Part shown: positions 1 to 64,000 of the stretch, piece by piece
Position numbering within the stretch: position 1 is the first letter of the stretch
How the letters are laid out: the number at the start of each line of letters is the position of its first letter
Assembly: GCA_965116885.1 (NCBI GenBank)
Contig: OZ220741.1
Coordinates: forward strand, 224,001-288,000
DNA from: Candidatus Latescibacterota bacterium
GTDB taxonomy: Bacteria > Latescibacterota > UBA2968
Reading direction: 5' to 3'
DNA length: 64,000 nucleotides
Position numbers and translations under genes: made by a program
Notes under the pieces: model-generated
Told to the model about the DNA's origin: nothing
The model's database searches: none
The model's input: only the letters and a program-made list of their open reading frames with translations

Positions 1-380
1 GATGCCTTCATATCGGTCGGCACGAGTTCGACATCAGAAGTCAACTCATAAATCGGAGTCTCTCGCCCGTTCGCCAGCGCGTCAAAAAACGAAATGCGCT
101 CGACCGCCTCTGCCATCGCCCCCGCCAGCACCTGCTGTTTGGAAAGCCCTTTGCCCATCGTGCGAAGCGCAATACCCTCCATCAGCGGCCCTTCGTATTT
201 GCGAAACAACGCCGACTGCACGTAATCCGTATAACAATCGGCGATCCACACCGTATCGTAAAACCGCCGCGCGCGCGTTTGAAACCGACACTTTTTGGAC
301 AGCGCCTCCCCAAACCGCGCAATGGTCTCTTCAAACGGAACCGTGCGATCGGCAATAACGATATGATGCGACTCACTCAT
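1..380 (-). CDS. YcaO-like protein, N-terminal part (runs off the left edge; absent from the ORF track)
   Basis: Manual translation from ATG at 380, which overlaps the TPR gene stop as ATGA: MSESHHIVIADRTVPFEETIARFGEAL...RTMGKGLSKQQVLAGAMAEAVERISFF..., open to the edge. RTVxxEETxxR and GKGxxxxQxxAxAxxEAxER match YcaO N-terminal motifs. Confidence 0.7.
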   Translation of the reverse strand, partial: MSESHHIVIADRTVPFEETIARFGEALSKKCRFQTRARRFYDTVWIADCYTDYVQSALFRKYEGPLMEGIALRTMGKGLSKQQVLAGAMAEAVERISFFDALANGRETPIYELTSDVELVPTDMKA

Positions 381-1510
381 TGCGCCCGTGCCCGATTCAT
401 ATCTTCAACCGCCTCGGCAAATCGCCCCATTTGCCGAAACGTCTCCGCGCGGAGTTCTCGTGCCCATCCATTTTCGGGATCGATATCCAGCGCCCGTGTA
501 AAATCTGAAACCGCTGCCTCATACTGCCCCAGCATCCGTCGGGACTCCCCGCGATTTGCCCAAACCCACGCATCGCCATCATCCAGCATCACCGCCCGAT
601 CAAAATCGACCAGCGACGCCTCGGGATCATTTTCCATCCGCAACGCAACGCCGCGCCCCATAAGCGCCCACAGATGATCGGGAAAATTCTCCAGCGCCCG
701 TGTAAAATCGCGTATTGCTTCGGCACTTCGCCCCAATTGCCGCAACATATCACCCCGTGCGGCCAACAAATCCGGGTCATCAGGTGCGACGACGAGTGCG
801 CGGTCAAAATCCAAAAGCGCGTCCTCCAATCGATCGCACTCTCGCAGCACCTCACCCCGCCCGATCAACGCGCCCAGATGATCGGGCATCGCCTTCAAAG
901 CCTCCCCAAACATCTCCATCGCAGCCTCAGCTTCATCTACCTGTCGATAGATCTCCGCCCGCCCGGCAAACGCATCCGGATGCCCATTGCCCACCGCAAT
1001 CGCCCGGTCAAAATCGACTGCAGCCGCATCGAAATGCCCCAAATGCATCAGCACATGCCCGCGACTAATCAGCGCGCCAAAATAATCTGCATCCAGATCC
1101 AAAACCCGATTGAGATCCCCCAGTGCCTCCTCAAGCCGCCCCATCTCGCGCAACGTCTCCCCCCGACTCGCAAGAACCTGCGTATTTTGCGGATCCAGCG
1201 CAACCGCCTTTCCAAAACTATCTATCGCCGCATCAAACTGCCCCATCAACCCGCAGGCAATCGCGCGATTGCTCCACACCCATGGATCGTCTGGAGCCAG
1301 AGCGATTGCGCGGTCAAAATCCGCAATCGCCGCATCAAATCTCCCCAATTGTCCATAAGTAATCCCGCGCTGAACAAACACCGCTGGATCGCCATCGCGG
1401 ATCGCAACAGCCGCATCAAAACCCGCAACAGCCGCTTCCAGATCGCCGCCATCGCGGTGCGCGATTGCGCGCTTAACCACAGCTTCAAAGTCATTTATAG
1501 ATAGAGACAT
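377..1510 (-). CDS. Tetratricopeptide repeat protein
   Basis: About 10 tandem 34-aa repeats of the type RG....G..EEA..DF.RA..LDP. Start MSLSIND at 1510 preferred over the ORF-track start. Confidence 0.9.
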   Translation of the reverse strand: MSLSINDFEAVVKRAIAHRDGGDLEAAVAGFDAAVAIRDGDPAVFVQRGITYGQLGRFDAAIADFDRAIALAPDDPWVWSNRAIACGLMGQFDAAIDSFGKAVALDPQNTQVLASRGETLREMGRLEEALGDLNRVLDLDADYFGALISRGHVLMHLGHFDAAAVDFDRAIAVGNGHPDAFAGRAEIYRQVDEAEAAMEMFGEALKAMPDHLGALIGRGEVLRECDRLEDALLDFDRALVVAPDDPDLLAARGDMLRQLGRSAEAIRDFTRALENFPDHLWALMGRGVALRMENDPEASLVDFDRAVMLDDGDAWVWANRGESRRMLGQYEAAVSDFTRALDIDPENGWARELRAETFRQMGRFAEAVEDMNRARAQ

Positions 1511-1669
1511 AAAAGAAAAAAAGGGAACCTCCGAAACAGCCGAAACGTAAACACAATGTAGATAAACCAAACCCCAAAATCAAGCGCAAACCCCGTGACA
1601 TTTTGCACGCGATTTAGTATATTACAGCGGTAAGAGGTAAAGTCCACTAAGGACACGAAGAAACACGAA

Positions 1670-1720
1670 GTAGGGGCGATTCCCTTCTGCCTGTTCGGGC
1701 GAGGCATGCCTCGCCCCTAC
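1670..1720. repeat. GTAG-type REP palindrome, family B (GGGCGAGGCATGCCTCGCCCCTAC)
   Basis: GTAGGGGCGA at 1670 pairs with TCGCCCCTAC at 1711-1720; the same 24-mer recurs at 52409-52432. Confidence 0.75.
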
Positions 1721-1743
1721 ATTTTATCTTATGGAGGAACACA

Positions 1744-3054
1744 ATGAAACATCTGCAAATGCGTATTTTCTCTATCGCCCTATTTCTGTGCTTATGCACA
1801 ACCGCTTTTGCCCAACCCAACATTGGGGAAAAAGTAAGCGAATTTCAGCTCCAGGCCCTCGACGGCAGGTTTTATGGCATCAGTCATTCGACTAATACCG
1901 TCTCCGTTCTCTTTTTTGTCGGCTACAACTGAGGAACTTGCATAGGGGCGGGTCCCGCCTTTGAACAAAATATCCACCAACGCAACAAAGATAAAACCGG
2001 CGTACAGATCCTCACACTCGACAGATACAATGGCAACCGCGCACAGGCGCAATCCTATGTGACACAAGCCAGGGTAACGACGCCCATGCTCACCAATGCC
2101 TCTGGCGTCTCCCAAACCCTCGGCACTCGCAACGAAGATATCCTCGTCATCGATCAGGGCGGCATCCTGCGCCTTAGAGCCACAGCAATCGCCTCAGGCT
2201 CTCATGACCTGATCAACGCCCAAGTCGATGCACTACTCAACAAAACGCCTATTATTACCCTATTCCCATCAGAGATCTACTTTGGCAGAACCCTTGAAGT
2301 GGGGCAATCCAAAACCGTAGAATTTAAAATCGAAAACACCGGTGCAGGTCCGCTCGAAATCACCGGATACTCGGCTCCCGAAGGCATCACAATGGAGCCA
2401 TCCACATTGACCATAGCGCCCGGCGAAAGCAAAACCGTACAAATCACCCTGACGCCAACTCAGGCCGGCACATTGTCGGGCAAAATCACCCTCCAACACG
2501 GCGAACAGAGTCTTGGCACACTGGAAATACCCGTACTCGACCTCACCATCGAAGCGCCCCAACTCCCGGTCATTTCGCTGGTTCAGGAAAACTTGAGCCT
2601 GGGTGAAATCGAAGTGGGCAAAGACGTCACTACAACATTCACCATCACAAATACTGGCTCGGGTCCACTCACCATCACAGACATCCAATCCAACATCGCG
2701 GGCATTGCATTTTCAGAAACCCAATTAACAGTGCCACCCGGTCAATCCCAAGACATCACCGTGACTTTCAGTCCGCCAGCCGAAGGTCCCATCACCGGCA
2801 CCATCGACATAACCTCAGACGACCCTGAAAAAGCCTCACTCAGTCTGTCAATCACCGGCTCGGCCATCTTCATCCCCGCTGATCCACGCACCGACTTCGA
2901 CGGTTCGCGCACCATTGACTTCTCGGACTTCCTCTTGTTCGTAAGTGCCTTTGGCACGACCGATGCAACCTTCGATCTCAACGGATCCGGCACTGTTGAC
3001 TTCTCCGACTTTCTCATATTTGTCGCGAACTTTGGGAAAACAATCAACGGATAA
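1744..3054 (+). CDS. Probable secreted selenoprotein: signal peptide, AhpC/TSA-type redoxin with UxxC motif, two Ig-like (choice-of-anchor D/ASH-type) domains and a dockerin/EF-hand-like C-terminus
   Basis: ORFs 1744-1932 and 2059-3054 share a frame, separated only by TGA at 1930-1932: VLFFVGYN-U-GTC-IGAGPAFEQ. A SECIS-like hairpin lies 11 nt downstream. IxNTGxGPLxIT occurs twice and DFDGSRTIDFSDFLLFVSAFG-like repeats end the protein. Confidence 0.85.
1944..1962 (+). promoter_or_regulatory. Candidate bacterial SECIS element
   Basis: AGGGGCGG-GTC-CCGCCTTT stem-loop with G in the loop, starting 11 nt after the in-frame UGA. Confidence 0.65.
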
Positions 3055-3063
3055 AATCCACCT

Positions 3064-3123
3064 GTAGGGACAACCCCCCGTGGTTGTCCCACCTTCGGGC
3101 GGGCACAGGGGCACCGCCCCTAC
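3064..3123. repeat. Inverted pair of GTAG-type REPs; the right one is family A (GGGCGGGCACAGGGGCACCGCCCCTAC)
   Basis: GTAGGGACAACCCCCCGTGGTTGTCCC followed by the family-A 27-mer, which recurs at 15249, 23816 and 50656. Confidence 0.8.
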
Positions 3124-3192
3124 ATACCCCAAGGTACATCTTTCATATACAACCCCATGCGGGATCATCTGTGTTAATCTGTGTCTCTTCCC

Positions 3193-3882
3193 ATGTCCCA
3201 CCGCCAAACGTTCATCAACGCATTCAAACGCATCCTCGAAATAGCGGATCACGACCATCTCTATTTGCCCTTTCAACGCGACAGCAAATTGCGGGCAAAA
3301 CACTTTCCCGGCGCAGGGTCTAAAATCGGGCGAAAAAAACTCATCGACGCATATCTCCTTGAATTTGGCGGCACCTACCCCGATGAAAAATTGCTCCAAC
3401 ACGCCACCTATCCCTGGATTCACGGGTACGACGCCAGCCTCACGCATATTCTCGATGACCTCCGAAAATACAAAAAAAAAGCTCCCGTCGAACTTCCTAC
3501 GGACCGAAGACGCGCACTCGAAAAGAAATTTACCCGCACGGGAGCCGAAGAAATCTCTGCCTTCTGGAGCGTATATGCCGCCGCCGACAACAGCTATCGC
3601 AAAAGCGTCATAGAAATGCTCGCCCGCGTCAAACCGCCCGAAACGGCCCCTCCGACCATAAAGCCCACAACGCGCGACGCCTCTCAAATCGAACCCACCA
3701 CACAGTCGGGATATGCTTTGATGGGCGCGCTTATCTTCTTTGTCCCCACCCTTATATTTACTATAATACAATATTGGCGACTCCCAAATGAAAGCCACTA
3801 TATCGCCTTATCAATCGCTGGATTTTTTGGGATAGTCACACTCGTATTTCTCATCGACTACTTGCGTAAACGCAACACATGA
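3193..3882 (+). CDS. Hypothetical protein with two C-terminal TM helices
   Basis: ~229-aa ORF, Pro/Thr-rich linker, two hydrophobic stretches; its stop overlaps the next ATG. Confidence 0.7.
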   Translation: MSHRQTFINAFKRILEIADHDHLYLPFQRDSKLRAKHFPGAGSKIGRKKLIDAYLLEFGGTYPDEKLLQHATYPWIHGYDASLTHILDDLRKYKKKAPVELPTDRRRALEKKFTRTGAEEISAFWSVYAAADNSYRKSVIEMLARVKPPETAPPTIKPTTRDASQIEPTTQSGYALMGALIFFVPTLIFTIIQYWRLPNESHYIALSIAGFFGIVTLVFLIDYLRKRNT

Positions 3883-5774
3883 CCACAATGAACAAAGGCA
3901 CCTACCCCCGGCCCCTTCCTGAGAGGAAGGGGAGAAAACCTACCATCCCTCGCTTCTTGCCCTTCATCTGCGTCCATCTGCGTCATCTGCGGATAATGAT
4001 CTCCACCGTCCTCTTTCTCACCCTCCCGCTTCACCCCTCGGCAGCCCCCCTCCAGATCGGCGACAGCCTCAATGATTTCGCCCTTGCCGACCTCAACGGC
4101 TCGCCCGTTACCCTCAGTGATTTATCTCAGAACCGCGCACTCGTCATCATCTTCAGCTCCATCGTCTGCCCCGCCTCGCTAAAATACGACATACACCGAA
4201 CACAAATACACGAACAGTATGCCTCCAAAGGTGTACACCTGATATCTGTAAATGCCAACTTTAACGAAACCGACAAAGACATCAAAGAACACCACGCCCA
4301 AAACCCCGTACCCTTCGCTGTCCTGCGCGACCCGCACAACAAACTCGCCGATCATCTCGGCGCAACACATACCCCCCATGCCTTTCTCTTTGACGCCCAA
4401 CGCCGCCTGCGCTACAAGGGCGAAATCGACAACGGCTGGGGCATACCCGAAGACACGACCTCCCGCGGATTGTGGGACGCCCTCGATGCACTGCTCGCCA
4501 ACCGCGAAATTATCAACACCAACCTGCCCAGTTTTGGCTGTGAAATCAGACGCACACCCCGGCCAACAACTGTGGCCAACACCTCCTCCCCAACATTTTA
4601 TCGCGACATCCTGCCCCTGCTCCAAAACCGCTGCCAGAACTGCCATCGCCCTGGCGGTATCGGTCGCGTACCCTTTTTCGACTACACAGAAGTACTCGCC
4701 TGGGCCTATCAGATGCGCGACTCCATCGAAGCCCGCATCATGCCACCCTGGAAAGCGCGCCCGGAATACGGCGACTTCAAAAATTCCCGCAGACTCACCG
4801 ACGCCGAAATACACACCTTCGCGCAATGGGTCAACAGCGGCATGCCAGAGGGCGATCCCTCCGACCAGCCCGAACCTCTCACATTTTCCAAAAGCTGGAC
4901 CCTGGGCACGCCCGATCTGATCCTCGAACCCGAAGCACCCTATTCACTCGAAGCCGTGGGGCGCGATGAATACCGTTGCTTTGTCTTACCCACAAAACAG
5001 GATACAGGCAACTACGTATCGGCCATTGAAGTACTACCCGGAGAACGCGAAGTCGTCCACCACGTCAGCGTGTACATCGACATCTCTGGCAAAGCGCGCC
5101 TGCAACAAAAAAACGCATCCTCGCCGGGCTACCCTTGCTTTGGCGGCATTGGCGTGCCCATCTACGAATCCCTGGGCGGTTGGGCACCCGGCAACACCCC
5201 CTTTGTCCTTCCAGAAGGCACAGGCCGCGATCTACCGCCCAACAGCGACATCATACTTCAGATCCACTATCACAAAATTGGTCGCGCCGTAAAAGACCAT
5301 TCTCGGCTGGGAATCTACTTTGCCAAAAAACCCGTCCAAAAACAGCTCAGAGAAGAAGTCATCAACAGCCGTTTGCTCTTCATTCCGCCCAACATCAAAC
5401 GACACAGAGTAACCGGCGCAATCACCATCACCCGCGACCAGCACCTGCTCGGCATCTTGCCGCACATGCACCTGCTGGGCACAGAAATGAAAATAACCGC
5501 AACTTATCCCGACGGCACGCAACACCCCTTAATATGGGTCAAACCCTATGACTTCAACTGGCAAGAAACCTACGTGTACAAAACACCCATCGCACTCCCG
5601 CGCGGTACCCGCATCGCGCTCGAAGCCTTTTACGACAACTCTGCCGACAACCCCCGAAACCCCAACAATCCACCCAGACTGGTGCGATGGGGCGAAAAAT
5701 CAACCGATGAAATGTGTACCGCATTTCTCTATGTCACGCACGACGATGAAAACTTAACAACAGGTAAGAAGTGA
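3879..5774 (+). CDS. Redoxin + c-type heme motif + copper type II ascorbate-dependent monooxygenase-like domains
   Basis: Redoxin N-terminus (DFALADLNG...CP...LRYKGEID), CQNCH, VVHH, PHMHLLG and DEMC copper-site motifs. Alternative start at 3996. Confidence 0.8.
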   Translation: MTTMNKGTYPRPLPERKGRKPTIPRFLPFICVHLRHLRIMISTVLFLTLPLHPSAAPLQIGDSLNDFALADLNGSPVTLSDLSQNRALVIIFSSIVCPASLKYDIHRTQIHEQYASKGVHLISVNANFNETDKDIKEHHAQNPVPFAVLRDPHNKLADHLGATHTPHAFLFDAQRRLRYKGEIDNGWGIPEDTTSRGLWDALDALLANREIINTNLPSFGCEIRRTPRPTTVANTSSPTFYRDILPLLQNRCQNCHRPGGIGRVPFFDYTEVLAWAYQMRDSIEARIMPPWKARPEYGDFKNSRRLTDAEIHTFAQWVNSGMPEGDPSDQPEPLTFSKSWTLGTPDLILEPEAPYSLEAVGRDEYRCFVLPTKQDTGNYVSAIEVLPGEREVVHHVSVYIDISGKARLQQKNASSPGYPCFGGIGVPIYESLGGWAPGNTPFVLPEGTGRDLPPNSDIILQIHYHKIGRAVKDHSRLGIYFAKKPVQKQLREEVINSRLLFIPPNIKRHRVTGAITITRDQHLLGILPHMHLLGTEMKITATYPDGTQHPLIWVKPYDFNWQETYVYKTPIALPRGTRIALEAFYDNSADNPRNPNNPPRLVRWGEKSTDEMCTAFLYVTHDDENLTTGKK

Positions 5775-5775
5775 C

Positions 5776-7371
5776 ATGAAAAAACTCCTCAAACTCAGCA
5801 TCCTGATCACCCTGACCCACGCGCCTATCTACGCCCAATGGAACATCGCCGTATTGCCACATGAAAACACACTGGGCGATCCGCAGTGGAATTGGCTCTC
5901 CGCAGCCATTGTCGAAGGATATATCAACGCCTATTACCATGTACCGAAAATACATGCCGTTGACGAAGAATATCTGCGCCACAAACTCGGAGACACCCCA
6001 GTAAGTTCCTCTGATCTCGCACAAAAATTAGACATCCACCTGATTTTAAGTGGGCGTTACGACATTGTGGGATCGCGCATCCAAATCGAAACCGACATGC
6101 TTCATACAACCACAGGCGAAGTCATCGAAACCTTTACAGGTCAGGCATCCATCTCTACGCCGCTCGACGCCATATTGCCCGTGCTCTACGCCATTGCAGA
6201 TCAGTTAAACGCGACCCTGACACCCCATGAAAAAACCCGCCTACAAATCCCCATGTTTCACGATCCACAAGCCCTTCGTATCGCAACCGAAAGCATGGTG
6301 ACACTGTATCGGGCACTGCGACAATCTCCCATTGACGACACGCTACTTACACAGGCTGAAGGCGGTCTAAAACGCGCCGTGCAACGCGATGCCAAAAGCG
6401 CGATGCCCCACTACTATCTCGGACGCATACACGAAACGCGCAACAAAATAACAGAAGCGGAAAATGCCTATCGCAACGCCCTCAAAATCGACTTTGAACA
6501 CGTTGCCGCGCGCTATCGCCTATCTCTGCTCCTCAAAAAGCGCGGACACACAGACGAAGCCATGAACGAACTCGAACAGGCCATCCAACAGTCGCCCATA
6601 AACCCCGATATTCAGGCAGCCCTATCCAGCATGTTTTTCAATCAATACGCCCAAACCTTTGAAACAATCACCACCCAACTTCGCCAGGCCATCCAGGCCA
6701 ATCCCGATGACCCCATTGCTTGTTATGAATTGGCCAATGCTTATAACGAACTCGACCGCATCGACGAAGCCACCGATTACTACCATCAAGCCCTACAACG
6801 CGATTCCACATTCGCCGATGCACACTTCAAACTCGGCCTGATTGCACACCGCAAAGGGAATCACGAAAAAGCCGTTGAGCACCTTCAAAAAGCCGCAGCG
6901 CACAACACCCAATTCACCCGAGTCCATTTTCGTCTCGGCACCATTCTCCACCTCATCGAGCACTATGACGCGGCGATCAAAGCCTTTTCAAAAGCCATCG
7001 AAGCCGAACCCAATTACGTCATCCCGCGCTATCACCTGGGCCTGAGCTATCTCGCAACCGCGCAAACAGATAGCGCTTATGAAGCCTTTCAGAAATACGC
7101 AGAACTCACCTCAGACGATCACCGCCCATATTTCCAAATGGCTGAGATCGCCCGCCAAAAAGGAGAAAACGAACGCGCAATTAACGGGTATATGCGCGCA
7201 ATCGCCATCAGCCCTGTCCACGTACCCTCGCACCTCCGCCTGGGCTATCTCCATGCCGAGCAGCAGCGCTTTGACCTCGCCATCCAGCAATTGCAAACCG
7301 CGCTGCGCCTGCAACCCGATCACCCGGATGCCGAAAAAATCCTCGCCGACATCCAGAAATGGACACCGTGA
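5776..7371 (+). CDS. Secreted TPR protein with TolB-like N-terminal domain
   Basis: Signal peptide, IAVLP.EN..GD...WLS motif, many TPRs. Confidence 0.85.
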   Translation: MKKLLKLSILITLTHAPIYAQWNIAVLPHENTLGDPQWNWLSAAIVEGYINAYYHVPKIHAVDEEYLRHKLGDTPVSSSDLAQKLDIHLILSGRYDIVGSRIQIETDMLHTTTGEVIETFTGQASISTPLDAILPVLYAIADQLNATLTPHEKTRLQIPMFHDPQALRIATESMVTLYRALRQSPIDDTLLTQAEGGLKRAVQRDAKSAMPHYYLGRIHETRNKITEAENAYRNALKIDFEHVAARYRLSLLLKKRGHTDEAMNELEQAIQQSPINPDIQAALSSMFFNQYAQTFETITTQLRQAIQANPDDPIACYELANAYNELDRIDEATDYYHQALQRDSTFADAHFKLGLIAHRKGNHEKAVEHLQKAAAHNTQFTRVHFRLGTILHLIEHYDAAIKAFSKAIEAEPNYVIPRYHLGLSYLATAQTDSAYEAFQKYAELTSDDHRPYFQMAEIARQKGENERAINGYMRAIAISPVHVPSHLRLGYLHAEQQRFDLAIQQLQTALRLQPDHPDAEKILADIQKWTP

Positions 7372-8081
7372 ACCTCCTCAAAAAATGTGGTGCTGAATTC
7401 ATCGGCGCATTTGCCATCGTCTTTGGCGGATGCGGAGCCATTGCCATCAATCAGCTATCCGAAGGTGCCATCACCCACGTGGGCATCGCAACATCCTTTG
7501 GCCTCATCGTCATGACAATGGTCTATGCCACCGGGCACATATCGGGCGCGCACTTCAACCCCGCTGTCACCACCGCCTTTGCCTTCACCCGCCACTTTCC
7601 CAAACGCGAAATCCTGCCCTACATCGCAGCGCAATGCCTCGGAGCCATCGCCGCCAGCGGCATTCACCTGTGGTCCCTCGCACCCATCTTAAAAGCAAAA
7701 CACCCACAGCAAACCCTCAACATAGGTGTCACACAACCGATGGATAACCTTTTTGCCACAGCTTTTATCTGGGAATTTTTGCTCACCTTCTTCTTAATGC
7801 TCGTCATCATGGCCGTTGCCACAGACTACCGCGCCACAGGTCAAGCCGCCGGCCTGGCCATTGGCGGCACCATCTGGTTTGAAGCCATGTTTGCCGGTCC
7901 GCTCTGTGGTGCCTCCATGAACCCGGCACGCAGCCTTGGTCCCGCTCTGGCCGCTGGTGATTGGACGCATTTTCCCGCTTATGTACTCGGTCCTATTCTC
8001 GGCGCAACCGCAGGCGCATTTTTTTACGAATTCATCCGCTGTCACTCTGACCCCGGCACCGATGTCAAAGGTTGTTGTTAA
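7359..8081 (+). CDS. Aquaporin/MIP channel, probably arsenic-related
   Basis: HISGAHFNPAVT and SMNPARS (two NPA motifs), C-terminal CC, directly upstream of an arsC remnant. Confidence 0.92.
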   Translation: MDTVNLLKKCGAEFIGAFAIVFGGCGAIAINQLSEGAITHVGIATSFGLIVMTMVYATGHISGAHFNPAVTTAFAFTRHFPKREILPYIAAQCLGAIAASGIHLWSLAPILKAKHPQQTLNIGVTQPMDNLFATAFIWEFLLTFFLMLVIMAVATDYRATGQAAGLAIGGTIWFEAMFAGPLCGASMNPARSLGPALAAGDWTHFPAYVLGPILGATAGAFFYEFIRCHSDPGTDVKGCC

Positions 8082-8099
8082 TCCATAGAAAGCCATTCC

Positions 8100-8189
8100 A
8101 TGAACCGCGTACTCATCCTCTGCACGGGCAACTCCTGCCTACGAGACCAAATCGCAAACTTCCTCCAGATAAAAAAAGCCTCGAAATAA
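8100..8189 (+). pseudogene. arsC: Internally deleted arsenate reductase (LMW-PTP family) remnant
   Basis: Translates as MNRVLILCTGNSC-LRDQIANFLQIKKASK*: the P-loop CTGNSC is fused straight to an RDQI-type C-terminal motif, with no RSQMAEG segment or core. Confidence 0.75.
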
Positions 8190-8202
8190 CTCGAGGCTTT
8201 AA
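8171..8202. terminator. Intrinsic terminator between convergent genes
   Basis: AAAGCCTCGA-aataac-TCGAGGCTTT hairpin with an A-run on the left. Confidence 0.7.
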
Positions 8203-8222
8203 ACAAAATATCGAAATTCACA

Positions 8223-9311
8223 CTATTCCCACACCACACGCGGCCCATCCACATAATCCAAAAAGCGATTTGCAATATCGGCCTGCGCCGTATCCTCTGT
8301 GTGAACAATCACGCGCCAGCGAAACGTCATCGACTCGCCATCGGACAAATGGTGATCGGGCTTGAACATCCAGCAATTGGGCGCGAACAACCCATAGCCT
8401 CGCACATGCCATGTGGTTGGATATCGGAAATTCTGCGGATGATCAAAAATGGCAAACCCGGCCACCTCATCGCCCACCGGGCCGTAGTAATCCATCCAGT
8501 GTGAAGGCAGCGACCAGCACCCCGTCTCATCCGTCGCACCATAGGCATTGCGCATCTGTCCATCGGCACTGGCATTCATCGACGGATTCACGCGAATACA
8601 CAAAAATCCACCCTCCTTCGTATCCCCAATCGTCACCGCACCGTGAGAAGCCTTGAGCGTCAGCGCAATATCCAAAACCGCGGCATCTCGCCCCGAATCG
8701 TACAACCGATACCAACGACTATCACTCATCAACGCGCGGTCGCCTTCATACCACGTATTTTCCGAAGCGATCACAAGAGACAATGGATTGTGCAAAATAG
8801 AAATATCATCCTGCGCCGTGCGCCCATATCCCGGTTGGTTGGGCCGCTCATTCCAGCAATCCACCCCATTTATAGCCCCCTGCATCAGGGTCAACCCCCG
8901 CTGCCAGGGATGTTCTCCCTCCCCCCATGCCGCCATCGGCTCACGCAACATATTGGTCCCATTCGGCGTTAAAATCGGATTGATAACCGGCTTGGGATAA
9001 TCCGTCGCATGGTGAAACGTCATAAACGGCGAACCCGAAAGAGAAACACTGAGTTTGCCATCGGCATCGTGCGACGAAATCCCCGCAGCCGCATCTGCGC
9101 TATCCAATGCCAACACCTCAAAACTCGCTTCCTCCCCCCCGTCCAGCGCGGGCAGATTGACGTGATACACAGGCGCAGACGGATCGCGTTCGGCAATCAG
9201 CACCTCACCTCTACCCTTCAACTGCAACAACGGAGCCTCACATCCCTCTGGAGCGGAAAAACTCGCCAGGTGCGCCGGACGAGAACGCGGAATTGAAAGC
9301 GTCAATTTCAT
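8223..9311 (-). CDS. PmoA-like (DUF6807-type) family protein; not a true methane monooxygenase
   Basis: KP.I.P...P.G, EHPWQRGL, DTKEGG, DHP.N.RYPT.WHVRGYGLF motifs. Confidence 0.75.
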   Translation of the reverse strand: MKLTLSIPRSRPAHLASFSAPEGCEAPLLQLKGRGEVLIAERDPSAPVYHVNLPALDGGEEASFEVLALDSADAAAGISSHDADGKLSVSLSGSPFMTFHHATDYPKPVINPILTPNGTNMLREPMAAWGEGEHPWQRGLTLMQGAINGVDCWNERPNQPGYGRTAQDDISILHNPLSLVIASENTWYEGDRALMSDSRWYRLYDSGRDAAVLDIALTLKASHGAVTIGDTKEGGFLCIRVNPSMNASADGQMRNAYGATDETGCWSLPSHWMDYYGPVGDEVAGFAIFDHPQNFRYPTTWHVRGYGLFAPNCWMFKPDHHLSDGESMTFRWRVIVHTEDTAQADIANRFLDYVDGPRVVWE

Positions 9312-9405
9312 ATCTCAAAACTCCTCCACAATAATGAAAAAAATGATCCTGCTATTGAAAAAAATGACCAAAAAACGACCAAAATCTGGCACTATTGCCA
9401 AATTA

Positions 9406-9421
9406 TGCAAACACCGTGCCA
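9406..9421 (-). promoter_or_regulatory. Sigma54 -24/-12 promoter for the PmoA-like gene
   Basis: Minus strand TGGCACGGTGTTTGCA matches TGGCAC-N5-TTGCW, ~95 nt upstream of the start. Confidence 0.75.
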
Positions 9422-9423
9422 GA

Positions 9424-11763
9424 CTACGGATTCAACTCCAATCTGCTCTGTAAATTCCCCACTATATCTTCCCAATCCATCAGCAGGGGATGGTATTCAT
9501 CGGCGGCCCACAACTCGGACTGCATCCGATAATTCGGGCTGAGCGGATGTCCCGACTGTCCGCCAGCCGCCGTCGCCATACTCTGCGCCGGATTGCTCAT
9601 ATCCACCACCATCCGATAGGTCGAAAGCGAACCAACCTCAAACAGCTTGCCAAAATTATACCCCGTCGCGCGCACAGTTCCCGTACTCCCCGACGACTCA
9701 AAAGGCCCCACATCAAACATCTTTGACAACGCCCCGCCATCACTCAAGGGATGCCGAAAAGTTACAGTGTGCAACCTGCCCCAGCGCCACTGCGACTTTC
9801 GCGGACCCACGCGTCGGCGCAACCAATCGAGCGCATCGCCCAATGCCGCATGCACCTCCCCATCCAGATCCCAATCATCTGGCGTCCACTCCAACGCCTG
9901 GCCCGTCAACACCTGCCGCGCCACACTACCACCTCGCCCCACCACCAGTTGAGCCACCTGCTCGGGAAAGCGAACTCGCACCACCCGCCGCACCCAATGC
10001 TCCCAAAATGCCGTAAACACCGTAGCGGCAATCGAATCAACCGAATACGCGCCATCCCATTCGCGCAATAACTCACCCAGATCGCGCAAGCGTTTATTTC
10101 CCGCTCTCAGTGCAATCCCTGCAACAATCGGCGCCAGGTCTTCCCCCCGCCCGTGTACGACATCGGCATGAATAGCACCCGTACTCTCCTGCGTATGTAT
10201 CTCCAACGCCTCAATACGCGCCCTAATCCGCCGAAACCGGTACCCGTCCGACCACGAACCCAGCGACAGATAAGGACCTCGCCCACCCCATGGTGGATTA
10301 TTTGCCGTCGCCACCCAATTGCGCTCGGGATCCACCAGATGCGGCAACTCGTCAAAAGCATGCGGCGCACCCCATTCGCAATCCGGATCATTCGCCTGGC
10401 GGAACCCAAAATCCCCCACCTTGCGCGTTGGCACATGCCCAACCACATGATATCCAAGCCTTCCATCGGAATCGGCAAACACAAAATTCAAAATGGGCAT
10501 CGGCCATTGTGCGAGCGCATCCAAAACCTCTGCGACATTTTTTGACCGCATCAGCCCCAGCATCGCCTCAAACCCCGTAGTCGCCTCAGACCCTATCCAG
10601 CGCATAGACAATTGCTCCCCATCACCTACAGCAGGCACAAACTCATTGACAACCGGACCCCGACGAGATCGGCGAATCACCAGCACATCCGCTGCGGCAT
10701 CGCGCACCGGAATCGCCTGATCCTCCACCTCAAACGGACGCCAGGCATCGCCATCCAGATACAAACTCTCATCCTCCGCCGACACCTCTTCAACGTACAA
10801 ATCCCGCACCGAAGCCGAGTGATTGGTCACACCCCACGCCGTATCGCGCGTATGCCCCAGATAAATACCCGGCGTCCCCAAAAAAAACGCACCCACAGCA
10901 TCCATACCCGGCGCGCGCACCTGTGCCTGATACCACTGCCTGCACAAACTCACATCATTGTGCGGATCCGTTGCCAGCACGGGCTTGCCATTCTCTGTCC
11001 GCTCCCCCCCAATCACCCAATTATTGCTGCCAATCCCCGTATCGTATCCCCCCACACCAGCCGGTTCATCAGACGGAACAATGGTTTCTTCTGAAGCCTC
11101 TGTAGTCAAAAACAAATCGAACAAATCGGGAGGCAAATAGCGTTTGGCCGCCTCATTCACCGCAACCGCACTCAGCCGTCCCGTCAGCATCCACCACCGC
11201 CATTTCCATATCGCAATCGAATCCACCACCGTCCACGGCGCGGGATCGTAATCCAGCAAATCAAACTCGATACAACGCCGATCACCCATCGCTTCCATCC
11301 ACGCATTGATACCGCCGCCCAGCGACTGCAACACCATCTTCACCTCATCCGACATCGCCGAAGCTGCCCCCTGTGCCGCGCGCGTCAAACCAATCGTTCG
11401 ATGCAAGCGATCCTGCGCCAGACAATCCACTCCCAAAATCTCCGACAATTGCCCGTGTGCCAACCGCCGCATATAATCCATCTGCCACAGCCGATCCTGT
11501 GCCATAGCATATCCCAACGCAGTAAAACAATCCGCCATCGACGCCGCCTCGATATGCGCCACACCCCACCGGTCGCGCAACACCGTCACCGGCTGATCCA
11601 CCGGTGCTTTGACCGTCTCCTGCGCTTCGGGCAATTTCTGGCGCAAAAACCGCCGTTGAAAATCCCGAAACGACCGGTGCGAAATACCCAATTGATCGGC
11701 TGCCTCATCAACAGTTATCTCACCGCGCATCGCCTGCATCAAACAAGTTTTTCGATCTGCCAT
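9424..11763 (-). CDS. Penicillin acylase family (Ntn hydrolase) with an HTH-like N-terminal extension
   Basis: RDRWGVAHI, GYAMAQDRLWQM, GSNNW nucleophile site, DPH, GQSGHP.SP.Y; N-terminal ITVDEAADQLGISHR. Confidence 0.9.
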   Translation of the reverse strand: MADRKTCLMQAMRGEITVDEAADQLGISHRSFRDFQRRFLRQKLPEAQETVKAPVDQPVTVLRDRWGVAHIEAASMADCFTALGYAMAQDRLWQMDYMRRLAHGQLSEILGVDCLAQDRLHRTIGLTRAAQGAASAMSDEVKMVLQSLGGGINAWMEAMGDRRCIEFDLLDYDPAPWTVVDSIAIWKWRWWMLTGRLSAVAVNEAAKRYLPPDLFDLFLTTEASEETIVPSDEPAGVGGYDTGIGSNNWVIGGERTENGKPVLATDPHNDVSLCRQWYQAQVRAPGMDAVGAFFLGTPGIYLGHTRDTAWGVTNHSASVRDLYVEEVSAEDESLYLDGDAWRPFEVEDQAIPVRDAAADVLVIRRSRRGPVVNEFVPAVGDGEQLSMRWIGSEATTGFEAMLGLMRSKNVAEVLDALAQWPMPILNFVFADSDGRLGYHVVGHVPTRKVGDFGFRQANDPDCEWGAPHAFDELPHLVDPERNWVATANNPPWGGRGPYLSLGSWSDGYRFRRIRARIEALEIHTQESTGAIHADVVHGRGEDLAPIVAGIALRAGNKRLRDLGELLREWDGAYSVDSIAATVFTAFWEHWVRRVVRVRFPEQVAQLVVGRGGSVARQVLTGQALEWTPDDWDLDGEVHAALGDALDWLRRRVGPRKSQWRWGRLHTVTFRHPLSDGGALSKMFDVGPFESSGSTGTVRATGYNFGKLFEVGSLSTYRMVVDMSNPAQSMATAAGGQSGHPLSPNYRMQSELWAADEYHPLLMDWEDIVGNLQSRLELNP

Positions 11764-11784
11764 AGTCCCTCCAATACCTCAATC

Positions 11785-13242
11785 TCACCGTTCGCGATAA
11801 GGATTGGAACCCGGATCGTACCACGCGAACAATCGCTCCTGTAAATCCGCGCAAATACCTGCAAAATCTCGATTATCAATCAAATTGATACACTCGCCCG
11901 GATCACTTTCCAAATCGTATAATTCATGTTGCGAACCCCCATCATTATAAACGTACTTAAACCGTTCAGCCCGCACCATATATTGGGGCACATGAGAGCG
12001 CAAACCATGCTCGGAAAACGCGGCATCGGGACCCTGAGTATCGGGATCGCGCACAATACTGGCAAAACTCTCCGCGTCCATTGTCTCGCGAGCACCTTCA
12101 AAATCCATCAGCGTCGTCCGATCGGGCGCCGACAACCCGCACAACTCTGAAAGCGTGGGATACAGCCCAAAATATTCGGTCAACGCAGAAGCCACCCGAT
12201 CCTCTGGAAAACGAGAAGGACAACTCACAATCAAAGGCACCTTCACCGCAGGCTCAAACATACAAAACTTCTGATACAACCCGTGCTCACCGCCCATCTC
12301 GCCGTGATCCGAAGTATAGACCACAATCGTATCTTCCACCAGCCCCAACTCCTCCAACCCATCCAGCACGCGCCCAATACAATAATCGACAAAAGATAGA
12401 TTGCCCATATACCCCGCCTTATGCGCCCGAAGCCGCTTTTCACCCATACCCTGCGTCCTATCAATGCGCTGTTGAATATGCCTCGGATACTGCGAACTAT
12501 CCCCCACCTCCACCAGATCTATCGATCCCGGCGAAAACTGCTCTGCCCATTCGCGCGGCGGATAAAAAGGCGGATGGGGCTTCATAAAACTCGCCACCAG
12601 AAAAAACGGCTGATCGCGATATTCGCGCATAAACTTCACAGACTCGCGCGCCACAAACATATCCAGATGATCCTCGGCATCCAACGGCGAAGCCGTGCTC
12701 GAAAAATCCCACCGAGCCACATTGCCCGCCCATGGACTTGCGCCATCCCACAGCACCGACACATCGGGAAACCCACTACCCGTATCAAAAACCGAATTGA
12801 AAAACCCCTCGCCTATCGCGTGATTGGCAATCTCATTCGCATAATGCCCGACCTTTGGCCCCAAATACATCAACCAATCGTTGATCGACAAATACGACGC
12901 AAAACCGTGATTATGTGCATCGTTAAAATGCATCTTACCGATCAAACTCGTCAAATATCCATGATCCGCAAAATGATGTGCCACCGTGCGATACCGCCAA
13001 TCCAGCCGATCACTATTGTTAATTGCCCCCGTATTATGTGCGTACAAACCCGTCAACAGCGACATACGCGAAGCCGTACACACCGGATAGGGACAATAGG
13101 CATTCTCAAACCGCACCCCCCGCGCAGCCACGCGATCTATCATCGGCGTAGGCACCGTATTATTCCCGGCACACGTCATCCAATCCGCGCGGTGTTGATC
13201 GCTCATCAAAATGAGAACATTGGGACGATTATTATAATCCAA
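11785..13242 (-). CDS. Sulfatase
   Basis: PNVLILMSDQHR, CTASR formylglycine motif, GKMH, SDHGE. TTG start at 13242 follows AAGGAGG. Confidence 0.9.
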   Translation of the reverse strand: MDYNNRPNVLILMSDQHRADWMTCAGNNTVPTPMIDRVAARGVRFENAYCPYPVCTASRMSLLTGLYAHNTGAINNSDRLDWRYRTVAHHFADHGYLTSLIGKMHFNDAHNHGFASYLSINDWLMYLGPKVGHYANEIANHAIGEGFFNSVFDTGSGFPDVSVLWDGASPWAGNVARWDFSSTASPLDAEDHLDMFVARESVKFMREYRDQPFFLVASFMKPHPPFYPPREWAEQFSPGSIDLVEVGDSSQYPRHIQQRIDRTQGMGEKRLRAHKAGYMGNLSFVDYCIGRVLDGLEELGLVEDTIVVYTSDHGEMGGEHGLYQKFCMFEPAVKVPLIVSCPSRFPEDRVASALTEYFGLYPTLSELCGLSAPDRTTLMDFEGARETMDAESFASIVRDPDTQGPDAAFSEHGLRSHVPQYMVRAERFKYVYNDGGSQHELYDLESDPGECINLIDNRDFAGICADLQERLFAWYDPGSNPYRER

Positions 13243-13261
13243 GATATGACCTCCTTCTGCA

Positions 13262-14089
13262 TTACTTCTCTTCAGGCACTTCGACCGGCAAATCCAGCCG
13301 GTCACCCCACTCTTTCCACGACCCGATATAATTTCGGACCTTTTCATACCCCAGCAACCGCAATGCCAGGTACGTTTGGGAAGAGCGGTACCCGCCCTGT
13401 CAGTAAGGCACGATTTCCTTATCGGGCGAAATCCCCACGGCCTCGTACATCGCCCGCAATTCATCCGCAGGCTTAAACGCCCCCATCTCATCCAGATTAT
13501 TCACATACTCAACATGCACAGCACCTGGAATAGCCCCCCCTCGCGCAGCCCGCACATTGCGCCCGAAATACTCATCATCACCCCGCGTATCCAGAGGCAC
13601 AACATCCTCGCGCCCCAAAAGACCATTTAAAACATCGGCCCCCATGTGACGCCCCGGCACCGCCTCTGCGACAAACTCCGCGGGCGCGACCTCCTCGCAA
13701 TCCGTCGTCAATTCATAGCCCATAGCCGTCCAGGCATTGCATCCCCCATCCAGCACGCGCACATCGGGATGCCCCAGATATTCACAAATCCAAAAACCCC
13801 GCGACGCGCGCACCCCGGAATCATCCTCGTACCAGACCACCGTCTTATCCGTACCAATACCCCGGTTACTAAACAAATAACCGAGCATCCACATAAACGC
13901 ATCAAAAGCCTGTTCGCGAGTATCGTTCAAACTGATCGAATAAAGATCCAGATGAATCGCACCCGGAATATGCCCGGCGTGATATGCATGCGTCGGCCGC
14001 GTATCCACAATACAGACATCGGCAGCCCTCTCCTGCAAATCCCTCGGCGAAATCAACAACTCGGGATTCGCATACCCTTTATCGCTCAT
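13262..14089 (-). CDS. Two-domain rhodanese/sulfurtransferase, probable selenoprotein (Sec at the catalytic position)
   Basis: GHIPGA and GAIPGA motifs. TGA at 13400-13402 reads [50 protein letters not shown], which restores the C-terminal rhodanese signature. RBS AGGAGG. Confidence 0.88.
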
Positions 14090-14100
14090 TTTCACCTCCT

Positions 14101-14238
14101 TAAAAGTTGTCTTAGAACTCATTCTGACCCCTCCCCCGGCCCCTCCCCGAAACGGGGAGGGGAGACCTGGTTCCCCCCTTCCTCTCAGGAAGGGGGGTTA
14201 GGGGGGTAGGTCCCAATAATTTTAAAATAGCTTCTTAA
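14101..14238. mobile_element. MITE/REP-like element, copy 1
   Basis: Near-identical to 22172-22305; internal hairpins CCCCTCCCCGAAACGGGGAGGGG and CCCCCCTTCCTCTCAGGAAGGGGGG; degenerate terminal inverted repeats. Confidence 0.75.
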
Positions 14239-14330
14239 ACCCGAACTAAAAACCAGCTTATGTGTTCTACTACTTGACAATATTGCACATCAGTATCCAT
14301 ATTTAACGCCTAAACTTCAGGAGACACTAT

Positions 14331-15197
14331 ATGAAAGGCATCTTACTCGCAGGTGGGGCTGGCACCCGCCTCTATCCCATCACGCGCGTGGTCAGCAAAC
14401 AACTCCAGCCCGTTTACGACAAACCCATGATCTACTATCCCCTCTCCGTCCTCATGCTGGCCGGTATCCGCGATATATTGATCATCTCCACACCCCATGA
14501 CCTGCCCCTCTATCGGCGATTATTCGACGACGGCTCCCATCTCGGCCTCAACATCACATACGCCGAACAACCGCGCCCCGAAGGCGTTGCCCAATCATTT
14601 GTGATCGGAAGCGATTTTATAGGCACCGATCCCGTCTGCTTAATCTTCGGCGACAACATCTTCTACGGCCACGGCCTCGGCGCAATATTAGATCGAGCCG
14701 GACAACTCACCAGAGGCGGCCTCATCTTCGGATACTCAGTAACCGACCCCGAGCGATATGGCGTCATCGAATTTGACAGCAAAGGCCGTATCATTGGCAT
14801 AGAAGAAAAACCCAAACACCCCAAATCGCGCTACGCCGTTCCCGGCCTCTATTTTTACGACAACCAGGTCGTTGACATTGCCCGCAACCTCACGCCTTCA
14901 GCGCGCGGAGAATACGAAATCACCGATGTAAACGAAGAATACCTCAAACGCCAACAACTCGAAGTCGAACTCCTCGGCCGCGGGTATTGCTGGCTCGACA
15001 CCGGCACATTTGAATCGCTTCACCAGGCATCGGGATTTGTCCAGGCAATACAGGAACGCCAGGGCCTCAAAATTGCGTGCATCGAAGAAATCGCCTATCG
15101 CCGGGGATACATCAACGCCGCACAACTCGAACAACTCGCGCAAACCATGGCGCAAAACAGCTACGGCCAATTCCTCCTATCGGTCCTGAACGAATAG
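14331..15197 (+). CDS. rfbA: Glucose-1-phosphate thymidylyltransferase
   Basis: [49 protein letters not shown]. Confidence 0.97.
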
Positions 15198-15208
15198 ACG
15201 AGAAAAGC

Positions 15209-15278
15209 GCGAATAGACGAATAGACGAACCCCACCCAACCACCCAACGGGCGGGCACAGGGGCACCGCCCCTACATT
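15209..15278. repeat. Composite repeat: GAATAGAC tandem + family-A REP
   Basis: Same composite at 23774-23845 and 50621-50685. Its CTA supplies the stop codon of the convergent amidase gene. Confidence 0.8.
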
Positions 15279-18079
15279 ACTATCGGATGCAGCGCGTGCC
15301 AATCGGTAGCTTGTTCATAGGCTCGTGCAACAGCGAGAATCGTCGCCTCATCGTACAAATTGCCCAAAAAAGTCAACCCTCTCGGCGTACCCTCGGCAAA
15401 CCCACACGGCAAAATCACCGCGGGATGACCCGTCAAATTGGTCACAGCCAAACTCGTCCTTCCACCGCGCGGCACCAGCACCGCATCCCAGTCTTGCATC
15501 ACCTGTGCCACATCGCGCATCAGCAAATTCCGCAAACGCTGCGCCCGCAAATACTCCACAGCCGTCACCGCGCGTGCCGCCCGAAAAGTATTGGGCCACG
15601 AACTCTTATCCGCCTCCGTCATCACATCCAATTCTCCGCGCAGAGTCGCATCGTCAAACATCGCGGAAGCCTCAACCCGCAGCACCATCGCAATCGCATC
15701 CGCCGGATAATCCGGCAATGAAACGGGTTGTAAATCAGCGCCCAAACCGCGCATCACGTCCAGCGCAGCGGCATAAACACCAGTGGGATCTTCGCCCTCT
15801 GCCTCCTTCCGAAACTCAGACGCCAGATATCCAATCCGCAACCCGGACAAATCCACATCGGGACACCAGTTAAACGGCGCATCCACCACCGAACGATCCT
15901 TTCCATCCGATCCACAAATCGCGTGAAACACCGCAGCACAATCCTCTACACTGCGGCACATAGGACCCAATTTATCCATTGTCCAGCTCAGCGCCATCGC
16001 CCCATAGCGGCTCACCCGCCCATAAGTCGGGCGCAACCCCACCACGCCGCATGTGTGACTGGGCGAAACAATAGAACCCTGCGTTTCAGACCCGATACTG
16101 AACCCCACCAATCCCGCCGCAGTTGCCGCGCCAGACCCGGCTGACGACCCGCTCGATCCCATCTCGGTATCCCACGGATTGCGCGTCATACCCTCAAACC
16201 ACGTCGGCCCCGACGCCAGCGCGCCCAGTGACAACTTGGCAACCAGCACAGCACCCGCCTGTCTCAATTTTTTCACCACACTCGCATCCTCATCCGGCAC
16301 CCGATCTCTAAACGGCGTGGCCCCCCACGTCGTGCGAATACCCTGTGTACTCAACAAATCTTTCGCGCCCCAGGGAATACCGTGCAACGGACCTCTATAA
16401 TCGCCCTTTGCAATCTCCGCTTCAGCGGCTTTTGCCTGTTCCATCGCCAGATCTTCTGTCAGCGTAACCACACACTTCAATTTCTCCCCATAACGCGCAA
16501 GGCGATCCAGGTACAACCGCGTCAACTCAACCGGTGAAATCTCCCTCTGCACAATCAAACGCGCCAGAGAACTCGCTGGCAAAAAAGCCAACTCATCATC
16601 GGCATCTGGCCGCGCAATATTGGCGTCACTCAGCGCAAACGGCTGCTGTTCGCCCTCGGGCACATCCCCCGGCACAAACACCAGAGGTGGCTCCACGTCA
16701 TACCCCACCGACACATTGCGTAAAGCAGCATATTGCCGCCCCTGCCTTTCAATTTGCCCCCGTACCTTTTGCCATTGCGCCCTGGAAAATGGCAACCGGG
16801 CAACATCTCCCAATCCCGACACCGCGCGATCCACCAGTGCATTCTCGCGCTCGGCAACCTCGTCCAAAAACACATGCCGAATTTCCGTATCGATATCCGG
16901 GCTGCATCCCTCACCTTTTTCACCGTGCGTGTACAAAAGCTGGGGAACCCCGATCTTGTTCTCGGATGTCGCACAACGCTCCAAACTCGGCAACCAATCC
17001 GACACCGTCTCATCCTCCGGCGAAACCCGATACGCCCGCCAGGTCTCCCCCACATCCCGTGAAGTAAACAACACAATAGCATTTGTCGGATCGGCCCAAT
17101 GCCCGCCGCGCTTACACACCACACCCGCCGCGTACAGCACCCCATCCTTTGACACACTCAACACACACCGATCTGATATCGCACACCGCCCAAAAACTTT
17201 CTCAGCCAAAGGCAAAAAAGACTTCCGCTCCCATTTCCCCCTTTGCCAGCGATACAAAAACGTCTCCTCAAACTCGCCCTCTCGCCGGTTCAACGTAAAA
17301 AGCACCACATCGCCCGCACAGGTCACCACATTGCCAATGCGAACATCGAACCCATCGCTGTATTCAATCACACACGGAGAATCCGGCGTCACGGGCAAGT
17401 CGAGCCTCTCCCCCGCCACAGTCTCCCATGTCTCACCCCAATCGCGCGACCGCATAATGCCAAACCCGCGGCCCTTTGTATCCCCCGGATTATCCTCATT
17501 GCTCCGCGCCAGGTGAAAAGACAAATACAGCACATCCCCCTCAATATGGATACAATTCTCAAGATGCACATAAGCTGGCGGACCCAGAGGGTCAACCAAC
17601 TTCACCGGCACTGACCAATCTCCATCCACAGACCGCTTCTGATAAAACAGACCCCAGGGCCGCTCGCGCTGATATGCCCCCCGATAACACGCATGCAACA
17701 CATCGCGCGCATCACACACCAGACTGGGATACGTCGCATTCACACCGCCAAAAGGAGAAAGGATTCTCCACGAGGACGCATCATTGGGACGCACACTCAC
17801 CGCGTGTTGCATCGGATTGTGATGCGGACCAAACGCGAGATAGAGAAACCCCTTCGAATCCATAGTCATCGCCGCGCCCGCGTGATTATCAACCCCATCC
17901 GCCACAAAAACAGGATCGCTCCACACTTTCGCCTCGTGACAATACGTCGCCACATACGTCTTGTGAATCTGATCCAGCCACACCACATGCGTCTTGCCCT
18001 CATGCGCAATAATTTTATTGCTCATCCCATAAGCCGTGCCGCGCGTCGAGCCAGTCTTTGACAAAACAGTGTATTCCAT
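15272..18079 (-). CDS. Fusion of a BNR/Asp-box beta-propeller domain and an amidase-signature domain
   Basis: SRDWGETW and SRDVGETW Asp-boxes in the N-terminal half; GPLHGIPWGAKD, GSSGSSAGS, IGSETQGSI in the C-terminal half. Confidence 0.85.
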   Translation of the reverse strand: MEYTVLSKTGSTRGTAYGMSNKIIAHEGKTHVVWLDQIHKTYVATYCHEAKVWSDPVFVADGVDNHAGAAMTMDSKGFLYLAFGPHHNPMQHAVSVRPNDASSWRILSPFGGVNATYPSLVCDARDVLHACYRGAYQRERPWGLFYQKRSVDGDWSVPVKLVDPLGPPAYVHLENCIHIEGDVLYLSFHLARSNEDNPGDTKGRGFGIMRSRDWGETWETVAGERLDLPVTPDSPCVIEYSDGFDVRIGNVVTCAGDVVLFTLNRREGEFEETFLYRWQRGKWERKSFLPLAEKVFGRCAISDRCVLSVSKDGVLYAAGVVCKRGGHWADPTNAIVLFTSRDVGETWRAYRVSPEDETVSDWLPSLERCATSENKIGVPQLLYTHGEKGEGCSPDIDTEIRHVFLDEVAERENALVDRAVSGLGDVARLPFSRAQWQKVRGQIERQGRQYAALRNVSVGYDVEPPLVFVPGDVPEGEQQPFALSDANIARPDADDELAFLPASSLARLIVQREISPVELTRLYLDRLARYGEKLKCVVTLTEDLAMEQAKAAEAEIAKGDYRGPLHGIPWGAKDLLSTQGIRTTWGATPFRDRVPDEDASVVKKLRQAGAVLVAKLSLGALASGPTWFEGMTRNPWDTEMGSSGSSAGSGAATAAGLVGFSIGSETQGSIVSPSHTCGVVGLRPTYGRVSRYGAMALSWTMDKLGPMCRSVEDCAAVFHAICGSDGKDRSVVDAPFNWCPDVDLSGLRIGYLASEFRKEAEGEDPTGVYAAALDVMRGLGADLQPVSLPDYPADAIAMVLRVEASAMFDDATLRGELDVMTEADKSSWPNTFRAARAVTAVEYLRAQRLRNLLMRDVAQVMQDWDAVLVPRGGRTSLAVTNLTGHPAVILPCGFAEGTPRGLTFLGNLYDEATILAVARAYEQATDWHALHPIVM

Positions 18080-18160
18080 AACACAACCCCTCGGTATTGT
18101 TGCGTTCTTCCCGACGACCTGCTATAATAGACACCATCCACTTTATCTGAAAGGGAAGAA

Positions 18161-18988
18161 ATGTCCAATCTCAAAAACAAAGTCGCCCTGATAACCGGTG
18201 CCGGTGGTGAACACGGAATCGGACGTGCAATAGCGTTGCGCTTCGCGCGAGAAGGCGCCGATATTGTTATCTGTGATATAGATGCAAATGCCCGCGGCGA
18301 CTGGGCTGGATTGCCCGCAGTTGCCGAAGAAATCAAAGCGATGGGACGCCGGGTTCTCGCAACAGAAGTCGATGTAACCAGCGCAGATCAAGTCGAACAA
18401 ATGGTGAACACTGCACTCGCGCGCTTTGGCAAAATCGACATCCTCGTCAACAACGCGGGTGCCCCCGCAGGACCGGACCGCGTACCCGTTTCCGAATTAG
18501 AAGAAGACGTCTTCGACCACGTTCAACGCGTAAATGTCAAAGGCACCTTCTTGTGTTCCCGCGCCGTTGTTCGCCACCTCATCAAACGGAACAACGGGGG
18601 CAAAATCATCAACATCTCATCAACTGCGGGCCTGCGCGGAATCGCCAGATTCGCGGCCTATTGCTCTTCAAAATTTGCCGTCATAGGATTCACGCAATGC
18701 CTCGCCCATGAAATGGGACCCTACGGCATCCAGGTCAACGCAATCTGCCCCGGCCTCATTGAAACCGAACGCCTGCACGGCATAGCCAGCGGATTAAAAC
18801 CCAGCGGAACATCAATCGAAAACTTTAGAGCGCAAATGGTCGAGCGCTCCTCTCAGAACAATCCACTCGGACGCATTGGACAGCCAGAAGATGTTGCAAA
18901 CCTCGCTGCATTTTTGGCCTCTCCCGATGGCGATTACATGACCGGACAGGCAATCAGCATATCGGGCGGAGCGGCCATGGTGCGTTAG
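18161..18988 (+). CDS. SDR family oxidoreductase
   Basis: TGAGG..GIG, NNAG, YCSSK, VNAICPG. Confidence 0.93.
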   Translation: MSNLKNKVALITGAGGEHGIGRAIALRFAREGADIVICDIDANARGDWAGLPAVAEEIKAMGRRVLATEVDVTSADQVEQMVNTALARFGKIDILVNNAGAPAGPDRVPVSELEEDVFDHVQRVNVKGTFLCSRAVVRHLIKRNNGGKIINISSTAGLRGIARFAAYCSSKFAVIGFTQCLAHEMGPYGIQVNAICPGLIETERLHGIASGLKPSGTSIENFRAQMVERSSQNNPLGRIGQPEDVANLAAFLASPDGDYMTGQAISISGGAAMVR

Positions 18989-19031
18989 CCCCAGCAATCA
19001 GCATATCGGGCGGAGCGGCCATGGTGCGTTA
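18950..19031. repeat. 38-bp tandem duplication of the SDR 3' end
   Basis: GCAATCAGCATATCGGGCGGAGCGGCCATGGTGCGTTA at 18950-18987 and 18994-19031. Confidence 0.9.
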
Positions 19032-19865
19032 ATACAAAATGCGCTGATCGCTCAAATCCTTGCCACCGACCGTGCGCGTAAGCGACCCGCCCAAATACTC
19101 CACGACCTCCAAATCTGCCAGCGCATTGACGATATTATACATCGTAGGCAAATCTTCCCAACGCGCGCGGTTCCACGCAATACACCCATCGCCAACCAGG
19201 TGCTCTTCAACCTTTCGGTGTCCTCCCGTCGCTGGCGTAATAACTGGATACGCAATATCCTCCTTACCCCATACGCCCGTTCGCGGCATATACTTATAGT
19301 GAAGTGTTCCATCGACTTTCGCACCACCGCCCTTCGCAGGCGTCGGATCTTCGGATTTTGGCTTCAGATTCGTCACCGAAATATCCAGAAAATTGAACCC
19401 CAACCAACCCGCAACAGCCTGCGCTTCAACGCTCGTAATACGCGGCTCGGGCATCTCGCAATAGATCTTTGAAAATCCGAGTTCCTCGCGCCCGGTAATA
19501 ATCGGATCACAGAGATTCTCCCAGAGCACGGACAGAAAAGGCCCGCGAACATGGTCTCTCGCCCCCTTAAACACCGCCGGAAAAGAAACACCCAGAATAT
19601 TGTAACCGCGCCCTGCCAGCCATTCAATTTCCTTCATATAACTGGCATACACCGACACAACAGGCTCTCCGCCGAGTTCAAAACACTCGGGCAAAAGCGC
19701 CTTGAGTTGCTCCGCATTTGAAAGAAACGACACCGAAATCGAAGTACTCTTCGGATTATCCACACATTCAAATTTGCGACCATCTGGCCCCTGGCGAGGA
19801 CCCATAAGCGGGCCGAAATGCGTGGGCATGCGATACATCTTACCGGGTTGAAATTTATAAGCCAT
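19029..19865 (-). CDS. Acetoacetate decarboxylase family protein
   Basis: YRMP.HFGP, WLAGRGYN, PIITGREELGFSKI (Schiff-base Lys region). Confidence 0.8.
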   Translation of the reverse strand: MAYKFQPGKMYRMPTHFGPLMGPRQGPDGRKFECVDNPKSTSISVSFLSNAEQLKALLPECFELGGEPVVSVYASYMKEIEWLAGRGYNILGVSFPAVFKGARDHVRGPFLSVLWENLCDPIITGREELGFSKIYCEMPEPRITSVEAQAVAGWLGFNFLDISVTNLKPKSEDPTPAKGGGAKVDGTLHYKYMPRTGVWGKEDIAYPVITPATGGHRKVEEHLVGDGCIAWNRARWEDLPTMYNIVNALADLEVVEYLGGSLTRTVGGKDLSDQRILY

Positions 19866-19890
19866 AAAAACTCCTTTTTTGTGTTTTTAC

Positions 19891-20703
19891 CTACTCCTCC
19901 TGCAAATTATCAACCATAGACAGCGGCGACCCCGCGAAAAGCCCGGCATCCACGGGCAGGACCACGCCCGAAATCCAGCGCGACTCATCGCTGCCCAAAA
20001 ACACGGCTGCCCAGGCAATATCCCATGCATTTCCCTCTGTTCCCAGCGGCGCAATTTTGCGGCGGCGCTCTCGCGACTCCTGGGGAATATTACCCACAAA
20101 AGTCGTGTGAAGATGCCCGGGCGCAATGCTATTCACGCGCACATTTTCGCGCCCATGGTGAACCGCTGCCAATCGCGTCAGCGCGATAATCCCCCCCTTG
20201 GTAATCCCATAGGGAACATTGCGCGAATTGCCGGCGCGCATACCGTCAATAGAAGAAATATTAATAATAGAACCGCCCCCAGATGCCGCCATCTCCGGAA
20301 TCGCGTACTTACACAAAAAAACCATACTCTTAAGCCCCACATCCATCACGCGATGCCAGTTCTCCTCTTCGACATCTGTCACCCTGCCAGGCCCGTGAAT
20401 CCCCACATTATTAAACAGAATATCCAACCTCCCATAGTGTTCAATCGCCGCATCCACAATCGCCCGACACTCATCCGTTCTGGAAACATCGGCCAAAACG
20501 ACCTCCGCCTCTCCACCCGCTGCCCGAATCTCCGCCCGGGTCCTCTCCGCATTCTCCCCATCAATATCTGCCAGAATTACCTTTGCCCCTTCGCGGGCAA
20601 AAAGCACCGCAGTCGCACTCCCTATCCCTCTCAATTCCCGATCCTCAACCTCGCGCGTCCCCGCACCCGTAACAATAGCGACCTTATCTTTCAAACGATC
20701 CAT
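19891..20703 (-). CDS. SDR family oxidoreductase
   Basis: TGAG...GIG, NNVG, YGITK, VRVNSIAPG. Confidence 0.93.
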   Translation of the reverse strand: MDRLKDKVAIVTGAGTREVEDRELRGIGSATAVLFAREGAKVILADIDGENAERTRAEIRAAGGEAEVVLADVSRTDECRAIVDAAIEHYGRLDILFNNVGIHGPGRVTDVEEENWHRVMDVGLKSMVFLCKYAIPEMAASGGGSIINISSIDGMRAGNSRNVPYGITKGGIIALTRLAAVHHGRENVRVNSIAPGHLHTTFVGNIPQESRERRRKIAPLGTEGNAWDIAWAAVFLGSDESRWISGVVLPVDAGLFAGSPLSMVDNLQEE

Positions 20704-20713
20704 AAAAACTCCC

Positions 20714-22159
20714 TCATCTCCTCAAATTTACCCAACGCTGGTATTTATCGTGATCAAATCGATCGCGCAGTGGTCCAAGATGCGTCTCGATCAAATCCCG
20801 GCGAACCGACTCAAGCTCCGCATCTTCCACCAGATTATTCAACTCATCCGGATCGGCTTCCACATCATACAATTCAACAGGCCTCTCCGAAACCGATTCC
20901 ACCCCGAGTTTATACCGCCCGTCAAACACCATCGTATGGCCCAAAACCTCGCTAATAACAGCATCCTTCCCCCTCTGCGCCCCCTCTGCATTGACCCCCG
21001 CTTGAACCTGTGAAACAAGAGACTGCCCATCGGTCTGCAAAGGTTCGGCATCCGCAATATCAACAACAGAAGCAACCACATCAATCACATCGGTCAACGC
21101 CCTGGTTTGCCAACCCCGCGTACCTCCTGGCGGGCGCACAATCAGGGGAACGCGAACAGACGCATCGTAAAAAACGATCTTATTATACAACATATGATCG
21201 CCCAGCATCTCGCCGTGATCGGAGTTATAAATAACCCATGTATTATCCGCCTGACCAGATTCCTCAAGCGCGTCGAGCATCTCGCCAATATAGTGGTCAA
21301 TAAGCGTAATCTTCGCAAAATAATTAACCATCATAATTTGCTTTTGCTCAACCGTCATACCCGACAAATTCTTACTCCTCTGCATCCGTCGAACATTCAG
21401 CGGAACGGGCTCATCCGGCGCATCCATAATACCCGCGGGCATATCCCCGGGATCGTACAAATCCCGGTACTCCTGCGGAGAATCAAACGGATCGTGGGGA
21501 CCGGGACAAAGAACCTGCAAATAAAAAGGCTTATCGCCCTTGTAATCGCGAATCCAATTCGCCGCAGTGCGCCCCGTATAACTATCCAGATGCGCCTCGG
21601 TAGGCAATGGACAGGGAGGTTCCTCCCACGGCTTGAGCGTCCCACTTTGCCAGGGAATGCGAAAATCATTGATAAATTTTCGATGCGTCTCCAACAGACC
21701 CATCTCTTCGAGATAATCGGTATAAGGCGAACTGTGTCTTCCCGAAGCAATCGGACCGTGAAGCTCGTGCGGATCGTCAAACCCCCACGCATTGAGCACA
21801 TCGACGCGATCTCTGCTATGCGAAGCCGGAACCCCGCCGTGAAGATAGAGATGTGACTTCCCGATCAAAGCCGTGTGATAACCCGCATCGCGCACCTGAC
21901 GCACATGACTGGGACCTTCACAATCGGCATCCTGATCATTTGCCCACAGCCCGTGCTCGCGGGGATACAGACCGCTCATCATAGATGCGCGAGACGGCAT
22001 ACACAGCGGACAATTGGTATAACACTGCGTATAAGTAACACTCTCAGACGCGAGGCGATCCAGATTCGGCGTCTTAACCACCGGATGCCCAACACAGCCC
22101 ATCGCATCGCCGCGATGCTGGTCGGAAAAGATATAGAGAATATTGGGTTGATCAGCCAT
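20714..22159 (-). CDS. Sulfatase
   Basis: PNILYIFSDQHR, CMPSR, GKSH, SDHGEMLGDH. Confidence 0.93.
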   Translation of the reverse strand: MADQPNILYIFSDQHRGDAMGCVGHPVVKTPNLDRLASESVTYTQCYTNCPLCMPSRASMMSGLYPREHGLWANDQDADCEGPSHVRQVRDAGYHTALIGKSHLYLHGGVPASHSRDRVDVLNAWGFDDPHELHGPIASGRHSSPYTDYLEEMGLLETHRKFINDFRIPWQSGTLKPWEEPPCPLPTEAHLDSYTGRTAANWIRDYKGDKPFYLQVLCPGPHDPFDSPQEYRDLYDPGDMPAGIMDAPDEPVPLNVRRMQRSKNLSGMTVEQKQIMMVNYFAKITLIDHYIGEMLDALEESGQADNTWVIYNSDHGEMLGDHMLYNKIVFYDASVRVPLIVRPPGGTRGWQTRALTDVIDVVASVVDIADAEPLQTDGQSLVSQVQAGVNAEGAQRGKDAVISEVLGHTMVFDGRYKLGVESVSERPVELYDVEADPDELNNLVEDAELESVRRDLIETHLGPLRDRFDHDKYQRWVNLRR

Positions 22160-22171
22160 GAAAACTCCTTA

Positions 22172-22305
22172 GAGGCTGTTTTAAAACTCATTCTGACCCC
22201 TCCCCCGGCCCCTCCCCGAAACGGGGAGGGGAGACCTGGTTCCCCCCTTCCTCTCAGGAAGGGGGGTTAGGGGGGTAGGTCCCAATAATTTTAAAACAGC
22301 TTCTT
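22172..22305. mobile_element. MITE-like element, copy 2, with TIRs and a flanking direct repeat
   Basis: TIRs GAGGCTGTTTTAAAA / TTTTAAAACAGCTTC (one mismatch); AAAACTCCTTA at 22161-22171 and 22306-22316. Confidence 0.8.
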
Positions 22306-22313
22306 AAAACTCC

Positions 22314-23351
22314 TTATCTCGGAATCGCGACCCTGCGCCCTCTCGACATCAGCGCCGCCTCATAAACCTTCATAACAGACAGCGCGAACGCCAGGGACCC
22401 GACCTCTGCCGTCTTATCTTCCAGAACACAATCGCAGAAATAGCGCATCTCATTGTAAAAACCCTGCGTAAAAAGTGCCTTATTCTCAAGCGTCCCCAGC
22501 GTGTCTTGAGGCTCCCATGAGATCGCACCAGAATCCAAACCCGGGGGAATATAACTTCTCGTACTTGAATAATTAAAAGGAATACCGCGTTCCAGAGTCA
22601 CGCGAAGATCTTTATCAATCGCCACATGCTGCTTCCCCCAAAATGCATACCGCTCGCATCCCCGACGCGCGGAAACCAGATTAAAAGACCCCACGACACC
22701 GCTCGCAAATTCGAGAATACACACACCAGTGCCGTGATCGCTTCTGTGCATAGTCACAGCCGAAACATCTCCCCCAACAGCGAGCAGCAGCGAAAGTGGA
22801 TGGCAGCCATTCTTCAGCCAGTTGGGCGCTTCGCGCGATCTGAGCACCTTCTCCCCATCCTCGGGAATCGTCATCGGATACTCTGCGGAAAGCCCTCTGA
22901 GCGGACCGCAATCCTCTGTCTCCATCAACTCAATCACCTTCCGGGTCGCCGGCATAAATGCCTTCTTGAACCCAACAACAACCACGCGATCCCCACGGTG
23001 GCGCATCATCGTTTCCACCTCAGAAGCCAGCGTAGCGGGCGGCTTCTCCATCCACACATGCAGCCCGGCATCCAACGCCTCGCACGCCAGTTCTGGATGT
23101 GCTTCCGGAGAAACACAAATAAAAACGCAATCCAAATCCTCACCCGCGTACATATCCGCAGTACTGGCATAGCAAGCACCCACGCCGTATTCCTCCGCCG
23201 TCGCCTTCGCGAGATCCAGCCTCAAGTCGCAAAAAGCCTTAAGCCTCACCGGGAGATAATGCATCGCAGGCAGGACATTCCTGTAACAATGTGACCCCAC
23301 GCCAACAACGCCGACATTCAGCCGGCTTTCAAACTCTCGCTGATAACTCAT
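22314..23351 (-). CDS. Gfo/Idh/MocA family oxidoreductase
   Basis: VGVVGVG, H...[13 protein letters not shown]. Confidence 0.92.
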
Positions 23352-23356
23352 AGCTA

Positions 23357-23761
23357 TTATCTGGCAAAACTGGAGCGCAATTTAACACCCCACCTGCCAT
23401 CCTCATACGTCAAAACATAAAGTGAATCGTGAGCCGCAATCACCGAACCGTCTTCGCGGTAGCGGGTAAATTGCGTATCGACGTGAATCTTCTCATCCGA
23501 ACAATGGACGACCTCGCGCCGGGTCCAAACACTGTGGTGCCAGCCCATATTGCCCAACCCCGTCCTCACACGCGCGATAAACTCATCGTCCATATCCGCG
23601 TCTTCCCATCGGTGCATGATTCCCGAAGCCAGGCGAAAATGTGGAAAATGCATCGTCGCTTTCCACGCCTGCAGATCCAGCGCATTAAAACCGACCATCC
23701 ACGCATCCAGCACGGGAATCGCCCGTTCTCTGGCCTGTGTAACTGCCTCTTTTGATGGCAT
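23357..23761 (-). CDS. Small hypothetical protein, probable NTF2/SnoaL-like fold
   Basis: 134 aa with HFPH, K.HV...FTRY..DG..I and DGRWG..RSS; RBS GGAGG; in operon. Confidence 0.7.
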
Positions 23762-23773
23762 AAACCCTCCCTG

Positions 23774-23907
23774 GACGAATCAACGAATCAACGAACCCCA
23801 CCCAACCACCCCAACGGGCGGGCACAGGGGCACCGCCCCTACATTGTGTAGATAAACTGCTGACGCAGTCATGCTCGGAGCGTTGTACAACTGCGTCAGC
23901 AGTTCAT
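23774..23907. repeat. Family-A REP composite plus a long hairpin (family C repeat)
   Basis: REP at 23816-23842; perfect 15-bp inverted repeat AACTGCTGACGCAGT (23855-23869) / ACTGCGTCAGCAGTT (23890-23904). Confidence 0.75.
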
Positions 23908-23940
23908 TACTCGCCTTCATACACCACTCCGTTGATTCGT

Positions 23941-26412
23941 TTAATGAGGCAAATAATATTCGTGAAGTTGCTCTTTCGCTATGCCCTTTGCGATCAGACC
24001 GTCAACATAGTCTTCATCATAACCCAATTCCCCGAGAATCTCCCTCGTATGCGCACCCTGTTTGGGACATGCGTAGAGCAATTGAACAGGCGCATTCTTC
24101 AAACGCACATAAGCGGGCGGCGCGATATCGACAGCACTGCCAGCCGGGTGATCCGTAAAACGCACAATAGAAATGGAGCGCCCATCATCCCATGCATCCA
24201 AACTCTCGTCACACACCTCGTGCAAAAACATCTCGCGAATATCCTCAAGCGAATCAATGCGGTGCCCGGCCAGACCCACCTCGTTAAAAACCTTAACCCA
24301 ATGGGCCACATCGCGTTTTTTGATCTCACCCTCTAAAAATTCGCCAGCATCTTCATCGGGTGTATTCTCCAACCCCGCAACACACCTCAACTTACCCATC
24401 TCATGCGCCAACCCACCCAGGAAAACCCAGCCATCTCGCGCGCGATACATGCGGTGAAGCGCGTGTTCACCAACGGCATCCTGTCCCGCTGGTTCATCGC
24501 CCGAGCATCCGGCTTCGCAAGCATACATAAAAGGCGCCTGCACGAGTTGCCCCCCCTGCGCGAGCGAAGTCGTCACAAAATCGCCACCATCGGGAACGCC
24601 ACTGCGCCTGCGCTTGAGCAACGCCAGCACCGCGCCATAAGTAGCCGAATATCCCGTAATATAATCGATACACGACGCCCAACCGTGCAACACCGGCCTA
24701 TTCCCCTCGCCACCATAGCGCATCTGTATCCCCGTCGATCCCTGAAGCAAAGGATCAAAACCCGGGCGATTCATCCACGGACCCGGACGCGGGCCATTAA
24801 ACGCCGTCAAATTGAGATACACAATATCGGGTTTACACCGCTTAACAGCATCGTAATCAATACCCAAACTCTGCGCAACCCCGGGCCGGAAATTGTGAAC
24901 AATAACATCGGCTGTCTCAACCAACTTCATAAAAGCCGCCCTGCCAGCCTCGTCTTTCAAATTCAAAATCACACTCCGCTTCCCGGGGCTGACCTCCAGA
25001 GGAAACCAACTGGAAATGCGCGGACCAAAATAAGGCTCCGGCGGATCAATCTTAATAACCTCCGCGCCGTATTCCGCCAGCGTACGCGCACTGGCTGGTC
25101 CCGCGAGCACATTGGACAAATCCAGAACGCGGATACCCTCCAGAATGGGTTTTACAACTTCCATAGATTTGGATTCACCGCCACCTGCAAAAGATCCATC
25201 TGCGTCCATCTGCGTCATCTGCGGATACGCTTCTAACGGCCTCGACGGCCTGGGAATCGCGCATTCATCCGGCGTCTTGGAAAGCCACGTCTGCACGCCG
25301 AGTTGCCGCATCGGTCCATACTCGGGATCATCAACCACAACCGTCAAAGCCGCTTCTTCAGTCTCAGGTTTGTGCAACCAATCCTGTGCCGTACGCTGAA
25401 TCGTACACGGCACGCCAGCAGCCGTCAAAACATCAACCCAGTGTTGTGCGGGTTCGCTCGCCAGCACACTTTCAATTTTCTCGCGCGCTTTGAGATTCCA
25501 TTCACGGGACAAATGGGATGAATCGGGAATATTATTCGTCAGATGCAAATTCTCATAAACCGGCACATCGACCATACCCTCCGCAATCAAATCGTCGTAC
25601 ACCTCCAGCGCCTTGACCAGTGATCGGCTATTTCGAGAATGCCCAGCCGCAATAATATAAAGCCATTGCCCATCTCCCGCCCGAAACGTACCACTAAACG
25701 GCGACCTCACACTACTACGTTGCTTCCGACGATTAGCATTAGACGACGGACCATATCGCGCGGGCTTATCCGCCACATCCAGCATAATAACCGCCATAGC
25801 AGACATCGCCGCGCCAACCAGAGAAACCTCAATCACATCGCCACACCCGCTCTCTTCACGCGCATATAGCGCAAGCGTAACAGCGATAGCACCGTGAATC
25901 GCCCCATAAGTCGAACCCAACGGCATCGGCGTATAAACAGGCGGCAGATCCGGTCTTCTACTCTGAAGATCTGTATATTGACCTATAGCCGCGCTGATAA
26001 TACCTTCAAATGCGCGAATGGACGCTCTTTCATCCGTCGAAGCAAACCCCGGCAAAGAGAGATAAACCAACCCCGGATTCAGCGCAGTCATCTCTTCTGC
26101 CCCCAAACCCAATCGCTGCATAACACCCGGACGAAAATTTTCAATAACCACATCTGCAGAACGTATTAACTTCACCGCAGTCGTGAGATCATCTGCATCT
26201 TTCAGATCGAGCGCGATGCGCTGTTTGCCCCGATTAAAAACGCCATTTGCCGGCGTATCGTAATCCGGTTTGCCCGGCCGATCCACCTTAATCACCTCAG
26301 CACCCTGATCTACAAGCAACATCCCCGCCAAAGGCCCGGCAATATAATGACCGAAGTCGATAACGCGGATCCCGGTCAACGGCGCTTGTTTATCGCGTTC
26401 CGGATTCATCAT
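23941..26412 (-). CDS. Family III CoA transferase (CaiB/BaiF), tandem double domain
   Basis: Two copies of L.G.RV.D....AGP...L...GAEVIK and ADV...NFRPG. Confidence 0.92.
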   Translation of the reverse strand: MMNPERDKQAPLTGIRVIDFGHYIAGPLAGMLLVDQGAEVIKVDRPGKPDYDTPANGVFNRGKQRIALDLKDADDLTTAVKLIRSADVVIENFRPGVMQRLGLGAEEMTALNPGLVYLSLPGFASTDERASIRAFEGIISAAIGQYTDLQSRRPDLPPVYTPMPLGSTYGAIHGAIAVTLALYAREESGCGDVIEVSLVGAAMSAMAVIMLDVADKPARYGPSSNANRRKQRSSVRSPFSGTFRAGDGQWLYIIAAGHSRNSRSLVKALEVYDDLIAEGMVDVPVYENLHLTNNIPDSSHLSREWNLKAREKIESVLASEPAQHWVDVLTAAGVPCTIQRTAQDWLHKPETEEAALTVVVDDPEYGPMRQLGVQTWLSKTPDECAIPRPSRPLEAYPQMTQMDADGSFAGGGESKSMEVVKPILEGIRVLDLSNVLAGPASARTLAEYGAEVIKIDPPEPYFGPRISSWFPLEVSPGKRSVILNLKDEAGRAAFMKLVETADVIVHNFRPGVAQSLGIDYDAVKRCKPDIVYLNLTAFNGPRPGPWMNRPGFDPLLQGSTGIQMRYGGEGNRPVLHGWASCIDYITGYSATYGAVLALLKRRRSGVPDGGDFVTTSLAQGGQLVQAPFMYACEAGCSGDEPAGQDAVGEHALHRMYRARDGWVFLGGLAHEMGKLRCVAGLENTPDEDAGEFLEGEIKKRDVAHWVKVFNEVGLAGHRIDSLEDIREMFLHEVCDESLDAWDDGRSISIVRFTDHPAGSAVDIAPPAYVRLKNAPVQLLYACPKQGAHTREILGELGYDEDYVDGLIAKGIAKEQLHEYYLPH

Positions 26413-26491
26413 CTATCTCCTCGCATAAAGTCCTCTGATGGCCCCTTAACTGGTGTTACGCATAGATGCGCCTGTCATTCCCATTTCATAA

Positions 26492-26532
26492 GCATGACAA
26501 GATATAGCGTTGCTGCGTAAGGTCAAATATAT
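26492..26532. repeat. 41-bp direct repeat, left copy; contains a minus-strand sigma70-like promoter
   Basis: GCATGACAAGATATAGCGTTGCTGCGTAAGGTCAAATATAT is 40/41 identical to 41585-41625. Minus strand reads TTGACC-N16-TATCTT. Confidence 0.85.
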
Positions 26533-26605
26533 TTTATGAAGAAATCCACTTGAGTTTTGGAATTCCGCTGATGATCGGCGCGAAGCTGGTGCTGGTCAAT
26601 CAATC

Positions 26606-26642
26606 AAAAAGCCCGTCAATCAACTCAATTGACGGGCTTCTT
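26606..26642. terminator. Intrinsic terminator after the epimerase gene
   Basis: AAGCCCGTCAAT-loop-ATTGACGGGCTT with a T-run on the minus strand. Confidence 0.75.
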
Positions 26643-26670
26643 CTTGTTTGTCGATGAAGAACAATATGAA

Positions 26671-27636
26671 TTAGAGAACTTGTTGTCGTCTCTTTTCCAA
26701 AAACCATCTCGCAAAACTTTCAATACCTTCTTCAATATCCACTTTAGGAGTAAAATTATACAGTCTTTTAGCTTTTGAAATATCCGCATACGTTAGACAA
26801 ACGTCACCGGGTTGTTCAGGATATTGATCAATAACGGCTTTATACTTCAACGCATCCTGAATTATCTCAAGAGCATAGCTCAACTTAACAGTTCTCGAGT
26901 TACCAAAATTGACGATCTCAAAAGAATTTGGATATTTGAGTGCTGTGACCAGACCATCTACAATATCAGAGATGTAAGTATAGTCTCGTTGGGTACTTCC
27001 ATCCCCGAACATCCGTATAGATTGATTTGATATCATTTGTCTTGCGAAAATATGAAATCCCATATCTGGACGTTGACGAGGTCCATAAACCGTAAAAAAA
27101 CGAAAACAGGTAATAGGAATACCAAATAAATGATGATATGCATGGCAGATGAGCTCAACACTTCGTTTTGTGGCAGCATAAGGCGATATCGGTTTGTCCG
27201 CTGTATCTGTTTCTTGAAAAGGGACTTTATCAGAATTTCCATATACAGATGAAGATGATGCCACCAAAAGGTTTTCAATTCCCACCTTGCGGCAAGTTTC
27301 GAGAACTGTGATAGTGCCACCAACATTGACATCTTCATAACTCAGGGGAGTTTCTAAAGAAGCTCTTACACCTGCGCGAGCTGCCAGGTGGACTACCTTT
27401 TTAATTTTGTGATTCTCAAAGAGCACTTCAAAAGCATCTCGATTTCGGATATCCCCCTCGACAAAAGTGTAATTGGGAAGATTCTGAGCTTTAGAAATAT
27501 TATCTCGTTTTATTTTTTGTGAATAACTGTTATTTAAAGCATCGAAGACTACCACTTTTTCACCTGACTCAAGTAGCTTTTCTGCCAGATGAGATCCGAT
27601 AAATCCAGCCCCTCCTGTAATAAGTATGCTCGACAT
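26671..27636 (-). CDS. NAD-dependent nucleotide-sugar epimerase (UDP-glucuronate 4-epimerase-like)
   Basis: TGGAGFIGS, HLAARAGVR.S, SSSSVYG, PISPYAATK, RFFTVYGP.QRPDM. Confidence 0.92.
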   Translation of the reverse strand: MSSILITGGAGFIGSHLAEKLLESGEKVVVFDALNNSYSQKIKRDNISKAQNLPNYTFVEGDIRNRDAFEVLFENHKIKKVVHLAARAGVRASLETPLSYEDVNVGGTITVLETCRKVGIENLLVASSSSVYGNSDKVPFQETDTADKPISPYAATKRSVELICHAYHHLFGIPITCFRFFTVYGPRQRPDMGFHIFARQMISNQSIRMFGDGSTQRDYTYISDIVDGLVTALKYPNSFEIVNFGNSRTVKLSYALEIIQDALKYKAVIDQYPEQPGDVCLTYADISKAKRLYNFTPKVDIEEGIESFARWFLEKRRQQVL

Positions 27637-27683
27637 CTCGTTCTCCTTTTTTTAAAAGGAAATACGTAGAAGCAATGAGGTAT

Positions 27684-27976
27684 TCAAAAGTTGACAGAGC
27701 GGCAAAAAGTCAGTGATTGTCACGATGGGCAAGGTGCGGTTCAATACCGGGTATTGCTACGCGCATTGGGTCTCAACAAACATCATGTCGCTGCTTGGAA
27801 GGGATCGTTCTACCCTCAAAAGTTTTTTGGTAGGCTTTTGAGGGCCGTGTGATACAATCAACGGGTTCTTGGGTCGGGCAAACCTGTACCAAGGTGTACC
27901 AGCAGCCGGTTTGAAGCTCGCACGACAAGGGTTTGCAGGTCGCTTTCGCGACTTTTTGCCGCCTCGTCAAAAGTTG
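27684..27976. mobile_element. Non-coding MITE-like element
   Basis: 21-bp TIRs at 27691-27711 and 27950-27970 (18/21 match); TCAAAAGTTG direct repeat overlaps both ends. Confidence 0.6.
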
Positions 27977-27992
27977 TAGATGATAGAAGGTA

Positions 27993-28544
27993 CTATGGCA
28001 TTCCTAAATTTGAAGCAAACATGCGGGCAATATTGGGTTTACCCATTGCAGCATCACGAACGATACCCTCTTCATTGACGAATAAAGCGGTCGGTACACC
28101 AATAATACCACAGGTTTTTAATACAGCTCTTGAACTATCGAATCCCACAGTTGCGACAATTTCGTGGTTTTTGAGTTTTTTGGCCAAAGTCTGCTGATGT
28201 CCCACACCAATGACAAATGCTGACAGACTTGCCGAAGCCATTTTTAACAATGGATAAGTTGCATCACATCCACGACAATCGGATGCTGTGAAATAGAGGA
28301 TATAAGGCGAATCACCCATCGCATCGGAAGAAATTTGGTGTTCTCCATTGAGGCTGGCAACTTCAAAATCGGGCACTGGTTTGCCAATTAACTCAGCCAA
28401 AGGATTCACGAGTATGCCAGGGGGGTGTCCAGCCACGAGGCGAATTCCTACAGAAATACACAGGGCAACCAACAAGCCGCAACCAAGCGACATCAGGAGT
28501 ATCAAGCGTCCGTTCACATTTTGCATTTGAGTGTTGTGCATCAT
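27993..28544 (-). CDS. Membrane-anchored redoxin (TlpA/MauD-like)
   Basis: N-terminal TM, IGKPVPDF, CRGC, GVPT cis-Pro loop. Confidence 0.82.
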   Translation of the reverse strand: MMHNTQMQNVNGRLILLMSLGCGLLVALCISVGIRLVAGHPPGILVNPLAELIGKPVPDFEVASLNGEHQISSDAMGDSPYILYFTASDCRGCDATYPLLKMASASLSAFVIGVGHQQTLAKKLKNHEIVATVGFDSSRAVLKTCGIIGVPTALFVNEEGIVRDAAMGKPNIARMFASNLGMP

Positions 28545-28557
28545 CTTTTTGTATTCC

Positions 28558-29145
28558 TTAATTGGGTGATTGCTGCGAGTTCTGAATCCAGCGATTCAAT
28601 TCACGCAATTGGGTGAGGGTTGCCTGGACAGAATAGGTCGCACCTGAGATACCGTCAATATCTTTGGCTTCCCACTCAGAACCCCCGAGTCCCTGGCCTT
28701 TAAATTGCGATAAAAAGACTCTGGGATCATAAGTTCCGACCTCCAATTCCCAGGGTGAAAGGGGAAGAATCCCTAAAATTTTATTTGTATTGGGGTCAAA
28801 CAAAACGCCTAACAAAAGATCTCTACAGGTCGTACAGCTAATATCGTGACGCACGGCTGCCAAATAGCTCTGTTCTTGTTCGTTGTTATGGATAGAATAA
28901 ACAGCAAGTACACCAGAACGCGGTTCTGGCCGGGTGACAAAGACCTCTTGCATCTTGATGTCTTTATAGGCGACATTGAAGGCTTCAAGACGTGACGCAA
29001 TATCTTGTTTTGACGGGACCTCTGGTAGTCCAGCAACCGGCATAGCGCGTTTTTGATATAACATCAGCAAGCCAACAGCCAACAACAGCAGAATACCAAG
29101 TAACGCACCGAATAGTATTGGGATTCGATTTTCAGTTTTTATCAT
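28558..29145 (-). CDS. Membrane-anchored FMN-binding domain protein
   Basis: N-terminal TM, CTTC, FLSQFKG, DGISGATYS flavinylation motif. Confidence 0.8.
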   Translation of the reverse strand: MIKTENRIPILFGALLGILLLLAVGLLMLYQKRAMPVAGLPEVPSKQDIASRLEAFNVAYKDIKMQEVFVTRPEPRSGVLAVYSIHNNEQEQSYLAAVRHDISCTTCRDLLLGVLFDPNTNKILGILPLSPWELEVGTYDPRVFLSQFKGQGLGGSEWEAKDIDGISGATYSVQATLTQLRELNRWIQNSQQSPN

Positions 29146-30376
29146 GGATCAAGTTGGAGTTTTGAGATTCGGATTTGTATTCATCTATAACTCGTCTGTA
29201 TATATCTCTCCAGATTTCTGTTTCCTTCTCGGGAGAAAATTGCTCTCGAATCTTGCGTCCGGCAGCCATTCCCAGTCTTTTTCTTAAATTGTGGTCGTCC
29301 GCGAGACACATCAATTTTTCGCACAAAATATCACTGCGCTGAGAAGGAAAAAGTATGCCGTCTTGCCCATCTTCGATGATTTCCAGAACACCGTCAACGG
29401 CGGATGAGATAATTGGCTTTTGACATGCCATAGCTTCCAAAACCGCATTTGGCGATCCTTCGTATAACGATGGCAATACGAATACATCTACCTGACGCAT
29501 CCATGCAAGAACTTCACTGTGCGGCACACGGCCTGTGATAGAAATATGGCGGATCAACTTGCGTTTCTTGAATTGTTGCAACCAAGTCTTCTTTAATTTA
29601 GGGTCCGCAAAATCACCTATGAGCAAAAGATGACTTTCGGGATATTGCCTGTGAAAGTCTTCGAATGCCTGAAGGAGAATTGAGAAACCGCTTTTTCCCG
29701 GTCTTATGATACCGGTTGTCCCGACGACCAATTTGCCTTTTTCTTTTTCGTTCTTCAGCTTTTTCACAAAAATTTGGCCGCGTAATCCACATCGCATTTT
29801 GACGAGTTCCTCAATATCCTCGTTGGAAAACAAATCCGGATCAAAAGCGTTTTTTATCACTCTCTTCTTGTATATCTGTGCAAAAGAAGAAGCCTTATCG
29901 AGGAGTGTCCCCGCGACTGAGGTGACAAAAGAGGCATTTGCCAATGTCCATTTTACTGCGCCAAATAATCCCCAATGATAGCGGTGCAATTCAATATCAC
30001 TGCCGCGGATACTGACAACAGATGGCACTCCCATATCTTTTGACAACAAAGTCGCAAGGTGTCCGGCTGGAAACACAAAGACGCCGTGAAAAAGGTCGAA
30101 TTTTTCTCGATCATGCAGTCTGGCGACATAATCTGCGATATTTCTCAATTGCGTTGGATCTCCAAAATGATTGCCTAAACCGGGACAGGTGCGATGAACT
30201 GTGACGCCATTTTCTACAATAGAAGAAAAGCTGTCTTCAGGCCCGTGTGGACCAGGGGCAATTACATGTATGTCTATCCCCGATGCTGCGAGGTTTCGAG
30301 TGATGCGATCAATCGCCGTGCCAACGCCGCCTTTGACTTCAGGCGGAAACTGAAATGTAATCACACAAATTTTCAT
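29132..30376 (-). CDS. Glycosyltransferase family 4
   Basis: FPP..GG, DVFVLPS.YEG.PN.VLEAMA (Ex7E motif). Confidence 0.92.
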   Translation of the reverse strand: MKICVITFQFPPEVKGGVGTAIDRITRNLAASGIDIHVIAPGPHGPEDSFSSIVENGVTVHRTCPGLGNHFGDPTQLRNIADYVARLHDREKFDLFHGVFVFPAGHLATLLSKDMGVPSVVSIRGSDIELHRYHWGLFGAVKWTLANASFVTSVAGTLLDKASSFAQIYKKRVIKNAFDPDLFSNEDIEELVKMRCGLRGQIFVKKLKNEKEKGKLVVGTTGIIRPGKSGFSILLQAFEDFHRQYPESHLLLIGDFADPKLKKTWLQQFKKRKLIRHISITGRVPHSEVLAWMRQVDVFVLPSLYEGSPNAVLEAMACQKPIISSAVDGVLEIIEDGQDGILFPSQRSDILCEKLMCLADDHNLRKRLGMAAGRKIREQFSPEKETEIWRDIYRRVIDEYKSESQNSNLIHDKN

Positions 30377-31587
30377 TGGCTTTTCCGAAGACTCTCAGGA
30401 TTGAATTTTGCCCGAAACAGCTCTTCTCTACCATTCACTTTTCGTTTTAAGTAGAGATATCCTTCTTTGTCCGCTCCTATGAGCGTACCATCAATACCGA
30501 CATCTATTTCAACGAGATTCAAATTGTGATCGTAAATGTCGATATATATATCTGATCCTGGCAGTGAATAGCAATAAAAGACAAACTCATCTGTCACAGT
30601 GACCCCAATCCCTTTACCCGTGTTATGGACTTTAATTTCGATATTGTTACCCGATCTGTTTACGTTAGACCCGGATTCAAAACCCAATTCGGGTCTCTGG
30701 TGCTTGGTGACAACTTGCCCGTCTTGATAGGCAATGAGGTGATATGGTGTTTTGGCAGCAAAAACAACGCCATTTTTCCAGGTCTGGACCATTCCCCCAA
30801 CAGAAGGATTAGCCATCATAAGCACTTTATTCTGAGGCTCTTTATCTGGGTCTATAGTAATTGTCAATTGTCCATCGTCATTCTTTTGCAATGAATTTTT
30901 TATCTCTTTCTTAATGACGGATTTTTCTCCGCCATTCTTTTTATTTGAACTCCTTTTGACTTGGAACGACCCCATATCCTTTCTTTCAAATACGAATGTT
31001 CCTCCACTATTCTTTCCCTGTGACTTTTCTTTAAATGCCTCAAGTGCGGGTTTTTCTTCCCCATTTTTTCCATATTGATGCAGAACATATTCCCCCTTAG
31101 GACCAGCGATGTAAATCATATTATCGCTTGCAACCGCGATAGATGTCGGGTATGAAATATCTGTTTCATACCCACCTAAAGATTTGCCTGAAGCATCGAA
31201 TATCCAGACATGATTTGGTCCCGCAACATAGAGTTTATCGCTTTGATCGGTGCTAATCGCTCTGGGCGTCCATGGGGTACTCTCTTCATTAACACTCAGA
31301 TTGATTTCTTTGACGGTTTGTTTGGAAATGGAAAACACCTGTCCCTTTTTACTACATACATATATCCGACCAGTCGAATCAAAAGCGATATCTGAAATGC
31401 TCAAATCCGATCTGTTGGAGATATTAGCGAGATTGATTTGAGAGACTTCTGAAAATAGGTCATCTGAATCATCAGGATCAGAAGTGCAAGACAGAAATGC
31501 AGCAAAAACACTACAAAACAATAAAAGCAGACCACGATTTAAAGAATATTTTGAGGTCTGAGCGAAAAATTTTATTGAATTGATCAT
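30373..31587 (-). CDS. Lipoprotein with NHL/beta-propeller repeats
   Basis: Lipobox-like FLSC; repeats DIAFDSTGRIYV, PRAISTDQSDKLYV, PTSIAVASDNMIYI. Confidence 0.72.
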   Translation of the reverse strand: MINSIKFFAQTSKYSLNRGLLLLFCSVFAAFLSCTSDPDDSDDLFSEVSQINLANISNRSDLSISDIAFDSTGRIYVCSKKGQVFSISKQTVKEINLSVNEESTPWTPRAISTDQSDKLYVAGPNHVWIFDASGKSLGGYETDISYPTSIAVASDNMIYIAGPKGEYVLHQYGKNGEEKPALEAFKEKSQGKNSGGTFVFERKDMGSFQVKRSSNKKNGGEKSVIKKEIKNSLQKNDDGQLTITIDPDKEPQNKVLMMANPSVGGMVQTWKNGVVFAAKTPYHLIAYQDGQVVTKHQRPELGFESGSNVNRSGNNIEIKVHNTGKGIGVTVTDEFVFYCYSLPGSDIYIDIYDHNLNLVEIDVGIDGTLIGADKEGYLYLKRKVNGREELFRAKFNPESLRKSQ

Positions 31588-31632
31588 GTGGTTATGGCTC
31601 CTTTTTATTTGAGGTTGATAGACCGCCGACAA

Positions 31633-33999
31633 TCACTCGTGCCGAAGGGCATTGACAGGATGATCAGTTGCCGCGCGATAGGTTTGAATACTGACTGTAA
31701 CCGCCACCACAATGAGGGTTAGCACGCTACCCAATATCATGGGCAGAATCAAATCAATCCGATATGCAAAGACCTGTAGCCACGCACTTAAAGCGTAATA
31801 AGCGATAGGCCATGCAATCACATTTGCCAGAATGACCCACTTGATAAAATCTTTGGAGAGCAATACCATTAACTGGCTAACTGAAGCCCCCAGGACTTTG
31901 CGAATACCGATTTCACGATTTCGTTGTGTCATAAAAAGTGTGGTTAAACCAAAAGCACCAAGGGATGCCAAAAAGAGAGCGAATATAGCAGAGAAGCGGA
32001 TGGTGCTGAACCAGCGTTGGTCCTTTCTGTATTGCCTGTCGATATCGTCTTTGAGAAATCGGTATTCTAATTTGGTTCGAGGGACAAGTTGTTGCCATTC
32101 TTTTTCGAGAATGGCAATGGTCCCGGGGATATTGTCAGGAGAAATTTTGACGAGTAAATAGCCATCTATCTCAGGGTCTAAAATAATTGCAGCAGGTGCG
32201 ACGGTATGATGCAAAGACCGAAAATGAAAATCTTTGACAACGCCAATAACCGTTGGAGACCCCTTGCTTTTCCAGCTTGAGAGCGTCTGTCCTGCACCAT
32301 TTTTCCAGCCTAAATGTTTGACAAACGCCTCATTGACAATGAGCGCGTTGGTTTTGTCTCTTGTCCTTGAGAAATCCCTCCCTTCAAGCAACTTGAGATT
32401 CATCATTTTGACAAAATCATATCCTACATAGATTAATTCTGTTGTAAAACGCTCTCCTTCAATGTCAAAAGTGCGGCGACTCCGAGTCCTATTGCTCAAA
32501 ACATGTCCAACCGTGGTAGTACCAATAATCTGAGGGTAGGTAGCAATTTTGTCTTTATAAGCATCTATTGAAGTGGGCGAAATTTTTTGTAGATCAAAAG
32601 TTGAAATTACTACGACGTTATCTATATAGAGTCCCAGATCCTTATTTTTCAGGAAGTCGATTTGCCTTGTCATCGTGAATGCACCAATGAGTAGCATCGT
32701 CGAAAGTGCAAATTGAAGAATGAGCAGTATCCGGATTAAAATTGTAGGTTTTAAGGATGCTATTCTCGCACTCAAAATTTCAATGGTTTGAAAACGCGAT
32801 AATACCAGGGCAGGATAAAAGCCAGAGACCATCCCTATGGTTAGGGTCAGAGCCAATACATATAGCACGGTGGTTAGATCAACGTATTTTAAGGCAAGCT
32901 CTTTGCCCATCAGCGCGTTAAACATTGGCAACATCAATTCGACGAGCGCGAGGCCCAATATCAGAGCAAGGAAGGATAGAATAATGGATTCACCGAGATA
33001 TTGGCCGATTAATTGCTGCCGATGCGCGCCAAATAACTTGCGAATGCCGACTTCTTTGCTCCGCGTTGAAGAGATACCTATGGTCAGGACGGAAAAATTG
33101 GTGCCTGCTACGAGGATGATGATCAATGCAATGCCAGTAAGTACATAAGAATAGATGGGATTGCTGACTGGCTCAGGTCCTCGGACACTTTGATCGAAGT
33201 GTATCTCTTTGAGCGGTTGTAAGAAGAATTGGAGTGGCCTGGGATACCCGGCCTGGTCTGCCAGGGTCTTGCCAACCTCTGGGAGGCGATCTTTTACTTG
33301 CTGAAGCGCCATTGCTTTGGGGAGCATGACAAAAGTGCTGATGCCGCCTGTAAAATGCCATGTGTCGGGATGTGCTTCCGAGGCAGCTTCAAAGGGAAGA
33401 AGGCCATCGAATCGCAGACTGGAATTTTTGGGAATATCTTTTAGAATACCGGAAACAATATGGTCTTTGCCCTTTGGTGCCGGACTTCCACCTATAGACA
33501 TCCACTGTGTTGGACGTAAGGTAATCATCTGTCCTATGGGATTGGTGTTGGGAAATAATTTCTGAGCCGTTTCTTGTGTGATGAGAATTGATTGTACGTC
33601 ATGTAGCGCGGCAGTGCCACTAACAAGCGGAAATGAAAAGATGTCTAAAAATTCGGGGTCAACATATCTTAATTCAAGTGAAAAGGAATTTTCTCCTTTT
33701 ACGGCGTTTCCCCGACTGCGATAGGCGCGAACGATTTTTAAGCCAGCAAATTCATTTGCAAAAGCAGGTCCCAAAGGCCCCGGTGTGATGGCATTGATGC
33801 GGTTTCTGGATTTCAGGCAAATTCTGTAGATATGATCCATATTTTCGTGAAATCGGTCGTAGGTCCATTCGTTATGCACGAATAATAGTCCGAGAATGCC
33901 AAATGCCAGCGCGATGGATACACCAATGATATTGATCAAGGTAGTTAATTTATGTTTGAAAAGGCTCCTGAGTGCCAGCACGATGTAATTACGGATCAT
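31633..33999 (-). CDS. ABC transporter permease (MacB/FtsX type, duplicated domains)
   Basis: M.RNY...ALRSL.K, R.KEVGIRK..GA and REIGIRKVLGAS, C-terminal PV.ALRHE. Confidence 0.9.
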   Translation of the reverse strand: MIRNYIVLALRSLFKHKLTTLINIIGVSIALAFGILGLLFVHNEWTYDRFHENMDHIYRICLKSRNRINAITPGPLGPAFANEFAGLKIVRAYRSRGNAVKGENSFSLELRYVDPEFLDIFSFPLVSGTAALHDVQSILITQETAQKLFPNTNPIGQMITLRPTQWMSIGGSPAPKGKDHIVSGILKDIPKNSSLRFDGLLPFEAASEAHPDTWHFTGGISTFVMLPKAMALQQVKDRLPEVGKTLADQAGYPRPLQFFLQPLKEIHFDQSVRGPEPVSNPIYSYVLTGIALIIILVAGTNFSVLTIGISSTRSKEVGIRKLFGAHRQQLIGQYLGESIILSFLALILGLALVELMLPMFNALMGKELALKYVDLTTVLYVLALTLTIGMVSGFYPALVLSRFQTIEILSARIASLKPTILIRILLILQFALSTMLLIGAFTMTRQIDFLKNKDLGLYIDNVVVISTFDLQKISPTSIDAYKDKIATYPQIIGTTTVGHVLSNRTRSRRTFDIEGERFTTELIYVGYDFVKMMNLKLLEGRDFSRTRDKTNALIVNEAFVKHLGWKNGAGQTLSSWKSKGSPTVIGVVKDFHFRSLHHTVAPAAIILDPEIDGYLLVKISPDNIPGTIAILEKEWQQLVPRTKLEYRFLKDDIDRQYRKDQRWFSTIRFSAIFALFLASLGAFGLTTLFMTQRNREIGIRKVLGASVSQLMVLLSKDFIKWVILANVIAWPIAYYALSAWLQVFAYRIDLILPMILGSVLTLIVVAVTVSIQTYRAATDHPVNALRHE

Positions 34000-34263
34000 A
34001 AATATGCCTCCGGTTGATGGGGTTCCCTGCCAGAAAGCAGAGAACCCTTTATAGATCATCCGAAGATAATGCTATTCACATTTAGAATAGGCAAGCAATA
34101 TTCTCCTTTGAAAGAGAAGTCCGGTGCTTCAGATCGCCAGGGTAATGAATCAATTGATGTCCACTGGATGAGCGCAGATTGTGGTTTATCAATAGAAAAG
34201 ACCAAGGCTATGCACACAATGCCAAATGCACAACCTGTCATCCGAGGCCATTTCAATAAGAAT

Positions 34264-34467
34264 TCAAACAATCTCATAAACTTGCCCTTCAGAAAACGCC
34301 AGTGCCAAGCGGATAGAACTCGAACCACTTCCAAATTCGAGAATCCTTTCTACTGTGGGCATCTGAAGAAACGTGGTTGCGATTCTCTCAAATGCTGTCT
34401 CACCAATGCTCCAGTCTGTGTCCAGATGAAGCCGATCCGGTATTTTGAAGTCTAAAATTTTATGCAT
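34264..34467 (-). pseudogene. Truncated class I SAM-dependent methyltransferase fragment
   Basis: RBS AAGGA; 67-aa ORF contains motif I RILEFGSGSSS and then stops. Confidence 0.55.
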
Positions 34468-34484
34468 TCCTTACTTCTCTTGAT

Positions 34485-34718
34485 TTAATAGCCGTCATGT
34501 GCAAATACGTACACATACCAGGAGGCCTGTTCTGGTCCTATCCCATCAGGAGGAGCTTCACAACCCCAAATTTCAGCGAGTCGAGCCTCTTCTTCCTGGG
34601 CTTCTCTTTTAGAATTATAATGACCAACAATTCTCCAGTTTCTGAATGAGCGGTATCTGGATCGCCAATGTCGCTTTCGCTCGTCGGGATCCATAGTAAT
34701 GCCAACTCTACAGGCCAT
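34485..34718 (-). CDS. Small hypothetical protein, possibly GIY-YIG-like
   Basis: 77 aa; VGIT.DP.ER...H-like and S..EA..EE..L patterns; closely spaced in the operon. Confidence 0.6.
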   Translation of the reverse strand: MACRVGITMDPDERKRHWRSRYRSFRNWRIVGHYNSKREAQEEEARLAEIWGCEAPPDGIGPEQASWYVYVFAHDGY

Positions 34719-34735
34719 CTTTATCTCTTTATGAT

Positions 34736-36172
34736 TTACGAGGTTATTTCCAGACTATATCGTCGCTGCAACAAAGACGCATCGGCTTCTGCAATCTCCA
34801 TACACATTTCCATCGCCAATTCATAGCGATAGCGCGTCTGTTCACAAGAAACTGGATTTGGATACATCGGATCACCCGTTGTCGTCCGCGCCTCCCAAAG
34901 ACACCCGCCACCACACAGGTTGCGCGCCCAGCACGTCTTGCACTCAGGACGATTATTCACATTGAACTGCGCGTCAAAATGCTGCTGCTTTGCGCGGTCA
35001 ATACCCGCAAACACATTCCCCATCTTAAACTCGGGTGCATCGGCCAAACTCGAACAAAAATAAATCGACCCATCTGCTGCAATCGCCAAATACTGCTTAC
35101 CACCGAGGCATCCATGACAAGATTTCTTGCGCGTCAAAAGTTTTTGAATCCGTGGATCAAACTCTTCATCTTCACCCTTTTCGCCACTTAAAATAGCTTT
35201 GAGCGCACGCTGGCTCCGCTTGTAAATTTGCTGCTTCAAAACAGGTATGTGTTCTTCCCCAATCGCATAAGGCGCATCGGGGGAGACAACAGCCAGGTCA
35301 ACAAGCGCGTTATCAGTACCCAGAGAACGCAACGCATCGGCAATCTGATCTTCATCCATATCATAAGCTGTCATAACAGCCTGCAAATACACGCGCTCAG
35401 GTGCCTCAGCAGTCAGTTTCTTTACATTCTTTGCCACAACATCATAAGTCCCAGAACCATTGTGAAACTTGCGAATGCGATCCTGTGTTTTACGCCCCCC
35501 ATCCAGGCTGACCTTAATCTGAAACTTTTCATCAACCAAAAACTGCTTCATCTCGTCGGTCAACAGCGTGCCATTGGTCACAATGCCAAAACCAACCTGC
35601 ACACCCAATCGCGCTCCCAGGGATTTGGCAAACGGGACAAGCTCTCTCATCAATGGAAAATTCAGAAGCGGTTCCCCGCCAAAAAAATCAATCTGGCACC
35701 GCCCAAACCCCTGAGCTTCAGTGACAATCCAGCGTATGGCTTGCTCGGCAACTTTGGGTTGCATCAGCATGGCCTTACCGCCATAATCCCCGCCATGAGC
35801 AAAGCAATAAGCACATTGAATATTGCACGTATGGGAAACGTGCAAGGACACCTGCAAACGGTCTGTCTGCGACACGCCACAGGCAGCTACCCCTTCTGTT
35901 GTCGGTACATTAGCTACTACAGGTAGTGCACCATCCGAAATCAAACCCACCTGCGCCAATTCGCCGATAGCCTGAGCAATTTCTTCTGCCTCGTATTGAT
36001 CAACCAATACTTGAACAACCTGTGAAGCCGACAAGCCCTCACAACACTCTAAAATCGCCTCGAAAAGGGTATCCAGTTCAAAAAACAGACCTGTCTCAAC
36101 CTGATAGACAATCGGCTGTTTTTGCTCCTCGGTTTCAAAAAGATGCATGTCACATTTCTGAATGCACAGCAT
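34736..36172 (-). CDS. Radical SAM/SPASM peptide maturase with an N-terminal RRE-like domain (QhpD/CteB-like)
   Basis: CNIQCAYC, FFGGEPLLN, TNGTLL, SLDG; SPASM C..G......DG.IYFC and CKTCWARNLCGGGC; ~80-aa N-terminal extension. RBS GAGGAG. Confidence 0.92.
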   Translation of the reverse strand: MLCIQKCDMHLFETEEQKQPIVYQVETGLFFELDTLFEAILECCEGLSASQVVQVLVDQYEAEEIAQAIGELAQVGLISDGALPVVANVPTTEGVAACGVSQTDRLQVSLHVSHTCNIQCAYCFAHGGDYGGKAMLMQPKVAEQAIRWIVTEAQGFGRCQIDFFGGEPLLNFPLMRELVPFAKSLGARLGVQVGFGIVTNGTLLTDEMKQFLVDEKFQIKVSLDGGRKTQDRIRKFHNGSGTYDVVAKNVKKLTAEAPERVYLQAVMTAYDMDEDQIADALRSLGTDNALVDLAVVSPDAPYAIGEEHIPVLKQQIYKRSQRALKAILSGEKGEDEEFDPRIQKLLTRKKSCHGCLGGKQYLAIAADGSIYFCSSLADAPEFKMGNVFAGIDRAKQQHFDAQFNVNNRPECKTCWARNLCGGGCLWEARTTTGDPMYPNPVSCEQTRYRYELAMEMCMEIAEADASLLQRRYSLEITS

Positions 36173-36196
36173 AGCACACACTCCTCAAAACCGAAA

Positions 36197-36391
36197 TCAC
36201 TTATCCTGATCATCAGCTTGATCAAAATCGTCCCAATCGTCATCGTCATCGGGAAAGGGTAAGAGAGGAACGCAGAAGACACCGGGGTAACAGCTACCAA
36301 TTTCAAAACTCCTCGTAGCCTGATACATAAGAATACCACCTTCTTCATTCATCGTTCCATTGATCAAGGTCAGCTTGCTCTGGGTCACCAT
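36197..36391 (-). CDS. Putative RiPP precursor peptide, 64 aa
   Basis: MVTQSKLTLINGTMNEEGGILMYQATRSFEIGSCYPGVFCVPLLPFPDDDDDWDDFDQADDQDK; RBS AAGGAG; lies between a sigma54 promoter and the rSAM gene. Confidence 0.78.
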   Translation of the reverse strand: MVTQSKLTLINGTMNEEGGILMYQATRSFEIGSCYPGVFCVPLLPFPDDDDDWDDFDQADDQDK

Positions 36392-36447
36392 ATTTCTCTC
36401 CTTAAACAATGCGAAAATCTAATGCCGTTACTGTCCGCCTATCATAC

Positions 36448-36463
36448 TGCAAGTTCCGTGCCA
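36448..36463 (-). promoter_or_regulatory. Sigma54 promoter of the precursor/rSAM operon
   Basis: TGGCACGGAACTTGCA, a perfect TGGCAC-N5-TTGCA. Confidence 0.85.
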
Positions 36464-36479
36464 AAAATCGTTTCAAAAT

Positions 36480-36511
36480 AAAAAAAAGCACTTGAAAATT
36501 CTCAAGTGCTT
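36480..36511 (-). terminator. Terminator downstream of the kinase-activator gene
   Basis: AAGCACTTGA-loop-TCAAGTGCTT followed by a T-run on the minus strand. Confidence 0.6.
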
Positions 36512-36554
36512 GAAAAACAAAGAGATAAAATTTAAAAATTATTTTTATTACAAA

Positions 36555-36690
36555 TGCGACATTCAGATACAAATGTATCTAATATGATACAGTCTAACCA
36601 TTCATTTAAATATAATATGCATAACTGATTGATTTATATAAATATAAACGAAATGTAACCCAAATGATATTACTGTTACAAAATGATACA
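36555..36690. promoter_or_regulatory. Candidate enhancer (UAS) boxes and an IHF site
   Basis: TGTATCTAATATGATACA, TGTTACAAAATGATACA and two degenerate copies; minus-strand AATCAATCAGTTA (36622-36634) fits WATCAANNNNTTR. Confidence 0.55.
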
Positions 36691-36702
36691 CCCGTTCAAC
36701 AT

Positions 36703-39700
36703 CTATCTCAACCCCAAACGATTGATCTTTCTATATAAGCTAATGCGTGCCACCCCCAGTTCTTCGGCCGCATGCGTAATATTACCCTCGCATCTCTCGA
36801 GTGCGTTCCGAATCAACCGTCTCTCATACTCTTGCATAAGATCTTGTAAACGCCCCTGGTATTCAGTAGAGACATCTGACACTTTGTGCCCAACAGCTTC
36901 TGAAAACAAATCGGGTGTAATTGCGCCATCTTCTTCTGCCAAGGCCACAGCAAGCCGAATCTCATTCTCCAACTCGCGCACATTACCAGGCCAATTGTAA
37001 CTTGTGAGCGCCCTGATCGCACCCACTGTCAGCCCTCCAACAGACTTGTTTGCCTCTTCCTTTGCCCGAATGAGCAAATGTTCGGTCAATACTGGTACAT
37101 CTTCAATATGTTCTCGCAAAGGCGGCATATCGATCTGAATCACGTGCAACCGGTAATACAAATCTTCACGGAAAGAACCATTTTCAACTTCTTTTTTTAA
37201 ATCTCGATTGGTCGCTGCAATAATGCGTACATTCACTGTGCGATCCTCTGTTTCTCCCACGCGCCGGATCTCGCCTTCTTGTAATACCCGCAACAAACTC
37301 CTTTGTAACTCTGGCGGGGCATCTCCGATTTCATCTAAAAAAACCGTGCCGCCATCAGCCGCTTCAAAAATCCCCTTATGATCTTCATTGGCACCTGTAA
37401 ACGCGCCTTTTTTGTGCCCAAACAACTCACTCTGCAATAACTCTGGTGAAAGTGCGGCACAATTTTCCGACAAAAATCGCCGGTCTTTGCGTGTGCTATT
37501 GTAGTGTATGGCACGCGCAGCCAATTCTTTACCCGTACCTGTCTCGCCCTGCACAAGCACGGGAATATCACTCTTTGCAGCGCGTTCTATAAGTTGATAG
37601 ATCGCCTGCATCGCATCGCTTTGTCCGACCATGTCGCCAAGCTGGTGCCGTCTTTCGACCTCTTGCTGCAAATATTGTGCCTTCTCTTCCAATTGTTCGT
37701 ACATCTTCGCATTAGCCAGTGCCACCCCCACCAGATTTGCAAATGCCTGTAAAAACGTCTGATCGGCTTCAGAAAATGCGTTGCTGATACCGCGATGATC
37801 CACATATAGCGCACCCATCACACCTTCCTTAACATGAAACAGAGGCACGCACAATACAGACCGAATGTCGTAGTCTATCACACTCTGATAGCGATTGAGC
37901 CTTTCGTCTGACTGTGCATCAAAGCTCAAAACGGGTTTATTGGTTTCAATAACCCCACGAATAATACCCCGACTCAGTGTTTCTGCATCATCTGCTTCTA
38001 CATTGTGGTGGCGCAGGGCATCAACCACAAAGCCTTTTTGGGTCTTATTTTTAATCGCAACAACTACCCGCTCTGCTGGATAAACAACCAACAAATTACC
38101 CAAAGTTCGATCCAATAACACCTTGACATCGCGCTCTGTTGTCAATTCCTGGCTCACATAGTAAAGCAAGCGCAAGCGATCAACAGACAATGTATCAACT
38201 GAAATCTCAGAACTAAGCGCGGCATCATCGCCGCGAGAAGATTTGCCCAATTGATCTAATAACACCTGTGTTTTCTCGAAAAAATAGGACATTTCCATTT
38301 CTCCAAACGCCTGTTTTGCCACTTCGAGATGTGCCTTAGCTCTTGGTACATCATCGCGCTTGAGATAAAACTCTCCTGCCATCAGCAATGCACGCGCCCA
38401 GTGATCGCCTTTGGATTCTCTTCGGCATTCAATCGCCTGCTCAAAAGCCTCTACTGCCTCAGCAGTCCGCCCTGCCTGGGCGAAAGCAACACCAATACCA
38501 GAATAAACCAGGGGCAATATGCCCGTGTACATACCCGATGTTTGTTGCGTACCTTCACTGGCTTTTTCTGCCCATTCAAGTGCAGTTTCCACATCTCCTA
38601 TTCTCACAGCAGCCGTTGCCGCAATCGCATAAGCGCGATAGACATAATCTTTTCGCGGTATTTCCAAAAAACGCTCTGCCGAGGTCTCAGCATATTCCAA
38701 TGCCTCGGCAAAATCACCGTGTTCCAGTGCCAATTCCCCCAAATAAAGAAAACTCACTGCCTCACCATACACAAGTCCTTGCTTCTGCCACTCACCAATG
38801 ACTTCATGGCAAACGGCTTCCGCACGGTTGAGGTCGCCCAGATAAAAATAAACTCTTGTAAGTAAATTAAGTGCCCAAAGGCGATAGTGCTCCAGACCAA
38901 GTTGCCTAAAGGTCTTTACAGCAGTTTCCAAATACCCTTTAGCTATCTCAAATTGAAATCCCACCAATGCAACCATACCTTCTCGCCCTTGTATAAAAAC
39001 TTCATTTTGTGAATCTCCCAGACTACGGCGTTTCTCTATTTCCCGACGCATATACGCAATCGCTTCTTCGTGCTGTCCAGACACATCGCACAACTGAGCC
39101 AAACTACCCAACGCCTGAATTTCGCCCTCGACATCACCCAGACCACTATAAAGTTGTAATGCCTCCAGCATATATTCTTTTGCAATTTCTCCATGTTGAA
39201 GTACAATGTGAATACCACCTTCATTCCACAAAATACGCGCCTTCAAATCGTTCCGGTCATCGGGCAATAACGCCTTTGCCTCGTCTAAAAGTTCCAGTGC
39301 TCTATTATGCTGGCTACAATTGCGCAGTGCATCTGCATAATCGCACAAAAATTCGATCACATCTGCCCGCGATTCAAAAGCGTCATCCGCTGTCCAGTCC
39401 CGTACAGCCTCAAATCGCATCAATGCTTGGCGACAGGCGTGTTGTTCCAGTGCTTTTTTACCTGATAGGCGCATATATTTCACAGCCTTATCTCGTTCTT
39501 TTGCCGCCGCAAAATGATCCGCCAATTCTTCTGTCAATTCTTCTGCATCTTCCGTCTCTTCCAGAGCATTGCCAATTTCACGATGCAACAGACGCCGCCG
39601 CACAGCTTGCATACGATTGTAAATTGCACGACGACACAAACCCTGTGCAAAGCGATACCGCTCTTCATCGCCATAAGTAATTAACAGCCCTTCTGCAATC

Positions 39701-41508
39701 AGGCTATCAAGCACATCCAGCAGTTCCAACTCATCGCCGCGCCAAACCGCAGCCAATAATTCAAAAGAAAAATCACTCAAAAAAACACAGGCGTATTCCA
39801 TTACCTGGCGTTGCACCGCAGAAAGGGCAGTTATGCGCCTGTACAAAACCTCTGAAATGTCATTGGATAACAGGGTCTCGGGAAACTCTCCCCACTGCCA
39901 ATTGCCGTACACATTTTGCCGAACCACATCGGCATGCACCAACGTCCTCACAGCCTCCACGACAAACAGGGATTGTCCACCTGTTTCTTGGAACAGAGTT
40001 TGCAATGCATCAGAAGGTATGGACCGCTCCCCCAACATCGACGCCGCTAAATACCCCACTTCTTCTTGAGGTAGATTTTCCAACTGAATATGAGTCGCCT
40101 CGGCAAATTCATTGCCGTGTATAAACTTTTCAACTTCCTCTGGAAGCAGCTCCAGGTTAGACCATCGGCAAGTCAGGCATAACAAAAATGGACAGGGTTC
40201 TGGATCGCGCAACACATACTGCAAAAATTCCAGGGTCAATTCATCAAGCCATTGAACATCTTCCAAACACAACACAATGGGCTGTTTCTGACGCAGACGC
40301 TTTAATAACTGCAACCAGCGCTCCATAACAGAAAACTTGTCCGTCTCTAATAAATCGGGCAATCCCGCCATCAAATCCGTCGTCTTTACCTGCTGAAAAG
40401 CATCGATCAACGCACCGTATATTTGTCCACCCTCTTCCTGCCCTGCACCTTTCAAACACAGAAAGTCATGGATCAGCGCATCGCCCAAGAGTTCTTCAAT
40501 CAGTCTCGTTTTACCCACTCCAGACTCACCGGAGATCAAAACTACGCGCTGTTTGCCAGCATGTACATCCTGCAAGATCGCACCCAGTATCTTCATTTCA
40601 GATTCCCGCCCAACAAATTGCGGCCGCATAACTTTTCTATGCACATCGCGCTGCTCTTCATTCGGAAGCACCAACTCCGATGGTAAGGCACGCACCAGTT
40701 CCTCTGCCGACTGGTAACGATCAACACGCTCCTTTGCCAGCAACTTCAACACAATTTGTTTCATCTGTTCGGGAACCGCGATATTGACCTGGCCTATTGG
40801 TAGCGGTGACTCTCGAATATGCTTCATAATAACAGATATTGGGTTTTGTCCAGAAAAGGGCGGTGTGTCCGTGAGGACCTCGTATAAAATTACGCCCAAT
40901 GAGTACAGATCTGACCGATGATCCACCCACAAACCCTTACCTTGCTCTGGCGACATATACTCCGCGGTACCAATCGTTGCGCCTGTCTGCGTAATGGAGG
41001 CACTATGTAGATGCCTGAATTTCGCCAACCCCAGATCCAGGATCGTGGTCTCAATCCCCTCTTTTGTCTCCACAACCATAATATTGGATGGCTTGAGATC
41101 GCGATGCACCGCACCCTGCGCGTGGATATAAGCCAACCCCTCGGCAATTTGTTGTATCAAATCAAAAAAGTGAGAAGTTCGAAATTGCCCTAAAAATGCC
41201 TGATCGGCAATTATTTTTTCCAATGTCTTTCCGGGCAAATATTCCATTGTAAAATAGGGACGCTCCTCGGCAAAGCCCCAGGTGTATGTGCGAACCAGAC
41301 GCGGGTGCTGGAATCGGTTCAACACCTGAAATTCTCTGTGAAAACGGCGGCGCACAGCCTGCTCATCCATCATTTCATTCAAAATTTTGAGCGCACACTC
41401 CTCGTCTTGCTCCAGGTCCAGAACCCGATAGACTTCACCCATGCCCCCGGATCCCAGATGTGTCTGGATTTGATATTTGTTGTCGAGAATGGTACCGATT
41501 TCAAACAT
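36703..41508 (-). CDS. Ser/Thr kinase-AAA ATPase-TPR-GAF-sigma54 activator-HTH multidomain regulator
   Basis: GSGGMG, ALK, HRDLKPSN, DLG, YMSPEQ; FVGRE and GESGVGKT; TPR region; GAF (RSVLCVPL); GETGTGKE, GAFTGA, FLDEIG, WPGNVRELEN; Fis-type HTH. Start MFEIG at 41508. Confidence 0.93.
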   Translation of the reverse strand: MFEIGTILDNKYQIQTHLGSGGMGEVYRVLDLEQDEECALKILNEMMDEQAVRRRFHREFQVLNRFQHPRLVRTYTWGFAEERPYFTMEYLPGKTLEKIIADQAFLGQFRTSHFFDLIQQIAEGLAYIHAQGAVHRDLKPSNIMVVETKEGIETTILDLGLAKFRHLHSASITQTGATIGTAEYMSPEQGKGLWVDHRSDLYSLGVILYEVLTDTPPFSGQNPISVIMKHIRESPLPIGQVNIAVPEQMKQIVLKLLAKERVDRYQSAEELVRALPSELVLPNEEQRDVHRKVMRPQFVGRESEMKILGAILQDVHAGKQRVVLISGESGVGKTRLIEELLGDALIHDFLCLKGAGQEEGGQIYGALIDAFQQVKTTDLMAGLPDLLETDKFSVMERWLQLLKRLRQKQPIVLCLEDVQWLDELTLEFLQYVLRDPEPCPFLLCLTCRWSNLELLPEEVEKFIHGNEFAEATHIQLENLPQEEVGYLAASMLGERSIPSDALQTLFQETGGQSLFVVEAVRTLVHADVVRQNVYGNWQWGEFPETLLSNDISEVLYRRITALSAVQRQVMEYACVFLSDFSFELLAAVWRGDELELLDVLDSLIAEGLLITYGDEERYRFAQGLCRRAIYNRMQAVRRRLLHREIGNALEETEDAEELTEELADHFAAAKERDKAVKYMRLSGKKALEQHACRQALMRFEAVRDWTADDAFESRADVIEFLCDYADALRNCSQHNRALELLDEAKALLPDDRNDLKARILWNEGGIHIVLQHGEIAKEYMLEALQLYSGLGDVEGEIQALGSLAQLCDVSGQHEEAIAYMRREIEKRRSLGDSQNEVFIQGREGMVALVGFQFEIAKGYLETAVKTFRQLGLEHYRLWALNLLTRVYFYLGDLNRAEAVCHEVIGEWQKQGLVYGEAVSFLYLGELALEHGDFAEALEYAETSAERFLEIPRKDYVYRAYAIAATAAVRIGDVETALEWAEKASEGTQQTSGMYTGILPLVYSGIGVAFAQAGRTAEAVEAFEQAIECRRESKGDHWARALLMAGEFYLKRDDVPRAKAHLEVAKQAFGEMEMSYFFEKTQVLLDQLGKSSRGDDAALSSEISVDTLSVDRLRLLYYVSQELTTERDVKVLLDRTLGNLLVVYPAERVVVAIKNKTQKGFVVDALRHHNVEADDAETLSRGIIRGVIETNKPVLSFDAQSDERLNRYQSVIDYDIRSVLCVPLFHVKEGVMGALYVDHRGISNAFSEADQTFLQAFANLVGVALANAKMYEQLEEKAQYLQQEVERRHQLGDMVGQSDAMQAIYQLIERAAKSDIPVLVQGETGTGKELAARAIHYNSTRKDRRFLSENCAALSPELLQSELFGHKKGAFTGANEDHKGIFEAADGGTVFLDEIGDAPPELQRSLLRVLQEGEIRRVGETEDRTVNVRIIAATNRDLKKEVENGSFREDLYYRLHVIQIDMPPLREHIEDVPVLTEHLLIRAKEEANKSVGGLTVGAIRALTSYNWPGNVRELENEIRLAVALAEEDGAITPDLFSEAVGHKVSDVSTEYQGRLQDLMQEYERRLIRNALERCEGNITHAAEELGVARISLYRKINRLGLR

Positions 41509-41527
41509 AAAAGCAACCACCGTCAGA

Positions 41528-41564
41528 AGCGGTGTACAACTGGTCAATTTCCAGACCAGTTCAT
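41528..41564. repeat. Family C hairpin repeat in the leader of the kinase-activator gene
   Basis: AGCGGTGTACAACTGGTC-loop-GACCAGTTCAT; related copies at 50585-50621 and 23878-23907. Confidence 0.7.
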
Positions 41565-41584
41565 CAGGATATGCAAGATTAAAT

Positions 41585-41625
41585 GCATGACAAGATATAG
41601 CGTTGTTGCGTAAGGTCAAATATAT
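41585..41625. repeat. 41-bp direct repeat, right copy; promoter-like
   Basis: 40/41 identical to 26492-26532. Confidence 0.85.
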
Positions 41626-41661
41626 ATTTGGGGAATCACCGTCGAAAACATTAGCAGTATA

Positions 41662-41700
41662 AACCAAAAAACCACGCCCAAAGGACGTGGTTTTTTGGTT
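41662..41700. terminator. Intrinsic terminator after the GWxTD gene
   Basis: AACCAAAAAACCACG-loop-CGTGGTTTTTTGGTT. Confidence 0.75.
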
Positions 41701-41770
41701 ATAGACTTGACTCGTTTTAGTCGATAACAGAAATAAATCCACTGGTCGAGACAAAAGTCGAGAAGGTCAT

Positions 41771-44251
41771 TTACTCTACAATCCGAAAATAGACGTATTT
41801 TCTATCCGTCTGCTCAGTTCGCTTGTCCTTCGCCAATACCGTCAATTGATAAATCCCTTCAGGCACCTGGTTCACATCGATCTGCAAATACGTGAAATCA
41901 TCTTCTCGATTGCCTTCGTAATTTGCCGTCACTGTGCGCGTCAAATCGCCATCTTTTGATCGCTCGATCTTCAAGCCCTCAGCGGCGATATGATGAACCT
42001 GCCCACCACTCGTATAAACCCTCGTCTCGCCCCATATATCGCTATCTGCGAATACGCTACTGCCCTCCTCACTATCCGCTGACCAACTGGCCTGCAACTC
42101 CTCGGCAACTATATGATCTATTTGTCCACTCTGCAGATCAATCTCAGTTCTACCCATCGTCTCAATCAGATCTTGAGACGCGAATAATGTGGGCGATAGC
42201 GTATCTATCTCTGGCTTGCCAATGGTGTAGGAGATCTCATACTGCGTGCTGCCAAAATTGTCGCGTTTGAGATCATACAGTTCCAGATAGATAAAGACCG
42301 GTTCAGATGGTGAAAATGTGCGGACGGGATTGGGTGTGATGTGCAGATCATCACGGCTTTCTGGCAATGCTTCCTTCGCTTGAATATCACTGCCGACCAA
42401 CAGATCACTCAGATGAAAGGTCTCATCGCCATAGACATACTGCTTCTCATCGCGTGCTATACCAATGAACCCAGATGTCTGATCCATAAATTCTACTGAA
42501 AAATGATAGCGTCCCTGGGGTACAGACACCTGGCGCGAGACCAACAGGTGATCGTTGCGATGCTTCGCGGCTGCGTTTTGTGCAGGTTTCTGTGGCGGTA
42601 ATGCGAAGGTCCTGGATAGGCGATCATTATACATATCATTCCACTGTTCATCAAAGAAGAAGACGCCATCCCAAAAACTCACCTTGCCCGTTTCAAAATT
42701 TTCTGCTAATCGGTCTTTCGGAATCATATAGCTGAGTTCGACCCGCACGCTGTCTCGTTCTTCAAAGGCGGCGATCTGATGGGGAAGGGTGTATTTGCGA
42801 TCGAGGTAAGGATCGACAAACCGTTGCTCTGTTTTTTTGAATACATTATATGAGGCTTCCCGAAGTGTACGAGGCACAGGAGCAAAGGCTCGTCTCAGCG
42901 TAAATTTAGGATCCCTATCCGCGAGCACCCCAAACTCAGGAAGCTTAGCCCCGAAGTCGTATTGACGGAAAACACTTGCTCCTACAGGTAGGCGCTGGTT
43001 GACACCATACCATGAACCGCCGCAAAAATACCAGCTATCATCCGTAGTGCCACAAAATTTGAACTGAAAGTCTTCGTAATACCAGAATTCCATCATTGCA
43101 GCATCCAGGACCTCTTCAGAATCCCATGTCCCTTTATTGGTTGTCACGCGACGTCTATATCTTCCAAATTTGATATAAGTCTTCCCCATATCCGTCTGCC
43201 AGCCTTCAACATCATCTGAAAATCGCCTGAACCGCAAATTCGAATACGCCATACGACCAAAGTGCTCCATCTTTCTTTCATTAAAATCAGATAAATAGAG
43301 TGGGTCCTGGTGCTTCCAAAACATCTCGCGTTCCAATAGCGCATCTATCGTCTGCGTCGTATCGCGGGGTGCATGATCTTCTTCGGGCACAAGCAGGTCG
43401 ATAGATTCGAGTAACTCGCGTTCTTCAATACTTATCAAGTCAAGGGCGCGTTGATAGTATTCATGCGATTCATCGAATTCGCCAATCTGATAGGCAGCAA
43501 GGCCACAGAATAATAGTGCATTTTTGTCATCTGGGTTGTGCGCGTACAAGTCTTGCATCAAGGTTTGAAACGCATACCAGTCCTCATCTTCAAAGTAGAG
43601 TATGCCCAAAAAATAATAAGGTTGCTGGTTAGCTCCATCCAATTGGATGCTTTTTCGCAGGACCTGCACTGCTTCTTGTTTGGATTCCTCGGCAAAGGTC
43701 TTGAAATCTTTTATCCTATGATTCATTGCCATTTTATCGAAATCTCTGAATATAAGGGATCTCATGTCCATCTCTTGTGATGGCGCTCTTCTATCTTTCT
43801 GTGACAGGAAATCATACACCCAAAACATACCTATACTATTGAGGACATCCGTATTGTTGGGATGCTTTTTCATCACGTTCTTGAATTGGTTCAATGCCCG
43901 AAATCGAAAGCTCTGTGCCCACCAGATTTTCCCGCGTGTCAGCCGATATTCAGCATTGTCGGGATCACTTGCGATTGCCTGCTGTATCATCCGCATTGCA
44001 CGCTGTCGGCCATTCACGCTGTGGTCCAACAGATGCAGTTTGGCCAATTCGTTGTATGCAGGGGCATAATTTCTGTCTTTGGAAATAATCTCCTCGAAAG
44101 CTTTGATGCTTTCCTTCCGACTCACCTGACCAACTTGCTCCAGTGCATCCTGAAACAGCGCATCTATTGTGGTTTCGCCTCTGGACAAGCCAGAACCAAA
44201 GATGCAAAACAACAGTGTAAAACCCGTATAAATTACTGATCCCGCTTTCAT
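41771..44251 (-). CDS. Secreted GWxTD-domain protein with TPRs
   Basis: Signal peptide, TPRs, FWKHQDP...NER..EH..R...S..RF, GWQTDMG.TYIKFG. Confidence 0.87.
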   Translation of the reverse strand: MKAGSVIYTGFTLLFCIFGSGLSRGETTIDALFQDALEQVGQVSRKESIKAFEEIISKDRNYAPAYNELAKLHLLDHSVNGRQRAMRMIQQAIASDPDNAEYRLTRGKIWWAQSFRFRALNQFKNVMKKHPNNTDVLNSIGMFWVYDFLSQKDRRAPSQEMDMRSLIFRDFDKMAMNHRIKDFKTFAEESKQEAVQVLRKSIQLDGANQQPYYFLGILYFEDEDWYAFQTLMQDLYAHNPDDKNALLFCGLAAYQIGEFDESHEYYQRALDLISIEERELLESIDLLVPEEDHAPRDTTQTIDALLEREMFWKHQDPLYLSDFNERKMEHFGRMAYSNLRFRRFSDDVEGWQTDMGKTYIKFGRYRRRVTTNKGTWDSEEVLDAAMMEFWYYEDFQFKFCGTTDDSWYFCGGSWYGVNQRLPVGASVFRQYDFGAKLPEFGVLADRDPKFTLRRAFAPVPRTLREASYNVFKKTEQRFVDPYLDRKYTLPHQIAAFEERDSVRVELSYMIPKDRLAENFETGKVSFWDGVFFFDEQWNDMYNDRLSRTFALPPQKPAQNAAAKHRNDHLLVSRQVSVPQGRYHFSVEFMDQTSGFIGIARDEKQYVYGDETFHLSDLLVGSDIQAKEALPESRDDLHITPNPVRTFSPSEPVFIYLELYDLKRDNFGSTQYEISYTIGKPEIDTLSPTLFASQDLIETMGRTEIDLQSGQIDHIVAEELQASWSADSEEGSSVFADSDIWGETRVYTSGGQVHHIAAEGLKIERSKDGDLTRTVTANYEGNREDDFTYLQIDVNQVPEGIYQLTVLAKDKRTEQTDRKYVYFRIVE

Positions 44252-44351
44252 GTTTTTCTCCGTATCTACCGTGAACCCTGCGAAATGTGATAAAAGCAAT
44301 CGAAATTGCAACTTGAGAGATCACCGCGGCTTTGTGTACGCAAAAATATAA

Positions 44352-44367
44352 AGCAATTTCCGTGCCA
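44352..44367 (-). promoter_or_regulatory. Sigma54 promoter of the GWxTD gene
   Basis: TGGCACGGAAATTGCT; UAS-like boxes TGTCCGATTTTGATACA and TGTCCGAAAATGAACA at 44433-44469. Confidence 0.8.
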
Positions 44368-44475
44368 AAATATTCTTCTCTATATTTTACAATTAGTTAC
44401 AAAAATTTGTGCCATGAACGCAGTTTAATAAGTGTCCGATTTTGATACAGTGGTGTCCGAAAATGAACACTTAAT

Positions 44476-44512
44476 AAAAAAATAGGCACATTGTTTTATT
44501 TCAATGTGCCTA
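44476..44512 (-). terminator. Terminator after the TRAP permease gene
   Basis: TAGGCACATTG-loop-CAATGTGCCTA with a T-run on the minus strand. Confidence 0.7.
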
Positions 44513-44595
44513 CTGTATCTTCCTTAGAACCATCGTTTACCACAACGAATGCTCAAATGTGCTGGGCTTGCTTATAAAGTCGCGCAACATCAATT

Positions 44596-46491
44596 CTAAT
44601 TGAGATGGATAGACCTGGCATGTTTTTGCACCAACATCAAAACGAGAAAAATCGCCGCCCCAACAGCATGACATACCAGCAAAGGCCAAAGCAACAGCAC
44701 CGCTGCCGCCAGGAATAAGACGCGGTATAGAACACCCAGCGACACCATGTGAAAACCCTCAGAAGCCGCTGCAAAAGACAGCAGCCCCAGAAGCGTAGCT
44801 ATCACAGTCTCAATAACGCGCCAGGTCTCCCCTTCAAAAAGGATAGGCGTATAGCAAAAAAGCAAGGGAATAAAATAAATACCCTTGGCAATGCGCCACG
44901 ACTCAAAACCCGTACGCAGCGGATTCGCCCCCGCAATACCCGCGGCGGAATACGCAGCCAGACAAACCGGCGGCGTGACATTGGCATCTTGCGAATACCA
45001 AAAAATCAGCAAATGCGCCGCAATCAGACTCACCCCCAGATTGGTCAGCGCGGGCGCAGCCAGCACTGCCAGCACGATATAAGAAGCCGTCACCGGCAAG
45101 CCCATGCCCAAAATCAGAGACGCAACGGCAATGAGCACAACAGTAATAAGCACACTGCTTCCGGCAATCGCCGAAATAAGCAAAGAAAATTTGATCCCAA
45201 CGCCCACCATCAGCACCACACCCACAATAATACCAGCGCACAAAAGAATAATACCCGTTGTAATCATATTGTGAGCACCCAGCGCAAGGGCATCGACAAT
45301 ATCTCGAATATTCATGCGCGTGTTCTTATTCAACCAACTCGTCACAACAATACTTGCAGTTCCCGTTGCCGCTGCAAACGTGGGTGTAAAACCGTAGATC
45401 AGTGTGCCCACCAGCACCCCAATAGGAATCGCAAAATGCCAGCCTTCGCGGATCGTATCGCGGATATCCGGAAGTTCCGAAGCAGGCAAAGGCACAATCC
45501 CCCGTTTTCGCGCGCGAAAATGAATAAAAAAAGTAACACTCAAAAAATAGATAAGCGCGGGGATAAAGGACACGGCGACAATAGTCAGATAGGGAATTTG
45601 CGTCCACTGACTCATAATAAACGCGCCCGCGCCCATAATCGGTGGCATGAGTTGACCGCCCGTAGATGCCGCCGCCTCGACCGCACCTGAAAACGTAGGC
45701 GAAAAACCCGTGCGCTTCATCATCGGGATCGTGAGCGAACCCGACCCCACCGTATTCGCCACAGCACTCCCCGAAATTGAACCGAGCATACCACTGGCAA
45801 AAACCGCCATCTTTGCCGGTCCCCCCACCGTGCGCCCGAGCAACGCGAGCGCCAGACGAATCATAAAATCGCCCGCACCCGAACGCAGGAGAAACGCGCC
45901 AAAAAGCACAAAAAGCGCGACAAAAGTAGATGAAATCGTCGCAATCGTACCAAAAATACCATCGGGTGCGAAATACATGCGATACAACAAGCGCGGCAAT
46001 GACACACCGGGAAACGCCCATATACCCGAAATATATTGCCCCCAAAAAAGCGCGTAAGTGAGAAATACGAGCGCGAGCAACGGAATAAAAAAACCAGTCG
46101 TACGACGGGTAATCTCGAGCAAAAGGAGAATCGCAATACCCGCAAAAACGAGATCAGCCGTATTCGGCACCTCATTGCGGGCGTGCAACGCATCCTCAAA
46201 AAACACGAGATAAAGGGCGACGGCAACAGATAGGATGGCGAAAAAATAATCGAGAATCAGCGTGCGCGAGGCATAGCGCGAAGAAATGGGATAAAGCAGA
46301 TATCCCAAAAAAAGAATGAAGGCATAATGGGTGGCATTGCGCTGCAATTCGGGCAAAACGCCCAGCGTATTGCTCCACAGGTGAAACAGAGACAGACACA
46401 CCCCCACAACAACGACCAGCACCTGATGCCTGCCAGTAAGCACGCGATGGGGCGTACTCACTTCGCCGCCCTGTTCAAATTCCGAATTCAA
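44596..46491 (-). CDS. TRAP transporter fused permease (4TM/12TM, TAXI type)
   Basis: GGPAK, SGSAVAN, EAAASTGGQLMPPIMGAGAF, LGMGLP, VTPPV.LAAY. Confidence 0.93.
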   Translation of the reverse strand: MNSEFEQGGEVSTPHRVLTGRHQVLVVVVGVCLSLFHLWSNTLGVLPELQRNATHYAFILFLGYLLYPISSRYASRTLILDYFFAILSVAVALYLVFFEDALHARNEVPNTADLVFAGIAILLLLEITRRTTGFFIPLLALVFLTYALFWGQYISGIWAFPGVSLPRLLYRMYFAPDGIFGTIATISSTFVALFVLFGAFLLRSGAGDFMIRLALALLGRTVGGPAKMAVFASGMLGSISGSAVANTVGSGSLTIPMMKRTGFSPTFSGAVEAAASTGGQLMPPIMGAGAFIMSQWTQIPYLTIVAVSFIPALIYFLSVTFFIHFRARKRGIVPLPASELPDIRDTIREGWHFAIPIGVLVGTLIYGFTPTFAAATGTASIVVTSWLNKNTRMNIRDIVDALALGAHNMITTGIILLCAGIIVGVVLMVGVGIKFSLLISAIAGSSVLITVVLIAVASLILGMGLPVTASYIVLAVLAAPALTNLGVSLIAAHLLIFWYSQDANVTPPVCLAAYSAAGIAGANPLRTGFESWRIAKGIYFIPLLFCYTPILFEGETWRVIETVIATLLGLLSFAAASEGFHMVSLGVLYRVLFLAAAVLLLWPLLVCHAVGAAIFLVLMLVQKHARSIHLN

Positions 46492-46493
46492 AC

Positions 46494-47543
46494 CTATTCC
46501 CCTATCAGAGACGGCGCAATATCGATACCCTTCTCGCGATAATAGCGCGCGGCACCCGCATGCAGGGGAACAGCCAGGCCCATCGTCGCTTTATCGAGAG
46601 ACATTGCGAGCGTGGCCTTGTGGATATTTTGAATCTCCTCTAAATTTTCATAAATAGTTTTTGTAATCTCATAGACCACGTCCTCGGGCAAATCTGCTCT
46701 ACACGCCAAAAAATTGGGTTGTGCAATCGTCTCAATCGCTTCGGACTGCCCGGGATACGTATTGGCCGGAATAATATAGCGCGTCCACATGGGAAACGCA
46801 TTTTGGACCGCCGCGAGATGATCATCGCTAAAAGCAAGCACAGAAACCCCGTCTGCACCGAGCTGGGCAAAAGCCTGCGTCACAGCAGCCACGGGCGGAC
46901 CAGCCGAAAGCGTCGCCCCTGCAATACGGCCGTCAATCATAGCCTGAGCAGACGGACTATAACCCAAATACTCAGACGTAAAATCCTCATCCGGAGAAAT
47001 ATTAAGCGCTGCGAGAATAGTTCGCGTCGCGCCTTCTGTACCACTGCCGCGTTTGCCAATAACGTATTTGCGGCCGAGTTTTCTCAAGTCCTCAACAGTA
47101 CCTGTTTTGGCATCAGACGCCCGAAGTATAAAATGCTCGACATTCTCCCAGAGCAGGGTAATAGACCGGAGATCTCTAACCGCTTGCCCCTCATAAGTAC
47201 TCTCTCCGCGATAAGCCATCGCACCGTACAAACCCAGCAAAATCGCCAGATGTGCCTCTCGATTGACCAGCATCTGAATATTCTCGGCCGACCCTGCAGA
47301 ATTGATAGCTGCGACCACAATCCCGGGCTGTAGCTTCTGTGTAATCGTCGTACTCAGCGCAACACCCACCGGATAATACGTACCGCCGGGCGTGGCTGTC
47401 GCAATAATCAAATTCTGCGTCTGCATACCCTCCTGCGGTGCTCCACAGGAGATACAGAATATAAAGGCGAAAAGCAACCACCGATGAACACGGATAAACA
47501 CAGATGAAAGGAAAGGATGCAAAAAGGAAGATATACGCGACAT
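46494..47543 (-). CDS. TAXI-family TRAP substrate-binding lipoprotein
   Basis: IATA..GGTYYPVG, GS.ENI, GSGT, PLH.GA.RYY.E; start uncertain. Confidence 0.92.
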   Translation of the reverse strand: MSRISSFLHPFLSSVFIRVHRWLLFAFIFCISCGAPQEGMQTQNLIIATATPGGTYYPVGVALSTTITQKLQPGIVVAAINSAGSAENIQMLVNREAHLAILLGLYGAMAYRGESTYEGQAVRDLRSITLLWENVEHFILRASDAKTGTVEDLRKLGRKYVIGKRGSGTEGATRTILAALNISPDEDFTSEYLGYSPSAQAMIDGRIAGATLSAGPPVAAVTQAFAQLGADGVSVLAFSDDHLAAVQNAFPMWTRYIIPANTYPGQSEAIETIAQPNFLACRADLPEDVVYEITKTIYENLEEIQNIHKATLAMSLDKATMGLAVPLHAGAARYYREKGIDIAPSLIGE

Positions 47544-47587
47544 AAAAAACCTCATATCAAAAAAGTGAACAGATATTTATCAGCCTA

Positions 47588-47663
47588 ATTATACCCGCCC
47601 ACCTATATGCGTCAAGGGAAAACACCTTTGCGCCTTGACAACCTCTGTTGCGATTTCTATACT
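47588..47663. promoter_or_regulatory. Divergent sigma70 promoters
   Basis: Plus strand TTGACA-N17-TATACT (47635-47663); minus strand TTGACG-N16-TATAAT (47588-47615). Confidence 0.7.
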
Positions 47664-47682
47664 TCCCCTGAGGAATAGACCT

Positions 47683-48666
47683 ATGGACAACACGCGCACA
47701 ATTCTCTTTTGCACACTCGCATCCGTCCTGCTCTTGTCTGGCTGTGCCGAGTATCGGGCGTATCGCCATTTAGACCGCGCAGTTGCTCTCGAAGCCAATC
47801 GGGATTACGAAACCGCGCTCGCGATATTTCAGGCTGCTGTGGATATATGCCCTGAAGACGTAGTTTTGCGGCGGTGGTTGGGCAGGGCATATTTGAGACG
47901 CAACCAATACGACGCAGCGCGAGCCGAGTTCGAAACGGCGCTCGGATTGGCACCTGATTATATGCGCTTGTACCGCGATCTTGCAATCGTCAACGAAGCA
48001 CTCGAGAGACCAGAAGTTGCGATCGCGTGGCTGGAAAAAGCCGTATCACAGGTACCCGAGCATCGGGAATCTTACCGCGATCTCGTCAGTCTCTATCTGT
48101 CCCACGACCGGTTGAGCGAAGCGCAATCCCTTTTGGAAACAGTTGTCGAACAGTGGCCAAAAACGATATGGGCACATTTTCAACTGGGCGGTCTCTATAT
48201 GGTGTTAAAATGGCCCGAACGCGCTGAAGAAGCTTATGTACAGGTACTGAACATCGAGCCAAAAAACGACAATGAAGCAGAAATACGAGCACGCACCCAC
48301 GGCGAATTGGGCAATGTTTATTACGAGCGCAAAAACTATGAGCGCGCCGAGGAATTTTACAAAAAAGCACTGGAAATCAACCCTCTTGACGACAGCAGCC
48401 TGAACAATCTCGCCTGGATATACGCCATTCAGGGCATTCACCTGCGCGAAGGTATTCGCCTGTCGCGGCGGTCTTTGCGCCTGCGTCCACACACCCCATC
48501 CTACCTGGACACACTGGCCGAACTGCATTACCGGATGGGCAATACCGAACGCGCCATTTTCATCATCCGCCAAGCCATTGCATTGGATCCGGATAACCCG
48601 GAGATGCGCGCCCATCTACATCGGCAACTCGCCAAATTTATTTCCGGCGGCCGGGGAAAGGTATAA
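47683..48666 (+). CDS. TPR lipoprotein
   Basis: LSGC lipobox, TPRs, NNLAW and YLDTLA motifs. Confidence 0.87.
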   Translation: MDNTRTILFCTLASVLLLSGCAEYRAYRHLDRAVALEANRDYETALAIFQAAVDICPEDVVLRRWLGRAYLRRNQYDAARAEFETALGLAPDYMRLYRDLAIVNEALERPEVAIAWLEKAVSQVPEHRESYRDLVSLYLSHDRLSEAQSLLETVVEQWPKTIWAHFQLGGLYMVLKWPERAEEAYVQVLNIEPKNDNEAEIRARTHGELGNVYYERKNYERAEEFYKKALEINPLDDSSLNNLAWIYAIQGIHLREGIRLSRRSLRLRPHTPSYLDTLAELHYRMGNTERAIFIIRQAIALDPDNPEMRAHLHRQLAKFISGGRGKV

Positions 48667-48729
48667 TGAATTAAAAATTGGGAAGCAAGGCGGAATAACC
48701 ACTAACCATTAATCATTAACCACTGACTT

Positions 48730-50567
<1,838 letters not shown>

Positions 50568-50584
50568 AAAGCGCGAATAGACGG

Positions 50585-50685
50585 AGCGGTGTACAACTGG
50601 CCGCCTCTCAGGCCAGTTCATAGACGAATAGACGAACCCCGCCCTACCATCCAACGGGCGGGCACAGGGGCACCGCCCCTACATT
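50585..50685. repeat. Family C hairpin plus family-A REP composite
   Basis: AGCGGTGTACAACTGGCC-loop-GGCCAGTTCAT, then the REP at 50656-50682. Confidence 0.78.
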
Positions 50686-50707
50686 GATTCGCTGAAAGGC
50701 ACAAAAA

Positions 50708-51433
50708 GTGAGTGATTTGCTACAAATCGCATCGCCAATTTTACCCGAAGAGACCCGCGCTCGCTTAAACGCAGTGTACGCACAGGTTCCCGCTGTATCT
50801 TGTGCCGGTTGCGATGCCCCGGGAAGCTGCTGCGAACTGACAGATGCCGAATACAACGACAATTTTGCAACCATGTATCCGCTTTACGCCGTCGAATACA
50901 TCAACATCATAGATTACGTGCGCTCGCACTTTGATCCCCAAAAACAGCGCGAATTGCTAAACACAGTCGAAGAACGCCCGCGCCGTTGTCCGTTCTTAAC
51001 ACCCGAAGGCGGCTGCTCGATCCACCCAGCGCGCCCCCTGACATGTCGCACCTACGGTATTTTGAACCAGGTCTCGCAGGTCAACGCCACGGCTGAATCC
51101 GCACGCGACCAGGTACCCTATCAATGGATATCATCCTTCTTATCCACAGAGCGATACACAGTATGTCCAAAAACAAAATTACAAGAAACCGACAAAGTCA
51201 ATGCACACATGAAAGCAATGGTATCCATGGAATACGAGCGCGAATTGATCTATCTGTCTGACACACTCAACTGGCTGGACGCAGACCGTCGCAAACTATT
51301 CCAGCAAATAACAAAAAAAACCCACCCCACGCGGTGGACGTGGGGTGGGTTTAACGCACTCGCCCAAAAACCATTGAAATGGGTAAAACACCACTTTGCA
51401 AATCTCTGGAAATCATCTTTTTTAGGGGAGTAA
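50708..51433 (+). CDS. YkgJ-like cysteine cluster protein
   Basis: CAGC....CC, CPFL...GCSIH.ARPLTCR.YG. Confidence 0.85.
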   Translation: MSDLLQIASPILPEETRARLNAVYAQVPAVSCAGCDAPGSCCELTDAEYNDNFATMYPLYAVEYINIIDYVRSHFDPQKQRELLNTVEERPRRCPFLTPEGGCSIHPARPLTCRTYGILNQVSQVNATAESARDQVPYQWISSFLSTERYTVCPKTKLQETDKVNAHMKAMVSMEYERELIYLSDTLNWLDADRRKLFQQITKKTHPTRWTWGGFNALAQKPLKWVKHHFANLWKSSFLGE

Positions 51434-51443
51434 AAGGAAACAC

Positions 51444-52391
51444 CTAATACCCCTTCTCCTTATCCACCACATTCTGCAGCGCCTCACCCCTCACATACCT
51501 GTGTAAATTATCCACAAACCGCACCATAGCGCGCCTCCGAATATGTTGTGAAGACCCCGCGCTATGCGATGTCAAAATCACATTGGGTTCGGTCCACAGC
51601 GGACTATCTTCCGGACAGGGTTCCGTATAAGTCACATCCAGCCCAATACCCGCCAGTTTGCCCGACCGCAACGCCGCGACCATAGCCTCCTCATCCACCA
51701 CCTTTCCCCGACTCACATTGACGAGCAAACTACCCTCCATCAACCGGTCAAACATGTCACCCGACAGCATCTTATGCGTTTCCGCCGTACTGGGACAACA
51801 CACCATAACCACATTGGACTGCGACATAAGTTCAGGTAAATAATCCATCTTTTCCAACCGATCCACAGAATCCGGACACGCCATATCCTCGGGATCGACC
51901 GCAATAACCCGAAACTCAAACGCCTTTGCGCGGTCTGCAATCGCCCGTCCAATGCCGCCCAATCCAATAATACCCATCGTCATCCCCGCCAGTTCCAAAC
52001 ACGGCACGCGCTCCCAGTGCTTGCGCTTCATAAACTCCAACTGCGTATGAATCTGTCGCGTCAACGCCAGCAAAAGAGCAAACCCATGCTCTGCAATCTG
52101 CGGACCGAACAATCCCCCCGCATTGGTCAAAACCATATCGCTATTCTTAAATTTTTCATACAAATGCCCTTCGGCCCCCGCATGGGGCTGCTGAACCCAC
52201 TTCAACGCATCTGCGTGATCAAAATCGGATTCCGGAAGCCGTCCAAAAAGCACTTCCACACCCGACAAATAATCGGCCTGCTTTTCCCCCTCCGGCAAAA
52301 AAATCACCTCAACCTCAGAAGGCGCACCTTCTAACAACGCCTCAACATCCTCTGAATACCGACTGCCAATCAACGTGCGAACCATGCTCAT
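51444..52391 (-). CDS. D-2-hydroxyacid dehydrogenase family protein
   Basis: IAEH, GLGGIG, NVSRG.VVDE, LDV..EP, SH.AG. Confidence 0.92.
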   Translation of the reverse strand: MSMVRTLIGSRYSEDVEALLEGAPSEVEVIFLPEGEKQADYLSGVEVLFGRLPESDFDHADALKWVQQPHAGAEGHLYEKFKNSDMVLTNAGGLFGPQIAEHGFALLLALTRQIHTQLEFMKRKHWERVPCLELAGMTMGIIGLGGIGRAIADRAKAFEFRVIAVDPEDMACPDSVDRLEKMDYLPELMSQSNVVMVCCPSTAETHKMLSGDMFDRLMEGSLLVNVSRGKVVDEEAMVAALRSGKLAGIGLDVTYTEPCPEDSPLWTEPNVILTSHSAGSSQHIRRRAMVRFVDNLHRYVRGEALQNVVDKEKGY

Positions 52392-52408
52392 AGTCTCCTT
52401 GCAATCAC

Positions 52409-52432
52409 GGGCGAGGCATGCCTCGCCCCTAC
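52409..52432. repeat. Family B REP
   Basis: Identical to 1697-1720. Confidence 0.75.
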
Positions 52433-52529
52433 GGTTGTGCTGAATGCTTGTTTTGTTGACCTTCTCATGGTACAAAAAGAAAACGCCACCGCAAAGTATT
52501 TCCGGTGGCGTTCTGGATAATATCTATTA

Positions 52530-54218
52530 TCAAAGATACCGTTTGATGAGATCGGCAATATCCCCATACCCTTTTTTCTCTGCCCAAGCGAGTGGCGTTG
52601 CCCAATCAGCACCCGCCAGTGTGGGATCGGCACCGCGCTCGAGATAGAGACGCGCGAGATCGTACTTGCCCCATCGCGCAGCCCAGCCAAGCGGTGAAGA
52701 TTGCAAAAGCTCATCAATCACATCGAGATCTGCACCATAGTCGAGGAGAATTGTCGCAAAAGCGACGCGCTCGGCTTCGGTCATAATCACCTCTCCCCAC
52801 ACAACGCCACACGCCGCCAGGTGATGCGCAAGGCGATACCCGAAACGCCCGACCAGATTGGGACTGACGCCATGGTCGAGAATCATGCGAAAAATCTCGG
52901 GATAGACCGTGCGATCAAAATCCCGGAACTTGCGATGAGGGTGCGTGCGCCACAGGCGAATTGGCTGCTCGAGCAAGCCAAACCAGCGACCGTCATCGGG
53001 AGCCCACTCGAGTTGACGCAAACACATCCCCACAATATTGGGATCGCCCCCACAGCCCGCAGCCCACAAAAGCCTCTCTGCAAGAGAAGAATCATTGTGA
53101 AGCGCAACCGCAGCGGCAGACGTCTCGCCCTCAAGACCAGCAGTGATGTGATCCAAAACCCCACCGTATCTAAACAGCAACCCCTTCATCTTATCGTCGC
53201 GATTATTATACGCAGCCGCTATGGGATTGCCACTCGCGTAAATACTCGCATTGGGATCGGCACCGCGCTCGAGCAAAAGCTCGACAATCTCATACTGCGA
53301 GTGCCCCGCCGCATGAGCCAGCGGTTGGCCCCATGAATAGGGCTTAGACTCATAGTGATGAAGTTGATATCTGTCGTCGGGATCGAGACCCAGATCCAGC
53401 AGCAAACGCACCATATCGAGATTGTCACTTTGCACAGCAATCTGCAAAAGACCGTCTCGCTCGCTATCATTGGACTGAAAGCGTTCGGGATGTTGTCTCT
53501 TATACTCTTGAACAAAACCAAGATCCCCAAGCGCGACAGCAGACTCAAGCGATTGCTCGCAACCGGCCTGAAGGAGAATACCCGCACAAATCAAACACCC
53601 CTCATTGAGCGGCCTGTTGCGACCGCGAATATTGTGAACAGCACCGTCGAGAGGCGATTGACCCTCGGGCGTGAGATGCGTGATATCCGCACCGCGCTTG
53701 AGCAGATATTGAACAAGCTCATAATTTCCAAGAGATGCACCCGTGTGAATCACACTACCGCCATTGCGATGGCAGGCGTTGATCAAATCGGGATTCTTAT
53801 AGAGAATTTCCACGGTCTCCATCATCCGCCCCTCACGAATAGCCTCAAAAAGCGCGTCATTCTCCTCCGTAATGGTAATATTCTCGCAAGCCGCGAGTTT
53901 GCGTTTCTCATCTTCCTCTCGCAAAATCTCAACAATATCATCCATGCCGCGTTCATCCGCTATAGTAAACGCATCCGTGGCATCGCGGTGAGGATAAATA
54001 CCCGACGTGTGATCTGCACCCGCCTCCATAAGAACGCGCACCGCATCTGCGTGCTGATTCATAACCGCGTAGTGAATGGCGAGATGCTCATTGTTTTCGG
54101 CCATATGCACATTGACCAGATCGGGTTGCACATCGAGAATCTGACGAATCTTGGCGACATCGCCCTCACTTGCGGCTTCGCATAAATCCGCGACTTGATA
54201 AGTTCCATTTGTATCCAT
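52530..54218 (-). CDS. Ankyrin repeat protein
   Basis: Multiple PL..AA..G...V.LLL.RGAD repeats. Confidence 0.9.
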   Translation of the reverse strand: MDTNGTYQVADLCEAASEGDVAKIRQILDVQPDLVNVHMAENNEHLAIHYAVMNQHADAVRVLMEAGADHTSGIYPHRDATDAFTIADERGMDDIVEILREEDEKRKLAACENITITEENDALFEAIREGRMMETVEILYKNPDLINACHRNGGSVIHTGASLGNYELVQYLLKRGADITHLTPEGQSPLDGAVHNIRGRNRPLNEGCLICAGILLQAGCEQSLESAVALGDLGFVQEYKRQHPERFQSNDSERDGLLQIAVQSDNLDMVRLLLDLGLDPDDRYQLHHYESKPYSWGQPLAHAAGHSQYEIVELLLERGADPNASIYASGNPIAAAYNNRDDKMKGLLFRYGGVLDHITAGLEGETSAAAVALHNDSSLAERLLWAAGCGGDPNIVGMCLRQLEWAPDDGRWFGLLEQPIRLWRTHPHRKFRDFDRTVYPEIFRMILDHGVSPNLVGRFGYRLAHHLAACGVVWGEVIMTEAERVAFATILLDYGADLDVIDELLQSSPLGWAARWGKYDLARLYLERGADPTLAGADWATPLAWAEKKGYGDIADLIKRYL

Positions 54219-54360
54219 ATTGGTTCCTTTCCCGAATGTCAGTACACAATATCTTCACATCTTCTATGATGAAAATTATAGTGAACATTTGTATATCTGT
54301 CAAGAGCAGTTCTGCATCACTGATTGTATTGGCACATAATGGATTTCAACCTTTTTTTGC

Positions 54361-56733
54361 TTATTCACATCGCAATATATCAACGGGATTGGTACGCGCT
54401 GTTTTCCAGGCGAGGCATCCTGCTGTTAAAACAGCAATAAAAAGCAGAACTGCTATACTCAAAAGAAACGGCCAAACCGCGAGATCAATCTGATAGGCAA
54501 AATTCTGCAACCAGTCCCGCATCAAAAAATATCCAACCGGACACGCAATTGTGCCCGCGAACACAGCGAGCCTGGCAAAATCCTGGCTAATCAAAACGAC
54601 GAGATGGGATACCGGAGCACCCAGCACCTTGCGAATACCAATTTCTCGGGCACGCTGTTCAGCGGCAAAAGCCGCCAGACCCGCCAGACCCAGACAGGCC
54701 AGCACAATGGCGACAATTGCAGACCGCGTAAAAATATGCCCCTGGCGTTGTTCCCGTCGGTATTTGGAATCGATATAATCGTCGATAAAAAAGAATTCAA
54801 AAGGCCGCGTCGGGATAAAATGCATCCAGGTCTCTTCGACAAAAGCCATCGTCTTCCGAATACGGTCGGGTTTAATCTTGAGATGCAAGTACTTCAAATC
54901 CGCACCCGCCGCAGACAAAACCACAGGCCCCAGAGGCTCTCTGAGAGAACGCACATGAAAATCTCCCATCACGCCAATAACCTGCGCGGGTCTCTCCCCA
55001 ATCATCAGCATACACCCCAGAGGATCTGCCCAACCAAATCGCTTTACAGCAGTCTCATTTACCACCACCTGCATCGCGGCCGCGTCCTCTGTCACCTGCT
55101 CCGCATAAGCCTGTGAAAAACTTCGACCCACGAGCATCGGAATATTGTAACACGTAAGAAAATTCTCATTCGCCCGAAAAACGCGCACTTCAACCTCTCG
55201 ATCAGGCCTTTCAACATCCGACGCAAAACGTCGGCTCGGCCAACTGTGTCCGGGCAGATCCAAGCTCGTACCCGCTACAATAATATCGGGATGCTGAAGA
55301 AATCGCTGTTTGACCGCATTATATTGACCATTCAAGTGGATCTGCTCCGCATCCGGACCAAAAATTTTCACCACGACAATCTCATCGCGATCAAAACCCA
55401 GGTATTTGCCCTGCACCAGATCCATCTGCTGATAGACCACGAGCGTAGATGCAATGAGAATAGCAGACACCGCAAATTGCACCACCACGAGACCTTTGCG
55501 CAGCCAGAGATCTCCTGGAAGCCTGTTGCGCAACCCCTTCAGCGCATCGACGGGCTGCTGCGCCGAAAGATAAAAAGCGGGATAACTTCCCGAAACCAGA
55601 GCAGTAACCAGCGCAATGCCCCCAATCCACAAAACATGATCAGAAATATTAAAAACAAGTGGTTGATCCATCAGACCTGAAAATTGCGGCAAAAGCAACA
55701 CCGTCAATCCAAAAGATATGGGCAACGCAACCCCCGTAAACAACACAGACTCGCACAAAAACTGCCCCATAATATGTTGCCGGCGCGCCCCCACAACCAT
55801 TCGCAGACCAATTTCGCGGGCGCGAATAGCTGAACGCGCAGTAGCCAGATTCATAAAATTGATACAGGCGATGAGCAAAATACCCACGCCCAGAACAGAC
55901 AGGGGATAGAGATCGCGAACATCCCGATACGGCATCCCTCCATCACCCGTAAAACCCGCCAGATCAATCCTGGAATACAGATGGATGCGCGGCAGAGCCT
56001 GGAGATGATAAGTCGCCTCCGATTCAGAGGGAAAGCGGACAGCAAGCGCATGCTCAAGAGCCTCAACATCTGCATCGGGACGCAAACGCACGTAAATCGG
56101 CGCAGCGCGTATCGCCCAGTTATCGGACGCAAAAAAAGTCACACTATCAAACTCCAACCGCGTATTGGTGGGGCGATCTTTCATCACGGCAACAACCGTA
56201 AATACCTGCTGAAATGTCTCGCGCTGCACCTCAACGGTGCGACCAATGGGGTCTGCATTACCATAGAGCTTATCGGCAACGCCCTGCGTTAAAACAATGG
56301 ACGCATCTCGGCGTTTGAGCGCAGTAGTATCCCCTCGAATAATATCCAGACCAAAGAAATCCACAACATCTCCATCAACCGGACAAAGGCGCTGTTGAAA
56401 CAATCGGTCCTCCGCGCGAAACCAGGACGTAATGCGGCGGAACTGAACAACCGCCTCGACCTCGGGATATTCATCGCGCAAATGCACGGCAATCTCTGAA
56501 GAAAGAGCGCCGCGCCATTCGACTTGCCCCCGCGCATCTATATCCCTCTTCATAATTCGATAAACCCGGTCAGCGTGGGGTCGAAAGGCATCGTAGCTCA
56601 TCTCGTAGCGTATAGAAAGCATAATGAGCACAGCACACGTCAATCCAATAGCCAGACTACTCAGGCTAATAATCGCATAGAACTTGTGACGCATCGCGTT
56701 GCGAATCGCAACTGTCAGAAAATTGTAGAACAT
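54361..56733 (-). CDS. ABC transporter permease (MacB/FtsX type)
   Basis: ACINFMNLATARS..RAREIG, REIGIRKVLGA, NPVD.LR.E. Confidence 0.9.
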   Translation of the reverse strand: MFYNFLTVAIRNAMRHKFYAIISLSSLAIGLTCAVLIMLSIRYEMSYDAFRPHADRVYRIMKRDIDARGQVEWRGALSSEIAVHLRDEYPEVEAVVQFRRITSWFRAEDRLFQQRLCPVDGDVVDFFGLDIIRGDTTALKRRDASIVLTQGVADKLYGNADPIGRTVEVQRETFQQVFTVVAVMKDRPTNTRLEFDSVTFFASDNWAIRAAPIYVRLRPDADVEALEHALAVRFPSESEATYHLQALPRIHLYSRIDLAGFTGDGGMPYRDVRDLYPLSVLGVGILLIACINFMNLATARSAIRAREIGLRMVVGARRQHIMGQFLCESVLFTGVALPISFGLTVLLLPQFSGLMDQPLVFNISDHVLWIGGIALVTALVSGSYPAFYLSAQQPVDALKGLRNRLPGDLWLRKGLVVVQFAVSAILIASTLVVYQQMDLVQGKYLGFDRDEIVVVKIFGPDAEQIHLNGQYNAVKQRFLQHPDIIVAGTSLDLPGHSWPSRRFASDVERPDREVEVRVFRANENFLTCYNIPMLVGRSFSQAYAEQVTEDAAAMQVVVNETAVKRFGWADPLGCMLMIGERPAQVIGVMGDFHVRSLREPLGPVVLSAAGADLKYLHLKIKPDRIRKTMAFVEETWMHFIPTRPFEFFFIDDYIDSKYRREQRQGHIFTRSAIVAIVLACLGLAGLAAFAAEQRAREIGIRKVLGAPVSHLVVLISQDFARLAVFAGTIACPVGYFLMRDWLQNFAYQIDLAVWPFLLSIAVLLFIAVLTAGCLAWKTARTNPVDILRCE

Positions 56734-56739
56734 GGAAAC

Positions 56740-57588
56740 TCAGGGAAAGCGACCAGCGTGTTGATAGACGCGGTCGCCGTGTGCCATAAGCATCTCGTTT
56801 TCTTCAGGATTGGGCGCCCGCCAATCATCCAACAGTGAAAAATCGTGCTCAAGCTCCGCGCGGTCATTGGGCGCTGCAATCGCAATGGCGACAGAGGGAT
56901 AGGCCAGCGCAAAGCGGTACCACTCTCTTGCGGGTGGCGGTATAAAATTGGGCGGATCATCCGGCGTGGACTTCATCAAAGCGCCCCAGCGCAGGCAGGT
57001 ATAAACAACCACCGGAATACTGATCGGATCGGTCAAAGGGAACACATCCTCTTCTGCCCCGCGGTGGGCGGCATTGTAGCGGAGCATAAGCATATCCAGA
57101 GGACGGGACGCAACCTGTTCAGGCGCTCTGAGTTCACCCGTAGCAATGCACGCGGCCATATTGCGCTGGTGGCTGGTAAGGCCCAGAAAGCGCACTTTAC
57201 CCTGCTCGCGGGCGCGAGACATAGCTTCATAAGCACCCCCTTCAGACGCGATATCGCACCATTCACCTTCGCTCTCCACATAGTAAAACGTCACAACATC
57301 TATGTAATCCGTATTCAGCTCACACAACGCATCTTCAAGCTCCCGTTCAGCGCCTGAAGCAGTACGGGACTTGATCTGCCATGCCAGTACAATCTCCTCC
57401 CGTTCTGCACCCATACCCGCAACAGCGCTGCTCAAACCATCGGGACGACCGCACCAATTGAGATAGTTGACACCGCGTTCAACCGCATAACGGACATCGG
57501 CGGGGGACAAATGCGTATTGCCCCTCGTCGCCAAACCAAAGCGACAAAGAGGCGGCGTATTCTGATCAAATTGAAAAGTGCGTCGCAT
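56740..57588 (-). CDS. Aldo/keto reductase family protein
   Basis: A.E.GVNY, L..LNTDYID, GKVRFLG.TSH, RYN. Confidence 0.82.
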   Translation of the reverse strand: MRRTFQFDQNTPPLCRFGLATRGNTHLSPADVRYAVERGVNYLNWCGRPDGLSSAVAGMGAEREEIVLAWQIKSRTASGAERELEDALCELNTDYIDVVTFYYVESEGEWCDIASEGGAYEAMSRAREQGKVRFLGLTSHQRNMAACIATGELRAPEQVASRPLDMLMLRYNAAHRGAEEDVFPLTDPISIPVVVYTCLRWGALMKSTPDDPPNFIPPPAREWYRFALAYPSVAIAIAAPNDRAELEHDFSLLDDWRAPNPEENEMLMAHGDRVYQHAGRFP

Positions 57589-57687
57589 GGATTTCTCCCG
57601 AGATTGTTTAACGCAAATACACTGAACATATGGATAGTCTAATTTTGGTAAATGTCAAGGACAACACATAGATTTTAACGATGCAAT

Positions 57688-57718
57688 TTGACATCAAGTG
57701 TAAGTTGGCTATACTTGA
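57688..57718 (+). promoter_or_regulatory. Sigma70 promoter with overlapping inverted repeat (possible operator)
   Basis: TTGACA-N16-TATACT; TCAAGT...ACTTGA inverted repeat. Confidence 0.55.
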
Positions 57719-57758
57719 AAAGAAATTATTTTTCTTTTCTTATTACGAGCCATATTAT

Positions 57759-58019
57759 ATGCCAGAGATTTGTAGATTCTATGGAATCAGGATCGAGATG
57801 TTCTTTCTCGATCACGGAGTTCCACATTTTCATGTCCGCTATGGTGAATATACGGCAAAAATTGCCATTGAATCTCTGCAAATCATTCGAGGCGTATTGC
57901 CCAGAAGAGCATATCGTCTTGCCAAAGAATGGGCGATTCTCCATCGAGATGAACTCATGAGAAATTGGCAGCGCACGCAGGCAGGGCAGTCAGCATTTCC
58001 TATTGATCCATTGACTTAA
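57759..58019 (+). CDS. DUF4160 family protein (putative toxin)
   Basis: MPEICRFYGI.I.MF..DH..PHFH. Confidence 0.88.
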   Translation: MPEICRFYGIRIEMFFLDHGVPHFHVRYGEYTAKIAIESLQIIRGVLPRRAYRLAKEWAILHRDELMRNWQRTQAGQSAFPIDPLT

Positions 58020-58030
58020 AGGAGATGATC

Positions 58031-58348
58031 ATGTCTGATTCTGAAGAAATTATTCGCGTCGGTCAAGAGATACCCGAGGTCGCTTCTGTAAAAACGCGAA
58101 TGCCTTATACACTAATTGTAACCTTTGGGGATGGCACTTGTCGGGAAACCCTGTTGAATCCCGATGACCTGGTTGGCCTCATGGCCTCCTTAAAAGATCC
58201 TGATTACTTTGCTCGGGCATTTGTAGATACTCGCACCAGGACCGTTGCCTGGCCTAATGGGATCGATTTAGACCCTTGTGTGCTCTATGAGCCATCCTTG
58301 CGAACAAAAGTGAAACGAAAGCATATTGACAAAACACAATCCCTATGA
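58031..58348 (+). CDS. DUF2442 family protein (putative antitoxin)
   Basis: L.VTF.DG, L.DP.YF, TV.WPNG.DLDP..LY; adjacent to the DUF4160 gene. Confidence 0.85.
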   Translation: MSDSEEIIRVGQEIPEVASVKTRMPYTLIVTFGDGTCRETLLNPDDLVGLMASLKDPDYFARAFVDTRTRTVAWPNGIDLDPCVLYEPSLRTKVKRKHIDKTQSL

Positions 58349-59561
58349 AGCATTTCATATCAGGGAATTTCGGTTATACGCGCTGGGCTGGTTTGCCGCA
58401 TTGGTCGGCACACAAATTCAGAGTGCAGCCATAGGATGGGAAATGTATGCCCGCACCGGGCAAGCACTCGCGCTCGGCCTGGTAGGTCTGGCAATCGCAT
58501 TGCCCACAATGATCCTCGCACTCCCCGCGGGCTATCTCGCCGACCGCTTTAACCGGCGCACGGTCATGATGTTGAGCTTGACGGGCACGACATTAACCTC
58601 TCTGGGCCTTGCCACAGTATCCTGGAAACAGGGACCAATTGCCCTGATGTACGCCTTGCTCGTCGTCGATGCTGCAATAACCGTACTCGGTGCACCAGCA
58701 CGGCGGGCAATTGTACCCCAACTGGTACCGCGCGGGATATTTCCCAATGCCGTGGCGTGGAGTATGAGCTTGATGCAAATGGCGTGGGTAGTGGGACCCA
58801 TGATCGGAGGCCTTATCGCAGCAGTTTACGTACCTGCAGCGTACCTCGCAAGTGCCGGATGTACGGGATGGTTTCTATTGATACTATCCCGATTGCGCGT
58901 ACCGCCCGTAGAACGCGATAAAAACGCAGCGCGGATTTCACCGCTACAAAATCTGATGGGCGGGTTAGTATTTTTGAAGAACAACCGCTTGCTATTGTCG
59001 CTCATGGCACTGGACATGTTTGCCGTGCTCCTGGGCGGCGCCGTGTATTTATTACCAATTTACGCACAGGACATCTTAAATGTGGGATCCGAGGGATTTG
59101 GAATATTGCGATCAGCACCTGCGGTGGGAGCCCTGATAATGGCACTCACACTGGCACACCTGCCCCCGATGAAAAAAGCTGGCAGAAATCTGCTCCTCAC
59201 CGTAGCTGGATTTGGCATCGCAACCATTGTATTCGGAATATCGGAAAACTTCTGGTTGTCATTTGCGATGCTCGTATTGACCGGGGCATTTGACAACGTA
59301 AGCATGGTCATTCGACACACACTCGTACAGTTAATCACCCCCGATGCAATGCGCGGCAGGGTATCGGCTGTAAACGGGGTATTTGTGAGCGCGTCAAATG
59401 AACTGGGGGGCCTCGAATCTGGAGGTGTAGCGGAATTGTATGGACCTGTATTCTCAGTCGTAAGCGGCGGCATCGGAACACTATTAGTCACAGGTATAAC
59501 AGCAATAGCTTCCCCGAGCTTGAGAAAAGTAGGCGCACTGGATGAAGTGGAAGAAGGATAG
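58326..59561 (+). CDS. MFS transporter
   Basis: AG.LADRF.RR, ~12 TM, TPDAMRGRVS. Confidence 0.9.
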   Translation: MTKHNPYEAFHIREFRLYALGWFAALVGTQIQSAAIGWEMYARTGQALALGLVGLAIALPTMILALPAGYLADRFNRRTVMMLSLTGTTLTSLGLATVSWKQGPIALMYALLVVDAAITVLGAPARRAIVPQLVPRGIFPNAVAWSMSLMQMAWVVGPMIGGLIAAVYVPAAYLASAGCTGWFLLILSRLRVPPVERDKNAARISPLQNLMGGLVFLKNNRLLLSLMALDMFAVLLGGAVYLLPIYAQDILNVGSEGFGILRSAPAVGALIMALTLAHLPPMKKAGRNLLLTVAGFGIATIVFGISENFWLSFAMLVLTGAFDNVSMVIRHTLVQLITPDAMRGRVSAVNGVFVSASNELGGLESGGVAELYGPVFSVVSGGIGTLLVTGITAIASPSLRKVGALDEVEEG

Positions 59562-59606
59562 TGTTAAAGGAGGGATGTTGCTCAGACCTGGACCACAACC
59601 GCTGAT

Positions 59607-60545
59607 TTAGCCCCGCTTGATAACAACATAACTGATATCGTCATCGGGTGTGTTGAAAGCGATGAGGTCCTCTTTGATCGCGTAGAAAATTTCTTTGGCA
59701 GTCAGATCTCTGATCTCGTGAAGTTTTTGTTCGAGATAATGCGGCGCGTAAAACTCGCCATTTCGGTGATGTTCAACCAGACCATCCGTAAAAAGAATAA
59801 GAATATCGCCCGTGCCCATTAAATCCCATTCGTTAAGTTCGTACTCTTCCTTAAAACCGAGCACACTCTCATTGATATTGCGATCGATATCGCGTCCCGA
59901 GGGAAGCGTACCAATAGGTGGAGAGGCAATCATCCGATCTTCGGGCACATCTACAATACCTTTGTACTTGCGCGAATACACCAGCGGCATGGGATGCCCT
60001 GCCGACAGAAACTGGAAATGCCCTTCCTCAGATATCTCCCCGTAAATCATCGTAATAAATTTGCTGAGACTCGACGAATTGTAAAACCGCGTATTGAGAT
60101 TTTCAAACAACTTGGCCGTAATATTGCCATAATAATCCATCTCGTAAATCGCACCCATCAGAAAAGCCTGATGGAGCATCGCCGCAAGAAGCGCGTCCGT
60201 AATCTGATGCCCTGAAACATCGGCCACTGCCACACCGGCCTTAAAGCGACATTCCTCCAGCTTTTTGACAACATCATCCTGCCCGCGACCGCGGGCTTTT
60301 TCTATACGCGCATCGAGATCATAGCGCTTCTTAAAATCGACATAAACAATATGGTCGCCACCCACAATACCGTTGAGCGGAATGGTCTCACCGTAAATAT
60401 CAACCCCATCGAGCGCGGGTATTTCCCCCGGCAATGGTGTGACGTAGCGGGCAATATCCTGAAAATTATTCAACTCTCCCATGAGCATCTTCATGGAGTC
60501 ATTCACTTGCTGGAGACCCGTTTCGTCTATCTCATCAAAAGCCAT
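59607..60545 (-). CDS. Stand-alone PP2C/SpoIIE-type phosphatase
   Basis: VGGD, ADVSGH, SAGHP, FTDGL.E, DDIS. Confidence 0.85.
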   Translation of the reverse strand: MAFDEIDETGLQQVNDSMKMLMGELNNFQDIARYVTPLPGEIPALDGVDIYGETIPLNGIVGGDHIVYVDFKKRYDLDARIEKARGRGQDDVVKKLEECRFKAGVAVADVSGHQITDALLAAMLHQAFLMGAIYEMDYYGNITAKLFENLNTRFYNSSSLSKFITMIYGEISEEGHFQFLSAGHPMPLVYSRKYKGIVDVPEDRMIASPPIGTLPSGRDIDRNINESVLGFKEEYELNEWDLMGTGDILILFTDGLVEHHRNGEFYAPHYLEQKLHEIRDLTAKEIFYAIKEDLIAFNTPDDDISYVVIKRG

Positions 60546-60609
60546 GCATCCTCCGAAAAATATCGAGCCAAACACAACGCTTGAAAAGTAACCATTTGCC
60601 ACCCTCAAA

Positions 60610-62805
60610 TCAAGTCAGGCAATCCTCATCCGACAAAATCTTGTACGACGACATAAACGGCACATAAAAAGAGGCAAACGACTTGGGACCCGAACCATCG
60701 AAAAGCACGGTATCACCAACGATATCCTTGACAATGCGCTTGCCACTACGATTACCACCCGGACGCATGGATTTCATCATGCGCTCGGCCTGTTCCAAAA
60801 AGCGTTTATCGCCCGAATGCTCATACGCATGACACAGCGCTTCCATTTCCCGAGGACCGCCCGCCCTCCGCTGGAGACTGGGCAATTCCTTGTAAAAAAA
60901 GCGACCATCGGGCATCACACAGTGATCGAGCAAATCGCCCATCTCCGCCACAATCAGTGGTGGAATCCGATCATCTCCCGTCGCAGTATAATACCGATGC
61001 AGTGCATTGATCGCTATGGAAATCATAAAAGGAACGCGCACCAGCGTATGCGCGGTATAAGGCGCGAGAAAAGCCCCCCACTTTTCTTTCCACTCGATAA
61101 ATTGCTCGGCAATCCTGCGACACGCATCGAGGTATTTTTCTTCCCTTGTCTCGATATACACGGCAATCAAACCGCGCATCGCCCAGCCAGTCTCGCGGGC
61201 TTGCTGCCCCCCGGCGCGAGAAAATTTGGGCGACTCGAGATGGCGGATCATATTATCCGCAATGGAAATCGCCTTTTCGCGAGCCTCCCGTTTGCCGGTC
61301 ATGTGATAATAATCCAGCAACCCCTCGGTCCACTCGTGCGAAGGCGTTACACCGCCCGTCACATGCCCCGCCGTATGAATGGGTTGCCCACCCATCTTGA
61401 GTGGATCATCGCTATAATGGCAAAAATCCACATCAATCCAGTGCTGTGCAGCCACACACGCCGCATCTCTAAACCGGCGCTCGCCCGTCTTCGCATAGAG
61501 CAAAAACATCGCATGTGGAAAATCGTATTCATTATTGGTCCACACCAGTTCCCCTTTGCCGCGCCCCTGCTGCGTGTACCCGTGATCCGGACCATCGCCC
61601 CAGTGCATCATCCCAAGACCCTGATTGCGCCCATCCGCCATATTGATAATACTGGCTTCAATATCCCAATTTTTATTCGTGGGAAAGAGATTCTCCCACA
61701 CATTGGCTTCGCGATACCAGGACTCGGGCAGAATACCGATATCCGGATATTGAAATTGGAGCGACTGCACAACCACATCGTCCAGAGACATAGCAGAAGT
61801 GTGAAAATAAAATTGCATGCGATGGGTCTTGGCTACGCCCTGCAAAACCTTGACGGGATCCTGACTCGCGGGATAAATATCCAGATCAATACCATCTTCG
61901 CCAACTGCAATCCCCTTGGGAAAATTTTGATGCGCTTGAAAAGGCGTAATACAAACGCCCTTTTCAGCATCGCACCAGTCTGCCCAGAAATCTCCGTAAA
62001 ACGTATCAAGTACGTGTTCAACAGACTGAAAAAGAATCGTCTCAGCATCCAGAAGACGCGCATTTGCCCCCTCTGTAAGATCGGTGCGATAATAACCCTC
62101 TCCAGTAGCGCATCGCACATCGCCCGCACCCGACGCGGCGAACTTCAGCGCAATCTCTGACACATCAACACTCGCCACCTTCTCTCGATTGATAAACTGA
62201 TAATCCAGACGAATAAAGGGTTTTCCCGCCCATGCCTCGACAAGAACGCGCACATCGAACAGTGTGCCCGCATCGACAACATGCTTACCCGCACACTCAA
62301 CCAGACTTCGCACGGGACCTGACTCCAAAACAGTAATGGTATCGATATTGGCGAGATACGATCCACCTTCTGCATCGGTTATACCAAAAGAAGCATTAGC
62401 ACCAAACCATTCAATATCATTTACGCGAATCGCCTTAAAAAGATCTGTCCCAAGTCCAACATCAACAGAAAGAACACCTGTATCAACAGTATAGCAATCG
62501 CCCCGTTTCGTCACCGTGGTCCTCTGTTCCAGATCAGGCGAAACAATACTCCCATCAGTCGCAAAAGTGAGATCGTGTGCGCGGTTGCCGGGAAGATCAG
62601 CCAGAAAATGCGCCATAAGCCACTTGATCGACCCATCGTCCCAGCGCGCTGTAACATCAGTCTGAACCGCTATATCTGTTCCATCATTACAAATACCAAA
62701 TTGCCCAGAGTCGGTGAACCGTCCCTGGGCAAATGGAATACCGAGCGAAACGGGTTCGCCAATGCGGTCGTACATCGAAAGTTTGTCAAAATGAATCGTG
62801 GACAC
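60610..62805 (-). CDS. Large hypothetical carbohydrate-active protein (possible exo-rhamnogalacturonan lyase/GH127-like)
   Basis: EPV..GIPF..G, ARW.DGSIKW, NNEYD, H.W.EGL.DYY..TG, RE.GW; GTG start after GGAGG. Confidence 0.6.
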   Translation of the reverse strand: MSTIHFDKLSMYDRIGEPVSLGIPFAQGRFTDSGQFGICNDGTDIAVQTDVTARWDDGSIKWLMAHFLADLPGNRAHDLTFATDGSIVSPDLEQRTTVTKRGDCYTVDTGVLSVDVGLGTDLFKAIRVNDIEWFGANASFGITDAEGGSYLANIDTITVLESGPVRSLVECAGKHVVDAGTLFDVRVLVEAWAGKPFIRLDYQFINREKVASVDVSEIALKFAASGAGDVRCATGEGYYRTDLTEGANARLLDAETILFQSVEHVLDTFYGDFWADWCDAEKGVCITPFQAHQNFPKGIAVGEDGIDLDIYPASQDPVKVLQGVAKTHRMQFYFHTSAMSLDDVVVQSLQFQYPDIGILPESWYREANVWENLFPTNKNWDIEASIINMADGRNQGLGMMHWGDGPDHGYTQQGRGKGELVWTNNEYDFPHAMFLLYAKTGERRFRDAACVAAQHWIDVDFCHYSDDPLKMGGQPIHTAGHVTGGVTPSHEWTEGLLDYYHMTGKREAREKAISIADNMIRHLESPKFSRAGGQQARETGWAMRGLIAVYIETREEKYLDACRRIAEQFIEWKEKWGAFLAPYTAHTLVRVPFMISIAINALHRYYTATGDDRIPPLIVAEMGDLLDHCVMPDGRFFYKELPSLQRRAGGPREMEALCHAYEHSGDKRFLEQAERMMKSMRPGGNRSGKRIVKDIVGDTVLFDGSGPKSFASFYVPFMSSYKILSDEDCLT

Positions 62806-62989
62806 AATTCCTCCCTTGAGATCATCATACCAATCTGCTTTCCACCGAATATATTTTAAATCTCGACCCCATGCAACAACGCGATAAACTTGACAGCTTG
62901 ACGGAGTATCGTTTTGTCTTATATTATCGCCACGCAGTTGGATTTTGAAGTCTCTATCTCCTCCACAATCCAATAGAAAGGATTACACT

Positions 62990-63622
62990 ATGTCATTGCA
63001 GTTAGGCGATGTTGCCCCCGACTTTACAGCAGAAACCACGGAAGGCACCATCAATTTTCACGAATGGTTGGGTGATGGCTGGGGCATTCTGTTTTCCCAT
63101 CCCGCCGACTTTACGCCGGTATGCACCACCGAATTGGGCGCCATGGCAAATATCAAAGAGGAATTTGACAAGCGCGGCGTCAAAGTCTTGGCCATCAGCG
63201 TTGATCCCCTCGAATCGCATGAAGGCTGGATTAGCGACATCAACGAAACGCAAAATGCAACCGTCAATTATCCCATGATCGCCGACCCCGACCGCCAGGT
63301 AGCCGACCTCTACGAAATGATCCATCCCAATGCAGATAACACCCTGACCGTGCGATCGGTATTTGTAATTGGACCCGACAAAACAATCAAACTGATGCTC
63401 ACCTACCCGGCATCTACGGGCCGCAACTTCGACGAAATCCTGCGCGTAGTCGATTCTCTACAACTGACAGCCAAACACAGTTTGGCCACGCCCGTGAACT
63501 GGCGACCCGGCGAAGACGTGATCATCTCACCCACAGTTACAGACGAAGAAGCCGACGAACGCTTCCCCGGATACACCGCGGTGAAACCCTATTTGCGCGT
63601 CATACAGCAACCCGCTGAGTAA
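62990..63622 (+). CDS. 1-Cys peroxiredoxin (Prx6 family)
   Basis: FSHPADFTPVCTTELG, YP.STGRNF.E.LR, ATP.NW. Confidence 0.95.
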   Translation: MSLQLGDVAPDFTAETTEGTINFHEWLGDGWGILFSHPADFTPVCTTELGAMANIKEEFDKRGVKVLAISVDPLESHEGWISDINETQNATVNYPMIADPDRQVADLYEMIHPNADNTLTVRSVFVIGPDKTIKLMLTYPASTGRNFDEILRVVDSLQLTAKHSLATPVNWRPGEDVIISPTVTDEEADERFPGYTAVKPYLRVIQQPAE

Positions 63623-63645
63623 ACGACCATTCATCGGTAAAAAGC

Positions 63646-63679
63646 AAAAGGTCTGTGACACTTGTCACAGACCTTTTTT
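63646..63679. terminator. Bidirectional terminator
   Basis: AAAAGGTCTGTGACA-loop-TGTCACAGACCTTTTTT. Confidence 0.8.
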
Positions 63680-63696
63680 ATTTTTCTCATACCAAC

Positions 63697-64000
63697 CTAT
63701 TCATGCCGCAACGCTTCCACCGGATTGGACAGCGCCGCGCGAAGGGCGTGAAAACTCACAGTAAACAACGCAATCGCCAGGGCAACCGCGCCACTCAACA
63801 CAAATATCCACCACGAAAGATCCGTGCGATATTCAAAGCCGTCCAGCCAACTTCGCATCGCAAAATACGCAACCGGCCAGGCAAACAGATTTGCAATCAA
63901 AACCATAATCGCAAATGTCCTGGAAACCAAAATCACAATATTTGACACACTCGCACCCAAAACCTTTCGCACCCCGATCTCTTTCACCCGCTGCTCAACC
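63697..64000 (-). CDS. ABC transporter permease (MacB/FtsX type), C-terminal part
   Basis: KEIGVRKVLGAS...NPVEALRHE; starts beyond the right edge. Confidence 0.88.
   Translation of the reverse strand, partial: VEQRVKEIGVRKVLGASVSNIVILVSRTFAIMVLIANLFAWPVAYFAMRSWLDGFEYRTDLSWWIFVLSGAVALAIALFTVSFHALRAALSNPVEALRHE

Follow-up and report, generated by a model that had tools for sequence, protein, structure and literature searches.

The window analysed here, a 64,000-nucleotide stretch of a Candidatus Latescibacterota genome, contains a gene (1744–3054, + strand) in which one UGA codon is most likely, with very little doubt on our part, read as selenocysteine (Sec). This reading rests mainly on a homologous column of TGA or Cys codons and on the Sec machinery of the same genome. 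The predicted product is an exported redoxin with a UxxC active site that, judging from its sequence and that of its relatives, is probably anchored to the cell surface through two immunoglobulin (Ig)-like spacers and a dockerin-like tail.

One reading frame interrupted by a single TGA

Translation of the window revealed one frame of 436 residues followed by TAA, whose sole internal stop is the TGA at codon 63 (1930–1932, +). This codon lies in the context FFVGYNUGTC (U stands for the in-frame TGA in motifs throughout) and occupies the place of the first Cys of a CxxC, which agrees with the initial annotation, in which two open reading frames had been joined through it. The second UxxC position, Cys66 (1939–1941, +), is invariant in all 38 aligned members and in 149 of 150 database relatives. 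A Shine–Dalgarno-like GGAGGA (1733–1738, +) precedes the ATG by 5 nt, and orthologues share the layout of the full coding frame (protein P0001). Under translation table 11 the frame is split into pieces of 62 amino acids (1744–1932) and 331 amino acids (2059–3054). The same fate in public pipelines had been foreseen, and the databases do hold 62-aa and 322-aa pieces and no joined protein; family members are named there as 'hypothetical protein' of Ca. Latescibacteria or Gemmatimonadota. We also observed short inverted repeats of the GTAGGG...CCCTAC type, which we take to be REP-like, on both flanks of the gene (1670–1720 and 3063–3123). Depth spikes over these repeats in metatranscriptome mapping suggest that they have many genomic copies.

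The column holds TGA or Cys in a genome with Sec machinery

The source genome (G000; one contig, 5.56 Mb, 98% complete) encodes SelA (580 bits), SelB (385) and SelD (369), all above model cut-offs, and the tRNA-Sec gene adjoins selD, which itself contains one TGA. The genome thus has all the machinery that the Sec reading called for. Among 61 genomes, selA was detected in 57 and the redoxin-domain search found matches in 54.

All 21 same-genus orthologues, that of G000 included, carry TGA at codon 63 with the frame open on both sides, so the codon is neither a sequencing error nor a strain-specific mutation, and the objection raised along these lines failed. The first 50 loci gave 53 distinct sites with 48 TGA, four TGT and one TGC at this column; five strong matches without a stop had been chosen deliberately, so that the count is no random sample. 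Another 20 sites from further loci were all TGA, one of them with an extra TAG two codons upstream, and one broken copy lacked the motif. Combined, the 73 homologous sites with the motif comprise 68 TGA and five Cys codons and nothing else, which is the pattern that the initial annotation had proposed looking for.

When a profile built from the 38 members was run against 168 genomes of the phylum, 116 gave a match. The best 150 of the 202 phylum matches included 143 with one TGA, five with no stop, one with TAA and one with TGA plus TAG, the position of the codon being confirmed only for the loci that were fetched. Conservation of the TGA extends across the genus, family, order and class. Beyond the class, the profile gave weak matches (E 1e-14 to 1e-17), and a search with one divergent member returned two close Latescibacterota loci and 14 weak others. 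Several orthologues terminate at TGA where others terminate at TAA; TGA is therefore an ordinary terminator elsewhere in the genus, and codon 63 does not reflect a genome-wide code change.

Sponge metatranscriptome contigs from two studies span codon 63, with no change there among the differences listed. The runs had been picked by this gene, and the contigs are no proof of transcription and give neither expression level nor strand. The downstream GTG start at 2059 is altered in two of these contigs. Tandem copies of the redoxin gene occur in four genomes (L039, L040, L041 and L044, in G054, G050, G042 and G004, respectively), and Sec and Cys versions stand side by side in three of them. Three family members (P0115, P0157 and P0163) have Ala at the first position (GYNAxVC) and retain the second Cys alone.

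A SECIS-like hairpin follows the TGA

The initial annotation had described a stem-loop with G in its loop starting 11 nt after the TGA. We found this SECIS-like hairpin at 1943–1963 (+), with the loop GUC at 1952–1954; its pairs run from 1943/1944 to 1962/1963 and the Watson–Crick stem begins 11 nt past the TGA. Counted from the U of UGA, G23 and U24 sit in the loop, and we take these two bases to be the SelB contacts in E. coli fdhF. The likeness to the fdhF element extends to the bases themselves: its TGA is codon 140, and GGUC occupies positions 22–25, as here.

Folding and synonymous recoding carry the evidence for this element, and covariation in a fixed register is weak. Dinucleotide shuffling gave modest results, with z −1.04 for 46 nt (27 of 200 shuffles as good) and z −2.01 for the 25-nt core (8 of 200). 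When the same peptide was recoded synonymously in 300 draws, the hairpin of this gene had p = 0.033. Hairpins with position 23 in the loop were present at 48 of 48 TGA sites, with a mean of −9.5 kcal/mol versus −2.6 kcal/mol for synonymous recodings and p ≤ 0.05 at 40 of the 48, in a set in which 20 rows are near-identical orthologues and for which position 23 was selected after the hairpin had been seen. Four of five Cys paralogues also fold a hairpin at the site (mean −4.8; two at p ≤ 0.05). Among 31 less redundant rows, neither pairing nor covariation rose above the shuffled level in the register of this gene (222 and 257 of 500 shuffles), and a register shifted by one base showed a mild excess (10 and 3 of 500). 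Synonymous conservation within the genus averaged 0.94 for stem codons +5 to +9 versus 0.72 for other codons of four-fold or higher degeneracy, a measure that does not discriminate because two other stretches also reached 0.94. The position of the hairpin is kept but slides between subfamilies, and we therefore regard it as support for the Sec reading and not as proof.

A predicted exported redoxin with Ig-like domains and a dockerin-like tail

The first 23 residues (1744–1812, +) form a likely cleavable signal peptide, recognized by eye from a basic start, a hydrophobic core and the junction AFA/Q, and homologues have similar N termini; export of the chain by this route is highly probable. 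Residues 27–163 (1822–2232, +) make up a thioredoxin-fold domain of the AhpC-TSA/redoxin, ResA/TlpA-like type, in which UxxC opens helix 1. Pfam PF00578 scored 25.3 bits against a cut-off of 26, and profile matches in the PDB were 2ls5, 3kcm and ResA. An AlphaFold2 model of these residues, made from 38 alignment rows with Sec modelled as Cys, had a pLDDT of 95.2 and found 2ls5 (TM 0.86), a DsbE and ResA as top Foldseek matches; the ESM Atlas gave generic redoxin clusters only.

Two Ig-like domains follow. The first (choice-of-anchor D/ASH-like, approximately residues 170–271; 2251–2556, +) matched NF012200, PF22544, PF07610 and PF15780, and the second (approximately residues 272–375; 2557–2868, +) was found by Pfam and NCBIfam profiles. 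NF012200 reached 109.7 bits in two stretches against a cut-off of 45, and the proposed fusion of a UxxC redoxin to Ig-like domains thus stands. Relatives range from having no Ig domains to frames of 1,417–1,695 aa.

The 58-residue tail (residues 379–436; 2878–3051, +) contains two EF-hand-type loops. The duplicated motif of the dockerin-like domain proposed earlier is therefore present, but the tail falls just below the family cut-offs (Pfam Dockerin_1, 20.0 versus 22.9; NCBIfam dockerin_GC, 28.4 versus 29). PF00404 matched 27 of 37 family tails at E ≤ 0.01, and the best full-length PDB match was a cellulosomal dockerin (2y3n_B, E 4.8e-9). The tail also matched plain EF-hands, with many partial matches to calmodulin and calcineurin.

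The source genome encodes a paralogue (L058:560-2917, −; G000:C1 ~462680-465040) with a signal peptide, a GWSUTRC redoxin, five Ig repeats and a dockerin-like tail, and its hairpin lies at the same position as in this gene.

An acidic residue replaces the cis-proline

Two motifs mark the family, G-[YHWF]-x-U-x-x-C and D-x-[WY]-[ND]-G, and all 38 members keep the Gly at −3, the U/C and the second Cys. Alignments and column counts place Glu131 (2134–2136, +) where ResA/TlpA proteins have the cis-Pro that precedes strand 3 of the fold and peroxiredoxins an Arg; opposite it in the alignments stand the Pro of ResA and the Arg of a BCP-like peroxiredoxin from the same genome. Among the 38 members this column has Glu in 17, Asp in 10 and His in five, with no Pro seen in any aligned row, and the 150 database relatives have Asp in 123 and Pro in nine. 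According to the accessible portions of two papers, cis-Pro surpasses CxxC in conservation among thioredoxins and CMPs, likely helps substrate binding, may prevent metal binding and is replaced by Arg in peroxiredoxins (PMC2757866; PMC2665069 agrees).

The ResA model was the best match of 30 of the 38 members and gave P0001 16.9 bits versus a cut-off of 170. No NCBIfam selenoprotein model fits, the best E-values among the 38 members being 4.5e-7 (TUGYCR) and 8.2e-5 (WAxxUGC). The PxxxTxxC/U motif and catalytic Arg of peroxiredoxins are absent as well, given the Gly at −3 and the Glu at the Arg place. Because the disulfide-reductase cis-Pro and the peroxiredoxin Thr and Arg are all lacking, neither known chemistry is fully matched: the domain resembles a TlpA-type dithiol protein in fold and motif, yet it falls outside both the ResA/TlpA and the peroxiredoxin families. 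A deiodinase link, hinted at by the Asp-Arg loop of Cys relatives and by a low-scoring model match, was rejected, as hhalign gave a probability of 51% over only 48 columns.

Similarities to known proteins are partial. Extracytoplasmic ResA, TlpA and DsbE (CcmG) share the fold (TM 0.78–0.86), the CxxC-type site and export, which is predicted here, but they have Cys where this protein has Sec, possess the cis-Pro and carry a membrane anchor instead of a cleavable signal and a C-terminal stalk. The best structural match, 2ls5, is a putative disulfide isomerase from Bacteroides thetaiotaomicron that shares the fold of the UxxC domain. The initial annotation noted that UxxC thioredoxin-fold selenoproteins exist, and Table 1 of PMC13188914 bears this out: its 119 families include three such types, from PF00578 ('Prx-like thiol:disulfide oxidoreductase', UxxC/UxxU), cd02966 ('Thiol-disulfide isomerase-like') and PF08534 ('Redoxin family protein'). 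Like our protein, these have an AhpC-TSA/redoxin fold, Sec first in UxxC and a bacterial SECIS just downstream, and two listed representatives have signal-like N termini by eye (deep-Sep supplement rows). Unlike it, the representatives in the accessible part of PMC13188914 are single-domain proteins, none with Ig stalks, a dockerin-like tail or a type IX secretion system (T9SS) tail, and in two of them Pro precedes the last strands where Asp or Glu stands here (compared by eye, unaligned). The OS_HP2/DUF1573 selenoproteins (NF041425; PMC1976440, in the part available) have a related Ig-like domain; however, their Sec lies in a UGC motif of the DUF1573 protein, whereas the Ig domains here contain no Sec and score 60 versus a cut-off of 100. 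Exported bacterial selenoproteins have been described, namely SaoB, SaoC and SaoX (10.1101/2022.07.06.499078, as far as its text was accessible).

Relatives exchange the tail for a T9SS signal

A search of 1.84 billion proteins with the family profile gave, at E ≤ 1e-30, 67 representatives. The 150 best database relatives are mostly CxxC proteins that have a signal peptide and end either in a T9SS-type tail or without one. These unnamed CxxC redoxins with a T9SS type A sorting domain or a lipoprotein-like N terminus, which include P0044 and P0054, belong to the same subfamily by profile score and share the motifs, the acidic residue at the cis-Pro position and signal peptides. They differ in having Cys for Sec, mostly an Asp-Arg loop (Arg in 98 of 150), and a T9SS tail or no tail instead of Ig domains and a dockerin-like tail. 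The T9SS tail was confirmed for two Cys relatives (TIGR04183). To our knowledge, no function has been assigned to these redoxins.

The exchange also occurs among Sec proteins. A different family of the class contributes two Sec members that have, in place of the dockerin-like tail, a T9SS type A sorting domain above cut-off; of 17 other matches in that family, 13 have the same kind of terminal motif by eye. P0001 itself has no T9SS type A sorting domain. In a FastTree phylogeny of 96 rows (38 from Latescibacterota, together with the 50 best and eight picked of 150 database matches), the members from this order formed one clade (SH-like support 0.967), within which Cys forms occur at three positions.

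Dockerin-like, cohesin and T9SS proteins share the genome

SprA is present in the source genome, as are 13 T9SS-tail matches (12 above cut-off) and two Pfam cohesins above cut-off; 60 of the 61 genomes have a Pfam cohesin. The same genome has 70 ORFs with the dockerin-like module, 61 of them with a crude signal-peptide pattern, and 29 module copies elsewhere in it pass the Pfam dockerin cut-off. Of the 70 ORFs, 32 carry the module at the N terminus and 31 at the C terminus, so it is no simple C-terminal sorting signal. A 267-aa protein (L173:2692-3495, +; G000:C1 ~4084190-4084995) consists of a signal peptide, a cohesin-like domain and a T9SS tail, has matches in 54 of 61 genomes, often in several copies per genome in the order, and on its sequence is a candidate anchor for dockerin-like proteins. 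A predicted complex of its cohesin-like domain with our tail and two Ca scored 0.04 versus a mark of 0.32, a value that bears on binding in neither direction. It is one of three cohesin-like domains, which lie at about 1017000, 1020800 and 4084300 of G000:C1. Elsewhere in the genome (G000:C1:1014536-1025574, −; L118 and L119) we observed three tandem large exported proteins (frames of 1,695, 1,250 and 722 aa) with T9SS-type tails. Two of them end in a dockerin-like module, a cohesin and a T9SS tail, and these two could link up with one another to form a surface layer.

PMC7081726, in its accessible part, credits Farag et al. 2017 with cellulosome-affiliated enzymes in Latescibacteria, so this phylum was probably already known to possess cohesin–dockerin components; PMC4454575 contains no cohesin or dockerin terms. 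The duplicated EF-hand-type tail resembles the cohesin–dockerin systems of cellulosomes and of the Clostridium perfringens NagJ type, and the cohesin-like domains of the genome match scaffoldin and NagJ cohesins. In contrast to a cellulosome, the cargo here is a redox domain, and each carrier has one cohesin and a T9SS-type tail in place of a wall-anchored scaffoldin with many cohesins.

When 947 frames from 81 loci were clustered, no redox partner gene emerged among the conserved neighbours, only lineage-local ones (such as the TPR gene and the 233-aa gene) and antisense frames. One DsbD-type membrane domain is encoded in the genome, unlinked to this gene. A promoter scan found two sites versus 1.5 expected. 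Two genes downstream in the window (3879–5774, +), a redoxin domain is fused to copper type II monooxygenase-like domains; this gene is not a conserved neighbour within the flanks examined.

Other TGA candidates in the genome

A genome-wide TGA survey by coding score alone gave 488 candidates and was noisy. A filter for motif plus hairpin gave the following candidates in the source genome, which do not make up a complete selenoproteome. One is an M20 amidohydrolase with the motif GHGUGHN (L070:164-1483, +; G000:C1:2867163-2868482; TIGR01891 above cut-off). Of its 52 matches in 61 genomes, 49 contain one TGA; the codon is at the same column in 20 of 20 loci read, with a hairpin whose loop lies about 36 nt from the U. 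The closest stop-free match is in G059, in which selA was not found (genome 86% complete). M20 amidohydrolases are absent from Table 1 of PMC13188914, and a literature search showed nothing relevant among the entries listed. Further in-frame TGA candidates (L059, L060, L061, L062, L063, L064, L066 and L067) include a deiodinase-like protein (FGSFTUPPF), an exported Prx-like protein (RGYWUPHC), a BCP-like protein (TGGUT), a WASWUGC protein adjoining selD, an ArsC/Spx-like protein, a 93-aa frame with YVYPUP, a member of the UGSC family (above cut-off) and a GCTUNNG protein with no NCBIfam match.

Proposed function and alternatives

We propose that SelB, by binding the hairpin that lies 11 nt downstream, almost certainly directs Sec to codon 63, and that the signal peptide would then, with high probability, take the chain out of the cytoplasm. 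There the Sec63 selenolate would attack an oxidized sulfur or a small oxidant, and Cys66 would close a selenenyl-sulfide that is later re-reduced. The likeliest job of such a site, and one we hold to be fairly probable, would be to protect or repair envelope thiols against oxidants. As a whole, a Sec/Cys redox cycle outside the cytoplasm that guards or repairs envelope thiols, the redox head projecting on Ig spacers, is the reading we moderately favour. The surface location is suggested by the exchange of T9SS and dockerin-like tails and by the cohesin and T9SS genes. Cohesin proteins with T9SS tails in the genome also suggest how the protein may be held: the tail could dock on the cohesin-like domain of proteins with a T9SS signal, placing the redox head on its stalk among about 70 module-bearing proteins, a step to which we give a little less than an even chance. 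Against docking are the scores of the tail below dockerin cut-offs, the occurrence of the module at either end of its carriers and the lack of a T9SS tail in P0001. We are more tentative about the broadest version, which we think doubtful as a whole, of a class-wide Latescibacterota selenoenzyme subfamily with its own chemistry at the acidic residue, displayed outside the outer membrane through cellulosome-like dockerin–cohesin contacts with T9SS-cargo carriers as one of about 70 non-cellulolytic proteins docked on a common surface platform and serving sponge-associated bacteria as an outward Sec redox shield.

The same selenoprotein and redox chemistry could instead belong to a periplasmic ResA/TlpA-like disulfide reductase fed by a DsbD-type membrane protein, its tail being a calcium-binding module or a binder of a periplasmic partner. 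The nearest solved folds (ResA, DsbE and TlpA-like), the preference of most members for the ResA model, the DsbD membrane domain in the genome, the lack of a T9SS tail in P0001 itself and the many short Cys relatives without any sorting tail are consistent with this. However, the cis-Pro is absent, T9SS-tailed members imply outer-membrane export for the family, and Ig stalks of such different length would better suit display, so we consider a periplasmic reductase unlikely. A surface-exposed site, for its part, would not easily be reached by a DsbD-type membrane domain.

We judge it somewhat less likely still that the exported UxxC site is a surface trap or sensor for soft metals (Hg, Cu and Ag) and no redox catalyst. 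The acidic residue stands where a cis-Pro would prevent metal binding (PMC2757866 and PMC2665069, in the parts available), and a case has been made that mercury-like metals are bound by exported Sec proteins (10.1101/2022.07.06.499078, same limit), but no metal transport or resistance gene was recognized among the conserved neighbours, which were clustered as groups; the three Ala proteins lose the first Cys and keep the second; and UxxC proteins with a thioredoxin fold are mostly regarded as redox enzymes (PMC13188914, in its accessible part). That the TGA is a true stop, leaving a pseudogene or two genes of 62 and ~322–331 aa, agrees with the database gene calls and with two broken paralogues in relatives (one with TAA and one with an extra TAG), but is very improbable given a frame that stays open and conserved either side of the codon in all 21 same-genus genomes and in homologues with as little as 25% identity, a column of TGA or Cys codons only, the altered GTG start and a modelled fold that would require both halves.

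UxxC redoxin selenoproteins are already known as a kind, and none of the families in Table 1 of PMC13188914 has the fused architecture. We found no curated model or paper on the Latescibacterota UxxC–Ig–dockerin-like family, in keeping with the earlier remark that this domain combination is not known as a described selenoprotein. Searches of the literature linking a selenoprotein to Latescibacter, dockerin or T9SS, or Latescibacter to cohesin–dockerin, gave nothing on the family among the entries listed, and the portions covered of the deep-Sep (PMC12013277) and BSepDB (PMC13326102) texts and supplements mention no Latescibacterota selenoprotein or dockerin; the BSepDB input list includes Latescibacterota genomes, so members may stand there under a generic family. 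New here are the acidic residue at the cis-Pro/Arg place, relatives that exchange the dockerin-like tail for a type IX secretion signal, and the 70 dockerin-like ORFs with cohesin-plus-T9SS-tail proteins in one genome.

These results bring to light a conserved gene family that stays concealed in public annotation behind 62-aa 'hypothetical' fragments, and they add an exported, possibly surface-displayed member to the bacterial selenoproteins. The natural Sec and Cys paralogues in single genomes offer a ready test of what Sec adds. The same check would show the size of the hidden Latescibacterota selenoproteome, and the exchange of tails may point to a surface-display route in this phylum.

Follow-up and report, generated by a model that had tools for sequence, protein, structure and literature searches.

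The closest described relatives of the locus studied here are radical SAM enzymes with a SPASM domain that modify peptides. Sections of PMC8326336 and PMC10114670 describe how CteB binds its leader peptide as a beta-strand on the RRE, how one CteB SPASM cluster has an open site that can be ligated by a substrate Cys, and that QhpD, PapB and NxxcB form thioethers from Cys to C-beta or C-gamma. In these sections QhpD is reported to join Cys to Asp or Glu over long loops (PMC10114670, PMC8326336), and the PapB/freyrasin and NxxcB systems to link Cys to Asp or Asn by C-beta thioethers (PMC8326336).

The locus lies in a stretch of 64,000 nucleotides from Candidatus Latescibacterota bacterium (contig OZ220741.1, positions 224,001 to 288,000), here called the window. 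The preliminary description placed a sigma-54 promoter, a 64-aa ORF with its RBS and a radical SAM/SPASM gene, in this order, at 34736..36463. All these elements are present, and promoter, ORF and enzyme gene are on the minus strand, see Table 1. The peptide and enzyme genes stand as described, but the unit is larger: the gene of a 1601-aa regulator, directly upstream of the peptide operon, belongs to the same conserved block and had been omitted. Activator, peptide and enzyme form a sharply bounded cassette of 6.8 kb, and homology among loci stops abruptly at window positions 41509 and 34748. The source genome has three copies, one in the window and two in further places, and with 19 loci from other genomes, all Latescibacterota, they make up a set of 22 loci with the same gene order. 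Between copies the enzyme is 89-94% identical, the peptide only 50-68%.

Table 1. Features of the cassette and its downstream flank, in window coordinates.
Feature	Position	Strand	Basis or remark
Regulator, 1601 aa	36703..41508	-	Pfam domains
Putative activator-binding region (UAS)	36574..36692	-	Alignment of 22 intergenic regions
Hairpin and T-run, between UAS and promoter	36476..36511	-	11-bp stem, then T-run
Sigma-54 (-24/-12) promoter, TGGCACGGAACTTGCA	36448..36463 (read 36463..36448)	-	Pattern search and 22-locus alignment
RBS, AAGGAGAG	36396..36403	-	4-nt spacer to ATG
Precursor peptide, 64 aa	36197..36391	-	ATG at 36391, TGA ends at 36197
RRE-radical SAM/SPASM maturase (predicted), 478 aa	34736..36172	-	Pfam, NCBIfam, CteB alignment
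77-aa ORF, family not recognised	34485..34718	-	17 nt past enzyme stop; optional insertion
Methyltransferase-like gene remnant, first 66 residues only	34264..34467	-	tblastn with L009:10660-11544

The enzyme gene starts 24 nt beyond the peptide stop, at an ATG preceded by GAGGAG. Its product contains Radical_SAM, Fer4_12 and SPASM domains, of which Radical_SAM and SPASM score above the Pfam cut-offs. The CX3CX2C motif is C116/C120/C123 and the SPASM cysteines are C355, C373, C411, C414, C420, C424 and C443. In 111 aligned sequences C116/C120/C123 and C411/C414/C420/C424 are invariant, and C355, C373 and C443 are kept in at least 90%. This is the pattern, CX3CX2C plus seven SPASM cysteines, of an enzyme predicted to carry two auxiliary clusters. 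A PqqD (RRE) match at residues 25-72 stays below the 23.4-bit threshold (17.9 bits, E 0.004), and PF05402 is precomputed for several homologues. The closest solved relative is CteB (5wgg, E 5.8e-58), which aligns over residues 20-454 versus 16-446, RRE included.

Among the NCBIfam models the enzyme scores best with the maturases of SCIFF (254.6 bits; TIGR03974, cut-off 425), Nif11-type peptides (251.7; TIGR04064, cut-off 518.7), QhpD (246.9; TIGR03906, cut-off 453) and PapB (223.2; NF047865, cut-off 340). Every curated family cut-off is missed, so that, with about 30% identity, the same function as in the thioether maturases can only be extrapolated. The enzyme falls in the neighbourhood of SCIFF, QhpD and PapB. 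An anaerobic sulfatase maturase was rejected: the TIGR03942 model gives 112.9 bits against its cut-off of 349.45 and against 254.6 for the SCIFF maturase model, and the N-terminal extension can be aligned with the RRE of CteB. No sulfatase gene is closer than 12.6 kb (20714-22159), and this one is outside the conserved block.

With SCIFF/thermocellin (ScfA-ScfB; CteA-CteB, PDB 5WGG/5WHY) the cassette shares the build of radical SAM and SPASM domain with two predicted auxiliary clusters, preceded by a probable RRE, and a short peptide encoded directly 5' of the enzyme, whose leader would by prediction join the RRE as a strand. A dedicated protease or exporter is missing from the cassette, and none is known to belong to SCIFF systems either. 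However, the low TIGR03974 score speaks against SCIFF membership, and so does the peptide, which has one conserved Cys versus six in SCIFF (~45 residues) and gives no match to the model of SCIFF precursors. Further, SCIFF belongs to Clostridia while the host here is a member of Latescibacterota, and the cassette, present in several diverged copies per genome, is under sigma-54 control through a giant activator of its own.

QhpD-QhpC, which acts in maturing the gamma subunit of quinohemoprotein amine dehydrogenase, is a precedent for a ring from Cys34 to an Asp of the tail. Membership was rejected on the score and on the missing qhp neighbours: there are no dehydrogenase subunit genes in or beside the cassette, the substrate is a stand-alone peptide of 58-64 aa, and distant relatives are without the Asp-rich tail. 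The enzyme falls in the same clade as PapB/freyrasin and NxxcB, but PapB membership was discarded on the score and on the peptide, which instead of repeated Cys-X3-Asp units has a single Cys and then a variable loop. Finally, a giant kinase-STAND protein is paired with a RiPP locus in Nif11-type/NHLP and TOMM systems as well, and the kinase-STAND part of the regulator scores 285 bits with the TOMM system kinase/cyclase fusion model (TIGR03903). Both cut-offs, 518.7 and 705.75, are missed; the peptide has no Nif11 domain, and the output of the regulator is a sigma-54 AAA+/HTH module and not a cyclase.

The peptide starts with a leader that contains KLTLING; Cys34 comes next, followed by a variable loop of six residues, by VPLLPFP and by an acidic tail. 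Past PFP there are 11 Asp in 17 residues, just as the preliminary description had it. The peptide has 85 relatives, among which start, RBS, length and invariant residues are conserved and indels come in multiples of three. By this, and by purifying selection on leader and tail, the small ORF is a genuine gene of precursor type, and the conserved peptide is indeed found 5' of homologous radical SAM genes, a radical SAM/SPASM enzyme with a predicted RRE always being next. The two-Cys core did not survive the comparison. Cys34 is invariant in 85/85 relatives and 22/22 loci, and it is the only core residue also common to seven distant peptides, whereas Cys40 is confined to the window copy and replaced by A, S, G, T or V elsewhere.

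Selection acts very differently along the peptide. Pooled dN/dS is 0.28 in the leader, 0.89 in the six residues after Cys, 0.12 in VPPLPFP and 0.18 in the acidic tail; for the enzyme it is 0.11 (17 of 22 loci). Purifying selection is seen on the KLTLING leader, on Cys34, on VPPLPFP and on the acidic tail, while evolution of the six residues that follow Cys34 is almost neutral or under relaxed constraint only. Positive selection on the loop was considered and dropped, as 0.89 does not exceed 1 and dS is near saturation (0.94).

The acidic tail is limited to one genus-level group. In homologous cassettes of four other genera the leader and the Cys are kept, and the tails are neutral or basic and rich in Pro and aromatic residues; Asp is therefore no family-wide acceptor, and the idea of a Cys-Asp link is weakened. 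A metal-binding tail is speculative. The conserved Asp nearest to Cys34 is 14-16 residues off. It is atypical that a single donor Cys has no acceptor that the wider family conserves.

The peptide family is absent from Pfam, NCBIfam (no family at E <= 0.01), PADLOC and PHROGs, in line with the earlier view that the precursor falls outside the named families, and a search of the ESM Atlas with the precursor gave no usable match. In a profile search of 1.84 billion representative proteins just 14 reached E <= 0.001, of which several are frameshifted reads of the peptide gene, and none was a relative outside this type.

We also modelled the complex of peptide and enzyme. The score is 0.86, versus 0.01 for the best of three controls, at a mark attained by 116/157 solved complexes and 2/215 mismatched pairs, though with inputs (custom alignments, riding ligands) beyond the calibration of the tool. 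Runs agree in at least 70% of contacts, with a partner pLDDT of at least 53. Leader residues 5-14 are placed against enzyme residues 28-34, and peptide residues 31-44 contact positions of SPASM cysteines, namely 354-357, 373 and 422-424. For residues 45-64, the acidic tail, there is no confident placement. It should be kept in mind that the tool may have memorised the solved CteB-CteA complex, which the score could then reflect.

Taken as a whole, we regard it as moderately probable that this is a self-contained, sigma-54-dependent RiPP cassette for a new ranthipeptide-like peptide with a single thioether ring. The predicted RRE at the N-terminus of the enzyme would hold the KLTLING leader as an added beta-strand, and Cys34 would be offered to an auxiliary Fe-S cluster of the SPASM domain. 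The radical SAM step would then bond the sulfur of Cys34 to a carbon in a residue further downstream, and a single thioether macrocycle of ranthipeptide-like or sactipeptide-like type would result. The six residues past the Cys would be free to vary, and VPPLPFP and the acidic tail may be retained for a role in the product or its handling. Thioether chemistry, acceptor residue and product fate are what we infer here, the thioether from the homology of the enzyme.

The enzyme might instead modify the peptide without a thioether, by a C-C or C-O cross-link on the tail Trp or Phe, by epimerisation or by oxidation of Cys34, and we hold this to be unlikely but a real possibility. All thioether-family cut-offs are missed and there is only one Cys. 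Trp53 (20/22 loci) and Phe56 (21/22) are conserved, both beside Asp, and WDD and FDQ in the tail resemble three-residue cyclophane motifs; part of PMC10114670 describes C-C and C-O chemistry by radical SAM/SPASM enzymes. However, models of the cyclophane type score far lower (YhhB 89.8, FxsB 75.6 bits) than the 223-255 bits of the thioether maturases. Further, Cys34 is the one core residue invariant in near and distant peptides, the W/F/Asp tail is missing outside one genus, and the complex model puts residues 31-44 in the enzyme, not the tail.

The sigma-54 promoter of the preliminary description bears closer study well. The pattern TGGCAC-N5-TTGCW occurs three times in the 64-kb window versus 0.10 expected, and none of 100 shuffles reaches three. 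GGCAC-N5-TTGC is invariant upstream of the peptide in 22/22 loci, and a GG-N10-GC element is also found ahead of the peptide in 5/7 distant loci. The genome has rpoN (427.9 bits, cut-off 277.35), and the cognate AAA+ activator is encoded upstream. With -24/-12 spacing, AAA+ activator and rpoN all present, the operon is, as judged from sequence, sigma-54-dependent. The GGAG core of the RBS is kept in 22/22 loci. The hairpin between UAS and promoter, whose stem arms and T-run are mostly conserved across the 22 loci, resembles an intrinsic terminator, one that would probably keep read-through of the regulator gene out of the peptide operon.

The regulator combines a Ser/Thr protein kinase, an AAA_16 STAND NTPase, TPR, GAF, a sigma-54 AAA+ activator domain (Sigma54_activat, 249.4 bits) and a Fis-type HTH (Pfam). 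Its start is likely the ATG at 41508 and not the TTG at 41754 of the ORF list, because homology with the 19 other loci starts at about 41509 and the conserved N-terminus MFEIG is residue 83 of the long ORF. The UAS has three dyad-like sites, and the sole perfect palindrome in the window copy is the promoter-proximal TGTATCATATTAGATACA (36574-36591). Across the 22 loci the half-site sequence covaries with the recognition helix of the HTH, which suggests that the activator binds the dyads. The kinase/STAND/TPR/GAF protein would sense a signal, bind these sites 5' of the -24/-12 promoter and turn on the two-gene operon.

Cassettes within one genome belong to different UAS/HTH classes, both the three of the source genome and those of every other genome with two or three cassettes (7/7). 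The modified peptide could be the signal for its own activator, received by TPR or GAF, with three cassettes as three channels of autoinduction. Each cassette does have its own TPR/GAF-bearing activator, and SCIFF-derived ranthipeptides reportedly take part in clostridial quorum sensing, a finding attributed to Chen et al. 2020. Nevertheless we consider such autoinduction quite improbable. The cassette has no exporter, importer, signal or cleavage motif, and the activator is without a hypervariable sensor segment that would correspond to the loop of the peptide: over 40-residue windows its mean identity is 0.62 at the lowest and mostly 0.75-0.9. Further, peptide core types do not track regulator classes. 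A grouping of the enzymes by regulator class was also rejected, with 12 changes on the tree versus a minimum of 2, no better than shuffled labels.

Very improbable is a stress- or phage-triggered effector, in which an invader would be recognised by the STAND/TPR sensor, with induction of a toxic or protective peptide. Parts of defence proteins do look similar to the kinase domain and to the combination of STAND NTPase and TPR, PADLOC has matches at domain level to PD-T4-6 kinases and RtcR-type activators, and the peptide is variable and the cassette multi-copy. However, these matches span generic kinase and sigma-54 AAA+ domains only, peptide and enzyme match no defence family in PADLOC beyond the generic radical SAM core of viperins, and the cassette flanks show no defence-island context. 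A reading in which the enzyme has another substrate, and the small ORF arose by chance or serves as a regulatory leader, would fit a peptide outside known families for which no product is observed, but is hardly credible given 85 relatives with conserved start, RBS, length and invariant residues, dN/dS well below 1 in leader and tail, an enzyme with a predicted RRE always adjoining and a complex model that passes its controls.

The copy of the operon in the window has an extra 77-aa ORF. This ORF is found in 7/22 cassettes, and RNA-library contigs from two runs connect 34480 to 34749 with the ORF absent. The intact counterpart of the remnant next to it is a 294-aa methyltransferase-like gene 3' of the enzyme in other cassettes, whose sole family match is faint (TylF O-methyltransferase, E 0.096). 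Since this gene is decaying and the activator gene is broken in 3/22 cassettes, some copies may be losing function. RNA-library contigs from four runs of four studies are 85-95% alike over enzyme and activator genes; they come from relatives, may include DNA carry-over and do not reveal starts or strand, and thus lend weak support to transcription. Their low cover over the peptide gene is uninformative, as this stretch is too variable to place at 85%.

The surroundings of the cassette encode a permease, an NHL protein, a glycosyltransferase, a TPR/GWxTD protein and parts of a TRAP transporter. There is no conserved protease, exporter or immunity gene among the cassette loci, and a secreted natural product is therefore not established. 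The ADOP/MacB-type permease (31633-34059) was discarded as cassette exporter, being absent from every other locus. Within the bounded block there is no reverse transcriptase or template repeat of a diversity-generating mechanism, and Rfam gives just two chance-level matches, below gathering scores, on 34000-37000.

A literature search found no paper that links a ranthipeptide with sigma-54 and none that unites radical SAM, RiPP, enhancer-binding protein and precursor peptide. Part of PMC12993501 lists, without description, antiSMASH 'ranthipeptide' and RRE clusters in Latescibacterota MAGs from sponges. KLTLING, PFPDDD and WDDFD are absent from one supplementary file of PMC10288494 (601,285 characters), which is possibly not the full spreadsheet.

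Speculatively, and we think it rather unlikely, the cassettes could be separately wired, strain-specific peptide channels of sponge- and coral-associated Latescibacterota, in up to three copies per genome whose activators read different DNA sites. The six-residue loop would be shown on a fixed scaffold of thioether, polyproline and acidic tail, the near-identical enzymes would maybe be interchangeable or even homogenised per genome, and the product would be a recognition or signalling molecule, for kin, host or the cassette's own TPR sensor, and not an antibiotic.

The cassette represents a known class of modified peptides by a member not described before, and its regulatory wiring is unusual. 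The near-neutral loop in a strongly constrained frame suggests a display-type scaffold, which could serve peptide engineering, and the short enzyme-peptide pair with a single donor Cys would be a simple model for the choice of acceptor by a CteB-like enzyme. Unusual for a RiPP is the dedicated sigma-54 activator, a kinase/STAND/GAF protein of 1601 aa whose DNA sites differ by class, and the class-specific pairs of activator and site would be a natural collection of sensor-promoter pairs insulated from one another. To the thioether-type radical SAM peptides the cassette would add a precursor family outside the Pfam and NCBIfam models, from a phylum without cultured members.

All elements of the preliminary description, a sigma-54 promoter, a two-Cys peptide with an Asp-rich tail and an adjoining RRE-radical SAM/SPASM maturase, are present in the window, every one of them on the minus strand. 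The window contains three matches to the promoter pattern TGGCAC-N5-TTGCW (0.10 expected), a number reached by none of 100 shuffles. Further perfect copies lie at 44352-44367 (-), about 40 nt ahead of a TPR/GWxTD protein gene (41771-44311), and at 9406-9421 (-), ahead of a 362-aa ORF (8223-9311). In the peptide, KLTLING spans residues 6-12, the two Cys are residues 34 and 40, and the segment VPLLPFP precedes a 17-residue tail that includes 11 Asp.

Features of the peptide operon, in window coordinates
Feature	Position	Strand	Basis or remark
Sigma-54 element TGGCACGGAACTTGCA	36463..36448	-	sequence
Ribosome-binding site AAGGAGAG	ending 4 nt before ATG 36391	-	sequence
Peptide ORF, 64 codons	ATG 36391, TGA end 36197	-	sequence
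Enzyme, 478 aa	ATG 36172 to 34736, 24 nt past the peptide ORF, preceded by GAGGAG	-	sequence
77-aa ORF	34485-34718	-	after the enzyme; in 7/22 cassettes (also L010, L013, L014, L018, L019)
Methyltransferase-like gene remnant, first 66 codons	34264-34467	-	full 294-aa gene at locus L009:10660-11544

Directly upstream of the peptide operon, on the same strand, is a gene for an activator with protein kinase, AAA_16 STAND NTPase, TPR, GAF, sigma-54 interaction and Fis-type HTH domains (Pfam). Its true start is probably ATG 41508 (1601 aa), since both the homology to all other loci and the conserved N-terminus MFEIG begin there. The longest ORF starts at a TTG 82 codons further upstream (41509-41754, -); this extension is not conserved elsewhere and is probably not translated.

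The order activator-peptide-enzyme is found in 22/22 cassettes: three in this genome (5.56 Mb, one contig) and 19 further loci from a survey that took one genome for each species, every record titled Latescibacterota or Latescibacteria. In locus after locus the DNA homology to the window runs from about 41509 to about 34748 and the flanks are unrelated, so the genes next to the window's copy (permease, NHL protein, TPR/GWxTD) are chance neighbours. At E <= 1e-40 the enzyme is detected in 29 of 168 genomes of the phylum, and 15 of 20 genomes of the window's genus have it, in 1-3 copies each. The activator gene is interrupted in three of the 22 cassettes (L013, L014 and L018; two frameshift-like splits and one large internal replacement), and there the peptide and enzyme genes are nevertheless intact. 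DDE transposase genes stand just downstream of some cassettes (L009:11654-13012; L016:11708-12578); together with the sharp cassette borders they suggest past mobility.

When the 22 intergenic regions are aligned, GGCAC-N5-TTGC and the ribosome-binding motif GGAG are without exception. A hairpin followed by a T-run, just upstream of the -24 element, is largely conserved and is flagged as terminator-like by a terminator scan; we read it as a putative terminator of the activator gene, set between binding sites and promoter. Between the activator stop and this hairpin there are up to three dyads of 17-19 bp. Their half-sites fall into three classes, each paired with its own HTH recognition helix: TGCATCC..GTATGCA with GLQKK, TGTAAAC..GTTTACA and near variants with GLHKK, and the window's class, TGTATC..GATACA, with SLYRK (L014, whose HTH was not recovered, is assigned to the last class by its DNA sites alone). 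The three cassettes of this genome represent three different classes, and in all 7 multi-cassette genomes (two or three copies) each class occurs at most once. Since the loci are related, this covariation is a lead and not proof. The genome also contains rpoN.

No model in Pfam, NCBIfam, PADLOC or PHROGs matches the peptide. A large protein collection contains 85 relatives of 57-83 aa, in which M1, L7, L9, N11, G12, C34, P42, P45, F46, P47, D50 and D54 are invariant. Cys40 is not conserved, which reduces the previously described two-Cys core to a single donor, Cys34. A profile run against 1.84 billion representatives gave just 14 proteins at E <= 0.001, among them several frameshifted reads of the same gene; the family is small and tight. 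In some copies (L045; P0211, P0213, P0215, P0218) the leader and the Cys/Pro-rich part lie in different frames, a pattern that may stem from assembly errors or from gene decay.

Relative to the window's copy, identity is 89-94% for the enzyme, 78-83% for the activator and 50-68% for the peptide. Pooled pairwise dN/dS over the 22 peptide genes is 0.28 for the leader (residues 1-20), 0.49 for residues 21-33, 0.89 for the six residues past Cys34, 0.12 for VPPLPFP and 0.18 for the acidic tail; for the enzyme (17 of 22 genes) it is 0.11. On these values evolution is close to neutral in the loop that follows the Cys and strongly constrained in the frame around it; the pooled loop value does not demonstrate positive selection.

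In the enzyme Radical_SAM, Fer4_12 and SPASM are all above the Pfam threshold, and residues 25-72 give a sub-threshold match to PqqD (RRE). Thioether maturases are the top NCBIfam models, each under its curated cut-off: SCIFF maturase (254.6 bits, cut-off 425), Nif11-peptide maturase (251.7, 518.7), QhpD (246.9, 453) and PapB (223.2, 340). The anaerobic sulfatase maturase model reaches 112.9 bits (349.45). The closest solved structure is CteB (5wgg; E 5.8e-58, residues 20-454 against 16-446), with the RRE domain covered. Across 111 aligned homologues C116/C120/C123 and C411/C414/C420/C424 are invariant and C355, C373 and C443 are kept in at least 90%, which makes up the complete cysteine set for a radical SAM cluster plus two auxiliary ones.

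The enzyme tree has only three well-supported pairs, the window's copy with L054, L009 with L012 and L016 with L024 (97/96, 97/94, 99/97), and each joins copies of different regulator classes from the same genome. Mean enzyme identity is 0.923 within a genome versus 0.907-0.909 between genomes. Both observations hint that gene conversion has acted among the enzyme copies.

The complex of peptide and enzyme was predicted from both alignments together with SAM and three 4Fe-4S clusters. It scored 0.86, and the best of three controls reached 0.01; the supplied alignments and riding ligands are both beyond the calibration of the tool. Of 157 solved complexes, 116 pass the tool's mark, as do 2 of 215 mismatched pairs. 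The runs share at least 70% of their contacts, with a partner pLDDT of 53 or more. The model sets residues 5-14 of the leader on residues 28-34 of the enzyme and brings peptide residues 31-44 into contact with enzyme residues 354-357, 373 and 422-424; peptide residues 45-64 are left unplaced. As CteB with its leader is already solved, the pass may reflect likeness to a known structure.

Four other genera have an enzyme with 43-54% identity, which likewise follows a homologue of the activator and a small ORF; GG-N10-GC stands upstream in 5 of 7 loci. Their peptides retain one Cys and a leader of the hxLhNG type; a stretch rich in Pro and aromatic residues comes next, and the tails are either neutral or basic. 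Acidity of the tail is therefore a feature at genus level, and the case for Asp as a general acceptor is weaker for it. A second, more diverged radical SAM-like gene is often found downstream in distant cassettes; in L040, L046, L047 and L049 it is rSAM/SPASM-like, 24-27% identical, with QhpD as best model (112-117 bits), and the window's genus is without it.

The 77-aa ORF separates the enzyme from the methyltransferase-like gene, with 69-94% identity among copies and no family in Pfam, NCBIfam, PADLOC or PHROGs; RNA-library contigs from two runs join across it, representing the form without it. The methyltransferase-like gene, whose sole family hint is TylF (E 0.096), follows the enzyme in 9 of 22 cassettes as a gene that aligns over its full length, and is broken, split or partial in 4, the window's included; it may be a tailoring gene that is being lost. 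RNA-library contigs from four libraries of four studies, labelled sponge and coral metagenome, carry relatives' enzyme and activator genes at 85-95% likeness, a weak hint of transcription at most.

Most likely, a signal would trigger the activator, which would open the sigma-54 promoter; the RRE would then grip the leader, and Cys34 would be joined to a downstream carbon to give one macrocycle. Precedents are described in the reviews PMC10114670 and PMC8326336: CteB holds its leader as a strand on the RRE, and an iron left open in a SPASM cluster takes up the substrate Cys, QhpD makes Cys-Asp/Glu links, and PapB and NxxcB make C-beta links. A literature search for sigma-54 or enhancer-binding wiring of ranthipeptide-type peptides found none, and the sole print notice found, in PMC12993501, names antiSMASH "ranthipeptide" and RRE clusters of sponge Latescibacterota MAGs in generic terms. 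The peptide-enzyme pair resembles a SCIFF or ranthipeptide pair in its working, yet it failed every membership test run. It is therefore grouped with the radical SAM/SPASM thioether-peptide kind as a variant whose thioether chemistry is putative.
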